A stretch of DNA of 64,000 nt from Kofleriaceae bacterium (lineage in GTDB: Bacteria; Myxococcota_A; Polyangia; Haliangiales; Haliangiaceae), in contig CBDCCZ010000021.1 of assembly GCA_965215005.1 (NCBI GenBank), positions 1-64,000 of the forward strand, read 5' to 3'. Below are positions 1 to 64,000 of this stretch, piece after piece. Position numbers and translations under genes: made by a program. The notes below the pieces were generated by a model. It saw nothing but the letters and a program-made list of their open reading frames with translations, did no database searches and had not been told where the DNA came from. Each line of letters begins with the position of its first letter. Within the stretch, counting starts at the first letter, position 1.

Positions 1-1210
1 ATCCGTGCCGGCAAACCGCACGTCGGAGACGGAGCAGTCGTACTGAACGCCGGCGGTTGTCTGGGTCGAGATCGATGTCGCCCTCGAGACACGGATTGCC
101 GATGACGCGGGCGAGCTGGGTGGCGATCTGCGTGAGCGCGTCCGAGAGGTCGCTGTTGCAGATGGTGGTCGAGGTGCTGCGCTCGGGAAACTGATCCAGG
201 AAGGCTTGCAGGCGGACGGCAGGATCGGCCTCGCCGGATCCAGACATGCACGATGGATCCAGAGTGGGATCACCATTGTCCTTGCTGACCACGGCCACAG
301 GTATCGGATTGCCAATGATGCCGGAAACGATGATCTGCCTGGGGTCTTCCTTGAGGGTCTTGAGCGCGTCCACGTACTCTTGGACCGAGTACATGTACTG
401 CGAGTCCTGTCGGGGCATGCAGTTGGTGCGAGGGCCGGGCGCCCGTGGGTTCATATCGTTCTCGCACTCCACGCCGAACTCGAAGCAGCGGAACGAGTCG
501 ATGGGCCCGAGCCGATTGAGATCCGAGTTGTCGGTGCTGAACATCGACGGATCCTTCGTCGAGCAATCGTCTTCGTCAGTGATGATGATGACTGCGAGGA
601 ATGCGTCCTTTCGCAGGAAACCCTCGTTCTGCGGTGTAGAGGTGAGGGCGCGGCGCATCGCCTCGAGTGGCTGCTCGAAGCCGCAGCCGAGATTCGGGTT
701 TCGGGGATCGATAGGATTGTTCGATAGCGACGCGATGCACGAGAAGGTTTCCTCGAGCGAGCCAGTGTAGTTGGTAATGCGCTCTTCCCCTTCACCCGCG
801 ATATCTTTGATGAAGAGATCGGAAGGAGGCGAGCAGCCAGCGATGCGCGGCGTGGTCTGCAGCAGCCCGTTGTCGCCGTTGCCCTCGCAGTCTTCGATTC
901 CGTTGTTGCCGGCGCCGACGTCTGGCGAAATGACGCCGATGTGCACGTTGGGCAGGCCACCTTCAATGTTGTTGAGAATCCTGATGAAGCCGGGGAAGTT
1001 GGCGGCCAACGAGGCTTGCTCCTGGATCATCGAGCCCGAGTTGTCGACCACGAAGAGGATGTCGACGTCCCGGTTGAGCTGAACCGGGATCCGTTTGACC
1101 TCCTGCTTGGCAGGCGTGGGGTCAACTTCGGCGACCTCGCGCTGAGGACAGCCGGCGAGAAACCCGAACGCCGCGACACAATATAAGGAAGAACGGATCA
1201 ACCGACGCAT
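1..1210 (-). CDS. vWA-domain lipoprotein of the myxobacterial Cys-rich type; 3' end runs off the window; probable +1 frameshift near nt 57
   Basis: Not in the ORF track. Hand translation from ATG at 1210 (GGAGG RBS upstream) gives MRRLIRSSLYCVAAFGFLAGC (lipobox), DILFVVDNSGSM (MIDAS DxSxS), GCGFEQPLEA and IITDEDDCS. The last ~55 nt read sensibly only in the +1 frame (TAGVQYDCSVSDV). Confidence 0.85.
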   Translation of the reverse strand, partial: MRRLIRSSLYCVAAFGFLAGCPQREVAEVDPTPAKQEVKRIPVQLNRDVDILFVVDNSGSMIQEQASLAANFPGFIRILNNIEGGLPNVHIGVISPDVGAGNNGIEDCEGNGDNGLLQTTPRIAGCSPPSDLFIKDIAGEGEERITNYTGSLEETFSCIASLSNNPIDPRNPNLGCGFEQPLEAMRRALTSTPQNEGFLRKDAFLAVIIITDEDDCSTKDPSMFSTDNSDLNRLGPIDSFRCFEFGVECENDMNPRAPGPRTNCMPRQDSQYMYSVQEYVDALKTLKEDPRQIIVSGIIGNPIPVAVVSKDNGDPTLDPSCMSGSGEADPAVRLQAFLDQFPERSTSTTICNSDLSDALTQIATQLARVIGNPCLEGDIDLDPDNRRRSVRLLRLRRAVCRHG

Positions 1211-1365
1211 GGGAACGAGCCTCCTAGAGCTGCTGAGACGGAGATGTCGGCCCGCGCAAGGGCCACATGAGTACTATCGATCATCGAGTCGAGAAACGGT
1301 CTCGAAGAGTTCGAGCGCCGCGAACGCAACCTTACCCCGCTCGACGGCACTTCGCGAATCGCGAC

Positions 1366-1394
1366 ATCGTAGTGCAGAGCTGCTCCCTCGACAA
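1366..1394 (-). promoter_or_regulatory. Candidate sigma70-type promoter for the vWA lipoprotein gene
   Basis: TTGTCG-17 nt-TACGAT on the minus strand, about 155 nt upstream of the ATG. Confidence 0.35.
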
Positions 1395-1615
1395 GAGCAG
1401 CGTTGGAGGTCGGCACGGCTACCCAGGCGCCTAAGGGCTTCGGCGACGAACCGACAGAAATACATCAGCGATGCCTCGCTCTCTCCCTAGCCACCGCTCA
1501 CACCTCGCCGTGATTGCAGGGAAATCGCTTACATGGCTCGCAAGATACCGGCGTGATAACGTTTATTACGGCTTTGACGATCGTCCACGCGACCCCAGCA
1601 TCCTCGACTCCCGCG

Positions 1616-2976
1616 GTGGGAGAGCCCCTTCTGCAGCGCATCCTCGTCGTCGACCCCGACGTGACGCAGCGCCGCAACCTGCAGGTACTGCTCTCGCAGC
1701 ACGGCCGCCGCGTGGCCGCCGCCGAGACCGCCATGGCCGGGGCCGCGGAGCTCGGGCGGCAGGACTATGACGCGCTGTTCTGCGACCTCGCCGAGCTTCC
1801 CGAGCGCGCGCTGCCGCCGGTGGTCATCGTCACCGTTTCAGCGCGCGATCGCGACTGCGGGCTGCGCGCCGCCGCGCAAGGCGTGGCGTTCGACTGCTTG
1901 GTCAAGCCCATCGATGACGCGCAGCTAACGCTTGCGCTGTGCCGCGCCGAAAAACTCCTGCGAGCCCGCGAGCTCGCGCCCCCGCCCGTGGAGCCCCTTG
2001 CCGGCGCCGCCGACGCAACCCCCCGCGAGCTTTGCTGGGATGATCGGCGCCAGCGAGCCCATGTTGCGGGTATTCGAGACCATCGACAAGATCGCGCACC
2101 ACAAAGCCAACGTCCTCATCACCGGCGAGAGCGGCACCGGTAAAGAGCTCGTGGCGCGGGCGATTCACGATCGCGGTCCGCGCGCCGCGGCTCGCTTCGT
2201 GGCGGTCAACTGCGGCGCGATACCAGCCAATCTTCTCGAGTCGGAGCTCTTTGGCCATAAGCGTGGTGCTTTCACCGATGCGGTGCGGGACAAGGCGGGG
2301 CTCTTCGAGGAAGCCGACGGCGGCACGCTGTTTCTCGATGAGATCGGCGAGTTACCTATCGGCCTTCAAGTCAAGATCCTCCGGGCCATCCAGGAAGAAG
2401 AGATCCGCCGCATCGGCGACAACCACACCATCGACGTCGACGTACGTGTCATCACCGCCACCTTGCGCGATCTGGCGCAAGACGTGCGGGACGGGCGATT
2501 TCGCGAGGATCTCTACTACCGTCTCAACGTGCTGCCCATCGAGCTGCCGCCACTTCGAGAGCGCCGCCAAGACATCGGCGTGCTGATCGATTTCTTTCTC
2601 ACGCGGTACGCCGAAAAGCATGGCTCGCCAGTGGTTGCGCTGTCGCAGCAGGCGCGGCGCATGCTCGAGGACTACGACTGGCCGGGGAACATTCGCGAGC
2701 TCGAAAACACCATCGAGGCGCGCGATGGTGCTCAGCGAAGGCACGGTCATCGAGGCGCGGATCTTCGAGGACAAGCTGCAGCGCTCCGCGACCGATCCGG
2801 TTGCCGCGACCTTGGCCTCTGGCGAGCTATCGATCAAGAAGACGATGCGTCTCATCGAGCAGTCGCTGATTCGCCGCGCGCTCGTAGCCACCAACGGCAA
2901 TCGCACCAACGCCGCCAAGCTGTTGGAGATCAGCCACCGGGCTCTCCTATATAAGATCAAAGAATATGGGTTGTGA
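1616..2976 (+). CDS. pilR2: Sigma54-dependent response regulator (REC-AAA+-Fis HTH), PilR2-like by position; split by two +1 frameshifts
   Basis: REC motifs (ILVVD, FCDL, LVKP) lie in the 1514 frame; [19 protein letters not shown] and WPGNIREL in the 1932 frame; the HTH ([25 protein letters not shown]) in the 2620 frame. Removing one C at 2019-2024 and one G at 2717-2718 gives one continuous protein. It sits directly upstream of pilM, as pilR2 does in Myxococcus. GTG start at 1616 is inferred. Confidence 0.75.
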
Positions 2977-3068
2977 CGAGCAATCCCACGTTGGCTAGAT
3001 GTAAGTTGCATTAGTACGATTCGTGCGGGCATGACGAACAGGGGGCGGCGCATTGCGCCGGCGTGAGC

Positions 3069-4116
3069 ATGGCCAAGAGTTGCATAGGACTGGATATCGG
3101 CTCGAGCAGCGTCAAGGCGGTGCAGCTCAAGCGCAGCAAGCGCGGCGTGCAGCTGCAGGCCTTTGGCGTCGAGCCGCTCATGCCGCAGACGATCGTAGAC
3201 GGCACGATCATGGATCAGAGCGCCGTGGTCGATGCGATTCGCACCTTGTGGAGCAGGCTGCGACTCAAGCAGAAAGATGTCGCCATCGCGATCGCTGGGC
3301 ACTCGGTGATCATCAAGAAGATCAACCTGCCGGCAATGAGCGAAGACGAGCTTGCCGACCAGATTCAGGTCGAAGCGGAGCATCACATTCCGTTCGCCAG
3401 AGACGACGTCGAGATCGATTACGCGGTGGTCCGCAAGCAAAACGCCAGCGGTCAGATGGAGGTGGTTTTGGTGGCCGCCAAGAAAGAGGTGGTCGCCGAC
3501 TACACGCAAGTGGTGCGCGATGCGGCGCTCAATCCGGTGGTCGTCGATGTTGCCGCGTTCTCGTCACAGAACGCCTTTGAAGCCAACTATGAGCTCGAGG
3601 CCGGGGAGACGGCGGTCTTGATCGTGGTGGGCGCGGCGATCTCCAACATCAACATCGTGCGGGATGGGGAAAGCCTCTTTACCCGCGACGTCACGATTGG
3701 CGGCAACTCTTTCACCGAAGAGATTCAAAAGCAGCTCAACGTGGCTCAGGACGAGGCGGAAGCGTACAAAGTGGGCGGCTCGTTCGATGAGCAAGGCGTG
3801 GTCCCGCAGGAGGTCGAGCGCATCATCGAAGGCGTGGCCGAGACCATGGCGGGGAGAGTTTCAGCGCTCACTGGATTTCTTCCTGGCGACCGCCAGCGAC
3901 ACCAACGTTAGTCGAATCATGTTGGCGGGCGGCAGCGCCAAGATAGGCGCGCTGCATCGCGCCATCGAGCGTCGGTCGCGCCTGCCGGTCGAAGTCGTTG
4001 ATGCTTGGCGACGCATCCAGGTCGACCTCAAGCTGGACACGGGATATTTGCAAGCCCACTCGCCCGAGGCGTTGGTTGGCCTTGGCCTAGCCCTGCGGGC
4101 GCCAAACGACAAGTAG
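3069..4116 (+). CDS. pilM: Type IV pilus assembly actin-like protein PilM (one +1 frameshift at G4 3851-3854)
   Basis: IGLDIGSSSVKAVQL, VIIKKINLP and GGNSFTEEIQKQL; the C-terminus (EFQRSLDFF...LAGGSAKI...GLALR) continues in the 3664 frame. Confidence 0.93.
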
Positions 4117-4126
4117 AGCCACGCAC

Positions 4127-4762
4127 ATGATCAAGATTAACCTTCTGCCGCAACGGCGGTCACGCAAGGTCGACAAGGGCCAACAGTCGCTGATGCTGGG
4201 GCTGCTCATCGTCATTGCCGCGGGTGCGCTGCTGTTCTTCTTGGTGCACCGGCCCCTGCGCGGCGAGATTGAAGAGCTCGAGCGCACCAGCGCCAGATTG
4301 CGCGCCGACAACAGCCGTCTCGAGAAGAACGTCCAAGGCTTCGACGAGCTCGAGAAGGCAGTTCAGGCGGCCAAAGAGCGCTCGGGCTCGATCTTGACGC
4401 TGTCGAAGGCACGCGCGGTTCCCGCTCACATGTTGTGGGAGCTCTCGCAAATCCTCACCACCTCACGAGCACCGACGATGACCCAGCAGATGGCGGAGCG
4501 CGTCGAGCAAGACCCAAATCGCGAGCTCGCCAGCGACTGGGATCCCAAGCACGTATGGGTCACCTCGTTCACGGAAAAACAAGGTGAGTTCAAGCTCGAG
4601 GGCGGCGCGCAGTCCGATGGCGACATGACCCAGCTGGCCAAGCGGCTGCAGGCCTCGGTGTACTTCGACAACGTGATTCCCGAAGGCGGTATCGAGGCCT
4701 CGGACAAGAACAGCGGGATCACGTTCTATCGCTTCACCATTTCGGGACGGGTGGTGTACTGA
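4127..4762 (+). CDS. pilN: Type IV pilus alignment protein PilN
   Basis: MIKINLLP PilM-binding motif, one TM helix, coiled coil, ferredoxin-like C-terminus; position in the operon. Confidence 0.93.
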   Translation: MIKINLLPQRRSRKVDKGQQSLMLGLLIVIAAGALLFFLVHRPLRGEIEELERTSARLRADNSRLEKNVQGFDELEKAVQAAKERSGSILTLSKARAVPAHMLWELSQILTTSRAPTMTQQMAERVEQDPNRELASDWDPKHVWVTSFTEKQGEFKLEGGAQSDGDMTQLAKRLQASVYFDNVIPEGGIEASDKNSGITFYRFTISGRVVY

Positions 4763-5563
4763 TGGCCTCGGGGAGTAGCGATTTCGTCAAAGACCTAGCG
4801 CGCCGTCCGCCACGTCAGAAAGTGGCGATCTTGCTCGGTGTGCTGGGTTTGCTGGGGTTTCTATACTGGCAGTTCTTCTATTCGGGACTCACCGAAGAGC
4901 TCGACGGTGCCGTCGCGGAAAAGGCTTCGCTGGTCCAGAAGTTCGAGGAGTTGCAGCGCAAGCAAAAACAGATGCGCGCCTATGCAGAAGAGTACGAGCA
5001 GCTGCAGGCGACGATTCGCGCTAACGCGCGGGGCGCTGCCGACGGAGGCGGAATTGCCGGCCTTCTTTGATCATTTGCAGCGCAAGGCGGGTGAGGCCGG
5101 TGTGAATTTGCGCCGTTGGGATCGCAAAGCCGAAGAGCCCGTGGGGGAATACGTCAAAGTACCGGTGAGCATCGAGATGACCGGCACCTTCTACCAGCTG
5201 CTCCGGTACTTCTCGCTACTGTCTCCCAGCGGTGCAAGCAGTGCTGCAAACGAGCGTATCGTCTCGGTTGAGAACATCGAGCTGCGCGATCCAAAGATCG
5301 AGAACGACGCGGTGCTGCTTACGGCGCGCTTCACGGCGTCGACGTTCAGGCAAGACTCTGACGCGCCGGTGCCCGAGCTCGACAATGTGAGCGGCGGCAA
5401 AGTCGAGCAGGCAACGAAGCTGCGCGAGGAGCGCGTGGAGGCAGCGACGGGCGCAGGCGGCGATGAAGCCACTGCACCGGCTGGCACTCCGGCCAAAAAG
5501 CCCGTAAACCCCTCAGCGGCGGGCGCTGAGCGGCTCACGAATCCAACTCCGGAGGGCAACTGA
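4762..5563 (+). CDS. pilO: Type IV pilus alignment protein PilO (one +1 frameshift at G4 5030-5033)
   Basis: TM and coiled coil in the 4762 frame, then ALPTEAELPAFF...PVSIEMTGTFYQL...RIVSVENI...ASTFR in the 4838 frame. TGATG overlap with pilN. Confidence 0.9.
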
Positions 5564-5565
5564 AC

Positions 5566-6282
5566 ATGCGCGTGCCCACGTCAAGAGTTGCTGCATTGCT
5601 GATGATCGCCGTTGCGGCGATTCACCTCGGCGGCTGCGGTGAAGACGAGCCACCCGCCGAACCGACGACGAAGCCGGCCGCAAACAAGAAGCCAAACAAT
5701 CCTCAGAAGGGCGCAGGTGGCAAGAGCGCAGAGCTCTTCACGTACGTCAAGATCGAGGACAAAGTCGCAGAGGATGAAGCGGCGGCGATCCGCCATCGGT
5801 TCGTCGTCGGCGATTTCGCGCCGGATCCTACGGGCGGCGAACGTCGCGATCCGTTTCGTTCGTACGTGGTGGACGCGCCCGGCCTCTCGGGCTCGGTCGA
5901 AGCAGCGCCCATCCGAGGAACCGAGGTCTGCACCGCGGAAAACATGGTGGCCTCCAACTACTCGCTTCGCGATCTGCAACTGGCTGGCATCGTTTTACGC
6001 GGCACGCGCAGCTACGCGATGTTTACGGACACCGCCAACTTTGGCCACATCCTGCGGCGCGGCGACTGTCTCGGTAAAGAGAAGGCGCGCGTGGCGGTCA
6101 TCGGCGATGGCTTCGTAAAGCTGGAGCTCGTGCCCGATCCCGCGCCCGGGCAGCCAAGCGACGGTGCGACTACGGAGATAACCAGGCAGCTGCATCCCGA
6201 GGAGCTCGGTCTCGATGAAGCCATCGCGGATCCGCCCTCTGAGCCGGCTGAGCCAGCGGCGCCAACCCCGGCAGGTCCATGA
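5566..6282 (+). CDS. pilP: Type IV pilus lipoprotein PilP
   Basis: Lipobox LGGC, RRDPFRS motif, LQLAGIV...GHILRRGDCLGK; lies between pilO and pilQ. Confidence 0.9.
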   Translation: MRVPTSRVAALLMIAVAAIHLGGCGEDEPPAEPTTKPAANKKPNNPQKGAGGKSAELFTYVKIEDKVAEDEAAAIRHRFVVGDFAPDPTGGERRDPFRSYVVDAPGLSGSVEAAPIRGTEVCTAENMVASNYSLRDLQLAGIVLRGTRSYAMFTDTANFGHILRRGDCLGKEKARVAVIGDGFVKLELVPDPAPGQPSDGATTEITRQLHPEELGLDEAIADPPSEPAEPAAPTPAGP

Positions 6283-6523
6283 TTCGCACGGTCTGCGCTT
6301 CTATATGCGAGACGATTTCCTGGCCTCGATTCGACACCCATTCGAATTGAGCCAAGAAGGTTTGCGATCTGGCTGACTGCACGGCGATAATTTCAAGCTG
6401 AACGTGAGTGCCGGCGATCGTCGGGTCGTCGCTTAGGAGGTTGCTTCCGCTCACCGCGCGCCGTTGGGGAAAGGCGCGCTCCCGACGTTCCAGAGGGACG
6501 AGCCACGCTCCGAGGAGAGATGG

Positions 6524-9500
6524 ATGAATCGGAAGAGCAGACCGTCACGTCGACCGCGTTGCGCCTGGGGGGCGCTCGCCGCTGCGGTGATGGCCCTTGC
6601 AAGCGCACCATCGCTGGCAATCGCGCAAGACAACGTGATCCGCGCTATCGACTATCGCGACGACAGCGGGGGTACACAGGTACGGATTCGGGGCACCCAG
6701 ACGCCCACCTTTACTGTGTACAAGCTGGATCGCCCAGCGCGCATCGTGGTCGACATCGCCGGCGCAGCGATCGATATCGATGAGAAAGCCACCTATGACG
6801 TCAATAGCTGGGCGGTGGGGCAGGTTATCGCTCACGCCTCGAGCGGCTCGGGGCACTCAACCGTGCGGGTTACGGTGGGCATGGCGCGCCCGGGCTCCTA
6901 CAAAGTAAAAGCGAGCGGCAATGATCTCATCGTCACGGTCAAGCCGCGGGATCCGCCGCCAGAGACGGCATCGATCGGTGGTGACGTCGCCGCGGCCAAG
7001 GCTGACGCAACCGCTGCGCGCGCCGATGCGCAAGCGGCTCGCGCCACCGCCGAGGCGGCGCGTCGTCAAGCAGCCGCAGCGAACGCGACCGCAAGCTCGG
7101 TTCGTGCCGATGCGGAGCGAGCCGAAACACTGGCTGCTAGTAAAGCCGCTGCTGCGAAGCGAGCCGTAAGCGCAGCCAAGGCAGCGCAAGCGCGTTCGTC
7201 GGCAGACGCAAGCGCCGCGCGCGCCGATGCTGAAAAGGCAAAGCGCGAGGCGGCGGCAGCGCGAGCGGAAGCCGCGCGAATCAAGGCAGAAGCCGAGACG
7301 GCGCGTGCCGAGGCAGCTCGCATCAAGCGCGAGGCGGCGACTGCTCGTGACGAAGCGCAGCGTGCCAAGGCTCAGGCCGAGCAATCGCAGGCCGAAGCGA
7401 GCCGAGCGCGCAATCAGGCGCAGGCGCAGATCGCACAGGTACAACGAGAGCTCGAGCAAACGCGCACCAAGGCCTCTCTACGGGTCGCCGCGGCCGACAA
7501 TGCGCTTCTCGAGGCGAAAACGCTGATGGATTCGGCCAAGGCAACCCTCGCGCGCGCCGAAGCCGAGAAGCAGGGGGCGCAGAAGGCGCAGTCTGCGGCC
7601 GAAGCGGCGAGCGGCGCCGCGGCGGAGCGTGAGCGAGCGGCCGCAAAGGCGCAGACGCAAGCGGAGACGACGGCACAGGCGGCCAATCAGGCGCTTGCCG
7701 AGGCGAGTCGCGCGCGTCGAGCGGCGGCGAGCGCCGATGCCAGTGATCGCGTCGCGGCAGAAAATCATGCCGCCAAGCTCATGGCTGCAGCCGAGGCCAA
7801 GCAGCGGGTCGCGGAGCGCGCCGCTCGCGAAGCCAACGTGCAACGCGCTGAGGCGGAGAAGGCGGCGGCAGAAGCGCTCGCACGTCGCAGCACCGCCGAA
7901 GAGGCGGCGCGGCTCGCCGAGAATCGCGCTGCGCAGGCGCGTGAGCGTAAAGCAGATGCCGAGCGCGCGGGCAGCCGAGCCGATCAGCAGCGGCAGCTCG
8001 CGGAGGACCGTGCAGCGGCAGCAGAGCGGGCGGCGGCGGAGGCCGATGCGCGCGCCGCGCGCGCCAAAGCGCTTCGCGAGCGCGAAGAAGCGGCGTATGC
8101 ACAGGTTCAGCAGGCCGGGGCCGAAGCGGAGCGGCGACGGACGGCATTGGCTAGCGCGGTGGCAGCGCTCGAAGCCTCACAGCGCGATGCCGAGCGCGCG
8201 GCCGCAGAAGCCGCGCTTCGCCGCGATGCAGCCGAAGCGGCCGCCATCGCCGCTCGCGACGCCAAAGCGGCGAAGCGTTCGCAGCAGGAAATCAGCCAAG
8301 CGCGCGCAGAAGCGCAGCGTCTCAGTCGCGAGCGCGATCAGGCGGAAAAGGCAGTGGCGCGCGCCAAGCAGCAGGTGGTGAGCCAGCAAGTCGATGTGTC
8401 GCGGCTCGCGCAGCGGCGCGAGCGAGCGGCGAGTGAGCTTGCTGCTCTCGATGCAGCGGCCGCCGAAGCGCGCCAGCGGCGTGAGGGCGAGGAAACCGCG
8501 TTGGCGGCGCTGGCCGAGCGGCGTCGACAGGAAGAGCTCGAGCTCGCCAAAGCGCAGAGTCAGCTCGAGCAGGCGCGGGCGGCGCGGGAAGCGGCTGAGA
8601 CGGCGGCGGCGGAGGCCGCGCGGGTGGCGCGCTCGGAACTGGCAAAGGCTGCCGAAGCACGGCAAGCGCGAGCTTCGCAGGAGGCAGCGGCGCGTGACGC
8701 GGCGGAAAAGATGGCCGCGGCAACGCGCGCGCGTGCCTCCGAAGAGAAGGCTGCGCGCGCAGCGGCCGAGGCGCGTGTGGCAGAAGAAGAGGCGGCGCGT
8801 CTTGCGGCCAAAGAACGAGCCTCGGCCGAAGCGGCAGCAACGCTAGCGAAGAGCCGGGCGAGCAGCGAGGAGCAGGCGGCGCGTCTTGCGGCTGAAAATC
8901 GAGCCACGGCAGAAGCGGCGGCGAAGCTAGCGAAGAGTCGAGCGAGCAGTGAGGAGCAAGCGGCGCGTCTTGCGGCTGAAAATCGAGCCACGGCAGAAGC
9001 GGCAGCGAAGTTGGCAAAGGGCCGGGCGAGCAGCGAAGAGCAGGCGGCGCGTCTTGCGGCTGAAAATCGAGCCTCGGCAGAAGCGGCGGCGAAGCTAGCG
9101 AAGAGCCGGGCGAGCAGTGAGGAGCAGGCGGCGCGTCTTGCGGCTGAAAATCGAGCCACGGCAGAAGCGGCAGCGAAGTTGGCAAAGAGCCGGGCGAGCA
9201 GCGAAGAGCAGGCGGCGCGTCTTGCGGCTGAAAATCGAGCCTCGGCCGAGGCGGCGGCGAAGCTAGCGAAGAGGTCCGCTCGTGCGGCAGAGGCCTCAGC
9301 AGCGCCGCGTCGTCCCGTCGAGGTAGCGACAACCACTCCGGTGGCGCTGGTTGCCGACGCACCGGCTCGCGTGCGGGGCGTGACGTTTGCCGACGACGCC
9401 GAGAAGGCGCGGGTCGTGCTGAAGGTCGATGGCGCCGCAGAGCCCAAGATCGTCACCCGTCGCGGCCGAAAGGTGGTGCTCGAGGTCGATGCGGCCACGC

Positions 9501-11122
9501 TCGATGCCGCCTCTGAGCGGCGCCTCGATACGCGTAAATATCGCGGACCGATTCAGTCGATTGCCACGTTTCGTGATCCTCGTAAGCCGTCTCGAGTGCG
9601 GGTCGTCGTTGAGCTCGATCAGCCGCGTAGCGGCACGCTAACCCGCCACGGGGATACCTATTCCTGGGAGTTTCGCAAAGCACTCGCGACGGTTCCGCAG
9701 GGTTCCACCGAGGGGCCTCGAAACGACTCCGTTCGCAGTCTCCCTTCACCGGTGATCGGCGGCTACGGTGCCACCTCGGCTCCTATTACGCAGAAAACCG
9801 TCGCGCAGCTATCGCCAGGCGGAAGACGCGTCTATCGCGGAACCAAAATCGACCTCGACCTCAAGGACGCCGACATTCACAACGTGTTGCGGCTTTTGGC
9901 CGACGTTGGCGGCGTCAACATCGTCATCCCTGATGAGATTCGCGCGCGGGTGACGGTGCGGCTCCGGCGCGTGCCATGGGATCAGGCGCTGGAAGTCATC
10001 CTTGCTTCAAAGGGCCTGTGGTACCGGCGCGAGGGCAACATCTACCGGGTAGCAACGCGCCAAGAGCTCGATGAGGAGGCCGCCGCCGAGGCAGAACGCC
10101 TCCGCGCGGCGGTGCAAGCAGAGCCACCCGAGCCCGAAATTTTCACGTTGAACTATGCGGTCGCAGACCAGGTTCGGCCGCAGTTGGTTCCGCTGCTGTC
10201 CCCCAAGGGCCGTATCGAGATCGATCCGCGAACCAACTCCCTCATCATTAACGACATCGGCGCGCATCGCCGGCGCATCATCGACCTTGTGCGTCGGCTC
10301 GATACCCAGACGCCGCAAATTCAGATCGAGGCGCGCATCGTGGAAGCCCGCTCGACGTTCGTGCGCGAGTTCGGCATTCAGTGGGGCGGCAGCGCCGTTG
10401 GCTCCGCCGAGGGCGGCAACGCCACTGGATTGGTCTTTCCCAACCGGGTGGCGGTGGCCGGCGGTGCCGACGATGGTGCCACGGTGGCTACCGGCGTGCG
10501 CGCGGTGCCTTCTGACTTTGCGGTCAACCTGCCGGCCGCCGTGGGTAGCGGCTCGGGTGGTGCGCTCGGGATCGCCCTCGGCTCGGTAGGCGGCAACTTC
10601 AACATCAACTTGCGCATCTCGGCGTTAGAAGATTCGGGCTCGGTGCGGATCATCTCGGCGCCGAAGATCACCGTGCTCAACAACATCGCTGCGCAGATCA
10701 GCCAAGGCGTGTCGATTCCCATTTCGGTAATCTCTGCGGCTGGCGTGCAGACGCAGTTCGTACAGGCCGACCTGGCGCTGGAGGTGACTCCGCACGTCTC
10801 GCAGCGAGATTGCTCAATCGCGATGGACCTGCAGGTATCGAAGAACGAGGCCGACTTCGTCAATACCGGCGCTCGCGGCGATCCGACCATTCTGCGCAAG
10901 GAAGCCAGCACCACCATCCTCGTCGCCGACGGCGAGACCACGGTGATGGGCGGCATCTACACCCGCAACACCGGCCTCGCATACAGCAAAGTGCCGTTCC
11001 TGGGCGACATCCCCATCCTCGGTTGGCTGTTCAAGAATCGCCGTGAAAACGACGAGCGCACCGAGGTGCTCGTGTTCATCACCCCAAAAATCACTAACAA
11101 GGCGTTTCTGCGGTGCGAATAG
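6524..11122 (+). CDS. pilQ: Type IV pilus secretin PilQ with a very long Ala-rich coiled-coil insertion between two AMIN domains (about 1532 aa)
   Basis: Signal peptide, AMIN (YKLDRPARIVVDI), coiled coil, second AMIN (RVRVVVEL), N0 (IDLDLKDADIHNVLRLLADVGGVNIV, VPWDQALEVIL), N3, and secretin domain (QIQIEARIVEA, VPFLGDIPILGWLFK, VFITPKI). ATG at 6524 follows GAGGAG. Confidence 0.95.
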   Translation: MNRKSRPSRRPRCAWGALAAAVMALASAPSLAIAQDNVIRAIDYRDDSGGTQVRIRGTQTPTFTVYKLDRPARIVVDIAGAAIDIDEKATYDVNSWAVGQVIAHASSGSGHSTVRVTVGMARPGSYKVKASGNDLIVTVKPRDPPPETASIGGDVAAAKADATAARADAQAARATAEAARRQAAAANATASSVRADAERAETLAASKAAAAKRAVSAAKAAQARSSADASAARADAEKAKREAAAARAEAARIKAEAETARAEAARIKREAATARDEAQRAKAQAEQSQAEASRARNQAQAQIAQVQRELEQTRTKASLRVAAADNALLEAKTLMDSAKATLARAEAEKQGAQKAQSAAEAASGAAAERERAAAKAQTQAETTAQAANQALAEASRARRAAASADASDRVAAENHAAKLMAAAEAKQRVAERAAREANVQRAEAEKAAAEALARRSTAEEAARLAENRAAQARERKADAERAGSRADQQRQLAEDRAAAAERAAAEADARAARAKALREREEAAYAQVQQAGAEAERRRTALASAVAALEASQRDAERAAAEAALRRDAAEAAAIAARDAKAAKRSQQEISQARAEAQRLSRERDQAEKAVARAKQQVVSQQVDVSRLAQRRERAASELAALDAAAAEARQRREGEETALAALAERRRQEELELAKAQSQLEQARAAREAAETAAAEAARVARSELAKAAEARQARASQEAAARDAAEKMAAATRARASEEKAARAAAEARVAEEEAARLAAKERASAEAAATLAKSRASSEEQAARLAAENRATAEAAAKLAKSRASSEEQAARLAAENRATAEAAAKLAKGRASSEEQAARLAAENRASAEAAAKLAKSRASSEEQAARLAAENRATAEAAAKLAKSRASSEEQAARLAAENRASAEAAAKLAKRSARAAEASAAPRRPVEVATTTPVALVADAPARVRGVTFADDAEKARVVLKVDGAAEPKIVTRRGRKVVLEVDAATLDAASERRLDTRKYRGPIQSIATFRDPRKPSRVRVVVELDQPRSGTLTRHGDTYSWEFRKALATVPQGSTEGPRNDSVRSLPSPVIGGYGATSAPITQKTVAQLSPGGRRVYRGTKIDLDLKDADIHNVLRLLADVGGVNIVIPDEIRARVTVRLRRVPWDQALEVILASKGLWYRREGNIYRVATRQELDEEAAAEAERLRAAVQAEPPEPEIFTLNYAVADQVRPQLVPLLSPKGRIEIDPRTNSLIINDIGAHRRRIIDLVRRLDTQTPQIQIEARIVEARSTFVREFGIQWGGSAVGSAEGGNATGLVFPNRVAVAGGADDGATVATGVRAVPSDFAVNLPAAVGSGSGGALGIALGSVGGNFNINLRISALEDSGSVRIISAPKITVLNNIAAQISQGVSIPISVISAAGVQTQFVQADLALEVTPHVSQRDCSIAMDLQVSKNEADFVNTGARGDPTILRKEASTTILVADGETTVMGGIYTRNTGLAYSKVPFLGDIPILGWLFKNRRENDERTEVLVFITPKITNKAFLRCE
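8849..9268 (+). repeat. Five tandem in-frame 84-bp (28-aa) repeats inside pilQ
   Basis: Units start at 8849, 8933, 9017, 9101 and 9185; each encodes K(S/G)RASSEEQAARLAAENRA(T/S)AEAAAKLA. Confidence 0.97.
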
Positions 11123-11154
11123 GCCGCTCACGAGCGTCGAGCTAAGCTTCCTCG

Positions 11155-12804
11155 ATGGTGTCTTCGGCCTCGGCGCGACCGCTCTTCCTCGTCGGTTTCA
11201 TGGCGACGGGCAAGAGCACCGTTGGTCGTTTGGTGGCGCACCTCTTGGGGATGCGTTTCATCGATCTAGACGAGCGTATCGAACGCGCGGCGAGCACGGC
11301 GGTGCGCGACATTTTCACCGCCGAGGGCGAAGCGGGATTTCGCAAACGCGAAGCCGCTGCATTGAACGAAGTGCTCGCCGGCCCGCCGGCGGTGGTTGCA
11401 ACCGGTGGCGGGACGCCGTGCTTTGGCGACAATCTCGCGCGCATGCGCAGCGCGGGTCTCGTGGTGGCGCTTACCGCTTCCCACGATTGTTGGCGAGAAC
11501 GTGCCGCGAAAGCCGCGGCCGTGCGACCGCTCTTGGAACGCCCCCAAGAAGAGGTGCAAGCGCTCTACCGCGATCGCATGCCGTGGTATCGCCAGAGCCA
11601 CGCCGTGGTGGTTACCGATGGCGTCACGCCCGAGGCAGTCGCGCGTCGTATTGCGCGAATCGCTGCCGGTGCGGGTGCTGCCATCGCGACGGAATCGCTG
11701 CCACAGGCTTGCATCGTGGCTACCGCCGATGCCCCGTATCCAGTGCTCATCGCGCGCGGCTCGCTCGTGGAGGTTGGGGCTACAATTCGTCGCGTCGTCG
11801 GTTCTAGCGTTGCGCGTATCGGCCTTATCTCCGATGACAACGTCGCGCCTCTGTATGGCGAGCGCGTACGTGCCGCACTGCATGCAGTGGGGTTCGCGGT
11901 GGTGAGCGCCACCGTGGCGGCGGGCGAAGCTGCCAAGAACGTGGGGGAATTCGCCAACCTCTGCAATGCGATGGTGGCTGGTGGCCTCGACCGCAGCTCG
12001 GCAATCGTCGCGCTCGGGGGCGGCGTGGTCGGCGATCTCGCGGGGTTCGTCGCGGCCTCGCTCTATCGCGGAATTCGCTGCATCCAGGTGCCAACGACGC
12101 TACTCGCCATGGTGGATTCCGCCATCGGCGGCAAGACCGGTGTCAACATTGCAGCCGGAAAAAACCTCGTAGGCGCCTTTTGGCAACCGTCGCTGGTGCT
12201 GGCCGATCCCAAGGTCTTGCAAACGCTGCCGGTTCGCGAGCGCCGCGCCGCCTACGGCGAGCTGGTCAAGTATGCGCTTCTCGATGGCGAGGAGCTGTAT
12301 GCGAAGGTCGATGCGCTAGCCTCGTGGATAGCCGAGCCCGCGCTCGATCGCGATGCTGCCGTTCCCGTCGAGCTCACCGAGGTGATCCATCGTGCTGCGG
12401 CCATCAAGAGCTGGATTGTCACCCGCGACGAGCGCGAGCAAAGCGGCGAGCGGGCACTTCTAAACCTCGGCCACACCGTCGGCCACGCCATCGAGGCCGC
12501 TACGCAGTATCAGCGGTACTTGCACGGCGAGGCGGTCGCACTCGGGCTGCTGGCCGCGGCACGAGTCTCGGCACACCAAACGCTATGCGATGCGGACCTC
12601 GAGCAGCGCATCGCCAGAACGCTCCAGCGCGCGGGTCTCGACACCAAGCTAACGCCTTGGCTCAGCGATGAGGTCCTTGCCTACATTGGAGTCGACAAGA
12701 AGCGCTCAGGAACGCAGCTGCGATTCATTACCATGCAAGACGTGGGCGTCGTTGGCAGTACGCTCATCGAGCAACGGGAGCTCCTGCAGATTTTGCGGTG
12801 CTGA
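11155..12804 (+). CDS. aroB: Bifunctional shikimate kinase / 3-dehydroquinate synthase (AroK-AroB fusion)
   Basis: N-terminal GFMATGKST P-loop, GEAGFRKRE and ATGGG (AroK); C-terminal GGGVVGDLAGF, PTTLLAMVDSAIGGKTG, LNLGHTVGHAIE and HGEAVALG (AroB). Confidence 0.95.
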   Translation: MVSSASARPLFLVGFMATGKSTVGRLVAHLLGMRFIDLDERIERAASTAVRDIFTAEGEAGFRKREAAALNEVLAGPPAVVATGGGTPCFGDNLARMRSAGLVVALTASHDCWRERAAKAAAVRPLLERPQEEVQALYRDRMPWYRQSHAVVVTDGVTPEAVARRIARIAAGAGAAIATESLPQACIVATADAPYPVLIARGSLVEVGATIRRVVGSSVARIGLISDDNVAPLYGERVRAALHAVGFAVVSATVAAGEAAKNVGEFANLCNAMVAGGLDRSSAIVALGGGVVGDLAGFVAASLYRGIRCIQVPTTLLAMVDSAIGGKTGVNIAAGKNLVGAFWQPSLVLADPKVLQTLPVRERRAAYGELVKYALLDGEELYAKVDALASWIAEPALDRDAAVPVELTEVIHRAAAIKSWIVTRDEREQSGERALLNLGHTVGHAIEAATQYQRYLHGEAVALGLLAAARVSAHQTLCDADLEQRIARTLQRAGLDTKLTPWLSDEVLAYIGVDKKRSGTQLRFITMQDVGVVGSTLIEQRELLQILRC

Positions 12805-12844
12805 TGACGGCGCTGCTACGATTAGCGAACCTGGAGGGTAGGCC

Positions 12845-13597
12845 ATGAGACATTATGCAATCGCAGCGCTCGCGCTGGTTGGCATCCTAGCGAGCGGCTG
12901 CGCCGAGCAAGACTCGCCGGTGATCGTTCTCAACAACGGCGTTCCGGGTCCGACGTGCAGCGCCAATCCCGACGACGGCGCGTTCTACGCGCGTGGCACC
13001 ATCGATACCGGTGCACCACGCGGTTACATCTTTACGCCGGTGCTGGAGAGCTTTGCCAGTACCGGACCCACGGTCGATCGCCGCCAGCGGCTGGTCTACC
13101 TCGCCGGTGCGGAGGTCGAGCTCACGTTTCAAGAGGGCTTGTTCGCGGCCGGCGAGCTGGGGGAAGAGCTGCAACGCTTCACCGTGCGCTTCTCCGGCAC
13201 CGTGGAGCCAGATGGTGGGCGCGCGGCCGTCGCGTTTCCCATCATCCCACCCGAGGTGCTCGCGGCGCTCGATGCCAAGCTATCACCGCAACAGGCGACG
13301 CCGGTGCGCGCCGAGGTGAGCGTGTTTGGAGAAATGTCGGGCGCCGATGTGGAGACGCCATCCTTTACGTACTATCTAGATGTGTGCAAGGGGTGCCTCA
13401 TCACCGATCTGGGCTCGTGTGCCGAGTTGCCAGAGGGCTTCATGAGCGGCACCATGGTCAACGGGTGTGGCATTGGTCAAGACGATGCCGTCGAGTGTTG
13501 CACCTCCGGTTTGGGGCAGCGCGTCTGCCCCGCCCAGTCCGAAGCGATGGACATGGAAACCCAGGCCGTGACCGCGGTGTCCACCGCGGCCCCGTGA
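12845..13597 (+). CDS. Hypothetical Cys-containing lipoprotein
   Basis: GGAGG RBS, lipobox ASGC, C-terminal Cys cluster (VCKGCL...GCGIGQD...CC...VCP). Confidence 0.8.
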   Translation: MRHYAIAALALVGILASGCAEQDSPVIVLNNGVPGPTCSANPDDGAFYARGTIDTGAPRGYIFTPVLESFASTGPTVDRRQRLVYLAGAEVELTFQEGLFAAGELGEELQRFTVRFSGTVEPDGGRAAVAFPIIPPEVLAALDAKLSPQQATPVRAEVSVFGEMSGADVETPSFTYYLDVCKGCLITDLGSCAELPEGFMSGTMVNGCGIGQDDAVECCTSGLGQRVCPAQSEAMDMETQAVTAVSTAAP

Positions 13598-13622
13598 TAT
13601 AAGCGCCAACCAAGGGATTGCA

Positions 13623-13979
13623 GTGTTCGAACAAACGCTGAAGAAGGTCGTCGACAACGTCGACGGTGGGATCGGTGCCGTCGTCATGGGATTCGACGGC
13701 ATCAAGGTCGAGACGTACATCCGCGACGATGATCGAATCGACATCGATACCATCGGCATGGAGTTTTCCTTCATCCTCACGCAGATCAAGAAAGCTGCGG
13801 AGATCCTCGAGGTCGGCTTCGTGCACGAGGTCACCATCAAGGCCGAGCAGCTCACGCTCAGCATGCGGCTCCTCAACGAGGACTACTTCATGGCGGTGGC
13901 GCTGCGCAACGATGGCAACTTCGGCAAGTGCCGCTATCTGATGCGAATGGCCGCGCCTCAGCTCACTGCCGAGTTCTGA
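13623..13979 (+). CDS. mglC: Roadblock/LC7 protein, MglC-like polarity factor
   Basis: [27 protein letters not shown]...[11 protein letters not shown] roadblock pattern; its position downstream of pilQ and upstream of accBC and sgmX matches Myxococcus mglC. Confidence 0.8.
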
Positions 13980-13989
13980 GCGTCTCGTC

Positions 13990-14466
13990 ATGCCCGTTCG
14001 CATCCTGGTGATCCACGGGCCCAACTTGAACCTCTTAGGTACCCGCGAGCCGGGCATCTACGGCACCACCACGCTCGCGGCCATCGACGCAGAGCTGGCC
14101 GCGCGAGCTCGAGCGGCCGGTGCGGACCTCGACGCCGTGCAGTCCAACTGCGAAGGCGCGATCGTTACCCACATTCAAAATGCCGCAGCGCGCCATCACG
14201 CGATTCTGATCAATCCCGCTGCCTACTCGCATACCAGCATTGCCATTCGCGATGCGCTCAAAGCGGTCGGTTTGCCCGCGGTCGAGGTTCATCTCTCGAA
14301 CATTCACGCCCGCGAAGAGTTTCGTCATCGCTCATACAGCGCTGCTAGTTGCGTAGGCCAGATCTGTGGCTTCGGTGCACAAAGCTACTACCTGGGTCTG
14401 GACGCGGTGCTCAGTCTTGTGAAAGGGTCGGTCACCAGCGCGACGCCTTCCAAAGAAACTCCATGA
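13990..14466 (+). CDS. aroQ: Type II 3-dehydroquinate dehydratase
   Basis: [47 protein letters not shown]. Confidence 0.97.
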
Positions 14467-15074
14467 GCACACCGCGACGCAAAGCTTCTGCCAAGAAGGC
14501 AGCGGCCAAGACCCCATCTCCTTCCACCAGAAAGTCGGCCAGCAGTGGCGGCGTTGCAAATCGGCGGGCAACCGCTGTGCGCGGCGCTCCTGCAGCGGCG
14601 ACCTCGTCAACCGTCGAGCTCATCCGCGAGCTGGCCGCTATCGTCAAGAAGACCGGCCTGACCGAGCTCGTGCTCGAACAGGGCGACTTGGCGCTGACGC
14701 TCCGCCGAACCGGTGAGGGCCAGCCGGTTGCTCACGCATTGCCGGCGATGTTGACGTCTGTGGGCGCGCCAGCCCCGTCTGCCGGGCCGCCGCCGCTAGA
14801 GGTGTCGCCAACGGTGGAGCCGCCCGCCGAGACCGGTCACGTGGTGACCTCGCCGTTCGTAGGTACGTTCTATCGCCGCCCCAATCCCGATTCTTCCGCG
14901 TACGCCGGCGTCGGCGACAAGGTAGAGAAGGGGCAGATCCTCTGCATCGTCGAGGCCATGAAGCTCATGAATGAGATCGAAGCGGACACGGCCGGTACCA
15001 TCACCGCCGTCCTCGTCGAAGATTCTGAGCCGGTCGAGTACGGCCAGCCACTGTTCCGTATAACCCCCGCCTGA
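14463..15074 (+). CDS. accB: Acetyl-CoA carboxylase biotin carboxyl carrier protein
   Basis: [17 protein letters not shown] biotinyl-Lys motif, [12 protein letters not shown] overlap with aroQ. Confidence 0.95.
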
Positions 15075-15081
15075 GGTCGTC

Positions 15082-16422
15082 ATGTTCCGCAAGGTCCTCG
15101 TCGCCAATCGCGGTGAGATAGCGCTGCGGATCATCCGCGCGCTGCGCGAGCTCGGTATCAAGTCGGTTGCCGTGCACTCGGAAGCCGACGCCGATGCGCT
15201 GCACGTCAAGTTTGCTGACGAGGCGGTCTGCATTGGCCCCGCCAAAAGTCGCGACAGCTATCTCAAGATTCCCTCGATCATCAGTGCCGCTGAGATCACC
15301 CGCGCCGATGGCATCCACCCCGGCTACGGGTTCCTCTCCGAAGACGCGGAGTTCGCCGAGGTCTGCCAGAAGTGCGACATCGGCTGGATTGGCCCGCAGC
15401 CGGCGCTCATGCGGCAAATGGGCGACAAGGTTCGTGCGCGCGAGGCAATGAGCAACGCCGGCGTGCCGATTCTGCCCGGCACCAACTCCATCAGCGACGA
15501 ACGTGAGCTCATCCAAGCCGCGGAGCGCATCGGCTTGCCGGTGATTCTCAAGGCAGCGGCGGGCGGCGGCGGGCGTGGCATGAAGATCGTCCACGACACC
15601 AAGCGTCTGGTGAGCGACTGGAACACAGCGCGCGGAGAAGCGCTGGCGGCCTTCGGCAACCCCGACATGTACATGGAGCGCTTTTGCGAGCGGCCGCGGC
15701 ACATCGAGGTGCAGGTGATCGGCGATCACCACGGCAACTATGCGCACCTTGGCGAGCGCGAGTGCTCGATACAGCGCCGTCATCAGAAGCTAGTCGAGGA
15801 AGCGCCGTCAGCTGCGCTCGATGAGCAGACCCGTGAGCGCATTCTGAACACCGCGCTCACCGCCGTGAGCCGCCTTGGCTATCGCAATGTCGGCACCCTC
15901 GAGTTTCTGCTCGACACCGATGGGAGCTTCTACTTCATGGAGATGAACACGCGTCTCCAAGTCGAGCACCCGGTCACAGAAAGCGTCACCGGCATCGATC
16001 TGGTGCGCGAGCAGGTGTTGGTCGCGGCCGGGGAAAAACTCTCTTTCGACAAGCGCCGACCGCGCGGCCACAGCATCGAGTTGCGCATCAACGCCGAGGA
16101 TCCCGAAACCTTCGCGCCGTGGCCGGGCAAGATCACCGGCTTGAATTTACCTGGTGGGTTGGGTGTACGCGTGGATACCCACATCTACGAGGGCTACGTC
16201 GTCCCACCCCACTACGATTCCCTCCTGGCAAAGCTCATCGTTCACGACAACACCCGGGCACAGGCGCTGCGGCGGGTCAAGCGTTGCCTCGACGAGTTCG
16301 TCATCGAGGGGATTCGCACCAACATCCCGTTCCATCGCCGCCTACTCGCCCACCCAGACTTTCAGAGCGGTAACTTCGATACCAATTTCGTGGGCCGGAT
16401 GCTGGCTACAGAAAAAGCGTAA
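15082..16422 (+). CDS. accC: Acetyl-CoA carboxylase biotin carboxylase
   Basis: [50 protein letters not shown]. Confidence 0.97.
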
Positions 16423-16449
16423 ACTTACTGAATTATTGGAAAATCCTTC

Positions 16450-16479
16450 TTGACGGTACAACGTAGCACGCCGTAAGGT
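16450..16479 (+). promoter_or_regulatory. Candidate sigma70-type promoter upstream of the sgmX-like gene
   Basis: TTGACG-18 nt-TAAGGT, preceded by an AT-rich tract in the accC-sgmX gap. Confidence 0.5.
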
Positions 16480-16563
16480 CGGGTATCGTTGGGTTCAAAG
16501 CATACACCCTCCGTCGGGTGACGCGGTGTCGTGCGGCTGGAGCTCACGCGCCGCGAGGGCAAC

Positions 16564-19491
16564 GTGGCCTTCAATAAGAATAAGGTCATGGAGGCTGCTC
16601 GTCGCTTCGTCGAGAAGGGACAGCACGACAAAGCCATCAAGGAGTACCTCCGGGTCGTAAAAGAAGACCCCAAGGACGTCCGAATCTGGCTGAAGATCGG
16701 CGACCTCTACGCCAAAAAAGGCGCCAAGCAAGAAGCCACTGAGACGTACCTCAAGGTGGCGCGCTTCTACAGCGAGCAGGGCTTCTACTTGAAAGCGGTC
16801 GCTGTTTACAAGCAGATCCTCAAGCTCGACCCGCGCCTGGTGGAGGTCAACCTCAAACTCGCCGAGCTGTATCGCCAGCTCGGCCTGCTCTCGGATGCAA
16901 TGCAGCATTTCGAGATGGTGGCGGCTCACTTCCATCGCGAGGGCAAGACGAAGGAGGCGCTGGCTACGGTGCGCCAGCTCGTCGACCTCGACCCAGACAA
17001 CGTCGCCACGCGTATCAAGCTCGCTGAGCTGTACTCGAAAGAGCAGATGACGCAGGAGGCGATCGCGGAGTTTGCTCAAGCTTGCGAATATCTGCGCGCG
17101 CAGAATCGCCAAGATGACTTCGTCAAAGTAGCGGAGCGGCTTCTCTGGCACCAGCCAGACAACATCGACCTCAGTCGTGAATTGGCCACCTTGTACCTGC
17201 GGCGCAGTGACCCGCGTCGCGCGCTGCAAAAGCTACAAACGTGTTTCAAGGCCAACGCTCGCGATATCGAGACCCTGGCGCTGCTCGCGCAGGCGTTCCA
17301 GGCGCTCGATCAAAAGACCAAGACGGTGTCGGTGCTCAAGGAGCTCGCGCGGGTTCTGCATGAGGACAATCAGCGCGACAAGGCTGCTGAGGTGCACCGC
17401 AAGATCCTCGTCTATGTACCGCAGGACGCCGATGCGCTGGCCTATCTCGGCCTCGATCGTGCTGAGGTCGATGCACCCGGACCCGCCAAACGGCTGGCCA
17501 TTACATCGAGCGATCTCCCGCAGGTGAGTCGCGCAGGTCAGCCAACCGGCTCCGTGCCGCTGCTGCGTCAAGAGTCTCCTGCGCCCGTGGAAGCGACCTT
17601 CGACGACGTTGCGGTGGAAGAGGTGGACGAGGAGGACAGCAGCTTCGTCGCCGATCTGCAATTTGAAGACGAAAGCAGCTTTGCCGAGTCGAGTCGAGCG
17701 GGTGAAACGCACTCGGATGAGATTAATAAGATTCTTACCGAGACTGACGTCTACGTGAAATATGGGCTGCACCAGAAGGCCAGCGAGCATCTGCGGCGCA
17801 TTTTCGAGCTTGACCCCGATAATGTCGAAGCGCGCGAGCGCCTCAAGACGATTTACTTATCGCAGGGCCGCGAAGAAGACGCCATCGCCGAGCTGATGCA
17901 ACTTGCCGAGCTCACGGCGAGCGTTCATCCCGGCGCCGCCGAAGACTATCTGCGTGAAGTGCTGTCCGTGGATTCCTCTCATCAACCCGCCTTCGAAATG
18001 GCTCGTCGCTTCCGCCTCGACTTGACGGCCTCTCCTGAGCTGGAAATGGTGGATGAGCTCTCCGACGGCGCGATTCTGCTCGACAACGGCACCGGTGAGA
18101 CCACCCCGGTGGAAGAAGATGACCACCTCGATTTCGCGGGCACCGGTCCGGCTCCGCAAAGCCGCTACAGTGATGTCTTCGAAGCCGTCGCATCCTTTGA
18201 CCTCGAGCTCCCAGACGGCGAGACCGGGGCGGAGATCGAGGAACGCTCCGGCATCACCATGGAGGTCTCGGTCGATCAGGTCGAAGACATGGTGGAGCTC
18301 GAAGATGCGGTGGAGCTGATCGAAGATCTAGAGCTCGATGGCAACTTGGCGACGACTGGCGAAGCAACCAGTGAGCTCGGCACCGCAGAACGCTACGACT
18401 ACTCCTATGAGAGTGACTTGCCGCCTGCGGTGGCATCGCCGGATTACGAGCTCGATTTCGATCCCGACGACGCAGCCGCGTTCGATGCTGACATTGAACC
18501 CGGCCAGGCACGGCAGATGGATTCGCTCGAGCGCGATGGTGCGGCCGCTGCAGCGGCCGATGACGAAGACGAGCTGGCGGGAACGTACGAGGGGCCAGCG
18601 CAGAGTTGGCTCGAGGCGCAAAGCGACGCAGATGGCTTTCATCCGCAAGAAACCATCCCTGGCGAAGGAGGATGGGGCGGCGGAGCCACCGACGTCGGGC
18701 GCATGCCGGGGGACTTGGACTCTTCGGCCGCTGGCGTGTCGCTCGAGGATGACTTGGACGAGGCCGATTTTTTCATCAATCAGCGGCTCTATCCAGAAGC
18801 GCAGGACATCCTGCGTAGCTTGTTGCAGCGCTATCCCAGCCATCCGCTGGTGATGGCAAAGCTGGCTGACGTCGAGGCAATGGCCGACGCGGAAGATCCA
18901 GACCTCGGCGGGCTCGACGAGGCGCTAGAGTCGATTGGTCACGATGACTCCGGTATCGAGCCCAGGGTTTCTGTGGCAGCAGAGTCGCCGAGCAAGCCTG
19001 CGGTGCTGCTCGAGAAACCTATCGAAGACGAAGACGCGGAAACGCACTACGACCTCGGTCTTGCTTACAAAGAGATGGGCCTGTATGGCGAAGCCATCAA
19101 GGCATTCGAGAAGGTCGCCCAACTTCCAGGTCGCGAGGTGCAATGCCGATCGATGATCGGTTTATGTCATCGTGAGCAGGGCAACTTGTCGGAAGCGGTT
19201 CACCACTTCAAGTCTGCGCTTCACGCTGGCTCCATCATAGAGCGCGAGAAGCTCAACCTCTTTTATGAGATAGGCGCCTCCTACGAGGCCATCGGCGATA
19301 CCTCCGAGGCGCTGTATTATTTTGAGCTGGTCCTAAAGAAGGACGAATCATTTCGCGACGTCACCGATCGGCTCGACGCGCTCGCTGCCAAAGTGGGAGC
19401 CGATACTCGCCGCAATCCGGCCGGGCCAGAGGATGCGGATGCTGCCATTGATAGTCTCCTTGCCGAAGAGACCGGCGGCAGGCGTCGTTGA
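16564..19491 (+). CDS. sgmX: Large TPR protein with acidic linkers, SgmX-like type IV pilus activator
   Basis: N-terminal TPR array (AIKEYLRVVKEDPKDVRIWLKIGDL, GFYLKAVAVYKQILKLDP), middle TPR (ETDVYVKYGL) and C-terminal TPRs (THYDLGLAYKEMGL). Follows accC as in Myxococcus. Start GTG at 16564 is inferred. Confidence 0.8.
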   Translation: MAFNKNKVMEAARRFVEKGQHDKAIKEYLRVVKEDPKDVRIWLKIGDLYAKKGAKQEATETYLKVARFYSEQGFYLKAVAVYKQILKLDPRLVEVNLKLAELYRQLGLLSDAMQHFEMVAAHFHREGKTKEALATVRQLVDLDPDNVATRIKLAELYSKEQMTQEAIAEFAQACEYLRAQNRQDDFVKVAERLLWHQPDNIDLSRELATLYLRRSDPRRALQKLQTCFKANARDIETLALLAQAFQALDQKTKTVSVLKELARVLHEDNQRDKAAEVHRKILVYVPQDADALAYLGLDRAEVDAPGPAKRLAITSSDLPQVSRAGQPTGSVPLLRQESPAPVEATFDDVAVEEVDEEDSSFVADLQFEDESSFAESSRAGETHSDEINKILTETDVYVKYGLHQKASEHLRRIFELDPDNVEARERLKTIYLSQGREEDAIAELMQLAELTASVHPGAAEDYLREVLSVDSSHQPAFEMARRFRLDLTASPELEMVDELSDGAILLDNGTGETTPVEEDDHLDFAGTGPAPQSRYSDVFEAVASFDLELPDGETGAEIEERSGITMEVSVDQVEDMVELEDAVELIEDLELDGNLATTGEATSELGTAERYDYSYESDLPPAVASPDYELDFDPDDAAAFDADIEPGQARQMDSLERDGAAAAAADDEDELAGTYEGPAQSWLEAQSDADGFHPQETIPGEGGWGGGATDVGRMPGDLDSSAAGVSLEDDLDEADFFINQRLYPEAQDILRSLLQRYPSHPLVMAKLADVEAMADAEDPDLGGLDEALESIGHDDSGIEPRVSVAAESPSKPAVLLEKPIEDEDAETHYDLGLAYKEMGLYGEAIKAFEKVAQLPGREVQCRSMIGLCHREQGNLSEAVHHFKSALHAGSIIEREKLNLFYEIGASYEAIGDTSEALYYFELVLKKDESFRDVTDRLDALAAKVGADTRRNPAGPEDADAAIDSLLAEETGGRRR

Positions 19492-19501
19492 TAGCCTGAG
19501 A

Positions 19502-20065
19502 TCAGGTGGCGAGAACCTCGGCGGCACGCAGGACCGCCGCTGGCCGCCGATTCACGCCGAGCTTCTGATAAAGACGGAACAGTCGCGACTTTACAGTTCC
19601 CACCCGCACTCCCAAGCGCTCGGCAATCTCGTCATTCGACATCCCGCGCCAGAGCAATGCCAGAAGCTTCGCGTCTGAGATCGTGAGCTGTAGCGAGCTC
19701 GCGAGCTGCTCGGCAATTTCACGGCCGCCTGCGGCGTGGGCGACCAGAATCTCGAGGACGACGAGGCCTGTGAAGTGATTTAGTGGCCGTGCGCGCACCC
19801 GCAGAACGAGCTCGTCGTGAACCCAACGCTCCAGCGCTGTGCTCGCTCGTGTGAGCCGCTCGAGCATCACGGCCAGCTGCTCGTCGGCCCATGGCGGTAG
19901 CACGCCACTGGGCGCAGCCAACAAATGGCGCGCGCTCGAGTTCATGTAGACAGCGCGGCCCGACGCGTCGACCACCGCCACGCCAAACTCGGTGTTCTCG
20001 AGGACGGAGAAGAGAAGGTCGTGTGGATGATTGGGGCTAGAGCGAGGCGGTGACGCGTTCATCAT
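19502..20065 (-). CDS. PAS-like plus LuxR-type HTH transcriptional regulator
   Basis: GVAVVDASGRAVYMN (PAS-like) and GMSNDEIAERLGVRVGTVKSRLFRLYQKLGV (LuxR HTH). Confidence 0.88.
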   Translation of the reverse strand: MMNASPPRSSPNHPHDLLFSVLENTEFGVAVVDASGRAVYMNSSARHLLAAPSGVLPPWADEQLAVMLERLTRASTALERWVHDELVLRVRARPLNHFTGLVVLEILVAHAAGGREIAEQLASSLQLTISDAKLLALLWRGMSNDEIAERLGVRVGTVKSRLFRLYQKLGVNRRPAAVLRAAEVLAT

Positions 20066-20325
20066 GCGTCTGCACCATTTCAGCTTCTATGCCGATGCAG
20101 AGTAACCGTAGTTTCAATACCTTCGGCCATGTCGAGTGCGGTCGCGCAATCCGAGAGGTGGCTGGTCTAGCCACGTCCGGCGCCCGGAATCAAGGCCATT
20201 AGGCTCCATCGTTGACTAGTGTTGTGGCCGCTGAGGACTATTGAACCTGCTGCGCGTGCCGGAGCTCACTAGGTCAAACTCTGAAAGTTACTGTATTCAC
20301 AGAAACCTGGCTCAGACCTGGGTCG

Positions 20326-20341
20326 CGGTATTCCGCTTGCA
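20326..20341 (+). promoter_or_regulatory. Candidate sigma54 -24/-12 promoter
   Basis: CGGTAT-TCCGC-TTGCA (GG-N10-GC), ending 44 nt before ATG 20385. Confidence 0.45.
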
Positions 20342-20384
20342 AATTGCGGTTGCCGTCGCCGGGAAACGGCAAAGGCAGTACCCA

Positions 20385-21134
20385 ATGAAGAAGTTGTACC
20401 ACCGCGCAAGCTCTCTCGTTGCAACCGCAACACTGCTCTCGAGCCTCGCAGGATGCCAAGCAGGCCAATCCACCGTGGCTTCTGGCGAAGCCCGAATCAT
20501 CATCGACGAGCCCGACGGCCGCAGCATCACCAAACGCATCGCTCTGAGTGAGCTCGATGCGGCGGCATCACCGCTCCCAGACGTAGAGCTCGACGGCCGA
20601 ATGACCGCCTCCGCTGCAGACGTGCTCACTGCCGGCGTCGTGCGAGTGCCCATTGCTCATGGAAGCGAGCTGGTACTAGCGCGCGAAGGCCGCCGCCTCA
20701 CCCGCGTCTCAACCAGCCTCGACTTGCAGGACTACGACCTCCCCGATGTTTCTGTCGAATGGAACGAAACTCTCGACACCGTCTGGGTCGACGGCCCCGC
20801 TGGCTCCACTACGATCTCCCTCGAAGGCGTGCCGCAACAAACTGCAGCCGAGCTCATTGGCCAAACCAGCGTTCTACTCCTGGGAGCGCATATCGGCGTG
20901 ACCGACGCCGAAGCGACCCAACCCAAAGTCTTCCCGGTTGTGATCGCCCTCGCTACATTAGGCATCGTTGGCTACGTAAGCTGCATCTGGTTCGGCAACA
21001 CCACCTGCCTACAAGCAGCCGTAGCGAGCTGCGGCCAAGGCAACGTTGCCTCCTACAAGAACATCTGCGGCGGAGGCTACGACGTCCAAGGCAAGTTCCA
21101 AGCAGGCTACAACTGCAGCATTCTGTGTAAGTAA
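20385..21134 (+). CDS. Hypothetical lipoprotein with a hydrophobic helix and 6-Cys C-terminal domain
   Basis: MKKLYH...SSLAGC lipobox; C-terminus VFPVVIALATLGIVGYVSC...CSILCK. Confidence 0.75.
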   Translation: MKKLYHRASSLVATATLLSSLAGCQAGQSTVASGEARIIIDEPDGRSITKRIALSELDAAASPLPDVELDGRMTASAADVLTAGVVRVPIAHGSELVLAREGRRLTRVSTSLDLQDYDLPDVSVEWNETLDTVWVDGPAGSTTISLEGVPQQTAAELIGQTSVLLLGAHIGVTDAEATQPKVFPVVIALATLGIVGYVSCIWFGNTTCLQAAVASCGQGNVASYKNICGGGYDVQGKFQAGYNCSILCK

Positions 21135-21754
21135 TTAACTATCCCGTGCGGCGCGTGCCCGAACCACCAGCGCGCGCCGCGCCGCGCCGCGCCGCATCGC
21201 AATATCTGCGAACGAAGCCTGTTCCTCCACTCGTCGCCCTGTCCGGTCGCGCCGCCGAACCCCGCCTACTGCAGCAACGCAGCAACCGTCGCTGCGCCAT
21301 GCCCGCCGACAACGTGCAGGCCCGCCCCGGGCTCGTGGATCGCGAGAAAATGTCACCTTACCTCGCCCAGAGCAGCCTGCTAACGGGCACGCGAAAGCGG
21401 GTAAACACGGTGAAGTCAGGAGCGAGGCATTGGTCTCCGGCGTTTGGCAGCGGCCGTCGACGAATCGAGCCAGGCCGGCCGGACGTCGTACGATGCCGGC
21501 GCACGGCCCGATAGGGTGTGGCCGGACTCCGCCCGTGCAATCGAGCCGCGGGGGGCGCGCCGTTACGCCGGCGGGCCTTTGGCCCGGCGGCGCGTCGACG
21601 CTCCGCTCGCCGCTTGCATCGCGCCTTCGGCGCGAGCACGGCGAGAGGCCCCCGCGTTCGACCGCACGGGCTGCGTCCTGCTATGCCATCGCAGACGGCA
21701 GGCGGAGCTGTCCTTTGGCCATTGTCGAGCGAGCGAACGCGGAGAACAGCGAAG

Positions 21755-22276
21755 CTAGGAACGTACCGCCGGTTTGCGGCGCTTGGCGGCGCGAGTTACT
21801 GCTCGTTCCTTGGCTTCCTTGAGGCGATCCGGCGCGCAAGAGCGGCCGAGGACTCCTGAGCGGCAAGCTTGTCGAGCTGTCGCTGGCGCTGGTGAGGCGT
21901 ACGGTGTGGCCGTGGACGAGAGCATGATAGTCAATATCGCAAAGGAGCATGGGCTTTCTAACGCCGTTTGGGGCCACGAGAATGGGATTGATTCCCTCGT
22001 CAAAAAGCGCAGCTGAAACAGTTCTTCGATGGCGTGACGATCGATGCGATCGGGCCAGCTCCAGTCGTAGTCGGCTAGCGGTTTGAAGACACCGATGCGT
22101 GAGTCGCGTAGGCGGCGCGCAAGGCTGCGGCAACGACGCTCGGCTTCCTCGATATCCACTAGCTCGTAGAGCCATGGACCGTCGCGAATCTCGTCCCATT
22201 GGGCGAGCAGACCATGTAAGCCGAGAGTATGAAGGCGCTGGCGAAGTTCGTCACTGTTAAGCTCAATGGTGTTCAT
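21755..22276 (-). pseudogene. istB: IstB helper ATPase, frameshifted and internally deleted
   Basis: [33 protein letters not shown], a frame change near 22003, a degenerate Walker A (APNGVRKP), then a jump to the C-terminal RLKEAKERA. Confidence 0.82.
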
Positions 22277-22660
22277 TGGGATTCTCCGTAGCTATGTCGT
22301 CATAGGCGGAGAGGTCGTGGGGACGCACGACGACATCGGCAGCGCGACGCGAGGCAAAGCGGGGAACGACCGCGGGTGCCTTGCCGGCTTCGGAGCGGTA
22401 TCGGTCGAGGATCTGTCGTACGGCGCCGACCGTGGGTGTGGTATTGGCAACGGCTTCGGCAACGGCGGCGTCGAACTCGGCTGCGGCAACGGCATCAAGA
22501 ACCGCAAGCAAGCTTGCAGTGATGTTGCCGAGATTGCCGCCGCCGGCGGCCGCTTGCGTGAGTAAGGCCTGAGCGTTGGGTACAGCGCGCGTGAGGCGGT
22601 CGAGCCCGCGCCCTCGCCGCGCTCGTGCCTTGGATTAGATGAGTGCCTGCACGTGTGTCG
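22263..22660 (-). pseudogene. istA: IstA transposase C-terminal fragment
   Basis: [25 protein letters not shown]...[12 protein letters not shown]...[10 protein letters not shown] with an in-frame TAA; the DDE core is absent. Confidence 0.75.
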
Positions 22661-22731
22661 CCCGCTCCGCGGCAAACACCTCGCTCACCCGCCGTTTCTG
22701 GCCTCCGGGCTGGCGGTCGAGTACGGCGTGA

Positions 22732-23532
22732 CTAGAGGGCGGCGGCCCATTGGGCGATGCAGGTGATCTGCTTTTCCGAGAGGGGGCCGGAGGGGGGCAT
22801 GATGCCGCCGCAGTTCCAGTCTGGTTTGAGGCCGGGCTGTAGACGATGCACGAGGACGCTGTTGTCTGGATCCATGGAGTCCACGAAGGGACGTTGATCG
22901 CAGTTGTTGGACGGTTGATCTTTGAGCGTGGCGGCGAAGTCGACCTCGACGAGGCTCAGGCCGGCGCTGGGATTGGCGCCAGCGTGACAGTTGCCGCCGC
23001 AGCTCTCGGCGAGAAGCTGCGGAACGTCGGTGTCGGAGCAGTCGACCATGCCGGTCATGCCGCCATCCATGCCGCCTGCGGGATCGCCTTCGCCGCCGCT
23101 GAGCGCAGCGGCCCATTCGGTCATGCATTCGACCTCGTCTGCAGAGAGGGGCTCGCCGCCGAGCGGCATGCGAGTGCCGCAGGTCGGTTCGGCGCTCACG
23201 AAGTCGATGATGACGCTGTTTGCTGGAGTCTCGGGGTCGACGAGCGGTCGGCCGCTGCAGGTGTCGGAGGTGGCGGCGACTCCGACTAATCGCTCGCCGG
23301 GATTCGGAGAGATGAGGTCGAGTCCGGCTGCTGACATCATGGTGCCGTGGCACCCGGCGTTGTCGCAGCGCTGTTGGATGAGGGCGGGGATGTCGATGTC
23401 AGCGCACTTGGCGCTGCTGCCGCCATCGGCACCGCCGCCGGTAAACCGCTCTGGATTTTCGAGAGAGCCTGGGCAGCCGGCGCTGCCTACGAAGAGTGCG
23501 AGTAAGGCGAGTCGCCCACAGTTGCGCAGCAT
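22732..23532 (-). CDS. Lipoprotein with two tandem cytochrome c-like domains (atypical CX4CH and CX3CH motifs)
   Basis: Lipobox SAGC; CDNAGCH...RMPLGGEPLS...W and CGGNCH...IMPPSGPLS...W form an internal duplication. Confidence 0.75.
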   Translation of the reverse strand: MLRNCGRLALLALFVGSAGCPGSLENPERFTGGGADGGSSAKCADIDIPALIQQRCDNAGCHGTMMSAAGLDLISPNPGERLVGVAATSDTCSGRPLVDPETPANSVIIDFVSAEPTCGTRMPLGGEPLSADEVECMTEWAAALSGGEGDPAGGMDGGMTGMVDCSDTDVPQLLAESCGGNCHAGANPSAGLSLVEVDFAATLKDQPSNNCDQRPFVDSMDPDNSVLVHRLQPGLKPDWNCGGIMPPSGPLSEKQITCIAQWAAAL

Positions 23533-23544
23533 CCGATGACGATC

Positions 23545-23560
23545 AGCAAGCTGCAGGCCA
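23545..23560 (-). promoter_or_regulatory. Sigma54 -24/-12 promoter candidate
   Basis: TGGCCT-GCAGC-TTGCT, ending 12 nt before ATG 23532. Confidence 0.65.
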
Positions 23561-23709
23561 ATTGCAAGTCTGTTTTGCAGTCTCCGCGAAGCGCCTGCAC
23601 GAGTGCTGCAGTGCGCGCTGCGCGACAGTGGTGGCGAGAGTCCTCACCAATCGACCAATTCTTACGAAGCGCAGAGTAGGTAGAGGTGCGCGTTTGCTTG
23701 CAGTCGCGG

Positions 23710-25263
23710 CTACCAGTCGCGATCGATGCGATCGCTGAGGGGCGGTGGTTCGGCGGCCGGCGCCGGAGCCTCTTGGGGTGGAGGCTCGGGAGGCGACTGC
23801 TTGTTGTTCGTAGGTGCGGCATGCGCAGGACGCCGCTTTTTCTTGGCGGCTCGACGTCGGCGGCCGGTGGTGGTCTCTGGCTTCTTCGTTGCGTCTGCAG
23901 GGCCCGCGTCAGCACTGCTTGCGGTGGTCGCAGTGATCGCCGGTTGCCCCACAGCGTCGGCCGAGGCGTCTTTATCGATTTTATCGATGCCGAGCAAGCC
24001 CTCTCCAGACGAGCCCACGCCTTCGGAACGCTGCAGAGTGTCTGGAGGTGCGGGCGTTGGACGTTGCACGACGATAGCCGGCGCTGCTCCGACATTGGCG
24101 GTATTGGCTGCCGACCAACGCATTAGCCCAAGGCTTGCAACACTTGCCACCGCGGCACCGCCGACGATTCCGGCGCCGACCCACAGCCAGCGCGACGGGC
24201 GGCGTGCAACCGGTTGTTCGACGTCGACTGCAAGCAGCGCCGGGGCGGTCGGCGAATGATAACTGCCGTCCCTCGGCTGGGTCTCGAGGTCGCTGATCGT
24301 CACCGCGGCGCGACGTGATCGCTCTGGCAATAGCTCGCGCAGATAGGCTGATAGCTGCTGCTCTGTGGCAGCTAGACCGGAACTGGCAGTGAACGCCTCG
24401 AGCGTCTCCGCCAGCTCGCGAGCCGTCTGGAAGCGGTCATCGGGCCGCCGCCGCAGCGCGCGCAGCACGATGTCGTCGAGCTCTTGTGGATAGCCAGCGC
24501 ACAGTGACGACGGCGCCGGCGCGTCTTGGTTGACAATCATATTGAGCTTGGCAACGTCATCATCGGCTTCGAACAACCGCATGCCGGTGGTCATTTCCCA
24601 AAGCACGATTCCGAGCGCGAAGATATCGGTCCGGCGGTCGACGGACCGGCCGCGGCACTGCTCCGGGGCCATATAGGAGACTTTGCCCTTGATGAGCCCA
24701 GTCGTTGTGTCGACGGTGCGACGCGTCGCCTTGGCGATGCCGAAGTCGAGCAGCTTCACCGATCCTTCGTAGCCGAGCATGATGTTGCTCGGGTTGACGT
24801 CGCGGTGGACGATCTCCAGCGGATGCCCGTCGCTGTCGTGCCTCTCGTGAGCGTAATGCAGTCCTTCGGCGATGCGCCGCGCGATCAGGAGTGCACACGC
24901 AAGCGGCATGCGCTGAGCACGCTCATTCTCGCAGCGGAGAAGATGACGCAGGTCGTCACCATGCACGTACTCCATTAAGTAGTGGTGCGCGCCCTCCGTC
25001 TGCCCAGCTGAGTAGACCTGGCAGATGTTTGGATGGAACAGCATAGAGGCCAAGCGCACTTCCTCGAGGAACATGCGGACGAACTCGGGCGACTCTGCGC
25101 GAGAAGGCAGGATTCGCTTCATGACCGCCAAGCGCTGCCCATCGACCTCATCGCGGACGAGGAACACTTCCGCCATGCCGCCTTGCCCCAGGCGGCGCAA
25201 AATCGTGTAGGAGGTGTCGGTGCGGGAAGCCATCGGGCGCTTGTAACTACGGTGAGCCATCAT
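23710..25263 (-). CDS. Membrane-anchored Hanks-type Ser/Thr protein kinase
   Basis: GQGGMAEV, HRDVNPSNI, DFGIAK, YMAPEQ, DIFALG; one TM helix and a Pro/Ala-rich tail. The start may be ATG at 25233. Confidence 0.95.
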   Translation of the reverse strand: MMAHRSYKRPMASRTDTSYTILRRLGQGGMAEVFLVRDEVDGQRLAVMKRILPSRAESPEFVRMFLEEVRLASMLFHPNICQVYSAGQTEGAHHYLMEYVHGDDLRHLLRCENERAQRMPLACALLIARRIAEGLHYAHERHDSDGHPLEIVHRDVNPSNIMLGYEGSVKLLDFGIAKATRRTVDTTTGLIKGKVSYMAPEQCRGRSVDRRTDIFALGIVLWEMTTGMRLFEADDDVAKLNMIVNQDAPAPSSLCAGYPQELDDIVLRALRRRPDDRFQTARELAETLEAFTASSGLAATEQQLSAYLRELLPERSRRAAVTISDLETQPRDGSYHSPTAPALLAVDVEQPVARRPSRWLWVGAGIVGGAAVASVASLGLMRWSAANTANVGAAPAIVVQRPTPAPPDTLQRSEGVGSSGEGLLGIDKIDKDASADAVGQPAITATTASSADAGPADATKKPETTTGRRRRAAKKKRRPAHAAPTNNKQSPPEPPPQEAPAPAAEPPPLSDRIDRDW

Positions 25264-25317
25264 CCAGGCGGTGAATGCTCAGCATGAGCTTACCTACCTT
25301 GTGCTAGCCTTCTGAGC

Positions 25318-26643
25318 ATGCAAGCCGCCACCGACGTAATCTCGCGGCACCGATGGATAGCGCGGTTTCGAGTACGTGTCGTGCAGGGCGTCGACGCTGG
25401 ATCCACCGTCGAGTCCGAGGGTGACGAGCTCACGGTCGGCACCGCCAAGGGCAATCATCTGCAGCTTCAAGATCCGGCTGTTTCTCGGCATCATTGCACG
25501 TTTCGTATTTCCGACGAGGGCATCGAGCTTCGCGACCTCGATAGCACCAACCACACTACCTTAGCCGGCTTCCGCGTTGCTTCCGCGTACATCGGACCCG
25601 GTGCGCGAGTGGGGCTGGGAAATACCGCGTTGGTGGTCGAGCCGATGGAGGAGGAGCACTGCGTTGCCCTTAGCGAAAGCGAAGCCTTCGGAGGGCTGCT
25701 CGGCGCCAGCGAGCCCATGCGGCGAGTGTTTGCAGTCGCAGAGCGCATTGCCAGCGCGCCGGTCAATATCTTGATCGAAGGCGAGACGGGCACCGGCAAG
25801 GGCGCCTTGGCGGAAGCCATTCATGAAGCCAGTCCCCGCGCCGCTGGGCCGTTCGTGGTCGTCGACTGCAGCGCGCTTCCTGGTGGCCTTCTCGAGAGTG
25901 AGCTGTTCGGCGCCGAATCCGGTGCCTTCACCGGCGCTGAACGCCGCCGCGTCGGTCTTCTCGAGTCTGCCCATGGCGGCACCGTCTTTCTCGACGAGAT
26001 CGGCGAGCTGCCCCTCGAGGCGCAGCCCAAGCTGCTTCGCGCGCTCGAGAATCGCGAGGTCTATCGCTTGGGGTCTTCTCGGCCCGTGGCGCTCGATTTT
26101 CGCCTCATTGCGGCGACCAATCGCGACCTCCGGCGGGCTGTGAACAAAGGCACATTTCGCGCGGATCTGCTCTATCGAGTCAACACAGTTCGTATCGAGA
26201 TGCCGGCGCTGCGTGACAGACGCGAGGACATTCCGCTTCTCGTTCGTTATCTACATCGCCGCATCACCGGTGCCGAAGGAACGCTGCCGCCCGAGGTCGT
26301 GAAGTCGCTGCAGGAGCGAGATTGGCCAGGCAACGTTCGCGAGCTGCGCAGCGCCGTCGAGCGCAGCGCATTGCTCGGGCTCACGGAAGAAGAGCTCGTC
26401 GGGCTAACTCCAGCGCCTCTGCAGCTCTCGAAAGCATCCACCAGCGCTGCTACGAGTGAGCCCGATCTATCGATTCCCTTTCAAGAAGCGAAGCGTTTGG
26501 TCGTTGATGAGTTCGAACAGCGCTACCTGCGCGCCTTGCTCACCGCCGCGGGCGACAACATCTCCCAGGCGGCGCGTCTGGCGAGCATGGACCGGGGCTA
26601 TCTGCGCAAGCTGCTCGAAAGACATCAGTTGCGAACGGCGTAA
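25318..26643 (+). CDS. FHA-domain sigma54-dependent activator (bEBP)
   Basis: FHA (VGT...DPAVSRHH...DLDSTNHT), [26 protein letters not shown] and Fis HTH. Confidence 0.95.
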
Positions 26644-26648
26644 GGCGG

Positions 26649-27617
26649 GTGCGGATGTTCGTACTTGCGGTGTGGCTATTTACGGCCGTCGGTGCGAGCA
26701 CAGCGCAAGCCGATAAGCGCGAGCAGGCGCGCTCGCTTTTCGAAGAAGCGGCCGAGCTCGTCGACAGTGGCGACCTGCAGGCAGCTCTCGAGCGCTATCG
26801 GGCTGCGTACGAGTTAGCGCCGCGTCCGAAGATTCTTTACAACATCGCACTGGTTCTCGACCACCTGGGACGCTTGCCTGACGCGGCCGAGGCCTATGAC
26901 GAGTATCTACGGCGTCATCCTGCTGATGAGGCCACAAGAGTCGCAAAGGTTCGCAGGCGTCTGGCCGAGTTGGACCGAGATCTGGGCGCGGTCGAGCTCG
27001 AGGTGGCGCATGCGCGCGCAGAAGTCCGCCTCGATGGCCGGGTTCTGGGCGTTGGTCGGGGCGTCTACCGCGCCCGCGTCGTTCCGGGCGAGCACGTTCT
27101 CATCGTAGAGAATGCCCTCGACACAGAGCGCGACCGCACCTTGAACATCGCGGCAGGGCAGCTGCTGCGCATCGCCATCGCCGCTGAGCCTCTGCCTCCA
27201 GGGCAGCCTCTCACTACGTCCGTCTCCGATGATGCGTCGCCGCGATGGCTGGCGTTCGTGCGGGCTGACGTCGATGCAATGGGGCGTGGCGCGGTGACCG
27301 CGCCCGGCGCTGGCGTGCGTGTCGCGGGCCCGGCATACGTGCTCGCCAACGCGCTCGTCGGCCGTGCTTCGGGCTTCGAAGTTGCGCTTCTCCTCTCCGG
27401 GGGGCGCCAGTGGCGACCACGCGCGATGTTGGCGATGCCGGTGTTCTTCGCCGATGGACCGCGGCCCTTGGTGCGCGGTGCGTTGGGTCTCGAGCGCAGA
27501 TTCTCACGTGCGATAGGAATCACCGTAGATGCTGGAGTCGGCCGACTTCTGCGCGCGACTGATGATTTTCTAACAACGGCGTTCGTGGTGTCGTTTGGCC
27601 TGCAGGTGACGCGATGA
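26649..27617 (+). CDS. Exported TPR plus PEGA-like domain protein with C-terminal beta-strands
   Basis: Signal peptide, ARSLFEEA...AYELAPRPKILYNIA (TPR), AEVRLDG...PGEHVL (PEGA-like). Confidence 0.82.
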   Translation: MRMFVLAVWLFTAVGASTAQADKREQARSLFEEAAELVDSGDLQAALERYRAAYELAPRPKILYNIALVLDHLGRLPDAAEAYDEYLRRHPADEATRVAKVRRRLAELDRDLGAVELEVAHARAEVRLDGRVLGVGRGVYRARVVPGEHVLIVENALDTERDRTLNIAAGQLLRIAIAAEPLPPGQPLTTSVSDDASPRWLAFVRADVDAMGRGAVTAPGAGVRVAGPAYVLANALVGRASGFEVALLLSGGRQWRPRAMLAMPVFFADGPRPLVRGALGLERRFSRAIGITVDAGVGRLLRATDDFLTTAFVVSFGLQVTR

Positions 27618-30600
27618 GACTCCTATGTTGGCTAATCATCTTGGGCAGCCTGTTGGCTGGCTGTGATGACGTCGAACGCCAAACGCTGACTTTCGCGCTA
27701 ACGAGTGGCAAGCGCGGCGTAAGGACCAACTTCCTGCTCCCAAGCATGCCGTTAACCGCCGCGGTGGCAGGAGGCGACGTCGATGGTGATGGTGTCGATG
27801 ATGCGCTGGTGGTAGCGGCCGATGGTCAAAATCGCGCGCTGGTCTTCTCGCGCGTCTTCTCAGACCCTGCTGCAGCAAAGTGGGACTTGGGTGCTTCCCC
27901 GCCTATCCCTGAGGCTTACGGACTTGCCGCCATGATTCCCGGTGACCTCAATGGCGATGGCTACGCGGATTCGATCGTTGCTTCGGGCGAGAATGCCGGC
28001 GACACGCCGATACTGCGGTCGCTCAATGTCTATCTTGGTGGGCCCGATGGGCCATCGTCGGGGCCGACCTCTAAGATACAAATTGCAGCCGGAGCCAATG
28101 TCACTTCAATCGCCGTCGCCGGAGACCTCAATGGCGATGAGCGCGCAGATCTAATTCTGGGCGGCCCTGACTGTGTAGCCAACACCGGCCGTCTGCTCGT
28201 GCTCTACGGGGGTAGCGATCAGCTGAGCGAAGTGTCGTCCGAGGAAATGATGAACGTCGGCGCGGGTGCCGGAGCTGCGGTGGCACCCGCAGGCGATCTC
28301 GACGGAGATGGCTTTGGCGACGTGCTGGTAACTGCTAATGGCTGCGGAGGGCCGGCTCGGGTTCATTTGCTGCGGGGCAGCCGTGATGGATTGATCGCGG
28401 TCCCGGCTTGGACCGCTTTATCGCCAGATGCGACCCGCGCCTTTGGTAGCTCGATTTCCGGCGTTGGCGACATCGATGGCGATGGTGCTCCTGACATCGC
28501 GATAGGCGCGGGCGGCCGCACGGCTGAAACGCCAGGCGTCATCTATGTGTACTTCGGTGAAGACAACAGCCTGGCGGAAACGTCGACGCTGCTGATTGAG
28601 GCGCCGAATGGGGAGCCCCGATTTGGGCGCAGCGTGGTGGGTCTAGGAGATGTGAATGGAGATGGTCTCGGCGACTTTGGCGCCACGACCCGCTTCGGCA
28701 ATGGTCGCGGCTACATCTATACAGGACGATTGCGAGAGCTCGGCGGTCCTCCGGCAGCCCCACGCGCATTGATTCAACCAGATGCTGGCGACTGCTTGCT
28801 AGATGCGCTCACGCGACTCGGGGACGTCGACGGCGACGGTTTGCCGGAGGTGGGCCAAGCCTTGATGAATGACCGGGGCATTGCCATCAAAGTCGTCGGT
28901 ATCCGAGCCGCGGGTCCCGCGCCTGATGCAGAATGGCTGAGTCATCCCACTGATCAACGTGATGCCCGTCTCGGGACCAGCGTCGCCACCGCCGGCGATG
29001 TCGATGGCGACGGATTTACGGACCTGCTTGCCGGCGCACCGCGATGGGATGGCCAGGCTGAGAATGAAGGAAGCGCCTATCTGTTTCGCGGCAGCGCCAC
29101 CGGATTGCACAGCGAACCAGCTTGGTCAGCGGCTCCCACTGGTCAACTAGGTGCTGAGTTTGGTCATTCCATGGCGGCCTGTGATGTCAATGGTGATGGC
29201 TTCTCCGACGTCGTCATCGCGGCGCGCAGCTGGGACGGTGAGCAGCCAAACATCGGCCGCGCATTTGCCTTTTTGGGTAGCCGCACCGGCTTGAGCGAAG
29301 TGCCAGATTGGGAGGTCTCGCCCACCTCGCTTCGCGGCGCCCACTTCGGTGCTGTGGTCACGGTAGCCGGGGACGTCAATGGCGACGGATTTTGCGATAT
29401 CGCGATCTCAGCCGACAATTGGAACGGTGAAGCTGCCGCTGAGGGACGGGTTTATGTGTTCCATGGCAGTCGCGCAGGGCTCGCTACAGAGCCTGCGGTG
29501 GCGCTAGATTCAAGTGATCAAGAGCTAGCGAATTTTGGCCAGGGTCTGTCCGGCGCAGGTGACGTCAACGGTGATGGCTACGATGACCTGCTCGTAGGGG
29601 CCGACGACTGGACTGGCGAAGCCTCGGCAGAAGGACGCGCCTACTTATTCGCAGGCGGCCCCGACGGCGTCGCCGTAGAGCCGATTTGGACTGCCGATCC
29701 AACCGACAACGACGGCGCCGGCTATGGTGAGCCAGTGGCAGCGGCGGGGGATGTCAATGGCGACGGATATGCTGACTTCCTCGTTGGTGCGTTCGGCTAC
29801 GGGCAAGGCGCTGGACGCGCCTACCTCTATTACGGGGGTCCGTCGGGTCCGCTCCCAGAGCCATGGCTCGCTGGCGACGCCAACGTTGCTATGGCGGCCC
29901 TCGGCGCGGGGCTGGCGGCAGGTGACGTTAATGGCGATGGCGTCGGCGATGCGGTCGTTGGCACTCGTACCGGGGTGAGCGAGGTGTCATGGCGAGCTGC
30001 CGTGTATTTAGGGCAATCGACGGGTTTGCGCGCGGAGCCTGAGCGCTTACTGTCGTCTACCGGTTACAACACCGATGTTGCTGCAGCACTCACGGTGGCA
30101 GACTTCAATGGAGATGGCTTTGGAGACGTGATTGCCGGTGCGACTCGATTTGCCGGGGAGGTGCCCGGCGAAGGTGGCGTATTCGGCTATTACGGTGGTG
30201 ATGGTGGTCGCGGTGTGGCGCGCGGGCTTGGCCAGTTCAACGTTACCAATCGAGAGCGAATTGGCGCCGGCGGCGTGGCTGACGGAGATGTCATGCTCGA
30301 GATGCGCATCAACCCCGAGTCTCCGTATGGGGGATTGTACCGCGTCGAGTTCGAAATCACTGCCGCTGCGGCGTTCGTAGGTGAGGATCTGCGTTTGTCT
30401 GCGCCTGTGGTGCGCGGTGACGTAGCCACCGTGACGCTGCAGGAGTTAGCGCCAGGAGCCTATCAGTGGCGCGCGCGCCTAGTCTATCCGGCCGGACTCG
30501 GTCATGGCCAGTGGGTCGGTTTCGATCTCAACAATGTCGAGATGCCCGATTTCATCGTAGAGCCACTCTCGCCTAGAGGAGGCTCCGACGGTGATGCCAG

Positions 30601-30727
30601 TTCTAGCGACGCGCGCAGCTTCTACGGCTGCCGGGCCACTCAAGGTGGCGACGCCGTGACGCTGGCGCTGATGCTGTGTGCGCTGGTCCTGTTGCAGCGC
30701 AAGTGCCGCCGCGTGCGCCGCGTGTGA
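27614..30727 (+). CDS. FG-GAP / integrin-alpha beta-propeller repeat surface protein with a MYXO-CTERM-like tail
   Basis: About 13 GD(V/L)(N/D)GDG-type Ca-binding repeats; N-terminal LAGC; C-terminal YGC-hydrophobic helix-RKCRRVRRV. Confidence 0.9.
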   Translation: MRLLCWLIILGSLLAGCDDVERQTLTFALTSGKRGVRTNFLLPSMPLTAAVAGGDVDGDGVDDALVVAADGQNRALVFSRVFSDPAAAKWDLGASPPIPEAYGLAAMIPGDLNGDGYADSIVASGENAGDTPILRSLNVYLGGPDGPSSGPTSKIQIAAGANVTSIAVAGDLNGDERADLILGGPDCVANTGRLLVLYGGSDQLSEVSSEEMMNVGAGAGAAVAPAGDLDGDGFGDVLVTANGCGGPARVHLLRGSRDGLIAVPAWTALSPDATRAFGSSISGVGDIDGDGAPDIAIGAGGRTAETPGVIYVYFGEDNSLAETSTLLIEAPNGEPRFGRSVVGLGDVNGDGLGDFGATTRFGNGRGYIYTGRLRELGGPPAAPRALIQPDAGDCLLDALTRLGDVDGDGLPEVGQALMNDRGIAIKVVGIRAAGPAPDAEWLSHPTDQRDARLGTSVATAGDVDGDGFTDLLAGAPRWDGQAENEGSAYLFRGSATGLHSEPAWSAAPTGQLGAEFGHSMAACDVNGDGFSDVVIAARSWDGEQPNIGRAFAFLGSRTGLSEVPDWEVSPTSLRGAHFGAVVTVAGDVNGDGFCDIAISADNWNGEAAAEGRVYVFHGSRAGLATEPAVALDSSDQELANFGQGLSGAGDVNGDGYDDLLVGADDWTGEASAEGRAYLFAGGPDGVAVEPIWTADPTDNDGAGYGEPVAAAGDVNGDGYADFLVGAFGYGQGAGRAYLYYGGPSGPLPEPWLAGDANVAMAALGAGLAAGDVNGDGVGDAVVGTRTGVSEVSWRAAVYLGQSTGLRAEPERLLSSTGYNTDVAAALTVADFNGDGFGDVIAGATRFAGEVPGEGGVFGYYGGDGGRGVARGLGQFNVTNRERIGAGGVADGDVMLEMRINPESPYGGLYRVEFEITAAAAFVGEDLRLSAPVVRGDVATVTLQELAPGAYQWRARLVYPAGLGHGQWVGFDLNNVEMPDFIVEPLSPRGGSDGDASSSDARSFYGCRATQGGDAVTLALMLCALVLLQRKCRRVRRV

Positions 30728-30729
30728 TG

Positions 30730-32142
30730 TCAGAGCAGGCCTTCGAGTGGGCCGGTGCAGGCATCGCCATTGCCAAAGCTGCGCATCGGAACCCCCATCA
30801 TGTTTGCCACCGATACCAACAGGTTGTTGTGTGGCAGACCCGTGGTGGGGAACCCTCGATCACGGGTCTGGCGCGGAAGCTGTAAGTAACGTCCCGTTCG
30901 CAGCGCACCGCCGGCCTGACCCGCCAGCATCCACGGTAGCAGGTGCAGGTCGTGACTTCCTGAGGCGATCTGCCCACACCAGAGCACGACGGTGTTGTGC
31001 AATAGCGAGTTACCGTCAGCGTCCGGCATGTCCTTGAGCATCTGCAACGTGTTTGCGAGGTACCGCGCGTATCCAACGTAGAGTCTTTGCACCACCGCGA
31101 CGGCGTCGGCATTGTCGCGCAGTCCGCCGTTTTCGGCGGTCTTATGGATGAGATCGTGCAGAGCGCTGGTCCCGAACATGCCCGGCGTGTAGCCGGCTGC
31201 ATCATTACTGAGCTGTTCGATGTCGATTGTGACCACCCGTGTCAGATCGCAGGCAAGCGCGGTGACGCCAAGCCGGGTGAAGATTTCGGTTCTGCGATCG
31301 AGACAGGTGGGACCGGCTCCATACGGGCACGCGCCATCAAAGTCGCCAATGAGGGACATCCGCTCGGGGACCTCGCAGGTGAGCCCGGCACTGAGCGCTA
31401 GCCTCGCTTCGAGATCTCGAATCTGGTCGGCATGTGCTTCGAGCTTGCGACGGTCGTCAGTCGCAAGTTGATTCTTCACCGATTGGAGCTCGTCTTTGAC
31501 CAGGTCGAGCACGCTCTGATCCCTTCGTGCTCTGGCAAGGTCGCCGTCCGGACCGTGCCCACCGGGAAACAGCCGGTCAAATGCCTTGTTGGCATCGGCC
31601 TCGGCAGGAACGTATTCGCCGGCGCCGCTCCACGAGACGCCCGTCTTGAAGGAGCCATTGCCTACGCACGTGTATTCTAGCGATGGGATCGCAGTCAACG
31701 GCCGATTCGCATTGAGCGCATTGGCGATTGCAATGTTGATGCTCGGTCCTCCTGCTTGCGCGTCACCGGAGCGGCTGATTCCAGTCAACGCATGCGTACC
31801 GCCTGCCACGTGGGCATTGGCTGCGGGCGAGGAGTCGAGCTCTGCTGAGATCATGTCGAGCCCATCGAGCACGACCAGATCGTCCTGGTGCGCGCGCAGA
31901 GGGGCATGAAGTGGACCCAGCTCGAAGGCACGCTCGGTGGGCGCAGCGCCGCCGAGCCCTCGCGGTCGCCACTTGCTGCGCAGTGTGCCTTGATGGGTAT
32001 AGAAGATGAGCAGGCGCGTCGGTACAGAGCCCTCTGCAGCCCGAGCAAATCGCCGATGGCCAAGCGAGGGCAAAAAGTAGGCTCCACCCAAAAGGCCGAG
32101 CGTACGGAGCATCGAGCGACGCGACAAGCGAGTGTTTTGCAT
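30730..32142 (-). CDS. DUF1552 family Tat-exported protein
   Basis: LSRRSMLR Tat signal, SVLDLV, DRRKLEAH...IRDLE, ALACDLTRV, GNSLLHNT, AGQAGGALRTGR. Confidence 0.88.
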   Translation of the reverse strand: MQNTRLSRRSMLRTLGLLGGAYFLPSLGHRRFARAAEGSVPTRLLIFYTHQGTLRSKWRPRGLGGAAPTERAFELGPLHAPLRAHQDDLVVLDGLDMISAELDSSPAANAHVAGGTHALTGISRSGDAQAGGPSINIAIANALNANRPLTAIPSLEYTCVGNGSFKTGVSWSGAGEYVPAEADANKAFDRLFPGGHGPDGDLARARRDQSVLDLVKDELQSVKNQLATDDRRKLEAHADQIRDLEARLALSAGLTCEVPERMSLIGDFDGACPYGAGPTCLDRRTEIFTRLGVTALACDLTRVVTIDIEQLSNDAAGYTPGMFGTSALHDLIHKTAENGGLRDNADAVAVVQRLYVGYARYLANTLQMLKDMPDADGNSLLHNTVVLWCGQIASGSHDLHLLPWMLAGQAGGALRTGRYLQLPRQTRDRGFPTTGLPHNNLLVSVANMMGVPMRSFGNGDACTGPLEGLL

Positions 32143-32157
32143 GTCTATCGTGTCTTT

Positions 32158-33828
32158 CTACTGCTGGAGCGCCGCGCGGTGCGTGAAAGCTGCGCTGGTG
32201 ACCACATGAACGAGAAGCTCACGCAGGTCATAGCCGGATGCTGCAAAATCCGCACTCAGGGCCGTTACTAATTCTCGGTCGAGCTCAGCTCGAGGAACTC
32301 GATAGGCATAGGATAGCCAGTGTGCAGTCACACACCTGGCGACTTGCTCGCTAGATGCCAGCAATCGCGACAGCTCAGGTGCTCCGTAGAATTCTCCATC
32401 CACGTCACTGGTTCCGGTTAGCCAGCCCGACCCGTCAACTGGTAGCTCGTTGTCGAGCACGCGCCACTGTCCGATGGCGTCATAGTGAGAAAATGCAAAG
32501 CCCACCCCGTCGATGGATTTATGACAGGCGGCACAGGTTCCTTGCTCGTGCGTCATCGCGATGCGCTGACGCGTCGTCGCCGGTTGATCTGGATCAAAAG
32601 GCGGGACGTCGAGAATCACGTCGGCTGGCGCCGGCGGTGGGCGCTGGCAGAGCAGTCTATCGAGAACGAAGACCCCTCGTTGCACCGGGGCGTCGGCGGT
32701 TTCATTCGCCATCGCGGCGAGAAATCCGACCTGCGTCAACAGACCGGCGCGCTCCGCTGGATCGAGATCGACGAGCGTTTGACCGTCGCCACCTGGTGAA
32801 TCGACGCCGTAGAGCGGCGCCAGTTCATCATCGACGAAGGCGCGGGAATCGAGCAGCAGCGCTGAGAGGCTACCTTCCTCCCAAACCGCGTGATCGACGA
32901 ACGCTCGGAGCGACTGTCGCATCGAGCGAGCGACCTCAGCGTTGAACTCCGGGAATAGTTCCTCGCTCTTGACGAGCTCGCCGAGTGCATCGTACTCGAG
33001 CCATTGGCGATAGAAATTGCGTACGCCAACTCGTGCGCGATCATCGGCCATGAGCCGGCGAGCGTGGGTCTCGATACTCGCGGCATCCGTTAGAGCGCCA
33101 GCAGCCGCGGCATCGAGTAGGGTTTCATCGGGAGGGCTGCCCCATAGAAGGTAGGAGAGTCGCGTGGCGACCTCGTAGGAGGTGAGGGGCACTGCGCTGT
33201 CTTGGATCGCTTCGCCGCTACCGAGCTCGAGGCGATAGAGGAACTTGGGCGACTGCAGGAAGATCTCGATGAGGAGCTGAATGCTTGCTGCGAAGGAGTC
33301 TTGCGCGCGCTCGAGCGCATAAAGCTCGCGCAACTTCGCGCTCTCGACTTCCGTGAGCGGCCGCCGATACACGCGGCGGCCAAAGCGTTCGATGAACGTC
33401 GCGGCGCAATCGAGCTCTTCATCGGGGGTGCTTGGGGCACACGGCAGAAACGCATCGAGCTGACCGACGGCAGCGGAAGCAATGGCAATGGCTGCGCTGC
33501 GATACGTCTCGATTAGCAGTGGAGTGGGCGACTGCGAATTGCTGTCATTGTCGAAGCCGCTGACCGTCGCATCGATCGGCAACACGACATTTGGCAGCTC
33601 CAACCCCGGGAACAGGTCCGCAATGCTTTGCTCGTACTCAAAGGCCGACAATCGCGCGAGCGGTGCGGGTCCGTACGCCGGAGCTGTCGGCTCGTCATTG
33701 CTCGGATCCGCGGCGGCCCCGTTGGGGCCCCATATTTTGCCCTCGCAGCCTGCGAGGGACGCGAGGGCGTGCAGAACGAGGACCGCGGTGGGCAGGGCTC
33801 TCATGGGCATTCGCATGCGCCTCTGCAT
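32158..33828 (-). CDS. DUF1587/1595/1592/1588/1585 multidomain lipoprotein
   Basis: LAGC lipobox, RLSAFEY, LQSPKFLYRLE, EVATRLSYLLWGSPPD, RAGLLTQ, PVQRG, CAACH. The real start may be a downstream Met. Confidence 0.88.
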   Translation of the reverse strand: MQRRMRMPMRALPTAVLVLHALASLAGCEGKIWGPNGAAADPSNDEPTAPAYGPAPLARLSAFEYEQSIADLFPGLELPNVVLPIDATVSGFDNDSNSQSPTPLLIETYRSAAIAIASAAVGQLDAFLPCAPSTPDEELDCAATFIERFGRRVYRRPLTEVESAKLRELYALERAQDSFAASIQLLIEIFLQSPKFLYRLELGSGEAIQDSAVPLTSYEVATRLSYLLWGSPPDETLLDAAAAGALTDAASIETHARRLMADDRARVGVRNFYRQWLEYDALGELVKSEELFPEFNAEVARSMRQSLRAFVDHAVWEEGSLSALLLDSRAFVDDELAPLYGVDSPGGDGQTLVDLDPAERAGLLTQVGFLAAMANETADAPVQRGVFVLDRLLCQRPPPAPADVILDVPPFDPDQPATTRQRIAMTHEQGTCAACHKSIDGVGFAFSHYDAIGQWRVLDNELPVDGSGWLTGTSDVDGEFYGAPELSRLLASSEQVARCVTAHWLSYAYRVPRAELDRELVTALSADFAASGYDLRELLVHVVTSAAFTHRAALQQ

Positions 33829-33832
33829 GACA

Positions 33833-33847
33833 GCAACTTCTGTTCCT
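33833..33847 (-). promoter_or_regulatory. Sigma54 -24/-12 promoter candidate
   Basis: AGGAAC-AGAAG-TTGC immediately upstream of the DUF1592 gene. Confidence 0.45.
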
Positions 33848-34004
33848 GCCGCAGCATGCTGCTAGGCGGTTGTTATCTATGGTTATTTCTGCGACGGCGC
33901 GAGGTGGGAGAGGCGATTGGAGAGAATAATCACCACCAGCGCACGTTGCGGGTCCCGGGGCTATTGTGGGGGTGTGAGCGCAGAGGCAGGACTGTCGTGC
34001 TACG

Positions 34005-35465
34005 TCAGCGACAGATGTCCTGGGCCTCTCGAAAGCACGCTTTCCCGCCCGCATGGCACACGCAGGTGAACGCCTGGTCGAGATTGCAGGTCTTGACGAA
34101 GGAGTCATAGCTGCCGCACAGGGGCTCACCGTAGCGCTGGGGATCGGTGAAACAGGATTTTCCGCCGCTGCCGCGCACGCAATCGAAGATGCTCTGATAG
34201 TGGAGTTGTAGCCCAGCAACGTTGCACTTTGTCGAGCCGACCTTAGGACCCTCGACCGCGTATCGCTCGCAGCTGCTACTCGGAGAAGCGGGCGTGGTTT
34301 GATGGTCGCGTGTCCAAATATCTACGTCGAATAGCGTGAAGAGCCGGTAACGCAGTCCGACGCGACTTCCCAGCGCCTCGAACAAGTTGAGTGCAGCTCC
34401 GACTTCCGAGTTGACGTTGATGCCGAGCCTCAACCCAGATTCACGGTTGGTAGTTTCATAGATTCGTAGAAAGACGTTGGGCTCGACGTCTATATAGACG
34501 CCGGCCACCTTGAATGGAGCGACAGTGACTTTAGGTTTGATGAAGATCTTGCCTTCGAGGAGGAAGTCGCTGGTTGCCGAGACTCGGGGTGCGTGAGCGG
34601 TGGCTATAGGTGTGTGAACACGAAGCGGGGCGACCCACCCGTCTCCCGGCGCATGGTCGACCGCGCCGCTGAGGCGCTCGTTGAGCTCGATAGGAACAGT
34701 GATGTCGATGTCACCGTCGTAGGCGACCGACCAACCGGCAACCAGCTCCACCGTAATTACGATGGGAACCCAGCCGGCGAGTATCACGAAGTCGCGCTTC
34801 ATCCCCGGCAGCGGCGCTTCGTGCCCCACCCGCCCGGCGCCATGCGCTTCGAGGTGCAAGTTGAAGCTTGCAGCTAGCTTGATGTCGTAGTCGGCGTGGA
34901 ATCGTCGCTCGGCGAGATTCATTGTCGCGCTCACGTCGGGAGTCACTGAGTAGGTTGCCGCGGAGATGCCTGTGTTCACGTTTCCTGAGGCGAAGAGCCG
35001 CATAGAGCCAAGCGCGAACGCAAACCTTTGGGAGTCGGCGCGAGCGCTGTCGATGGAGCTAGGTGCGAAGTGCACGGAGAAGTCGAGCTGGTCGAATGCG
35101 TCGCCTAGACCGGCGAGCTCGGTTGTGGCTACGAATGTCGTGTCACTTAGTCGCTCGAGCTCGACGACACGGCGAATCTCATTCGCGGCGACTAACACCG
35201 TACCCGCGGCGATCGTGGGTGCGTCGGGGGCAATTGAGAGGGTAAGCGTTTGCTCCGTTGCTGCGACGAGCTCTACGCCTGAAGCTGAACCGAGTCGGAC
35301 GGCATCTCGCCGCAGCTCGACCTGGTGCAGCTCCGCCTGTACAGCCTCGCTTGGTTGTAGGTTGTCGGTTGCATTGTCTAAACAACCGGCCGTCAATGCC
35401 AGCGGTATGGCCAGCTGCAACAGCCGATTGCAGAGGAGCGGTCGACGTCGTAGAGCGCGATGCAT
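34005..35465 (-). CDS. Hypothetical beta-rich lipoprotein with a Cys-rich C-terminal domain (paralog A)
   Basis: LTAGC lipobox; shares RDFVILAGWVP and VTVAPF motifs with the neighbour; about 10 Cys in the last 90 aa. ATG at 35465 chosen from promoter position. Confidence 0.78.
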   Translation of the reverse strand: MHRALRRRPLLCNRLLQLAIPLALTAGCLDNATDNLQPSEAVQAELHQVELRRDAVRLGSASGVELVAATEQTLTLSIAPDAPTIAAGTVLVAANEIRRVVELERLSDTTFVATTELAGLGDAFDQLDFSVHFAPSSIDSARADSQRFAFALGSMRLFASGNVNTGISAATYSVTPDVSATMNLAERRFHADYDIKLAASFNLHLEAHGAGRVGHEAPLPGMKRDFVILAGWVPIVITVELVAGWSVAYDGDIDITVPIELNERLSGAVDHAPGDGWVAPLRVHTPIATAHAPRVSATSDFLLEGKIFIKPKVTVAPFKVAGVYIDVEPNVFLRIYETTNRESGLRLGINVNSEVGAALNLFEALGSRVGLRYRLFTLFDVDIWTRDHQTTPASPSSSCERYAVEGPKVGSTKCNVAGLQLHYQSIFDCVRGSGGKSCFTDPQRYGEPLCGSYDSFVKTCNLDQAFTCVCHAGGKACFREAQDICR

Positions 35466-35479
35466 TCTCGACTCGCATC

Positions 35480-35494
35480 GCAAAGCCGGTACCA
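35480..35494 (-). promoter_or_regulatory. Sigma54 -24/-12 promoter candidate
   Basis: TGGTAC-CGGCT-TTGC, ending 14 nt before ATG 35465. Confidence 0.65.
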
Positions 35495-35630
35495 AACCGG
35501 CTCTAACGGCGCCTAGAGGCGAAAATCAGCTCTGCTCGTCATTTTTTTACAGCTGAGAAACCGGCTCGTTGCATCCTACGGAATCGTGCGACGCCGCTGT
35601 CACCGTGGATAGCACAGCCGGCTTTCACGG

Positions 35631-36923
35631 CTACTCGAGTAGCCGGTTCAATTGGCCCCGATAGCTCACAGCCCCTCGGCGAACCGGGGGCGCGCTTGCC
35701 TGGACCGGCGGCCCAGCTAGAGGAGCAGTATCGGTCGGAGGTTCATCGCCGCTGCCGTTGCCAAAGGTCGTGCTCCAGATGGTCGTGTCGAGGAGCCGGA
35801 ACAATGCGTACTCGATACGGCCACCGCGCCGCAGAATCTTGAAGAAGTCGACTACGAAGCCGGCTTCCGCAGCGAAGCGGGCGCCAACTTCGGCCCTCCA
35901 GCTCGCTTCGTCCCCGTTGCCGCGAGCGTACGCACTCGGAGTAATCTCGACGTAGGGACCAGCGACGCGAAACGGAGCCACGGTCACGCGCGGCTGTAGT
36001 GAGACGGTTGCCCCAACCCCCCATGCTCCGCCGAGCTGCAGGGTAGGGATACCGCCGTCCGCCCATGCGTCATGCTCATCCAGCTTGGCGCTCCATCCGA
36101 TCCCTGGCTGATGATCTAACGAGCCGCGGACGGTACCCGCTAGGCCCACCGGCATCGTCAGATCGACGGCGCCAGAATACTCCACCTGCCACGTGGCGAT
36201 GAGCTCGATGGTGATGACCACGGGAACCCACCCGGCCAAGATCACGAAATCGCGATTGGCTCCTGGAATGGGAAAGCTATCGCCATGCGCACCGTTGCCG
36301 CGCGCTTGCAGAAGAAGCTCGAAGCTCGCATCCACCTCGAGCGCATAATCGAGATGAAAGCGCTGCGTCGCCAGATCGAGCTGCGTATGGATGTCTGGAA
36401 TTACTTCGACGGCTGCATTCTGAATGTCGCCACGCGCATTCGGCAGCGAGAACAGCGGGAAAGTGCCCAGGTCAAAGCGCAACCCGCTGGCGCCGCCTGC
36501 GTTGGGGTCGGGCTCGAGTGCAGCGTTGAGCGTGAGCTCCTCGAAGGCCTCCTCGAGCTGCGCTGGCTCGGTGACTGCGGTCAAGAGGCCGTCGCGATCA
36601 TTGGCAATCGAGACTACGCGTCGCAGCTGGCCATCCGAAACGAGTACGTTACCGGCTGCGATTCCTGGCGCGTCCAGGCCCGGCTGCAGCGTGACGCTCG
36701 ACGCTGTCTCGTCGACGACCGGCAGCTGCGTGCCGGCTCCAACGCGAATGGCGGCTTCGGTTAGCTGCGCACTCTGCAGCTCGGCACTGGCGATCGGCTC
36801 GTAGACGCCAACGTCACCACCGGTGCAGCCTGCTGTAGCAACTATCGTTGCCAGCGATACGAGGGTGAGAGGAATGAAGGAGGGGAGAGAAGGAGAGGTC
36901 GGTGCCCGATCGGCTGCATTCAT
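35631..36923 (-). CDS. Hypothetical beta-rich lipoprotein (paralog B); C-terminus possibly frameshifted
   Basis: ATAGC lipobox; colinear similarity to 34005-35465. Confidence 0.75.
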   Translation of the reverse strand: MNAADRAPTSPSLPSFIPLTLVSLATIVATAGCTGGDVGVYEPIASAELQSAQLTEAAIRVGAGTQLPVVDETASSVTLQPGLDAPGIAAGNVLVSDGQLRRVVSIANDRDGLLTAVTEPAQLEEAFEELTLNAALEPDPNAGGASGLRFDLGTFPLFSLPNARGDIQNAAVEVIPDIHTQLDLATQRFHLDYALEVDASFELLLQARGNGAHGDSFPIPGANRDFVILAGWVPVVITIELIATWQVEYSGAVDLTMPVGLAGTVRGSLDHQPGIGWSAKLDEHDAWADGGIPTLQLGGAWGVGATVSLQPRVTVAPFRVAGPYVEITPSAYARGNGDEASWRAEVGARFAAEAGFVVDFFKILRRGGRIEYALFRLLDTTIWSTTFGNGSGDEPPTDTAPLAGPPVQASAPPVRRGAVSYRGQLNRLLE

Positions 36924-36936
36924 GTCGCAACGCAGA

Positions 36937-36951
36937 GCAAGCTCAGTGCCC
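36937..36951 (-). promoter_or_regulatory. Sigma54 -24/-12 promoter candidate
   Basis: GGGCAC-TGAGC-TTGC, ending 13 nt before ATG 36923. Confidence 0.65.
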
Positions 36952-37064
36952 AGGTTGCTAATCCGGCGTTACTTGCCGAGTTGCTTGCCGAAGTGAGGAC
37001 CGGCAGGCATCGACGGCGGCGGAATCGCCCTCACGCTTCACGGATGCAGCCTACTGTCGTCAGT

Positions 37065-37088
37065 GGCTGGAGACTGAACTCTCCAGCC
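37065..37088. terminator. GC-rich hairpin downstream of the DUF1996 gene
   Basis: GGCTGGAGA-CTGAAC-TCTCCAGCC (9-bp stem); no U-tract. Confidence 0.4.
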
Positions 37089-37159
37089 GATAGACGGCGT
37101 CATGAAGTGACGCTTAGCGAACCTTCGCGCGCTGGAGCGTCAACGTCATGACTGGTTTG

Positions 37160-38321
37160 CTAGCGGGTAACTGGCCAAAGCTTGACAGCATCGGCAACGG
37201 CGCGGGTGCCGCCGCTTGGTTGAAAGTTGTTGTGCGTTTCTACCCAATCACCTTTCGCCATCCGATAGCGGCCAAGACGCACCCAGGTGCCTTGGTTGCC
37301 GAGCTTGCTCATATCCACCTTCTTATATTCAGTGCCTCCTCGATGCCGTACGGCGAAGGGTTGGTTGCTCGTCATGCCGCCGCCTCCGGCACGGACGAAT
37401 ACGTCGTACTGCTGCGCGCGGCTTGACAGTGCGGGGGTGAATCTGGCTCTGGCCTTTCCACCTTCCTGCGCCTCCCGATACGACCAGCTCGATCCAATGA
37501 AGCCAAACCCCCACGATTGACCGTTCCAAAAGTTGCCTGCGTAGCCCGGGTCGTCGTTGTCTACGACGATGGGCGCGTCGGCCTCTGGAATCGTGAGTCT
37601 CCAGCCGTTGCCCAAGTCGCCGTTGTTGCACGTGCGACCACGACGGATGCAATGCTCGACGAACTCGTCCATCACCTCTTGCTTCCATCCATTCCACCAA
37701 TCGGCGTGAAGGCTAGCGCCAGGAGCTCCATCGCCCGCGTCGGAGGAAAGACGCCATCCCTGCGTGCCGTTGTCGTCTTTGATCGTCCACTCGGCGACTA
37801 CTGTGATCGCAGGAATCACAGCCGGGTGCGAGCTCGGGCAGCCCGAGATTCCCGATCCATAGACGACGTGGCTGCGATGGTCTTTTGAGTCTAGTCGCTT
37901 GCCATCCCAGCACTGAGGAAAGTGAATCCAAGCGCTCAACGTGTCGCCTTGCCTGCACCCGCGAATGTTGTCCTTGCCTCGCGCGCAGTCGCCCCAGAAG
38001 GCGCCATTCATCGAGCCACTCTTGCTATCGAACCCACCGATGAGGCGTAGCCCTTTGGGAGCTGAAACGATCTTCTGCCGTGGTTCGATGTAGCCACTCT
38101 TGTAGTAGATCTTGAGCTGCGTCGGTTCCTGCCGTCGACCGGCGCTGTCGAGAAGCGTTGGAAACCAGTAGGACGAAAGGTTGCGGATGCCGCCGGCGCA
38201 CGAGGTCTCCCCGGCAAGGAGACTCTTGGTGGTGGTATTGGCGTCTACGAACCGGTTGCCAATGAACGTGTGGTCGTGTGCTGCGCCCGGTTGCACGTCT
38301 AACTATGCTCAGGCGCCGCAT
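37160..38321 (-). pseudogene. DUF1996 plus golvesin-like C-terminal domain protein, 5' disrupted
   Basis: AHDHTFIGN, NLSSYWFP, FPQCWDG, SLHADWWNGW (DUF1996); IVVDNDD...WVRLGRY...ADAVKL (golvesin-like). The domain frame is closed by TAG just upstream of GTG 38296, and ATG 38321 (MRRLSIV) is in another frame. Confidence 0.7.
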
Positions 38322-38357
38322 CTGTAGCGCGTGGCCGTGCTTGTGCGGTTTGATAAG

Positions 38358-38373
38358 AGCAAGACATATGCCG
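38358..38373 (-). promoter_or_regulatory. Sigma54 -24/-12 promoter candidate
   Basis: CGGCAT-ATGTC-TTGCT, ending 36 nt before ATG 38321. Confidence 0.6.
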
Positions 38374-38399
38374 TCAGGAGCCAGATATCTGGCTCCTGA
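38374..38399. repeat. Perfect 26-bp palindrome
   Basis: TCAGGAGCCAGAT|ATCTGGCTCCTGA with no spacer. Confidence 0.95.
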
Positions 38400-38649
38400 A
38401 CTTCAGACGCTGCGAATCTACGGTGGCGAGTGGATGCCCCGCTGAGGGTGGTGGCCACCATCGCTGGTCGGCCTCGAGGTTCCGTGTAGGAACGCGCAGC
38501 ACGGTTAGCGCAGGCCTTCGCAGCGGCGCGGGTCCACGCGCGCGTATCATGGCAACGCGCGGCAGGTGCAATGGTGCAAGCGCTTACTTGCTAGAGAAGC
38601 GCCGTGCCGCCCGCGGACTCTGAAGAGCCGCGCGGGCACGATGGCACGT

Positions 38650-38724
38650 TGGAGCGGGGTACGGGATTTGAACCCGCGACCTTCAGCTTGGGAAGCTGAC
38701 ACTCTACCGCTGAGTTAACCCCGC
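38650..38724 (-). tRNA. tRNA-Gly (CCC)
   Basis: Reverse complement is GCGGGGTTAACTCAGCGGTAGAGTGTCAGCTTCCCAAGCTGAAGGTCGCGGGTTCAAATCCCGTACCCCGCTCCA: cloverleaf, TTCAAAT T-loop, CCC anticodon, encoded CCA. Confidence 0.97.
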
Positions 38725-38860
38725 GTAGGTGCGGCAACGATACTGCAACGGCGGATGGAGTCAAGGGCGAGTGCGGCGCTTGTCGCGAGCTTGCCGCGCC
38801 GCGCAGAGTGCTCGCGAGATGCTCCGGGCGGAGGGGCAAGTTCTGCTATGGTCGCGCGCC

Positions 38861-39688
38861 ATGGCCGGCGGTGATTTGTCGATAACGGCGCTCTACACGT
38901 GTCAGACGTGGCAGTGGGCCAACTTCGGTGGCGCTGAGCTTCTGGCGAGCTCCCGGAGCCAGCAAGTATTCGATGCGACCAATGCTGCCCTTTGGTTGGC
39001 GCGCCGACTCCGCCCGGAGCTGCCGTCGCTGCCGCACAGCTTGGCGCAGCGGCACGCGATCCTCGATGCGCTCGTCGCGCAGGCGGGCTGCTCGCGCGTG
39101 CTCGAGTTGGCGGCGGGGCTCTCGCGACGTGGAGCGACCGTGTCGGCGGACCCGCACTTCGACTATGTAGAGGTCGATCTGGCCAGCGTCGTTCAGCAGA
39201 AACGCGCGCTACTGCAGCGTAGCGCAGCCGGACGCGCGGTGCTCGAGCGGCCGAACCTGCGGCTTGTGAGTGGTGACGTCGCCGCTATCGACCTCGAGGC
39301 GCTCGTTCCCGGTGCGGCGCCGGCTTGCGTGGTGGCGGAAGGGCTGCTCATGTATCTCGACGCGGCGGCGCAGCGAGCTCTTTGGACGCGGCTAGCTACG
39401 CTGCTGCGCGCACGTCCGGGCAGCTGGTTTGTGTTCGATCTGGTTCCGGCGATCGAGCAGCCGCAGCCGGGGGTGGTCGGTCGGGTTCTCGATCGCTTGT
39501 TTCAGCGCTTCACTGGGGGAGCACGATTCGCATTCGACCATCGCGGTCGGTCGGCGCTGGTCAATGAGCTGCATGCGGCTGGGTTTGCCGAGGTCGAGCT
39601 ATTTGAGCCTCATATGGCGCCTGCAGACTGGCAGCTGCCGTTTCTCGATCAACCGACACAGACGCTGGTGTTCGCGTGCCGAGCGTAG
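38861..39688 (+). CDS. Class I SAM-dependent methyltransferase (leucine carboxyl methyltransferase-like)
   Basis: SITALYT, VLELAAGLSRRG, YVEVDL, AEGLLMYL. Confidence 0.85.
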   Translation: MAGGDLSITALYTCQTWQWANFGGAELLASSRSQQVFDATNAALWLARRLRPELPSLPHSLAQRHAILDALVAQAGCSRVLELAAGLSRRGATVSADPHFDYVEVDLASVVQQKRALLQRSAAGRAVLERPNLRLVSGDVAAIDLEALVPGAAPACVVAEGLLMYLDAAAQRALWTRLATLLRARPGSWFVFDLVPAIEQPQPGVVGRVLDRLFQRFTGGARFAFDHRGRSALVNELHAAGFAEVELFEPHMAPADWQLPFLDQPTQTLVFACRA

Positions 39689-39690
39689 AC

Positions 39691-40053
39691 TCACGATAGA
39701 AGTCGTGCCACGCGCAGGAACTTGAGCCGGCTGCCGGTAATCTTGACGTCACCGCGCAGATACGCTTTCAAGCCGTTGTCTTGCCCAAGGTTGAGGCGGC
39801 GCCAGGTGTCTACCGACAGCGTGAGCGTGAATGAAGGCTTTGGATGTTGGCCGCCATGCACTTTCACGGCACCGCCATTGAGGTCGAAGTACCATGAGCC
39901 GCCAGCGTCGCCGGTGAGATGAAGCTGCGCGATGGCACCAGCCCGACCCAATCGACCGACCGAAGACCCGAGCTCTTCGAGCTGCGCGGGCAGCCACTCG
40001 AGGAAGTAGCGGTTGGGTTGATCGAGGAGCTCAGCGGGCGGAGCATCGGGCAC
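39691..40053 (-). CDS. SCP2 sterol/lipid-binding domain protein
   Basis: LTGDAGGSWYFDL...PSFTLTL...AYLRGDVKITG; start at GTG 40053 is inferred. Confidence 0.8.
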   Translation of the reverse strand: MPDAPPAELLDQPNRYFLEWLPAQLEELGSSVGRLGRAGAIAQLHLTGDAGGSWYFDLNGGAVKVHGGQHPKPSFTLTLSVDTWRRLNLGQDNGLKAYLRGDVKITGSRLKFLRVARLLS

Positions 40054-40248
40054 GGCTTCATGTACCACGGCGCAGGTGCAGCGATCGACATTCTCCGAAG
40101 CAGGCCTCACGAGGAGCGTCGGGCGGGCAAGCTCCTGCAGGCGCGCCGCAAGCGCCTCGCCCACGGGATGAGAGCTTAGCTCGCTGCGGCTGGCACAATG
40201 TCTTGCTTGCGAGCTGCCCAAGCGGCCTTGATGTCGTAGCGTTCCCGC

Positions 40249-40608
40249 ATGGCCCGAGGACTGGAAAAGCATCAAGCGCGACTGCAGCAAATATCGCTCG
40301 TGGGCAAAGACTTAGCGAGACGCGCGCGCCGCAAGTGCGAGCTATGCGAGGCATCAGAAGCGCTGCATCCATATGACACTGCGCCCGATGAGGAGCCCGG
40401 GCTCCTCACGCTCGCGTTGCTATGCGAGCGCTGCATTGCAGTTGCCGAGGGTCGTCGCGATGATCCGCGAACGCTGCGCTTTCTCGAGAATGCCGTGTGG
40501 AGCGACGTTCCGCCGGTGGCATTGGTGGCGCGGCAAATGCTCGCGACGGTGGATGCGCAGTGGGCGCGCGAGACACTAGAGATGGTACCTGACGGCTCCA
40601 GCGATTGA
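40249..40608 (+). CDS. PhnA-like zinc-binding protein
   Basis: GKDLARRARRKCELC...LLCERC...LENAVWSDVP. Confidence 0.7.
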   Translation: MARGLEKHQARLQQISLVGKDLARRARRKCELCEASEALHPYDTAPDEEPGLLTLALLCERCIAVAEGRRDDPRTLRFLENAVWSDVPPVALVARQMLATVDAQWARETLEMVPDGSSD

Positions 40609-41173
40609 CGATTCCTGTTGCGGTGTCGCCGTAGCTAGCAACGGAGCTCATCGCGGGAGTTGGACTTCTCGCGGTTCTCGCGGTTTAGGACTCTCGTCCA
40701 ATGAACCTAGGCGAGTCGCGGCACGCAAGTATCGTCGTCGAACGTGGGCATCCGCGCCAGACCTTCTGCCAGCTCGCTTGGGCTAGCAGAGGCGACACCC
40801 GCTTCGATTGGTGCCTGCGCCGCCTCGCGCCCGCGAGGATGCGTCGCACAGCAGAGCTCGAGATGCTCGTAGATTTCGCCTTCCCATGCTTCCGGTTCGT
40901 AGCTCATCGATGGTTCCCCCAGTGAATGTGTTCGTGAGAATGCGCCTCACGCGATGCCTATGAACCACGGATTGCTGAACGAGGCCAGCGGGGGCGTCGC
41001 AAAAGACGCGTTTAGGGAACTGCGCAGTGCGTCATTGACAGCTTGATCGGTGAGTTGGCGGATTGCTGGCGTGCGCTTCGCCGGCGGTCGCCAGATCTGA
41101 GCGCGCCTTTGTCACTGGAAAGTTCATGGTTGCGGCGAGTCCCGCAGCAACGTTTCAGCTATACCGATTCCCG

Positions 41174-42052
41174 GTGAATCGATTTGTTCCCGTGGTCGCG
41201 GCAGCCACCGAAGAGCAGCTCGTGGCCCTGCTTGAGTCGCTCGCCGGCCGGCGATTTGCCGTGCTCACGGGCGCCGGATGCAGCACCGAATCAGGCATTC
41301 CAGACTATCGCGGGCCAGGAACTGCTAGCCGCGCGCGCAATCCCATCCAATACCGGGCGTTCATCGATCAACCCAGTGCCCGCGTGCGCTATTGGGCCCG
41401 CAGCGTGGTCGGTTGGTCGCGACTGACTGAAGCGTTGCCCAATCCGGCGCATCATGCCCTCGCGGCGTTGGAGCGACATGGCGTCACTACGTCCCTGATC
41501 ACGCAAAACGTCGACCGGCTCCATCACGCTGCTGGAAGCCGGCGCGTCGTCGAGCTGCATGGTGCACTCGCCGAGGTTCGCTGCTTGGCGTGCCAGTCGC
41601 TCGAGACCAGGGAATCGCTTCAGCAGCGTCTTCTCGACCTCAACCCGAACTGGCTCGACCACGCGGCGGAGCTCGCGCCCGACGGTGACGCTGAGCTGAA
41701 TGAGGCGATGATGCGCGGGTTCTGCGTTGCGGATTGCATGTTCTGTCACGGGATACTCAAGCCCAACGTGGTGTTCTTTGGTGAGAGCGTGCCTCGACCA
41801 GTCGTGGATGCCGCATGGCAGGCTGTCGATGGTGCCGACGCACTGCTGGTCGTTGGCTCCTCGCTCACCGTCTATTCGGGCTTCCGCTTTGTTCGCGGCG
41901 CCGCAGAGCGAGGCTTGCCAGTCGTTATCATCAACGTGGGGTCTACGCGGGGAGATGCGTTGGCGTCACTTTCCATCGAAGCCCGCGCAGCAGAGCTGCT
42001 ACCGCGGTTGGCCGCCGCATTGGGAGCGGGCGATGGAGCGAGTGACTGCTAG
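41174..42052 (+). CDS. cobB: NAD-dependent protein deacylase (sirtuin, class II/SIRT4-like)
   Basis: [29 protein letters not shown], two Cxx[19 protein letters not shown]; start uncertain. Confidence 0.9.
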
Positions 42053-42210
42053 CGCACTGAGTTGTGCCTACCGCTGAGCGGCTGCTGAGGTAGCCAGCAG
42101 CCTCAGTAGGCGTTGCTGTGGCTGGGAGAGGAGCCGCGCACGATCGGTTGCAGTCGCACCAAATGGCTGGATTTCGGGCCGTTTCGGTCGACGTTTCCGC
42201 GTCCGAACGT

Positions 42211-42226
42211 TGGTATGCGATCTGCT
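42211..42226 (+). promoter_or_regulatory. Sigma54 -24/-12 promoter candidate
   Basis: TGGTAT-GCGAT-CTGCT, ending 27 nt before ATG 42254. Confidence 0.55.
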
Positions 42227-42253
42227 CTTGGTGCGCTCAATCAAGAGGAGATC

Positions 42254-43909
42254 ATGAAGCGCATCACCACGACTGTACTAACTGCTGTACCCGTCACACT
42301 CCTAGGCCTTGGGCTCTCTGGCTGTGACCCCGCGCCGGCCAGTCCCGCCGCTGCCTGCACCGGGAAGTGCGACTCCGGAGGTGAGCCCGTCGACTCGGCA
42401 GAGCTCGATGTCTGCGTTGCCATTCGGGGAAACGGTCCGCGAATCACCGCGCACTTTGGCGCGCTCGCCCGCATCATCGAGCACTACGGTCTCATCGATG
42501 CGACCGCCGGCGGCAGCTCGGGGAGCATCACGAGCTTTCTCTTGGAAAGCATCCAAGCCAATCCCTACGTTACTGACTGCGGCGAGTCTGTTTGTTCCAA
42601 AGACGAGGCGGCGGGGCGCGCTGCGCTCCTATTCAAGAGTTTATATGGCTACGCCAACGCTATTGGAGGGACGGAAGAGCTGGTTGCGATTCGCGCGATG
42701 AGTGAAACCTGGCGGCAAGTGCAGGAACGCGACATCGAGTCGCTGCTCAACGAAGATCCGCTGCGCGGGGTTGCTGCGCTTCGCGCGATTCTAGAATCGC
42801 CCGAGCTTCGTGACCTGATCAATGAAGAGGTCTTGGAGGTGCTGGCGCAGTCGCCAGATCCGGTGCACCACGCGCGCGATATCATTGCCGCGTTGCAGGC
42901 CGGGCTGCGGTTCGAGCCGGATGGTCCCGGGGTGTTCGTGCGCCCGGGAATCATCGATTTCGCGGCTTTCGCCGAGCGAGTTGGTCGGATTGGTACTTTT
43001 TACGCGGCGTATCCACCCGTAGACGGCTCGGCGATGGCCAATTTTCTAGACGCCTGCGCGGAGTCGGCCAGAGGGCTGTCGTGGCCCGAGGTTGCCGCGT
43101 TGCCGGCGGGAGAATCCACCTGCGGTGCGTCGTTTGCCGAGTTGGTGGCGCAGTACCGCATTGAGTTTGCGAGTGGCTCGTATCCGTCGCGTATCGATGA
43201 TCCCATCGGTACGTACATGCCCGCGCTCATCACGACCTCCGTACTCGAGGGAGACGCGGTAGCAGCGTGGCGGCAGGCGCGCGAGCGATATCTCGCGGCC
43301 GAGGAGCCGAGCTTTACCGTCAACTTCGATGACGTGAAGATTGGCTACTGGGGCCGTGCTGTCGATCTCGCGGCGCTCGAAGCCAATCCTGCCGGCTTCA
43401 CAGACCTCAAGACCGCCAAGCGTACCTCCCTTGGTGAGGCGAGCTGGCGTCACGCCTTGCGCTACTCGCCCGCGGAACCCGGCCTGGGACGAGCGGTCGA
43501 GCTCGACGACGGTCGCGTGTCGGCTGGCGGCTGGTCCGACCTCCAGCCGGTTCTTGCACTCAAGAACATCGGCTGCGAGAACGTCATCTTCTTGACCCGG
43601 CGCGGTGGGGCCGGCGGCTTTCTCGATACCGTCACGGAGATGTTGGGGATCGATGCCAACGAGCGCGCCGCGCTCTTTGCGCTCGGAAGTGCCGACAGCT
43701 CCTATTACCAGTCGATTGAAGAATCCGCTGCCGTGTGGTGCACCGATTGGGACGCACCTTCGGTCTCTGATCTCTCGGCGATGTACGCCGTGGGTTACGA
43801 GGCGCCGATGGAAAGCAACGCAGCTCGCTTCACTTCGTCGGTAGACGCATATCCCGGTGTGCGCTCGCGCCTCGATATCGCTGGCTGCACCCTTGGCGTC
43901 GACGAATAA
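42254..43909 (+). CDS. Lipoprotein with patatin-like serine hydrolase motifs
   Basis: GAGGAG RBS, LSGC lipobox, VAIRGNG glycine loop, AGGSSGS (GxSxG), AGGWSD. Confidence 0.7.
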   Translation: MKRITTTVLTAVPVTLLGLGLSGCDPAPASPAAACTGKCDSGGEPVDSAELDVCVAIRGNGPRITAHFGALARIIEHYGLIDATAGGSSGSITSFLLESIQANPYVTDCGESVCSKDEAAGRAALLFKSLYGYANAIGGTEELVAIRAMSETWRQVQERDIESLLNEDPLRGVAALRAILESPELRDLINEEVLEVLAQSPDPVHHARDIIAALQAGLRFEPDGPGVFVRPGIIDFAAFAERVGRIGTFYAAYPPVDGSAMANFLDACAESARGLSWPEVAALPAGESTCGASFAELVAQYRIEFASGSYPSRIDDPIGTYMPALITTSVLEGDAVAAWRQARERYLAAEEPSFTVNFDDVKIGYWGRAVDLAALEANPAGFTDLKTAKRTSLGEASWRHALRYSPAEPGLGRAVELDDGRVSAGGWSDLQPVLALKNIGCENVIFLTRRGGAGGFLDTVTEMLGIDANERAALFALGSADSSYYQSIEESAAVWCTDWDAPSVSDLSAMYAVGYEAPMESNAARFTSSVDAYPGVRSRLDIAGCTLGVDE

Positions 43910-43977
43910 TCCGCAAGCATGAATACCGCCGAGCTCTTTGCGCGCTCGACATGGAAACTCGGCGGTATAGTCGCGCC

Positions 43978-45060
43978 ATGTCCAATTCCTGGATGATCTA
44001 TGGCGCCAATGGCTACACCGGAGAGCTCATCGCCGAAGCTGCGGTCAAGGCGGGAGAACGGCCCGTCTTGGCTGGCCGCCGCGCCGAAGCCATTGCCCCT
44101 ATCGCAAGCCGACTCGGCCTCGAGCACGTGGTGTTCTCTCTCGATGACCCCGCTGCAATCGACAATGCGCTGAAAGAGGTCTCTGCGGTGCTGCTCACGG
44201 CGGGGCCGTTTTCCCGCACGAGCCGTCCGATGGTCGAAGCGTGCCTGCGCACGGGCACGCATTATCTCGACATCACCGGTGAAATAAGCGTCTTCGAAGA
44301 CTGCTTGCAGCGAGATGCCGCGGCCAAGCAGGCCGGCTCAGTCATCATGCCGGGCGTCGGCTTCGATGTGGTGCCCTCCGACTGCCTTGCTGCTTCACTC
44401 GCTGCTGCGTTGCCGGATGCCGATAGCCTCGAGCTCGCGTTCCGCGGCGTTGGCTCTCCCAGTCAAGGAACGGCAAAGACGATGCTCGAGACCATGCCTT
44501 CTGGCGGCGCGGTTCGCGAGAATGGTGCCATTCGGCAGGTGCCATGGGCATACAAGCGGCGTTCGGTGCCGTTCCGAGACAAGACCCGCACCGCCACAAC
44601 CATCCCCTGGGGCGATGTTTCGAGCGCGTATTACTCCACCGCTGTTCCCAACATCGCCGTTTACATGGCGATGCCCTCGCACGTGATCACGGGTATGAAG
44701 ATCGCGCGCCCGCTTGCTCCGTTGCTGGCGTTGAAGCCGGTGCAAAAGCTGCTGCGCAACCGCATCGAAGCGGGTGCACCCGGCCCAGACGAGAACCAAC
44801 GGCAGCGCGCGAAGAGTCAGCTTTGGGGGCAGGTTAGCGCTCGCGATGGTCGCTCGGTCACCGGCACTCTGGTCACACCGGAGGGATATCAACTAACGAT
44901 AGCGACCGCACTCGAGAGCGCCAAGCGGGTTGCGCGGGGAGACGTGAAGCCAGGTGCCTATACTCCTTCGATGGCGTTCGGACCGCGTTACATAACGGAG
45001 TTCGACGGCTGCGAGCTGCAGCTCGAGCAGCTGTCGGCCGCGGCCAACAGCGCCGCCTAG
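43978..45060 (+). CDS. Saccharopine dehydrogenase-like NAD(P) oxidoreductase
   Basis: IYGANGYTG, LAGR, AGPF, HYLDITGE, GFDVVPSD. Confidence 0.9.
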   Translation: MSNSWMIYGANGYTGELIAEAAVKAGERPVLAGRRAEAIAPIASRLGLEHVVFSLDDPAAIDNALKEVSAVLLTAGPFSRTSRPMVEACLRTGTHYLDITGEISVFEDCLQRDAAAKQAGSVIMPGVGFDVVPSDCLAASLAAALPDADSLELAFRGVGSPSQGTAKTMLETMPSGGAVRENGAIRQVPWAYKRRSVPFRDKTRTATTIPWGDVSSAYYSTAVPNIAVYMAMPSHVITGMKIARPLAPLLALKPVQKLLRNRIEAGAPGPDENQRQRAKSQLWGQVSARDGRSVTGTLVTPEGYQLTIATALESAKRVARGDVKPGAYTPSMAFGPRYITEFDGCELQLEQLSAAANSAA

Positions 45061-45141
45061 ACAGGCCCGAGCCAGCTGGCATCCGGCCACTCATCACGAT
45101 GGGGCCCGCTCTGCATATTGAAGTCGAGCTCGGCGCCGAGC

Positions 45142-45483
45142 TCATAGAGTAAACGCGAGATAAACACCAACAGCTCCGGCCACGCCTAACAGGTTGGCGA
45201 CCATGTCGCCGCCGGAGGCGTGATCGCCGGACTGGCGGTTATCGATGACGAGCTCCTTGACGCCCCCGATGACGAGCGTGGCGGCCGCGCTCGCAGCCGC
45301 GGCTTGCCACGGCTCGAGGCCAAGCCGACGGAGAGCCAGACTCCCGGTGAGCGTGAGTCCGTAGCTCACTGCCACGTGAGCTTGTTTGTCTTGATCGGCG
45401 AGTGAGAAACCGCGGTCGGCGCGCGCCTTCGCCGCAGGAAGACTGCAGGCAACGATGATGAGTACCACGATGGTCCGCACCAT
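45142..45483 (-). CDS. YfiM-like small membrane protein
   Basis: Signal peptide, DKQAH motif, GGVKEL.D, DMVANLLG. Confidence 0.7.
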   Translation of the reverse strand: MVRTIVVLIIVACSLPAAKARADRGFSLADQDKQAHVAVSYGLTLTGSLALRRLGLEPWQAAAASAAATLVIGGVKELVIDNRQSGDHASGGDMVANLLGVAGAVGVYLAFTL

Positions 45484-45515
45484 CAGAGAGTACTCCAAAC
45501 GCGCGGATCGTTACC

Positions 45516-46850
45516 TCACTCGCCAAATGGATACGTGTCGGGGACGCCTGCCAGCTCGGCGGTCTCTAGCGGCGTCACCGCACTGGTTTCATCGAGCCAG
45601 ATGTACTCGTCGAACTGTGCGGGCAGCCGCGCCTCATAATAGTGACTTGCAAGCTCGGTCTCCGGCCGATAAATCACGCCGATGGCCCGCTGCAGCCGCG
45701 GCGTTTCGAATACCCGGCAGGCGTCTGTATTGCCACGGAACCCGACGGTAAAGCGGGCAATGCCGCTGTCGTGACAAAGCCGCTCATAGCTGCGTTCATG
45801 GGACGGACGTATGCGCTTGAGCTGCATCGCGCCTCCCCAGTGACTGGCAGCAGCGACAGTTCCGTGGTCGGTGCCGAACCCGATCAGATACGCGTCGCGA
45901 CCGAAGCGCGCGCGGCACAGCTGGCCCACGTTGTGTTCCCCGCGGATAGCCATCTCGGTTGCAGAGGCGTCTCCGACGTGCGAGTTGTGCTCCCAAACCA
46001 CGATACGACCCTCGGGCCCGTGGTGAGCGAGGACCGCGTCGATGGTGTCGAACATGTGCTGGTCCCGCAGATTCCATGAGGGAACCGCGCCGTAGTACAT
46101 GACTCGATAGTAACGCTCGGCATTCGCCACGAGTCGCGCGTTGGCCACGGCGTCTAGAAATCGGGCTCCATCACGAGCCGCGTACTGCAGCCGCTTCTCG
46201 AGCAAGTCGCCGAGCATCTCGACCACTTCGGGCTCACACTCGCGGTGGCGACCAGTGAGCGCAGCCTTTCCGTACACCGCGGGATCTTCCTGATAGGGGG
46301 TCAAGCAGCCGTAGCGTTCGCGCGCGGTTCGCGCGGCCTCGGGATCGATGTCATCGAGATAGCGCAGCACCGCCTCTATGGACGTGTACATGCTGTACAT
46401 ATCGAGCCCGTAAACGCCAACCCGGTCGTTAGGGTTACCGACACTTCTGTTGAAGTCACGCAGCCAGTCAACGAAGTCTCGCACCTCGCGGTTGCGCCAC
46501 ATCCACCGCGGGAAGCGGGAGAACGCCGTCCAGTCCGCCGCCGAAGCGTCGAGATGCCGCACGTAGGCGTCGATTCGAGCGGCATCTGGCCAATCGGCCT
46601 CGATGGCCACCGCGCCGAAGCCCCGCTTGGTGATTAGCTCGCGCGTGAGGTGAGCGCGCATGCGATAAAACTCGGACGTGCCATGAGTGGCTTCGCCAAT
46701 GAGGACGAGCCTCGCGTCGCCGATGCGCTCGATGATCGCGGCAACGTCTTGTGTGGGCCCAACGTCCTCGAGCGGCTCGACCACCTCGGCAACCGGATGC
46801 AACGAGCCGCTCGCGGAACCTGCCGCTGACGAGGGAATGGCAGGAGACAT
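45516..46850 (-). CDS. Erythromycin esterase family protein
   Basis: LIGEATHGTSEFY, IEADWPD, FPRWMWRN, WNLRDQHM, WEHNSHVGDA, RAIGVIYRP, PDTYPFG; start uncertain. Confidence 0.9.
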   Translation of the reverse strand: MSPAIPSSAAGSASGSLHPVAEVVEPLEDVGPTQDVAAIIERIGDARLVLIGEATHGTSEFYRMRAHLTRELITKRGFGAVAIEADWPDAARIDAYVRHLDASAADWTAFSRFPRWMWRNREVRDFVDWLRDFNRSVGNPNDRVGVYGLDMYSMYTSIEAVLRYLDDIDPEAARTARERYGCLTPYQEDPAVYGKAALTGRHRECEPEVVEMLGDLLEKRLQYAARDGARFLDAVANARLVANAERYYRVMYYGAVPSWNLRDQHMFDTIDAVLAHHGPEGRIVVWEHNSHVGDASATEMAIRGEHNVGQLCRARFGRDAYLIGFGTDHGTVAAASHWGGAMQLKRIRPSHERSYERLCHDSGIARFTVGFRGNTDACRVFETPRLQRAIGVIYRPETELASHYYEARLPAQFDEYIWLDETSAVTPLETAELAGVPDTYPFGE

Positions 46851-47103
46851 TGCTGCCGCTTCGTCACCTGCGGACTCCCGTCCCTCGCACAGGTCTTGTC
46901 GCTCCACCACCTCTTCGCGCTCTCGTTGTCGGTTCTCCACGTGGTCCTCCGGGGCTAGAGCGTGTCGCAACGACACATCGTGACGGGCCCGCACCTGCGC
47001 AGCACGTAGCGGTGTGCGTTGTGTTCCGCGGTGCATGCTGCTCGACGTCGCTTGCATCCGTGATTGCAGATTTCGCACCGACGGGAGGATCCTCAGAGAG
47101 CGG

Positions 47104-47119
47104 CGGCGCATCCTTTGCA
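47104..47119 (+). promoter_or_regulatory. Sigma54 -24/-12 promoter candidate
   Basis: CGGCGC-ATCCT-TTGCA, about 40 nt before ATG 47159. Confidence 0.45.
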
Positions 47120-47158
47120 GAAACGGCCACCTACGTACCGATCACAAAGGAGACAATC

Positions 47159-47578
47159 ATGAGTCAACGCGTCAAAGAAGTGATGACCAAGAATCCATTC
47201 ACCTTGCCTGCCACGTCGTCGGCGACCGAGGCGGCCAAGGCCATGCGCGACAACGATATCGGCAATGTCCTGGTCGAGGAAAACGGGAAGATCTGCGGAC
47301 TGCTCACGGACCGCGATATCGTCGTTCGTAGCGTTGCGGAAGGGAAAGACCCCGCGCGAACTCAGCTTGGCAGTATCTGCAGTCGCGACCTCACCTCGCT
47401 CTCTCCGGATGACGATGTGGACAACGCTGTGGAGTTGATGCGCAAGAAGGCGATTCGGCGCATTCCCGTCATCGAGAACGGCAAGCCGGTGGGAATCTTG
47501 GCGCTAGGCGACTTGGCCATCGAACGGGACCGCAGGTCCGCTCTCGGCGGCATCAGCGAGGCCCGCCCCAATCACTAG
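47159..47578 (+). CDS. CBS-domain pair protein
   Basis: AGGAG RBS; AAKAMRDNDIG, GLLTDRDIV, IRRIPVIE, GILALGDL. Confidence 0.92.
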   Translation: MSQRVKEVMTKNPFTLPATSSATEAAKAMRDNDIGNVLVEENGKICGLLTDRDIVVRSVAEGKDPARTQLGSICSRDLTSLSPDDDVDNAVELMRKKAIRRIPVIENGKPVGILALGDLAIERDRRSALGGISEARPNH

Positions 47579-47631
47579 AACGCGACCTCATCCCAAATGA
47601 GAACGTCACGTGGCACGGCTGAAGAGGGTTT

Positions 47632-47964
47632 ATGTCGACTGAGCAAACACAAGAGAGTTGGTGCTCCCTCTGCCGTCGATTCGCGGAGCGTCACCGAGGC
47701 GAGCGGATCACGGTCGACACGACAGCAGCCGACGAGTGGCGCGCCGTGCTCGACCGGGCCCCGCTGCGGGAGCTCACCTTCGACCCGGAGTTGGGGATGG
47801 TGGTAACCGTTGGTGTCACCGCGCCTGGCCGCCAGCTTCGGGTCGCTCGACCTACTTCTATCGCTTGGCTCGACTCAACGGATGGTCAAAGCACGCTGCT
47901 CATTCAAGACGAAATCTATGGGAAGTTCCGTGTCCGGTGCGGAGCGACCTCGCGTCTACATTGA
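47632..47964 (+). CDS. Hypothetical protein (possibly DUF5335-like)
   Basis: W...RFAERHRG..ITV...PLRELTFD pattern; GAGGG RBS. Confidence 0.5.
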   Translation: MSTEQTQESWCSLCRRFAERHRGERITVDTTAADEWRAVLDRAPLRELTFDPELGMVVTVGVTAPGRQLRVARPTSIAWLDSTDGQSTLLIQDEIYGKFRVRCGATSRLH

Positions 47965-47970
47965 ATTGGC

Positions 47971-50310
47971 TCACGGCGCAAAGCTGTAGCGAGCGTACGC
48001 AAATATTGAACGTCCGGGCTGCGGATATGGGAAGACGACGCTACCACCTTGTTCATAACGGTGATCGAGTACGTTATTGACAGTGAGGCGTGCGCCAAGG
48101 CCAGGCGTGATGACGTCGCGGATATCGATGGTCGCGGTGATTAGCCAATAGTCGTCGAGCTCGTAGTTCTGATCGCTGAAGGGCATCACAGTGCCATCGG
48201 GGCTCATTCTGAAGGTTGGGCCGATGGGAGCCAGCTGGGGCCCGACGTAGCGGGTTACGAGTCCTAACGTCAGGTTGTCGTAGATGGTGGGAAGTGGCTG
48301 ACCACTCAGGATGAGGTTGGCGACGAAGCTCGGAACGTTGTTGATTCGGCCGCTGCTTTCGTCGGCGCCAAAGTCTTGGGCGTCGATCGCTCGTTGGTAC
48401 GTGGCATTGGCGCGGGCGCGATAGTGTGCGCGCAAATAAGCGATTTCGCTCTCGACGCCGAGGCTCTTGAGACTGCCGGCGTTCTCGTAATTAGGTTCCC
48501 CTGCCTGCGCGTCTAGGTTGCGGAATACGAAGTCAAAGACGTGATTGTAGAAAAACGTCGAGCTCGCTTGGAAGAGTCCACCCGCGAGTCGAAGGGTGGG
48601 TGTCGCTTGCACCGACCGCAGATGCTCTGGCGTGAGCGACTCTGAGCCCTGGTAGCTAGCGAGAGAATTGTATCGATACCAGTACGGCGCATCGACGAAC
48701 GACTCGGCGTACGAAAGCTTGACGTCTACCTCGTCGCTGGGAGTCCAAACTGCGGCCAAGCGCGGGCTGAAGTCCAGCAGCAGCTCGCCGCGCAGACGGT
48801 CCTTGGCGTCGACCCGAGCGCCGAGGTTGAGGAGAACCTGATCACTGAAGCGGTGCTTGACCTGGCCGAAGGCCGAGTACACCGTCTCACTGCCGCGCTC
48901 CAGGAGCGGCGAGGCATCGTTATCGGCTGCGGCGGTCCACTCCCCGTCGGTACCAACCAAGAAGATGCTGTCGTAGAGGGTCATGCGGTCGACTTGGGCG
49001 CCAGCCGTGAAGTTGCCCGATCCTAAGGCGGCCGCCGGGTATGAGATGGTGGCTTGAGCGATGCCTCCGTAGGCGTAGTCGTTCCACGAGACCAAGCCAT
49101 AGCTCCTCATGGCCGGGTCGGTGACGATGAGGGTTGTGAGATCGTTTTGATCCACGTAGGCGCGGGACTCGACATTGACGAAACTGGCCAACGATCGGTT
49201 CCACATCAGCTCGAGGTGGCGCGAGGACGAGGTGAGGCCGGGGCCGTGCCCCTGAAAGGTGCGGTAGTCGTCGTAGTCGTAGGCCTCGCCGGTGATGCCG
49301 CCGCCAGAGAAAGGCTCGATGAGCTTGCCGCGGCGGACGTTTCCGAACAGCGTGAGCTGACCCAGCTGATATTTCGCTCCAACATCGTACGCCCCCGGAT
49401 CGCGCACGCCGCCGACTACTGCAGAGCCACCTTGAGGCACGTCGGAATAGTCGTTGGCCGGGGAGATTGCGACCTCCTGCCCGTGCGCAAAGAAGAAGCT
49501 GCCCCACGCGAGCACGTCATGGTCTTGGCCGAAAGACTCGCCAAAGGTGAAGTTCGCGGTGCGACCGGCGGCGAGCGGTTGGCCACTCGAGCGCACCGGG
49601 CTCGCATCTCCCGAGCCCCAATAATCGCCACCGCCAACTTCTACCGTGGCACCGTCGAGATCAGCACCGTCCCGGGTGATCACGTTTACCACCGCCGTGA
49701 GGGCAACGTTGCCGTAGAGCGATGAACCAGGTCCGCGCAGAACCTCGATCTGCTTCACCTTGGAGACGCCGATGCCAATGCTGTGGTCGACGTCGCCCAT
49801 GGAATAGGCGCGAGAGTTGATACGATGGCCATCGACCATCACGAGGATCTTTTGCTGTGAGGAGGCATAGATCCCGCGCATGGCGACGTTCATTTCATTG
49901 TGATCGGCCACGTTAGTCATACCCGGCACGAAGATGACCAACGCTTCTTGTAACGTCTGCGCGCCGCTAGCTTGAATCATGTCGGGGGTGATAACGGTGA
50001 CCGGCACAGGAGAATCACGGACCGACTCTTCGAGTAGAGAAGCGGTCACGACGCGCACGTTAACCAGCTCTGACAGAGACATCTCGGCGTAGGTCGACTC
50101 GACGAGTACGTCGCCATACACCTCGTCATCCGCCGCGACCGTGGTCTCCACGGATGGGTCCGTCGCGGTGTTGGAAGGCGGCAGCGTCGTGTCGACAGTT
50201 GCCTCGGTAGAGACCTCGGCCTGCTCTGCGTTGGCTTGCGCGAGCGCCGATCCGGTCGTCGCTGTGAGCGAGAGGAATAATGTTCCTGCGAAAGCGCAAA
50301 TGAATCGCAT
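47971..50310 (-). CDS. TonB-dependent receptor
   Basis: Signal peptide, MSLSELVNVRVVTAS, plug (IEVLRGPGSSLYG), LTPEHLRS, NNVLD...GRS and terminal YARYSF strand. Confidence 0.92.
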   Translation of the reverse strand: MRFICAFAGTLFLSLTATTGSALAQANAEQAEVSTEATVDTTLPPSNTATDPSVETTVAADDEVYGDVLVESTYAEMSLSELVNVRVVTASLLEESVRDSPVPVTVITPDMIQASGAQTLQEALVIFVPGMTNVADHNEMNVAMRGIYASSQQKILVMVDGHRINSRAYSMGDVDHSIGIGVSKVKQIEVLRGPGSSLYGNVALTAVVNVITRDGADLDGATVEVGGGDYWGSGDASPVRSSGQPLAAGRTANFTFGESFGQDHDVLAWGSFFFAHGQEVAISPANDYSDVPQGGSAVVGGVRDPGAYDVGAKYQLGQLTLFGNVRRGKLIEPFSGGGITGEAYDYDDYRTFQGHGPGLTSSSRHLELMWNRSLASFVNVESRAYVDQNDLTTLIVTDPAMRSYGLVSWNDYAYGGIAQATISYPAAALGSGNFTAGAQVDRMTLYDSIFLVGTDGEWTAAADNDASPLLERGSETVYSAFGQVKHRFSDQVLLNLGARVDAKDRLRGELLLDFSPRLAAVWTPSDEVDVKLSYAESFVDAPYWYRYNSLASYQGSESLTPEHLRSVQATPTLRLAGGLFQASSTFFYNHVFDFVFRNLDAQAGEPNYENAGSLKSLGVESEIAYLRAHYRARANATYQRAIDAQDFGADESSGRINNVPSFVANLILSGQPLPTIYDNLTLGLVTRYVGPQLAPIGPTFRMSPDGTVMPFSDQNYELDDYWLITATIDIRDVITPGLGARLTVNNVLDHRYEQGGSVVFPYPQPGRSIFAYARYSFAP

Positions 50311-50762
50311 GCTCTCCCCTGTGCGGTTGTTATCCGCGCCCGTATCGACGCGACGTGGTGCGCTCGCGCCTGCGGTCCCCTTCATGAGGTAGACGAAAGC
50401 GATCGCGCAGGTCAATTCAGAAATGGCCTATACGTGAGGTCGGTGCAGTTTGCAGTGCAATTGTCGCGGGCTCGCCAGCAGAGTCGCTGCGTCTTCCGCG
50501 CTCGGCTCTTTCACTCTCAGCGGAGGCACAGTGTAAAGGTGCAGTCGTAGCGGGCAGCAAAGAAACCTACGTTCGTGCCGCGTTCGACGAGCCTTATCGT
50601 AAAGGCAAACGCTTTACTTCACGGAAAGCAGCGTGCTCGAGCGACGGTGGTAGGACCGCAACGATGAGCAGCAACGGCGATGGTGCTGTAGACGCTCGCC
50701 AAGGCCCTCCGTATACTTCGCATTCTTGCGCGCATGAGCTCGAGAGCCAGCTGGGAGGCCGG

Positions 50763-53276
50763 ATGAAACTAACAAGCGCACGAGGAACGCTCTGGTCATT
50801 GGTGCTCGTGAGCTTTCTCGCCGCGACAATTTCTTCCAGAGCTGCCAATGCGCAGCTCGACGGCATGAGCGTCCTGCTCCTCGAGGCGGAGGATGCGTAT
50901 TCGAGCGGCGACTTAGAGAACGCCGCATCGCTTTATGAGCAAGCGATTCAAAAGTACGGCGCGCAGGTCGGGGCACCGGCGTTTGCGAAACGCGCGTCGA
51001 TCTTTCTCCTGCGCAAACGTTACAGCGAAGGCGTTGAATGGATCGATCGCGTCGCGTTGACGCACCACCCGCGCAGCGCGCTGGTTCTCGAGCAGAAAGC
51101 GTTGCTGCTGCACGGGATGCCGGGCGGGCGCGCAGAGGCCGTGACTGTGGCCGAGCAGGTCGTGGAATCACAGGACTCAGCGTTCGGACTCCATCTCATG
51201 ATTGGAAACTACTACGCGAGCGGCGAGAAGCGCGCGCCCCAGCGAGCTGCGGCGGCGTACCGCGCCTTTCTCGCCAAACGGCCAGCCTCGTACGCCAAGC
51301 TCGATCAACAGGTGAATGCGGGCCTGGGGAGCGTGTTGCTGCAGAGCGAAGAGCCCGCGGCCGCGCTCGCTGCATTCGATCGCGCCATTGCGCTCTCTGG
51401 ACCGGTGGAGGTGCGGCAGCTGGCGATCGCCGGGCGGTGTTCGGCGCTGGTCGAGCTCGGCCAGTATCTCGACGCCAACCGAACCTGCTCAGAGGCAGTG
51501 GCCAATGAAAAGGCCCGCGGCAACATCGTCTCGCAGAGTCATCTCGACCTAGCCACCGCGTTGCTGCGACTACAGCGCACCGAGCAGTCGGCAAAGCTGG
51601 TGGCTTCGGTCCTCGAGCACGCGCCGCGAGATGTCGAAGCGAACCTGCTCATGGGAGATGTCCTGTGGGCGCAGAAGCGGTTCGATCGAGCGGAAACGCA
51701 ATTTCAAAAGACCAAGCAGCTCGAACGCGCTGATGGTCGTGCGAGGTTACGGCTCGCGTTCCTGTATCTGAATGGGCCCGAGCGCCGACCGAACAAAGTC
51801 ATCGCCGAGCTCGAAGCGCCGGTGCGTCGAGGGACGGCGGAGCCGATGGCGGCGTATCTGCTGGCGCGTGCTCATCATCTAGAAGGTCGTCCCGAACGAG
51901 CGATTGAGGTGCTGAGCGACTCTGAGCGGCTACTGAGTGAGCGCGCCGACCTGGCGCCCTACGTCGCTGCGCTGCGCGCCGATGCGATGTTGCGCAAAGA
52001 TGCCGGGCTGGCTGCCGAAGCGTTAGAAGGATATCGAGCGGCGCTGGCGAGCGCGCCCAATCATCGGCGCGCGAGGCGCGGCGAGCTGCGCGCGCTCAAC
52101 CTGTTGGCGGCGCAGGCCTTGCGCGCGGGGCAGCTCGAGCGCGCCGAGGGATACTTGCGAGCAGCACTCGAGCGGCAGCCAAAGCATGTTTGGTCGCTTT
52201 CCAACCTCGGTATCGTGCTGCTCGAAGCTAAGCGGTATCCAGAGGCGATCGCACCGCTACAGCGGGCGGTGCGACTTCGGCCGCAGCGCCCGCTCGCACG
52301 CCGGCTGCTAGCGCAAGCTTTGGCGCGAGTGGACAAGCTAGAGGCCGCAGCCGAGCAATATGCCGAAGCCAGTGCGCTCGCTGAGCGCGGCAAAAATCAG
52401 GCGTTGCGCAAGGAGATCGAGGTCGAGTGGGGCAGCGTAGCACTGCGTCTGGGCCAGTTTGATTTAGCAGCAAAAAGCCTCGAGCGTGCGCTCTCGCTCA
52501 GCGGACGCGAAGAGCTCGACGAGCTGGCGCGGCCAATGCTAGACATCGCGCGCTGTCGCCGCGGCTATAGCGCGCTGCTCGCTCGCCAGTGGTCAGCAGC
52601 GAGCGCAGATCTTCGCGCTGTGAATGCCGCAAAGAGTGCGTTGCCGCAGGAGATGGTGGTTCCGTGCAAGTTCGCTCTCGGGCTAGCGTTGGTTTATACG
52701 AGCAGCGACGAGGCGGCGTATCGGGTCTTCGTTGAGCTCCTCGACAACCCAGGGCCATGGCTCGCCGATGAGTATCGCAACGGCGGCGAGGCGGCGCTGC
52801 TGGCCTACGCGCAGTATCGCCAGGGCAGCTCAAGTGCGTATCGCGCAGCCGAGCGCCTTGCTCGCCGCTGGATCGACCGTGCGAGCGGTGCACCGAAGGC
52901 GGAGCTTCGGGCGGTACTCCGGGCCAGTCTCGAGCAAATGGGCTACGCAGCCGTTGGCCGCCGGCCGGCTGAAGCGCAGGGGCACTGGCAAGCAGCGCGG
53001 CGTTACGCCGATGGTGAAGATCAAGCGCGCATCGAGTGCAACCTCGCGGTGCTCGACCTAGTCCGTGGCCGTGTCGGGCCTGCGCGCCAGCGGCTGCGCG
53101 AGCTCGGCTCAACGCCACCTGAAGCACTGGTCAACCTCGGCTTGCTCTTCGAACGCGCCGGTGATTTTGCGAAGGCCTATCAGCTGTGGAGTCGGGCGGT
53201 GAAGGGCGGGGTGCGCGACAAAGAGCTGTTGCGCTGGGTTCAAGCCAAAGAAGAACTCTTCGGATTTGGTGAATGA
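50763..53276 (+). CDS. Exported TPR-repeat protein
   Basis: GGAGG RBS, signal peptide (ANA/Q), many TPR-like helical repeats. Confidence 0.85.
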   Translation: MKLTSARGTLWSLVLVSFLAATISSRAANAQLDGMSVLLLEAEDAYSSGDLENAASLYEQAIQKYGAQVGAPAFAKRASIFLLRKRYSEGVEWIDRVALTHHPRSALVLEQKALLLHGMPGGRAEAVTVAEQVVESQDSAFGLHLMIGNYYASGEKRAPQRAAAAYRAFLAKRPASYAKLDQQVNAGLGSVLLQSEEPAAALAAFDRAIALSGPVEVRQLAIAGRCSALVELGQYLDANRTCSEAVANEKARGNIVSQSHLDLATALLRLQRTEQSAKLVASVLEHAPRDVEANLLMGDVLWAQKRFDRAETQFQKTKQLERADGRARLRLAFLYLNGPERRPNKVIAELEAPVRRGTAEPMAAYLLARAHHLEGRPERAIEVLSDSERLLSERADLAPYVAALRADAMLRKDAGLAAEALEGYRAALASAPNHRRARRGELRALNLLAAQALRAGQLERAEGYLRAALERQPKHVWSLSNLGIVLLEAKRYPEAIAPLQRAVRLRPQRPLARRLLAQALARVDKLEAAAEQYAEASALAERGKNQALRKEIEVEWGSVALRLGQFDLAAKSLERALSLSGREELDELARPMLDIARCRRGYSALLARQWSAASADLRAVNAAKSALPQEMVVPCKFALGLALVYTSSDEAAYRVFVELLDNPGPWLADEYRNGGEAALLAYAQYRQGSSSAYRAAERLARRWIDRASGAPKAELRAVLRASLEQMGYAAVGRRPAEAQGHWQAARRYADGEDQARIECNLAVLDLVRGRVGPARQRLRELGSTPPEALVNLGLLFERAGDFAKAYQLWSRAVKGGVRDKELLRWVQAKEELFGFGE

Positions 53277-54163
53277 TTATGAAGCAGGTGTGGCTATCGC
53301 TCACGTTCGTCATCGTCATTGCCTTCGCGGGCGCTGCCGGTGCGCAAGAAACCTCGCCGCGTCTCACCATCGGCTTATATGCGCCGGTGATTGGATTTCG
53401 CACCGCGGCAGAGCGACTCCAGTACGTGCAGGGGTTGGCTGCCGAAATCGAGAAGGCCACCGGAGTGCCGACGACGGGCAAGTCGTTCGCGCGCTTCTCG
53501 GATCTGTTGCGCGAGCGACCGCACTTCGCCATCGTCGACGGCGTCTGTGCCACGACGCGCTCGCTTGGGACGGTGCTTCTGAGCGCCGCAATCGACGGAG
53601 AGACGGAAGAGTCTTGGGGACTGTTTTCAACACAGGTACAGAGTTTTCAGGAGCTAGAGGGCCAAAAGATCGCCTCGGTTGGGCGCGGCTGTGCGGATAT
53701 GGCGTTTCTGGCGCACGCCATGCTGCGCAGCGAAGTGCCGTTGAGCTTCTTTGCTGGCGTAGTTCGCAAGCCGACGATCGATGGTGCCGTGGCTGCGGTC
53801 GCGTCTTATAAAGAAGCCGCTGCGGTCTTCGCCCCCGAGCGCCTTGGCCGCGGCATGCGCCGTCTCTTCATCGCCGGCGCCGTGCCGACTCCAGTGCTCA
53901 TTCAGATGTCGCGCCGAGTCGGTGACGTTGCGCCGAAGGTCGCGCGGGTGGTTTCTGCTTCGCAGCTCGGTCGGGCAAGTGGCTGGCGTACGCCCGGGCC
54001 ACTGATGGGCTCGTTCGCGGATCGCCTCAAGCGGCGCACCAAGAGCGTGCTTTGGGTTCGGCCCAAGCGCGAGTATCTAAACTTCGGCGACTTGATCATC
54101 TTCCCCGGCTTCGACGCGAAGTTCGTCAGCGTCAGTCATCTGTTCGAGGAGCCGCCTCGGTAG
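53273..54163 (+). CDS. PhnD/SsuA-like periplasmic binding-fold protein
   Basis: Signal peptide (AGA/Q), LTIGLYAP, SFQELEGQKIA, AVAAV...AAAVF, VPTPVL; ATGA overlap with the TPR gene. Confidence 0.6.
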   Translation: MIMKQVWLSLTFVIVIAFAGAAGAQETSPRLTIGLYAPVIGFRTAAERLQYVQGLAAEIEKATGVPTTGKSFARFSDLLRERPHFAIVDGVCATTRSLGTVLLSAAIDGETEESWGLFSTQVQSFQELEGQKIASVGRGCADMAFLAHAMLRSEVPLSFFAGVVRKPTIDGAVAAVASYKEAAAVFAPERLGRGMRRLFIAGAVPTPVLIQMSRRVGDVAPKVARVVSASQLGRASGWRTPGPLMGSFADRLKRRTKSVLWVRPKREYLNFGDLIIFPGFDAKFVSVSHLFEEPPR

Positions 54164-54226
54164 CGGCAGGTCGCGCGGCCAAAGCTATCTCAGTACATAT
54201 TTTCGTTGGAGAGCATTATCCTCGTG

Positions 54227-55435
54227 ATGGTGCGCCGCGTCGTCACGGGCCTTGTGCTGGTAGTGTTGACGTTTGCTTCTGCTGTGGCCACAGCAGAGCG
54301 GCCGTTCACAATCGCGATCCCGCACCGCAGCGTTCCTGAGCTGCATCTCTATACGATGGGGGCGGGCGAGTCGCTGTTTCAGCGGTTTGGTCATGCGGCG
54401 CTGTGTCTGCACTATCCGGCGCAGCCAACCGCCGATATCTGTTTCAATTACGGCACGACCAACTTCGAAACGGCTCCTCAGCTGGTTTGGGATGTTTTGC
54501 GCGGGGCTGCTCTGTTTTGGGTCGAGACCACAAGTCCGCGCCGAATGGTGCGGCTTTATCGCTATCTCGACCGAGACATCTGGCGTCAGACTCTTCCTCT
54601 CACCGAGGTGCAAGCGGCTCGCGCCGAAGCTCATCTGCTACGCGATGCGCTGCCGCAGAATCGCTTCTATCGCTACCACCACTTTTTCGACAACTGCACG
54701 ACGAGGCTGCGAGACATCATCGATGCAGCCACCGATGGGGCGCTGCGTCGTGCAGTTGCTGGGGAGACGACGAGCTCGAGCTTTCGAGAGCTCGGCCGTC
54801 GCGGCTATGCCTCCCAGACCTGGCTACGGATACTCAGCGACTTCTTCTGGGGCCGAGCGGCCGATCATCGGCCCGACGCGTGGGAAGCGATGTTTCTGCC
54901 AGCAAACTTGCGTGCTGAGGTCTCTAGGCAGCTCGGCGCGGAGCCGGAGGTGGTTGCGGTCCGTCGCGCGCAACCGGTGCCGCTCCATGGCCTGAGCGGA
55001 CGACCGTGGATCGCGCTCGGAGCCTTGCTGCTGACCGCTCCCATCGCGATTGGCTGGGCGCGGGGCCGCATTCGGGGCGTTTCGCTGCTGCCCGCCAGCG
55101 TTGTGCTGGGAGCTCTTGGCACCTCGATCTGGCTCCTCATCGCAGTGAGCGGTTTGCTCGAGCTTCGCTATAACGAGGCGGTGCTGATGTTTTGGCCGAC
55201 CGACCTGCTGTTGCCGCTACTGCGCAATGGCCACCGCCGCGCGTACGCTGCCCTGCGGCTAGTGAGCTGCTTGCTTATCGCGCTTCTCTTGGCGATCGGC
55301 GTGTTGGTGCAGCCGCTTTGGGTGCCGATGCTGATGGTGCTGGTGCCGATGACGATCGTCGCTATGCCGCCTGTGCCGAAACGACGAGCGCCCTCGCAAG
55401 CGAGGGCGCCCTCACAACCTATGAATCAGCGCTAG
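54227..55435 (+). CDS. DUF4105 (Lnb-like) membrane protein
   Basis: FGHAAL, FNYGT, YRYHHFFDNCTT, MFLP; four C-terminal TM helices. Confidence 0.85.
   Translation: MVRRVVTGLVLVVLTFASAVATAERPFTIAIPHRSVPELHLYTMGAGESLFQRFGHAALCLHYPAQPTADICFNYGTTNFETAPQLVWDVLRGAALFWVETTSPRRMVRLYRYLDRDIWRQTLPLTEVQAARAEAHLLRDALPQNRFYRYHHFFDNCTTRLRDIIDAATDGALRRAVAGETTSSSFRELGRRGYASQTWLRILSDFFWGRAADHRPDAWEAMFLPANLRAEVSRQLGAEPEVVAVRRAQPVPLHGLSGRPWIALGALLLTAPIAIGWARGRIRGVSLLPASVVLGALGTSIWLLIAVSGLLELRYNEAVLMFWPTDLLLPLLRNGHRRAYAALRLVSCLLIALLLAIGVLVQPLWVPMLMVLVPMTIVAMPPVPKRRAPSQARAPSQPMNQR
55388..55409 (-). terminator. Hairpin just downstream of atpC at a convergent gene junction
   Basis: GCGCCCTCG-CTTG-CGAGGGCGC on the minus strand (CUUG tetraloop), about 22 nt after the atpC stop; weak U-tract. 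Confidence 0.5.
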
Positions 55436-55875
55436 CTCACGGCGCCGCTGCGACGGTGCGCTTCGACCATAGCCGAAGCCCAGTCGTGGCGATCCTTGAC
55501 GTTTCTCCACTCGCCATCCTGAGCCTGGTCTTTATATGCGGCGAGCTCGGCGGTGGCCTGCTCGAGAGCAGCTTCGGCCGCGCGGGCATCGACCTGCGAG
55601 CCGGCGACCGCCTGGCCGACGAGAATTTCGACCTGGCCTTGCTGCGAGACCCGCAGATAGCCGCGCCCGACGGCGAAGACCTGCTTGCGCATCTGCCCGA
55701 TCATCAGCACGCCCGGGTGCAGCGCCGTGAGGAACGGGATGTGGCCCGGCATGACCTCGAACTCGCCGAGCTCGCCGGGCGCGGTGACGGCGTCAGTCGC
55801 GCCCTCGGTGATGGGCCCGTTGGGAGTCACCACGTTGACGTGCAGCGAGCCGGTTGCAGAAAACTCATCCGCCAT
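55432..55875 (-). CDS. atpC: ATP synthase F1 epsilon subunit
   Basis: VVTPNG, PGELGEFEVMPGHIPF; last gene of the operon. Confidence 0.95.
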   Translation of the reverse strand: MADEFSATGSLHVNVVTPNGPITEGATDAVTAPGELGEFEVMPGHIPFLTALHPGVLMIGQMRKQVFAVGRGYLRVSQQGQVEILVGQAVAGSQVDARAAEAALEQATAELAAYKDQAQDGEWRNVKDRHDWASAMVEAHRRSGAVS

Positions 55876-55877
55876 CG

Positions 55878-58239
<2,362 letters not shown>

Positions 58240-58243
58240 GGGC

Positions 58244-59777
<1,534 letters not shown>

Positions 59778-59829
59778 GTCTAATCCTCGTTGTCAGGTGC
59801 ACGGGGGCGCACGCTGCGATGAAACTCGG

Positions 59830-60369
59830 TTACTCGACCAATCCCTCGCGCATGAGCTCGAGCTGGGTGCGAAGGCTGCCGTCGTAGACGAGGTCGCCTA
59901 CCTTGGCGACCACGCCGCCGAGCAGCTCTGGGTCTTCCCGTCGCTCGAGCTGCACTTTCTTACCGCTGAGCCTCTCGAGAACGGCCTGGAGCTGCTCCAC
60001 CTGCGCAGGCGACATTGGCGAAGCACTAACGACCTCCGCCGTGGTACGGCCGACGCGCTCGTCAATCATGGCGTCGAGCTCGCGGCTGATGTCGGGTACC
60101 GCGCCGATCCGCTCGCCATCGAGCAGTAGCAGACAAAAGTTGCGGGTGACGGTCGACGCACCGAGCCGTGCGAGTATCGCCTCGAGCAAGTTGCGCCGCT
60201 CGTCACGCGTGAACGAGGAGCTGGTGAGGACATTGCTGAGCTCCTCAGAGGAGCGCATTGCCGCAGCCAAGCTACCGAGCTCGCGACCGAGCTGCTCATA
60301 GTTATTGTTGTCGACGCCGATGCTCATCAGCGCGCGGGCATAACGGCGTGCAAGACTGCCAGTAACCAT
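59830..60369 (-). CDS. atpH: ATP synthase F1 delta subunit
   Basis: ARRYARAL, DPELLGG, DGSLRTQL. Confidence 0.96.
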   Translation of the reverse strand: MVTGSLARRYARALMSIGVDNNNYEQLGRELGSLAAAMRSSEELSNVLTSSSFTRDERRNLLEAILARLGASTVTRNFCLLLLDGERIGAVPDISRELDAMIDERVGRTTAEVVSASPMSPAQVEQLQAVLERLSGKKVQLERREDPELLGGVVAKVGDLVYDGSLRTQLELMREGLVE

Positions 60370-61136
60370 TAGATGCGCTCCTGAGCCGGCTGTTTGCCGC
60401 CAGCGTCGATGCTCGCGATGAAGTCGTCGACGAGTGCCTTCTTGTCGCCAGGCGTGGCCCGCTCGCGAAGGATCGCCTCCGCGGCGGCGAGAGCCTTGGC
60501 AACGACCTCACGCTCGATCTCGTAGCGAGCACGCTCGATTTCGGCGGCGATGCGGCTGTCGGCATCGCGGCGGAGCGCCGCTGCTTGTGCCTCGGCGTCG
60601 GCGATGATGCGCTTGCGCTCGGCTTCGGCATCCGTGCGAATGCCTTTGATGAGCGCGTCGACCTCGGTCTCGGCGTCGCGAATGCGACTCTCGTATTCGG
60701 CGAGCTTATCGGCGGCCCGCTGCCTGAGCAGCTTGGCCTCATCGAGCGACTGCTTGAAGGTGAGGTGGCGCTTCTCGACCGCGCGGCGAATGATCGGCCG
60801 CACCTTCCAGCCGAGAATGACAAGCACGAGGGCGAAGTTGCCAACTAGATACAAGAACGGCGGCGACATTGGCTCTTGCGCCGTGAGCGGAATTGGCTGG
60901 CCAGCGGCATTGAGGCCGCTGCCGAGCATCCCGCCGCAGACGTTCTTGCTCTTGTAACCAAGATCGAGCCAGTTGACGCCGCACATAGGATGACCGCCCA
61001 TCTCGGCGGCCTGCTCGAGACCGTGCTCACCATCGGCGACCTGCGGCGCGGCGTTCGCCACGTCGCTAGCGAGCATCGCCAGCGAACCGAGAAGCGCGGC
61101 GGCGCATACCTTCAGGACCTGCATTGCTCGCTGCAT
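60369..61136 (-). CDS. atpF: ATP synthase F0 subunit b with N-terminal extension
   Basis: GNFALVLVIL TM helix followed by a b-type coiled coil; directly upstream of atpH. Confidence 0.9.
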   Translation of the reverse strand: MQRAMQVLKVCAAALLGSLAMLASDVANAAPQVADGEHGLEQAAEMGGHPMCGVNWLDLGYKSKNVCGGMLGSGLNAAGQPIPLTAQEPMSPPFLYLVGNFALVLVILGWKVRPIIRRAVEKRHLTFKQSLDEAKLLRQRAADKLAEYESRIRDAETEVDALIKGIRTDAEAERKRIIADAEAQAAALRRDADSRIAAEIERARYEIEREVVAKALAAAEAILRERATPGDKKALVDDFIASIDAGGKQPAQERI

Positions 61137-61603
61137 CAGGCGACCTTCCGTCCGAGGAGCTTAGAAACGATGCCCACTGCCAGCGACTCCGCTCGCGGCA
61201 GGAGCTCACTGCGAGCGGCATTGGCCTCGATTTGTACGCGAGCCCGCGCGGCATCGAGTGCGCCCTGGGCTTCGGAGCGAGCGCGGTCGGTGACCTCGCG
61301 CTCGTGCTCGGCGGCCTCTGCGCGAATTTTGCGCTGTTCGTCGCGCGCACGCGTTCGGGCACCGGCGAGCTTCTCTTCATAGCCGGCGAGCTTGCTGTCG
61401 GCTTCGGCCGACATGCGTTCGGCCTCGCCTCGTGAGCCTTCGACTGCTTCCACACGTTCTTCACGAAGCCGCATGTACGGCTTGAAGAGCAGGGCGCTCG
61501 CCGCTAGCGCGGTCACCAAGAAGATGCCGAGCTGAACGAAGAACGTGTAGTCAAAGTCGATGAGCGGGGCGGCGGCGAGCGTCTGCAGCACCGGCAATTG
61601 CAT
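61136..61603 (-). CDS. atpF: ATP synthase F0 subunit b'
   Basis: IDFDYTFFVQLGIF...LLFKPY...coiled coil...KLLGR. Confidence 0.9.
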   Translation of the reverse strand: MQLPVLQTLAAAPLIDFDYTFFVQLGIFLVTALAASALLFKPYMRLREERVEAVEGSRGEAERMSAEADSKLAGYEEKLAGARTRARDEQRKIRAEAAEHEREVTDRARSEAQGALDAARARVQIEANAARSELLPRAESLAVGIVSKLLGRKVA

Positions 61604-61656
61604 GGCAACCTCTTGAAAAGACGTGGAGTTTGACCGGCCGGGATCGAGTCGCGCCG

Positions 61657-61685
61657 CTTATACGCTGGCCCACGCGGCGTGTCAA
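61657..61685 (-). promoter_or_regulatory. Sigma70-type promoter of the atp operon
   Basis: TTGACA-17 nt-TATAAG, 53 nt upstream of the b' start. Confidence 0.8.
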
Positions 61686-61821
61686 CCGCGTCGAGAGGGG
61701 CCGGTCCATGGACAATGGGATGCAAGCGCCGCCGGTTTCGCGTCGTGCAACGGGCTTGGGCGGAAGCATCGCTGTAGCGAGATTTCGCGAGGCGAGGGTG
61801 CGGTGAATTGCCGCGCCGGCG

Positions 61822-62319
61822 CTACTTGCCGCCGCTCTTGCCTTTGGGCGCCGGAGGTGGCGCATTGGAGCTGGCTGCCGGGCTGCCGGTATCGAGCTCC
61901 GCGGGGGTCCCCCCGACGGCACTCATCGACGTGCCGGACGCCACTGCGGACCGCCGCGCCCCGCTCACAGCGTCTTCCATGAACGAGCGGCCTTCGAAGA
62001 TCACACCCTTGTCGATCTGCAGCGACGGACTGGTGAGGTCGCCTTTGACGCGGCCCGGCGCGTGAATCTCGATGCCGCGCTTGGCGCGGATGTTGCCGAC
62101 GACGGTGCCTTGAATGATGATCTCGCCGATATCGACTTCAGCTTCGACGTGAGCCCCTTCGCCGACGACCAGCACATCATCCGAAAACACCTCGCCTTTG
62201 AGGGTTCCGTCGATGCGGACCGTGCCCTCGAAGGTGAGCTTGCCCTCGAACTCGCTGCCACGCCCTAAAAGAGTATTGATCTCGCCGACTACCGACTGTG
62301 AACGCGCGGGATTCGCCAT
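61822..62319 (-). CDS. bacM: Bactofilin (BacM-like)
   Basis: TLLGRGSEFEGKLTFEGTVRIDG...GRVKGDL...IDKGVIFEG, closely matching the myxobacterial BacM pattern. Confidence 0.85.
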   Translation of the reverse strand: MANPARSQSVVGEINTLLGRGSEFEGKLTFEGTVRIDGTLKGEVFSDDVLVVGEGAHVEAEVDIGEIIIQGTVVGNIRAKRGIEIHAPGRVKGDLTSPSLQIDKGVIFEGRSFMEDAVSGARRSAVASGTSMSAVGGTPAELDTGSPAASSNAPPPAPKGKSGGK

Positions 62320-62418
62320 GTGCCCTCTTCCGTTTGAGCGGCTCGACGGTAGCACAGCCGCTCTCGCCCTCGCGCGGCATGAGCCGTTTTCCACCGGCTC
62401 CTCCACTAGTAGACTGAG

Positions 62419-63009
62419 ATGATGTCGCCGGACACTCAGCGCGCCTACAAGCTGCGCGTGGTCGAAGATGCCGATGCATCGACGACTCCGGCGGATGACG
62501 CGGCGCTCGACCTCGACGCGGTGTTTCGCCGCTATGCCCCTTACGTCGCGAAGATCGGCTATCGCTTGCTCGGGCGCGATCACGAGGTTGACGACCTAGT
62601 TCAAGATGTATTTCTCGCCGCGTACAAGGGACTTGGCTCGCTGCGCACCCCGGAAGCAATCACTGGCTGGCTCGCGACCGTCACGGTGCGGTTGGCTCGC
62701 CGCCGCCTTAAGTCGCGGCGGCTGCGCGTAATTCTGCATTTAGATGAAGTAACCGATTATCTGCAGCTCGCCGACGGCGCGGCGTCGCCGGAGAAGCGCG
62801 CGCAGGTGGCGCAGCTGTACCGGGTGCTCGATCGAGTACCGGTGGATCATCGACTAGCGTGGAGCCTTCGCTTCGTCGAAGGAGAGACTTTGGAGCGAGT
62901 CGCAGAGCTCTGTGGTTGCAGCTTGGCAACCGCAAAGCGGCGCATCAAGGCGGCTCGCGAAGCGATCGACGAGGCGGTGGCGCATGGAGGCGGTGCTCAT
63001 GAAGGATAG
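62419..63009 (+). CDS. ECF RNA polymerase sigma factor
   Basis: Region 2 (DDLVQDVFL, GWLATV) and region 4 (LERVAELCGCSLATAKRRI). Confidence 0.92.
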   Translation: MMSPDTQRAYKLRVVEDADASTTPADDAALDLDAVFRRYAPYVAKIGYRLLGRDHEVDDLVQDVFLAAYKGLGSLRTPEAITGWLATVTVRLARRRLKSRRLRVILHLDEVTDYLQLADGAASPEKRAQVAQLYRVLDRVPVDHRLAWSLRFVEGETLERVAELCGCSLATAKRRIKAAREAIDEAVAHGGGAHEG

Positions 63010-64000
63010 CGCCGCAGAGCTCGCCGAGATGGTCACCGACTGCGAGTGGGATGCAGCGCGAACCGATCGCGCATGGCGAGGATTGTCGCGAAAACGCCGT
63101 CGGCGGGCGGCGGTGCGTGCCGCGAGCGCCGCCGCGTTGGTGCTCCTAGTGGGCGGCAGCGTCTGGGCCGCGCGCGCCCCCCAGGTCGGCGACGGCAGCG
63201 TTGCACGCTCTGCAGTGGCCGCGGCGCCGGCTGCCCCCGAGGCGCTCGAGTTTCCGCCCGACGCCATCGAGGTGGCCGACATCGTCGCAGAAGAGACGGG
63301 CGCGCGCGCGCGGGTGCTCGCCAATGCGCCGGAGCGTACCGCGCTGGTCGTGGTGGACGGCAAGCACCGCATTCGCCTCCCGCGCGACCACTCGCATCAG
63401 GTCGAGGTCGTCGCCGGAGACGTCACCATCAACGTCTATGCTGCGGAGTTCTCCGTAGCTCGCTACGATGAAGCCACGGAAGTGTGGGCTCACGATGGCG
63501 ACCTTCGCGTCGTCTATCACGGCAAAACCGTGCTGCTTCAAGAAGGTGCGCATCGGCGATTCGGGTCGTCGGCGTCGCTGGCACCGGCTCCTGCTCGCGA
63601 ACGTGCCGCCATCGCCGATGTGCCTGACTGGCGGCCGCTGGCGCGCGATGGCAACTACGAGCGCGCGCATCAGCTTTTGAACGTCCATGGCGGACTTGGT
63701 GATCGGGTCGAGGATTTGCTGCTCGCCGCCGATGTCTATCGCATCACGAGTCATCCCGATCAGGCCGCCAAGGTTCTCGATCAGGTGGTGACACGCCATC
63801 GTCGCGATCCGCGCGCCGCCTTGGCCGCATTCACGCTAGGTCGCGTGCTGCTCGATGATCTCGGGCGTCCGACCGCGGCGGCACGTGCTTTCGCCACCGC
63901 GCGTGAGCTCGCTCCGGCGGGCGCGCTCGCCGAAGACGCGCTAGCGCGCGAGGTCGAAGCGTGGTCGAAAGCCGGCCAGCAAACCCGTGCCCGCCAGCAA
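62999..64000 (+). CDS. FecR-like plus TPR anti-sigma factor (3' partial)
   Basis: Not in the ORF track. Hand translation from ATG 62999 (GGAGG RBS) gives MKDSAAEL..., a TM helix, VEVVAGDV...FSV (FecR-like), then AAFTLGRVLLDDLG...LAEDALAREVEA. Open to the window end. Confidence 0.85.
   Translation, partial: MKDSAAELAEMVTDCEWDAARTDRAWRGLSRKRRRRAAVRAASAAALVLLVGGSVWAARAPQVGDGSVARSAVAAAPAAPEALEFPPDAIEVADIVAEETGARARVLANAPERTALVVVDGKHRIRLPRDHSHQVEVVAGDVTINVYAAEFSVARYDEATEVWAHDGDLRVVYHGKTVLLQEGAHRRFGSSASLAPAPARERAAIADVPDWRPLARDGNYERAHQLLNVHGGLGDRVEDLLLAADVYRITSHPDQAAKVLDQVVTRHRRDPRAALAAFTLGRVLLDDLGRPTAAARAFATARELAPAGALAEDALAREVEAWSKAGQQTRARQQ

Follow-up and report, generated by a model that had tools for sequence, protein, structure and literature searches.

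A lineage-wide coiled-coil-like arm between the AMIN domains of the type IVa pilus secretin PilQ in Myxococcota

The stretch of DNA analysed here (64,000 nucleotides from a Kofleriaceae bacterium, hereafter the window) encodes a PilQ secretin whose two AMIN domains are separated by a 770-residue, proline-free helical arm. The arm-bearing PilQ is a real, lineage-wide and apparently undescribed variant of a known machine, and the arm may act as a lateral, folded-back tether to peptidoglycan. The mechanical question of what keeps a secretin in place when the pilus retracts is still open and has mostly been studied in species with short linkers, and many Myxococcota spend 230-2000 extra residues per PilQ subunit on a coiled-coil arm.

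The pilQ gene and its surroundings

A single open frame containing pilQ extends over 6464-11122 of the + strand. The likely start is the ATG at 6524, with GAGGAG six bases upstream, which gives a protein of 1532 aa (Table 1); the frame is intact, as the first-pass annotation of this DNA had stated. The protein thus belongs to the family of PilQ, the secretin of type IVa pili. It carries a secretin domain together with N0, Secretin_N and N-terminal AMINs, and its gene belongs to a pilMNOPQ operon. Pfam profiles matched AMIN (twice), STN, Secretin_N and Secretin, and the NCBIfam profile TIGR02515 scored 397 bits (cut-off 284). The order of AMIN, N0, N domain and secretin and the pilMNOPQ operon are shared with PilQ of M. 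xanthus (PDB 3jc8), P. aeruginosa and Neisseria. The AMIN folds match 3jc8 (M. xanthus PilQ) and 4av2: the AlphaFold model of AMIN1 (pLDDT mostly >90) aligned with the AMIN of AmiC (Z 13.2, rmsd 2.3, 104 aligned residues), and that of AMIN2 with Neisseria PilQ B2 (Z 14.4) and M. xanthus 3jc8 (Z 14.2). Exact database look-ups of the protein returned no match; in the ESM Atlas the best score was 0.88, to AMIN clusters of Myxococcota, and serves as a lead only. A profile search of the genome found no second AMIN protein.

Table 1. Features of the pil region of the window
Feature	Position	Strand	Basis
pilM, frameshifted within a G run (about 3851-3855)	3063..4116	+	Pfam
pilN, normal length, 211 aa	4127..4762	+	Pfam
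pilO, frameshifted within a G run (about 5030-5033)	4762..5563	+	Pfam
pilP	5566..6282	+	Weak PF04351 match below cut-off, operon position
pilQ, arm-bearing secretin of the type IVa pilus (1532 aa)	6524..11122	+	Pfam, TIGR02515
Sec-type signal peptide of PilQ (basic N-region, hydrophobic core, Ala-x-Ala)	6524..6628	+	By-eye reading
AMIN domain 1, distal end of arm	6629..6958	+	Pfam, AlphaFold, structure alignment
770-residue proline-free Ala/Arg/Glu/Gln/Lys heptad helical arm	6983..9292	+	Composition, periodicity, AlphaFold
Helix break T1, recurring position in Haliangiales arms	7727..7747	+	AlphaFold, arm comparison
Helix break T2, midpoint of conserved 115-residue module and of predicted antiparallel hairpin (~7922-8623)	8270..8290	+	
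84-bp / 28-aa (four-heptad) tandem array, 5.8 copies	8790..9273	+	Repeat analysis
AMIN domain 2, adjoining the channel	9365..9691	+	Pfam, structure alignment
PilQ segment 3' of AMIN domain 2	9839..11119	+	Pfam and TIGR02515 profile matches

Upstream of pilQ lie pilM, N, O and P, and directly 3' of it is a gene for shikimate kinase fused to 3-dehydroquinate synthase (11155-12804), followed further downstream by a Roadblock/LC7 gene (13623-13979) and a gene for a 986-residue TPR protein (16531-19491). The genome contains pilB, four pilT and 12 pilin-motif genes. Frameshifts, mostly in G or C runs, were also present in a sigma-54 response regulator upstream of the pil genes (1979-1984, 2716-2720). 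Those in pilM, pilO and the regulator are probably sequencing errors of a low-coverage assembly, because contigs of run X1 break at exactly those homopolymer runs. Another proline-free frame, 767 residues long and rich in Glu/Lys/Arg/Gln, was noticed in the genome at G000 C4:78155-81652 (- strand).

Composition and periodicity of the arm

Initially described as about 770 almost proline-free codons with 7/14-residue periodicity, the arm proved to consist of exactly 770 codons, with 39% Ala, 13% Arg, 13% Glu, 7% Gln and 5% Lys, no proline and six glycines. Hydrophobic power at period 3.5 was 2.7 (maximum of 30 shuffles, 2.3) and charge power at period 6.9 was 5.2 (maximum 3.3); for large hydrophobic residues the local 3.5 power reached a z of 5.7. 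Self-identity peaked at lags 14 (0.31) and 28 (0.39) over a background of ~0.20, and the final ~160 residues form a 28-residue repeat of 5.8 copies. A period-3.5 signal was found in most of 49 arms examined. Taken with the lack of proline and with indels that keep the register (see below), the heptad periodicity marks the arm as coiled-coil-like, and AlphaFold, proposed earlier as a check, predicts the insert to be helical and ordered. A disordered linker is ruled out by these models.

Foldseek returned no match to the arm at E<=0.001, and the matches to PrgA, Smc, RipA and chemoreceptors are generic helical bundles. Clusters of helix-capping residues showed no overall enrichment (469 vs 476 in shuffled sequences). 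The trimer motif R-h-x-x-h-E was seen 67 times against 52 expected and not at all in the window, and was given no weight.

An assembly chimera, another concern raised at first, is ruled out by a contig of run X1 that spans 5710-8896 with no differences and by long arms in many relatives. A further X1 contig spans 9217-11400; the two contigs are separated by a gap within the 84-bp array, whose copy number is therefore unconfirmed. As run X1 may derive from the source sample, homology is the stronger evidence against an artefact.

Distribution and history of the arm in Myxococcota

The first set comprised 53 loci from 60 relatives and the window; in 34 of them a single frame encoded N0 and two AMINs. 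The gap between the AMINs was 239-968 residues in 33 of these 34 frames and 40 residues in the remaining one. Among database homologues listed, which included only proteins of >843 residues, 114 of 120 had two AMINs, every gap being 219-868 residues. The titled relatives (best 80 of 242) were Kofleriaceae and Haliangiales, with long arms. Sorangium and Polyangium types have linkers of 16-36 residues. A scan of the phylum matched 216 of 251 genomes, and 60 loci were taken from it in such a way that family coverage was sought and long frames were favoured, hence the counts given here are not frequencies. From 185 distinct N0-bearing frames, 31 were N-terminally cut and another 14, several of which were frameshifted, contained at most one AMIN, leaving 140.

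Of these selected full-length Myxococcota PilQs, 92 have arms of 231-2024 residues, a nine-fold range, and 48, of Sorangium and three-AMIN types, have linkers of 11-119 residues; open frames reach 2830 residues. The long form is present in 27 of 39 family codes. The length survey proposed in the first-pass annotation has thus turned the supposed single-gene oddity into a feature of the lineage. The distance from AMIN2 to N0 stays within 35-103 residues. PilQ of Anaeromyxobacter has three AMINs with gaps of 27-69 residues.

In an unrooted tree of the N0-secretin core (134 rows, FastTree), the arm changed state three times, as compared with a mean of 39 for shuffled states, and a second unrooted core tree (42 rows, IQ-TREE quick) also gave three changes. 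The Polyangiaceae-type short clade was nested among long-arm proteins in the core trees. One gain and two losses would fit the history of the arm in these unrooted trees, and the short linker of Polyangiaceae is likely to have arisen, most simply, by arm loss; if the root lies among the short forms, the arm would have been lost at least twice. A case in point is PilQ of Sorangium cellulosum So ce56 (L148), which likewise has two AMINs and a core nested among long-arm proteins but differs in its linker of 19 residues. In L044, a family member whose two AMINs lie 40 residues apart, the arm has apparently been lost a second time.

Constraint on the arm

Among close pairs with arm identity >0.7, seven had indels, and 14 of their 19 indels were multiples of seven residues; at arm identity >0.45 the proportion was 39 of 116. 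Tandem repeats occurred in 37 of 199 arms, 27 of them with periods that are multiples of seven. The pairs and arms in these tests are related by descent, and their significance is therefore overstated. Over 13 pairs, arm dN/dS was 0.07-0.62 and exceeded that of the core in every pair; these values indicate that the arm is under purifying selection. The longest proline-free run covers 96% of the arm at the median. Arm length shifts by 164-180 residues between close relatives. AMIN1 is retained and no less conserved than AMIN2: mean identity among the 92 long-arm proteins was 36% for AMIN1 and 30% for AMIN2.

Breaks and fold-backs

The AlphaFold model of AMIN1-arm-AMIN2 consists of five helices (arm pLDDT 50-80, pTM 0.33), the breaks lying near residues 225, 403-408, 583-586 and 751-757 of the protein, and doubles back at the second of these. 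The third break, T2, is the centre of a 115-residue module that 40 of 92 arms contain, with few exceptions as a single copy; none of the heptad-block shuffles has it. The module is mostly confined to Haliangiales and carries conserved exposed Arg and Glu residues. In 39 arms T2 lay at 0.29-0.87 of arm length, which excludes a single symmetric hairpin returning AMIN1 to the side of AMIN2. A similar break, T1, was found 172-220 residues upstream of T2, in seven-residue steps, in most of 114 arms, the range being bounded by the search window. The flanks measure 68-629 and 96-478 residues and, together with the T1-T2 spacing, fit no single fixed zigzag.

When residues 360-700 were modelled separately (341 residues), mean pLDDT rose to 93.5, with 96-98 around T2 and a pTM of 0.60, and the monomer model formed an antiparallel hairpin over its residues 108-341. 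It aligned with the antiparallel coiled coil of Smc over 229 residues (rmsd 2.0, Z 13.3), although such Z values can be generic. Single-chain AlphaFold models tend to double long helices back on themselves. Charge covariation across T2 was most negative (-0.051, a small value) at the register of a tight hairpin, the best of 31, with heptad aliases at -11 and +10, and profile complementarity at the tight-turn register ranked second of 46. Mutual information gave no antiparallel signal across T1 or T2 at an effective depth of 75-85. Asn was found at position a 37 times and at position d seven times, which fits parallel dimers. Around hydrophobic a/d pairs, g and e residues carried opposite charges with an odds ratio of 3.2 (1.09 at the same lag overall), and since this signal is also present inside the predicted T2 hairpin (odds ratio 2.7), it cannot separate parallel from antiparallel pairing.

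The sequence signals for strand orientation are mixed, and sequence support for the hairpin is modest. On these models, an antiparallel hairpin of ~230 residues is predicted at T2, with weaker support for another at T1, and a straight 110 nm rod is therefore improbable. The reach of about 110 nm proposed at first is best taken as an upper limit for the extended arm, since both the two conserved breaks and the AlphaFold models suggest that the chain folds back. If both turns reverse it, 250 - 180 + 337 residues would give ~60 nm net, as compared with 115 nm for the extended arm at 0.15 nm per residue.

Width of the periplasm

The spacing between the membrane helix and the core of PilN was scored at 100 of 122 loci, 22 being unscorable. 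Its median was 54 residues with short and long PilQ alike, with ranges of 50-55 at 40 short-PilQ loci and 51-58 at 60 long-PilQ loci, even where the arm has 2000 residues. Whole PilN length does correlate with arm length; in the longest cases the extra residues are a C-terminal tail, which in family code f30 is of low complexity (Pro/Ala-rich, 90-170 residues). A wider periplasm is thus unsupported, since the spacer is the same with or without an arm, and those early readings that require one are weakened. The unchanged PilN spacing argues against the arm as the vertical strut of a taller machine, and as AMIN2 already lies beside the channel, the arm would have to lie sideways or fold.

Comparison with known systems

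PilQ of M. xanthus has three AMINs on what the available text of PMC10653833 calls 'flexible linkers', unlike the 770-residue heptad arm of the window. The cultured Haliangium ochraceum DSM 14365 has a PilQ (WP_152629427.1; Hoch_0252, D0LHN1) of the same architecture, including the T2 module, but its arm is shorter (500 residues), has T2 ~175 residues in, leaving no room for T1, and lacks the T1 segment; the protein is annotated merely as a secretin.

The SlpA / OmpM / Omp-alpha connectors likewise combine an outer-membrane barrel, a coiled-coil stalk and an N-terminal wall-binding domain (PMC9388160, as far as available), and by inference the arm may work in a similar way. However, SlpA/OmpM are described there with an SLH domain, a trimeric porin and a vertical 28 nm stalk fitted to the periplasm, whereas the window PilQ has AMIN and secretin, Pfam finding neither SLH domain nor trimeric porin barrel in it, and its second wall-binding domain already adjoins the barrel. 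Helical regions rich in Ala and charged residues also occur in TolA domain II and next to AMIN in delta-proteobacterial 'AMIN + TolA-like charged helix' proteins (architecture viii of de Souza 2008), which the accessible part of PMC2572700 sets apart from PilQ. The window PilQ gave no match to TolA families in Pfam or NCBIfam, and its signal peptide looks cleavable by eye.

The same work lists, without comment in the part available, a 1125-residue PilQ of Plesiocystis (PMC2572700). The word 'coiled' is absent from the main text of the myxobacterial pilus papers PMC6060248 and PMC13190605, and the available portion of PMC7541494 holds nothing on the arm. In the full-text literature searched, which included few subscription papers, no description of a PilQ arm was found and no paper on that of H. 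ochraceum, while supplements may list PilQ lengths; to this extent, the original impression of an undescribed architecture, unlike that of characterised PilQs, is borne out. The present analysis adds the unchanged PilN spacer, the tests of heptad indels and selection, the fold-backs predicted for the arm and its probable loss in Polyangiaceae.

Possible function of the arm

PilQ is a 12-15-mer. In M. xanthus and P. aeruginosa its AMINs bind peptidoglycan at the septum and the pole and bring the protein to these sites (PMC5285504, PMC10653833, both available in part); anchoring of PilQ against twitching force has already been proposed (PMC5285504). Our preferred, still tentative, reading is that the arm is a lateral, folded-back coiled-coil tether that anchors the pore to the wall ~60 nm away. 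The arm would lie sideways in the periplasm and fold back at the two conserved turns, with AMIN2 as the local wall anchor beside the pore, as in ordinary PilQ, and AMIN1 at the tip as a distant one. The 12-15 arms, perhaps paired in their unmatched stretches, would act as guy-ropes that distribute the retraction load across more of the wall, and the hairpins might unzip when pulled. The long peptidoglycan tether first proposed for this gene thus remains the best reading, except for its straight 110 nm form, against which the two conserved breaks speak.

Instead of folding back, the arms of neighbouring subunits might pair as straight parallel dimers, giving 6-7 spokes of ~115 nm, merely hinged at T1 and T2, which would space pilus machines or link them into a polar lattice. 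The predominance of Asn at a over d and the opposite g/e charges fit such dimers, as does the lack of a mutual-information signal for the hairpins; in a parallel homo-oligomer, moreover, indels need no partner indel, and the three arm segments do vary widely. We nevertheless consider these spokes rather unlikely, in view of the g-e signal inside the predicted hairpin, the very high confidence of the T2 prediction and the length changes between close relatives, which are hard to reconcile with a ruler. It is similarly doubtful that the arm helps in assembly or serves as a scaffold for docking, either as a fishing line by which AMIN1 catches septal peptidoglycan before the secretin inserts or as a rail on which the T2 module binds a periplasmic partner protein. 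One AMIN is enough for polar assembly in M. xanthus (PMC10653833, available part), the T2 module is limited to 40 of 92 arms, mostly of Haliangiales, and no partner gene was seen in the pil operon; on the other side stand the role of AMINs in bringing PilQ to septum and pole (PMC10653833, PMC5285504) and the conserved exposed Arg and Glu of the module.

An arm that is a near-neutral linker, growing by slippage of heptad repeats with only helicity and solubility kept, would account for the wide length range, the tandem repeats, the excess of arm over core dN/dS and at least two losses (if the root lies among the short forms). Such a linker is improbable given dN/dS below 1 in all 13 pairs, indels in register, the almost complete exclusion of proline, the conserved module and the fact that 27 of 39 family codes have kept an arm which costs each subunit 230-2000 residues. 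Finally, the arms might bridge a periplasm of unusual width or lie against one another as a cage or sleeve round the machine. Alanine-rich helices can pack into sheets, which would suit a sleeve, and a wide periplasm has a parallel in the SlpA/OmpM stalks, whose length tracks periplasm width (PMC9388160, available text). Both are quite improbable, as the PilN spacing is unchanged, the AMIN2-to-N0 distance stays within 35-103 residues, and a closed cage would require arms of more uniform length.

Should the arms prove to be tethers or springs, a well-studied machine would gain a new periplasmic element. As a bolder and doubtful extension of the tether, the ancestral Myxococcota pilus machine might have had 12-15 extensible arms of 35-300 nm contour length radiating under the wall and folding at conserved turns as load-bearing springs, each retraction partly unzipping the hairpins and thereby damping and spreading force over a large patch of peptidoglycan. 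On that view, Myxococcus and Sorangium, the organisms that serve as models, would be exceptional in their short linkers. Against the tether stand the nine-fold range of arm length and the PilQs of Polyangiaceae and the three-AMIN type, which have no arm, so that no fixed length is needed. The arm is directly testable, as the cultured H. ochraceum has one.

Variant arms

Some individual proteins deviate from the common form. Four (L036, L037, L042 and L079) have one AMIN only; where AMIN2 would be expected, they have a short stretch that is helical and Pro-rich. In family code f30 (L164-L171) the PilQ frames have 2255-2830 residues, and the arm of L164 apparently consists of repeated modules of ~190 residues with short turn motifs. 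The arm of L055 contains 11 Leu-x-x-x-Asn-x-x-Leu heptads, the classic pattern of Asn at a, whereas those of its relatives are Ala-rich. The arms of L165, L166, L194 and L196 bear a net charge of about +100 to +265, while the majority are near-neutral.
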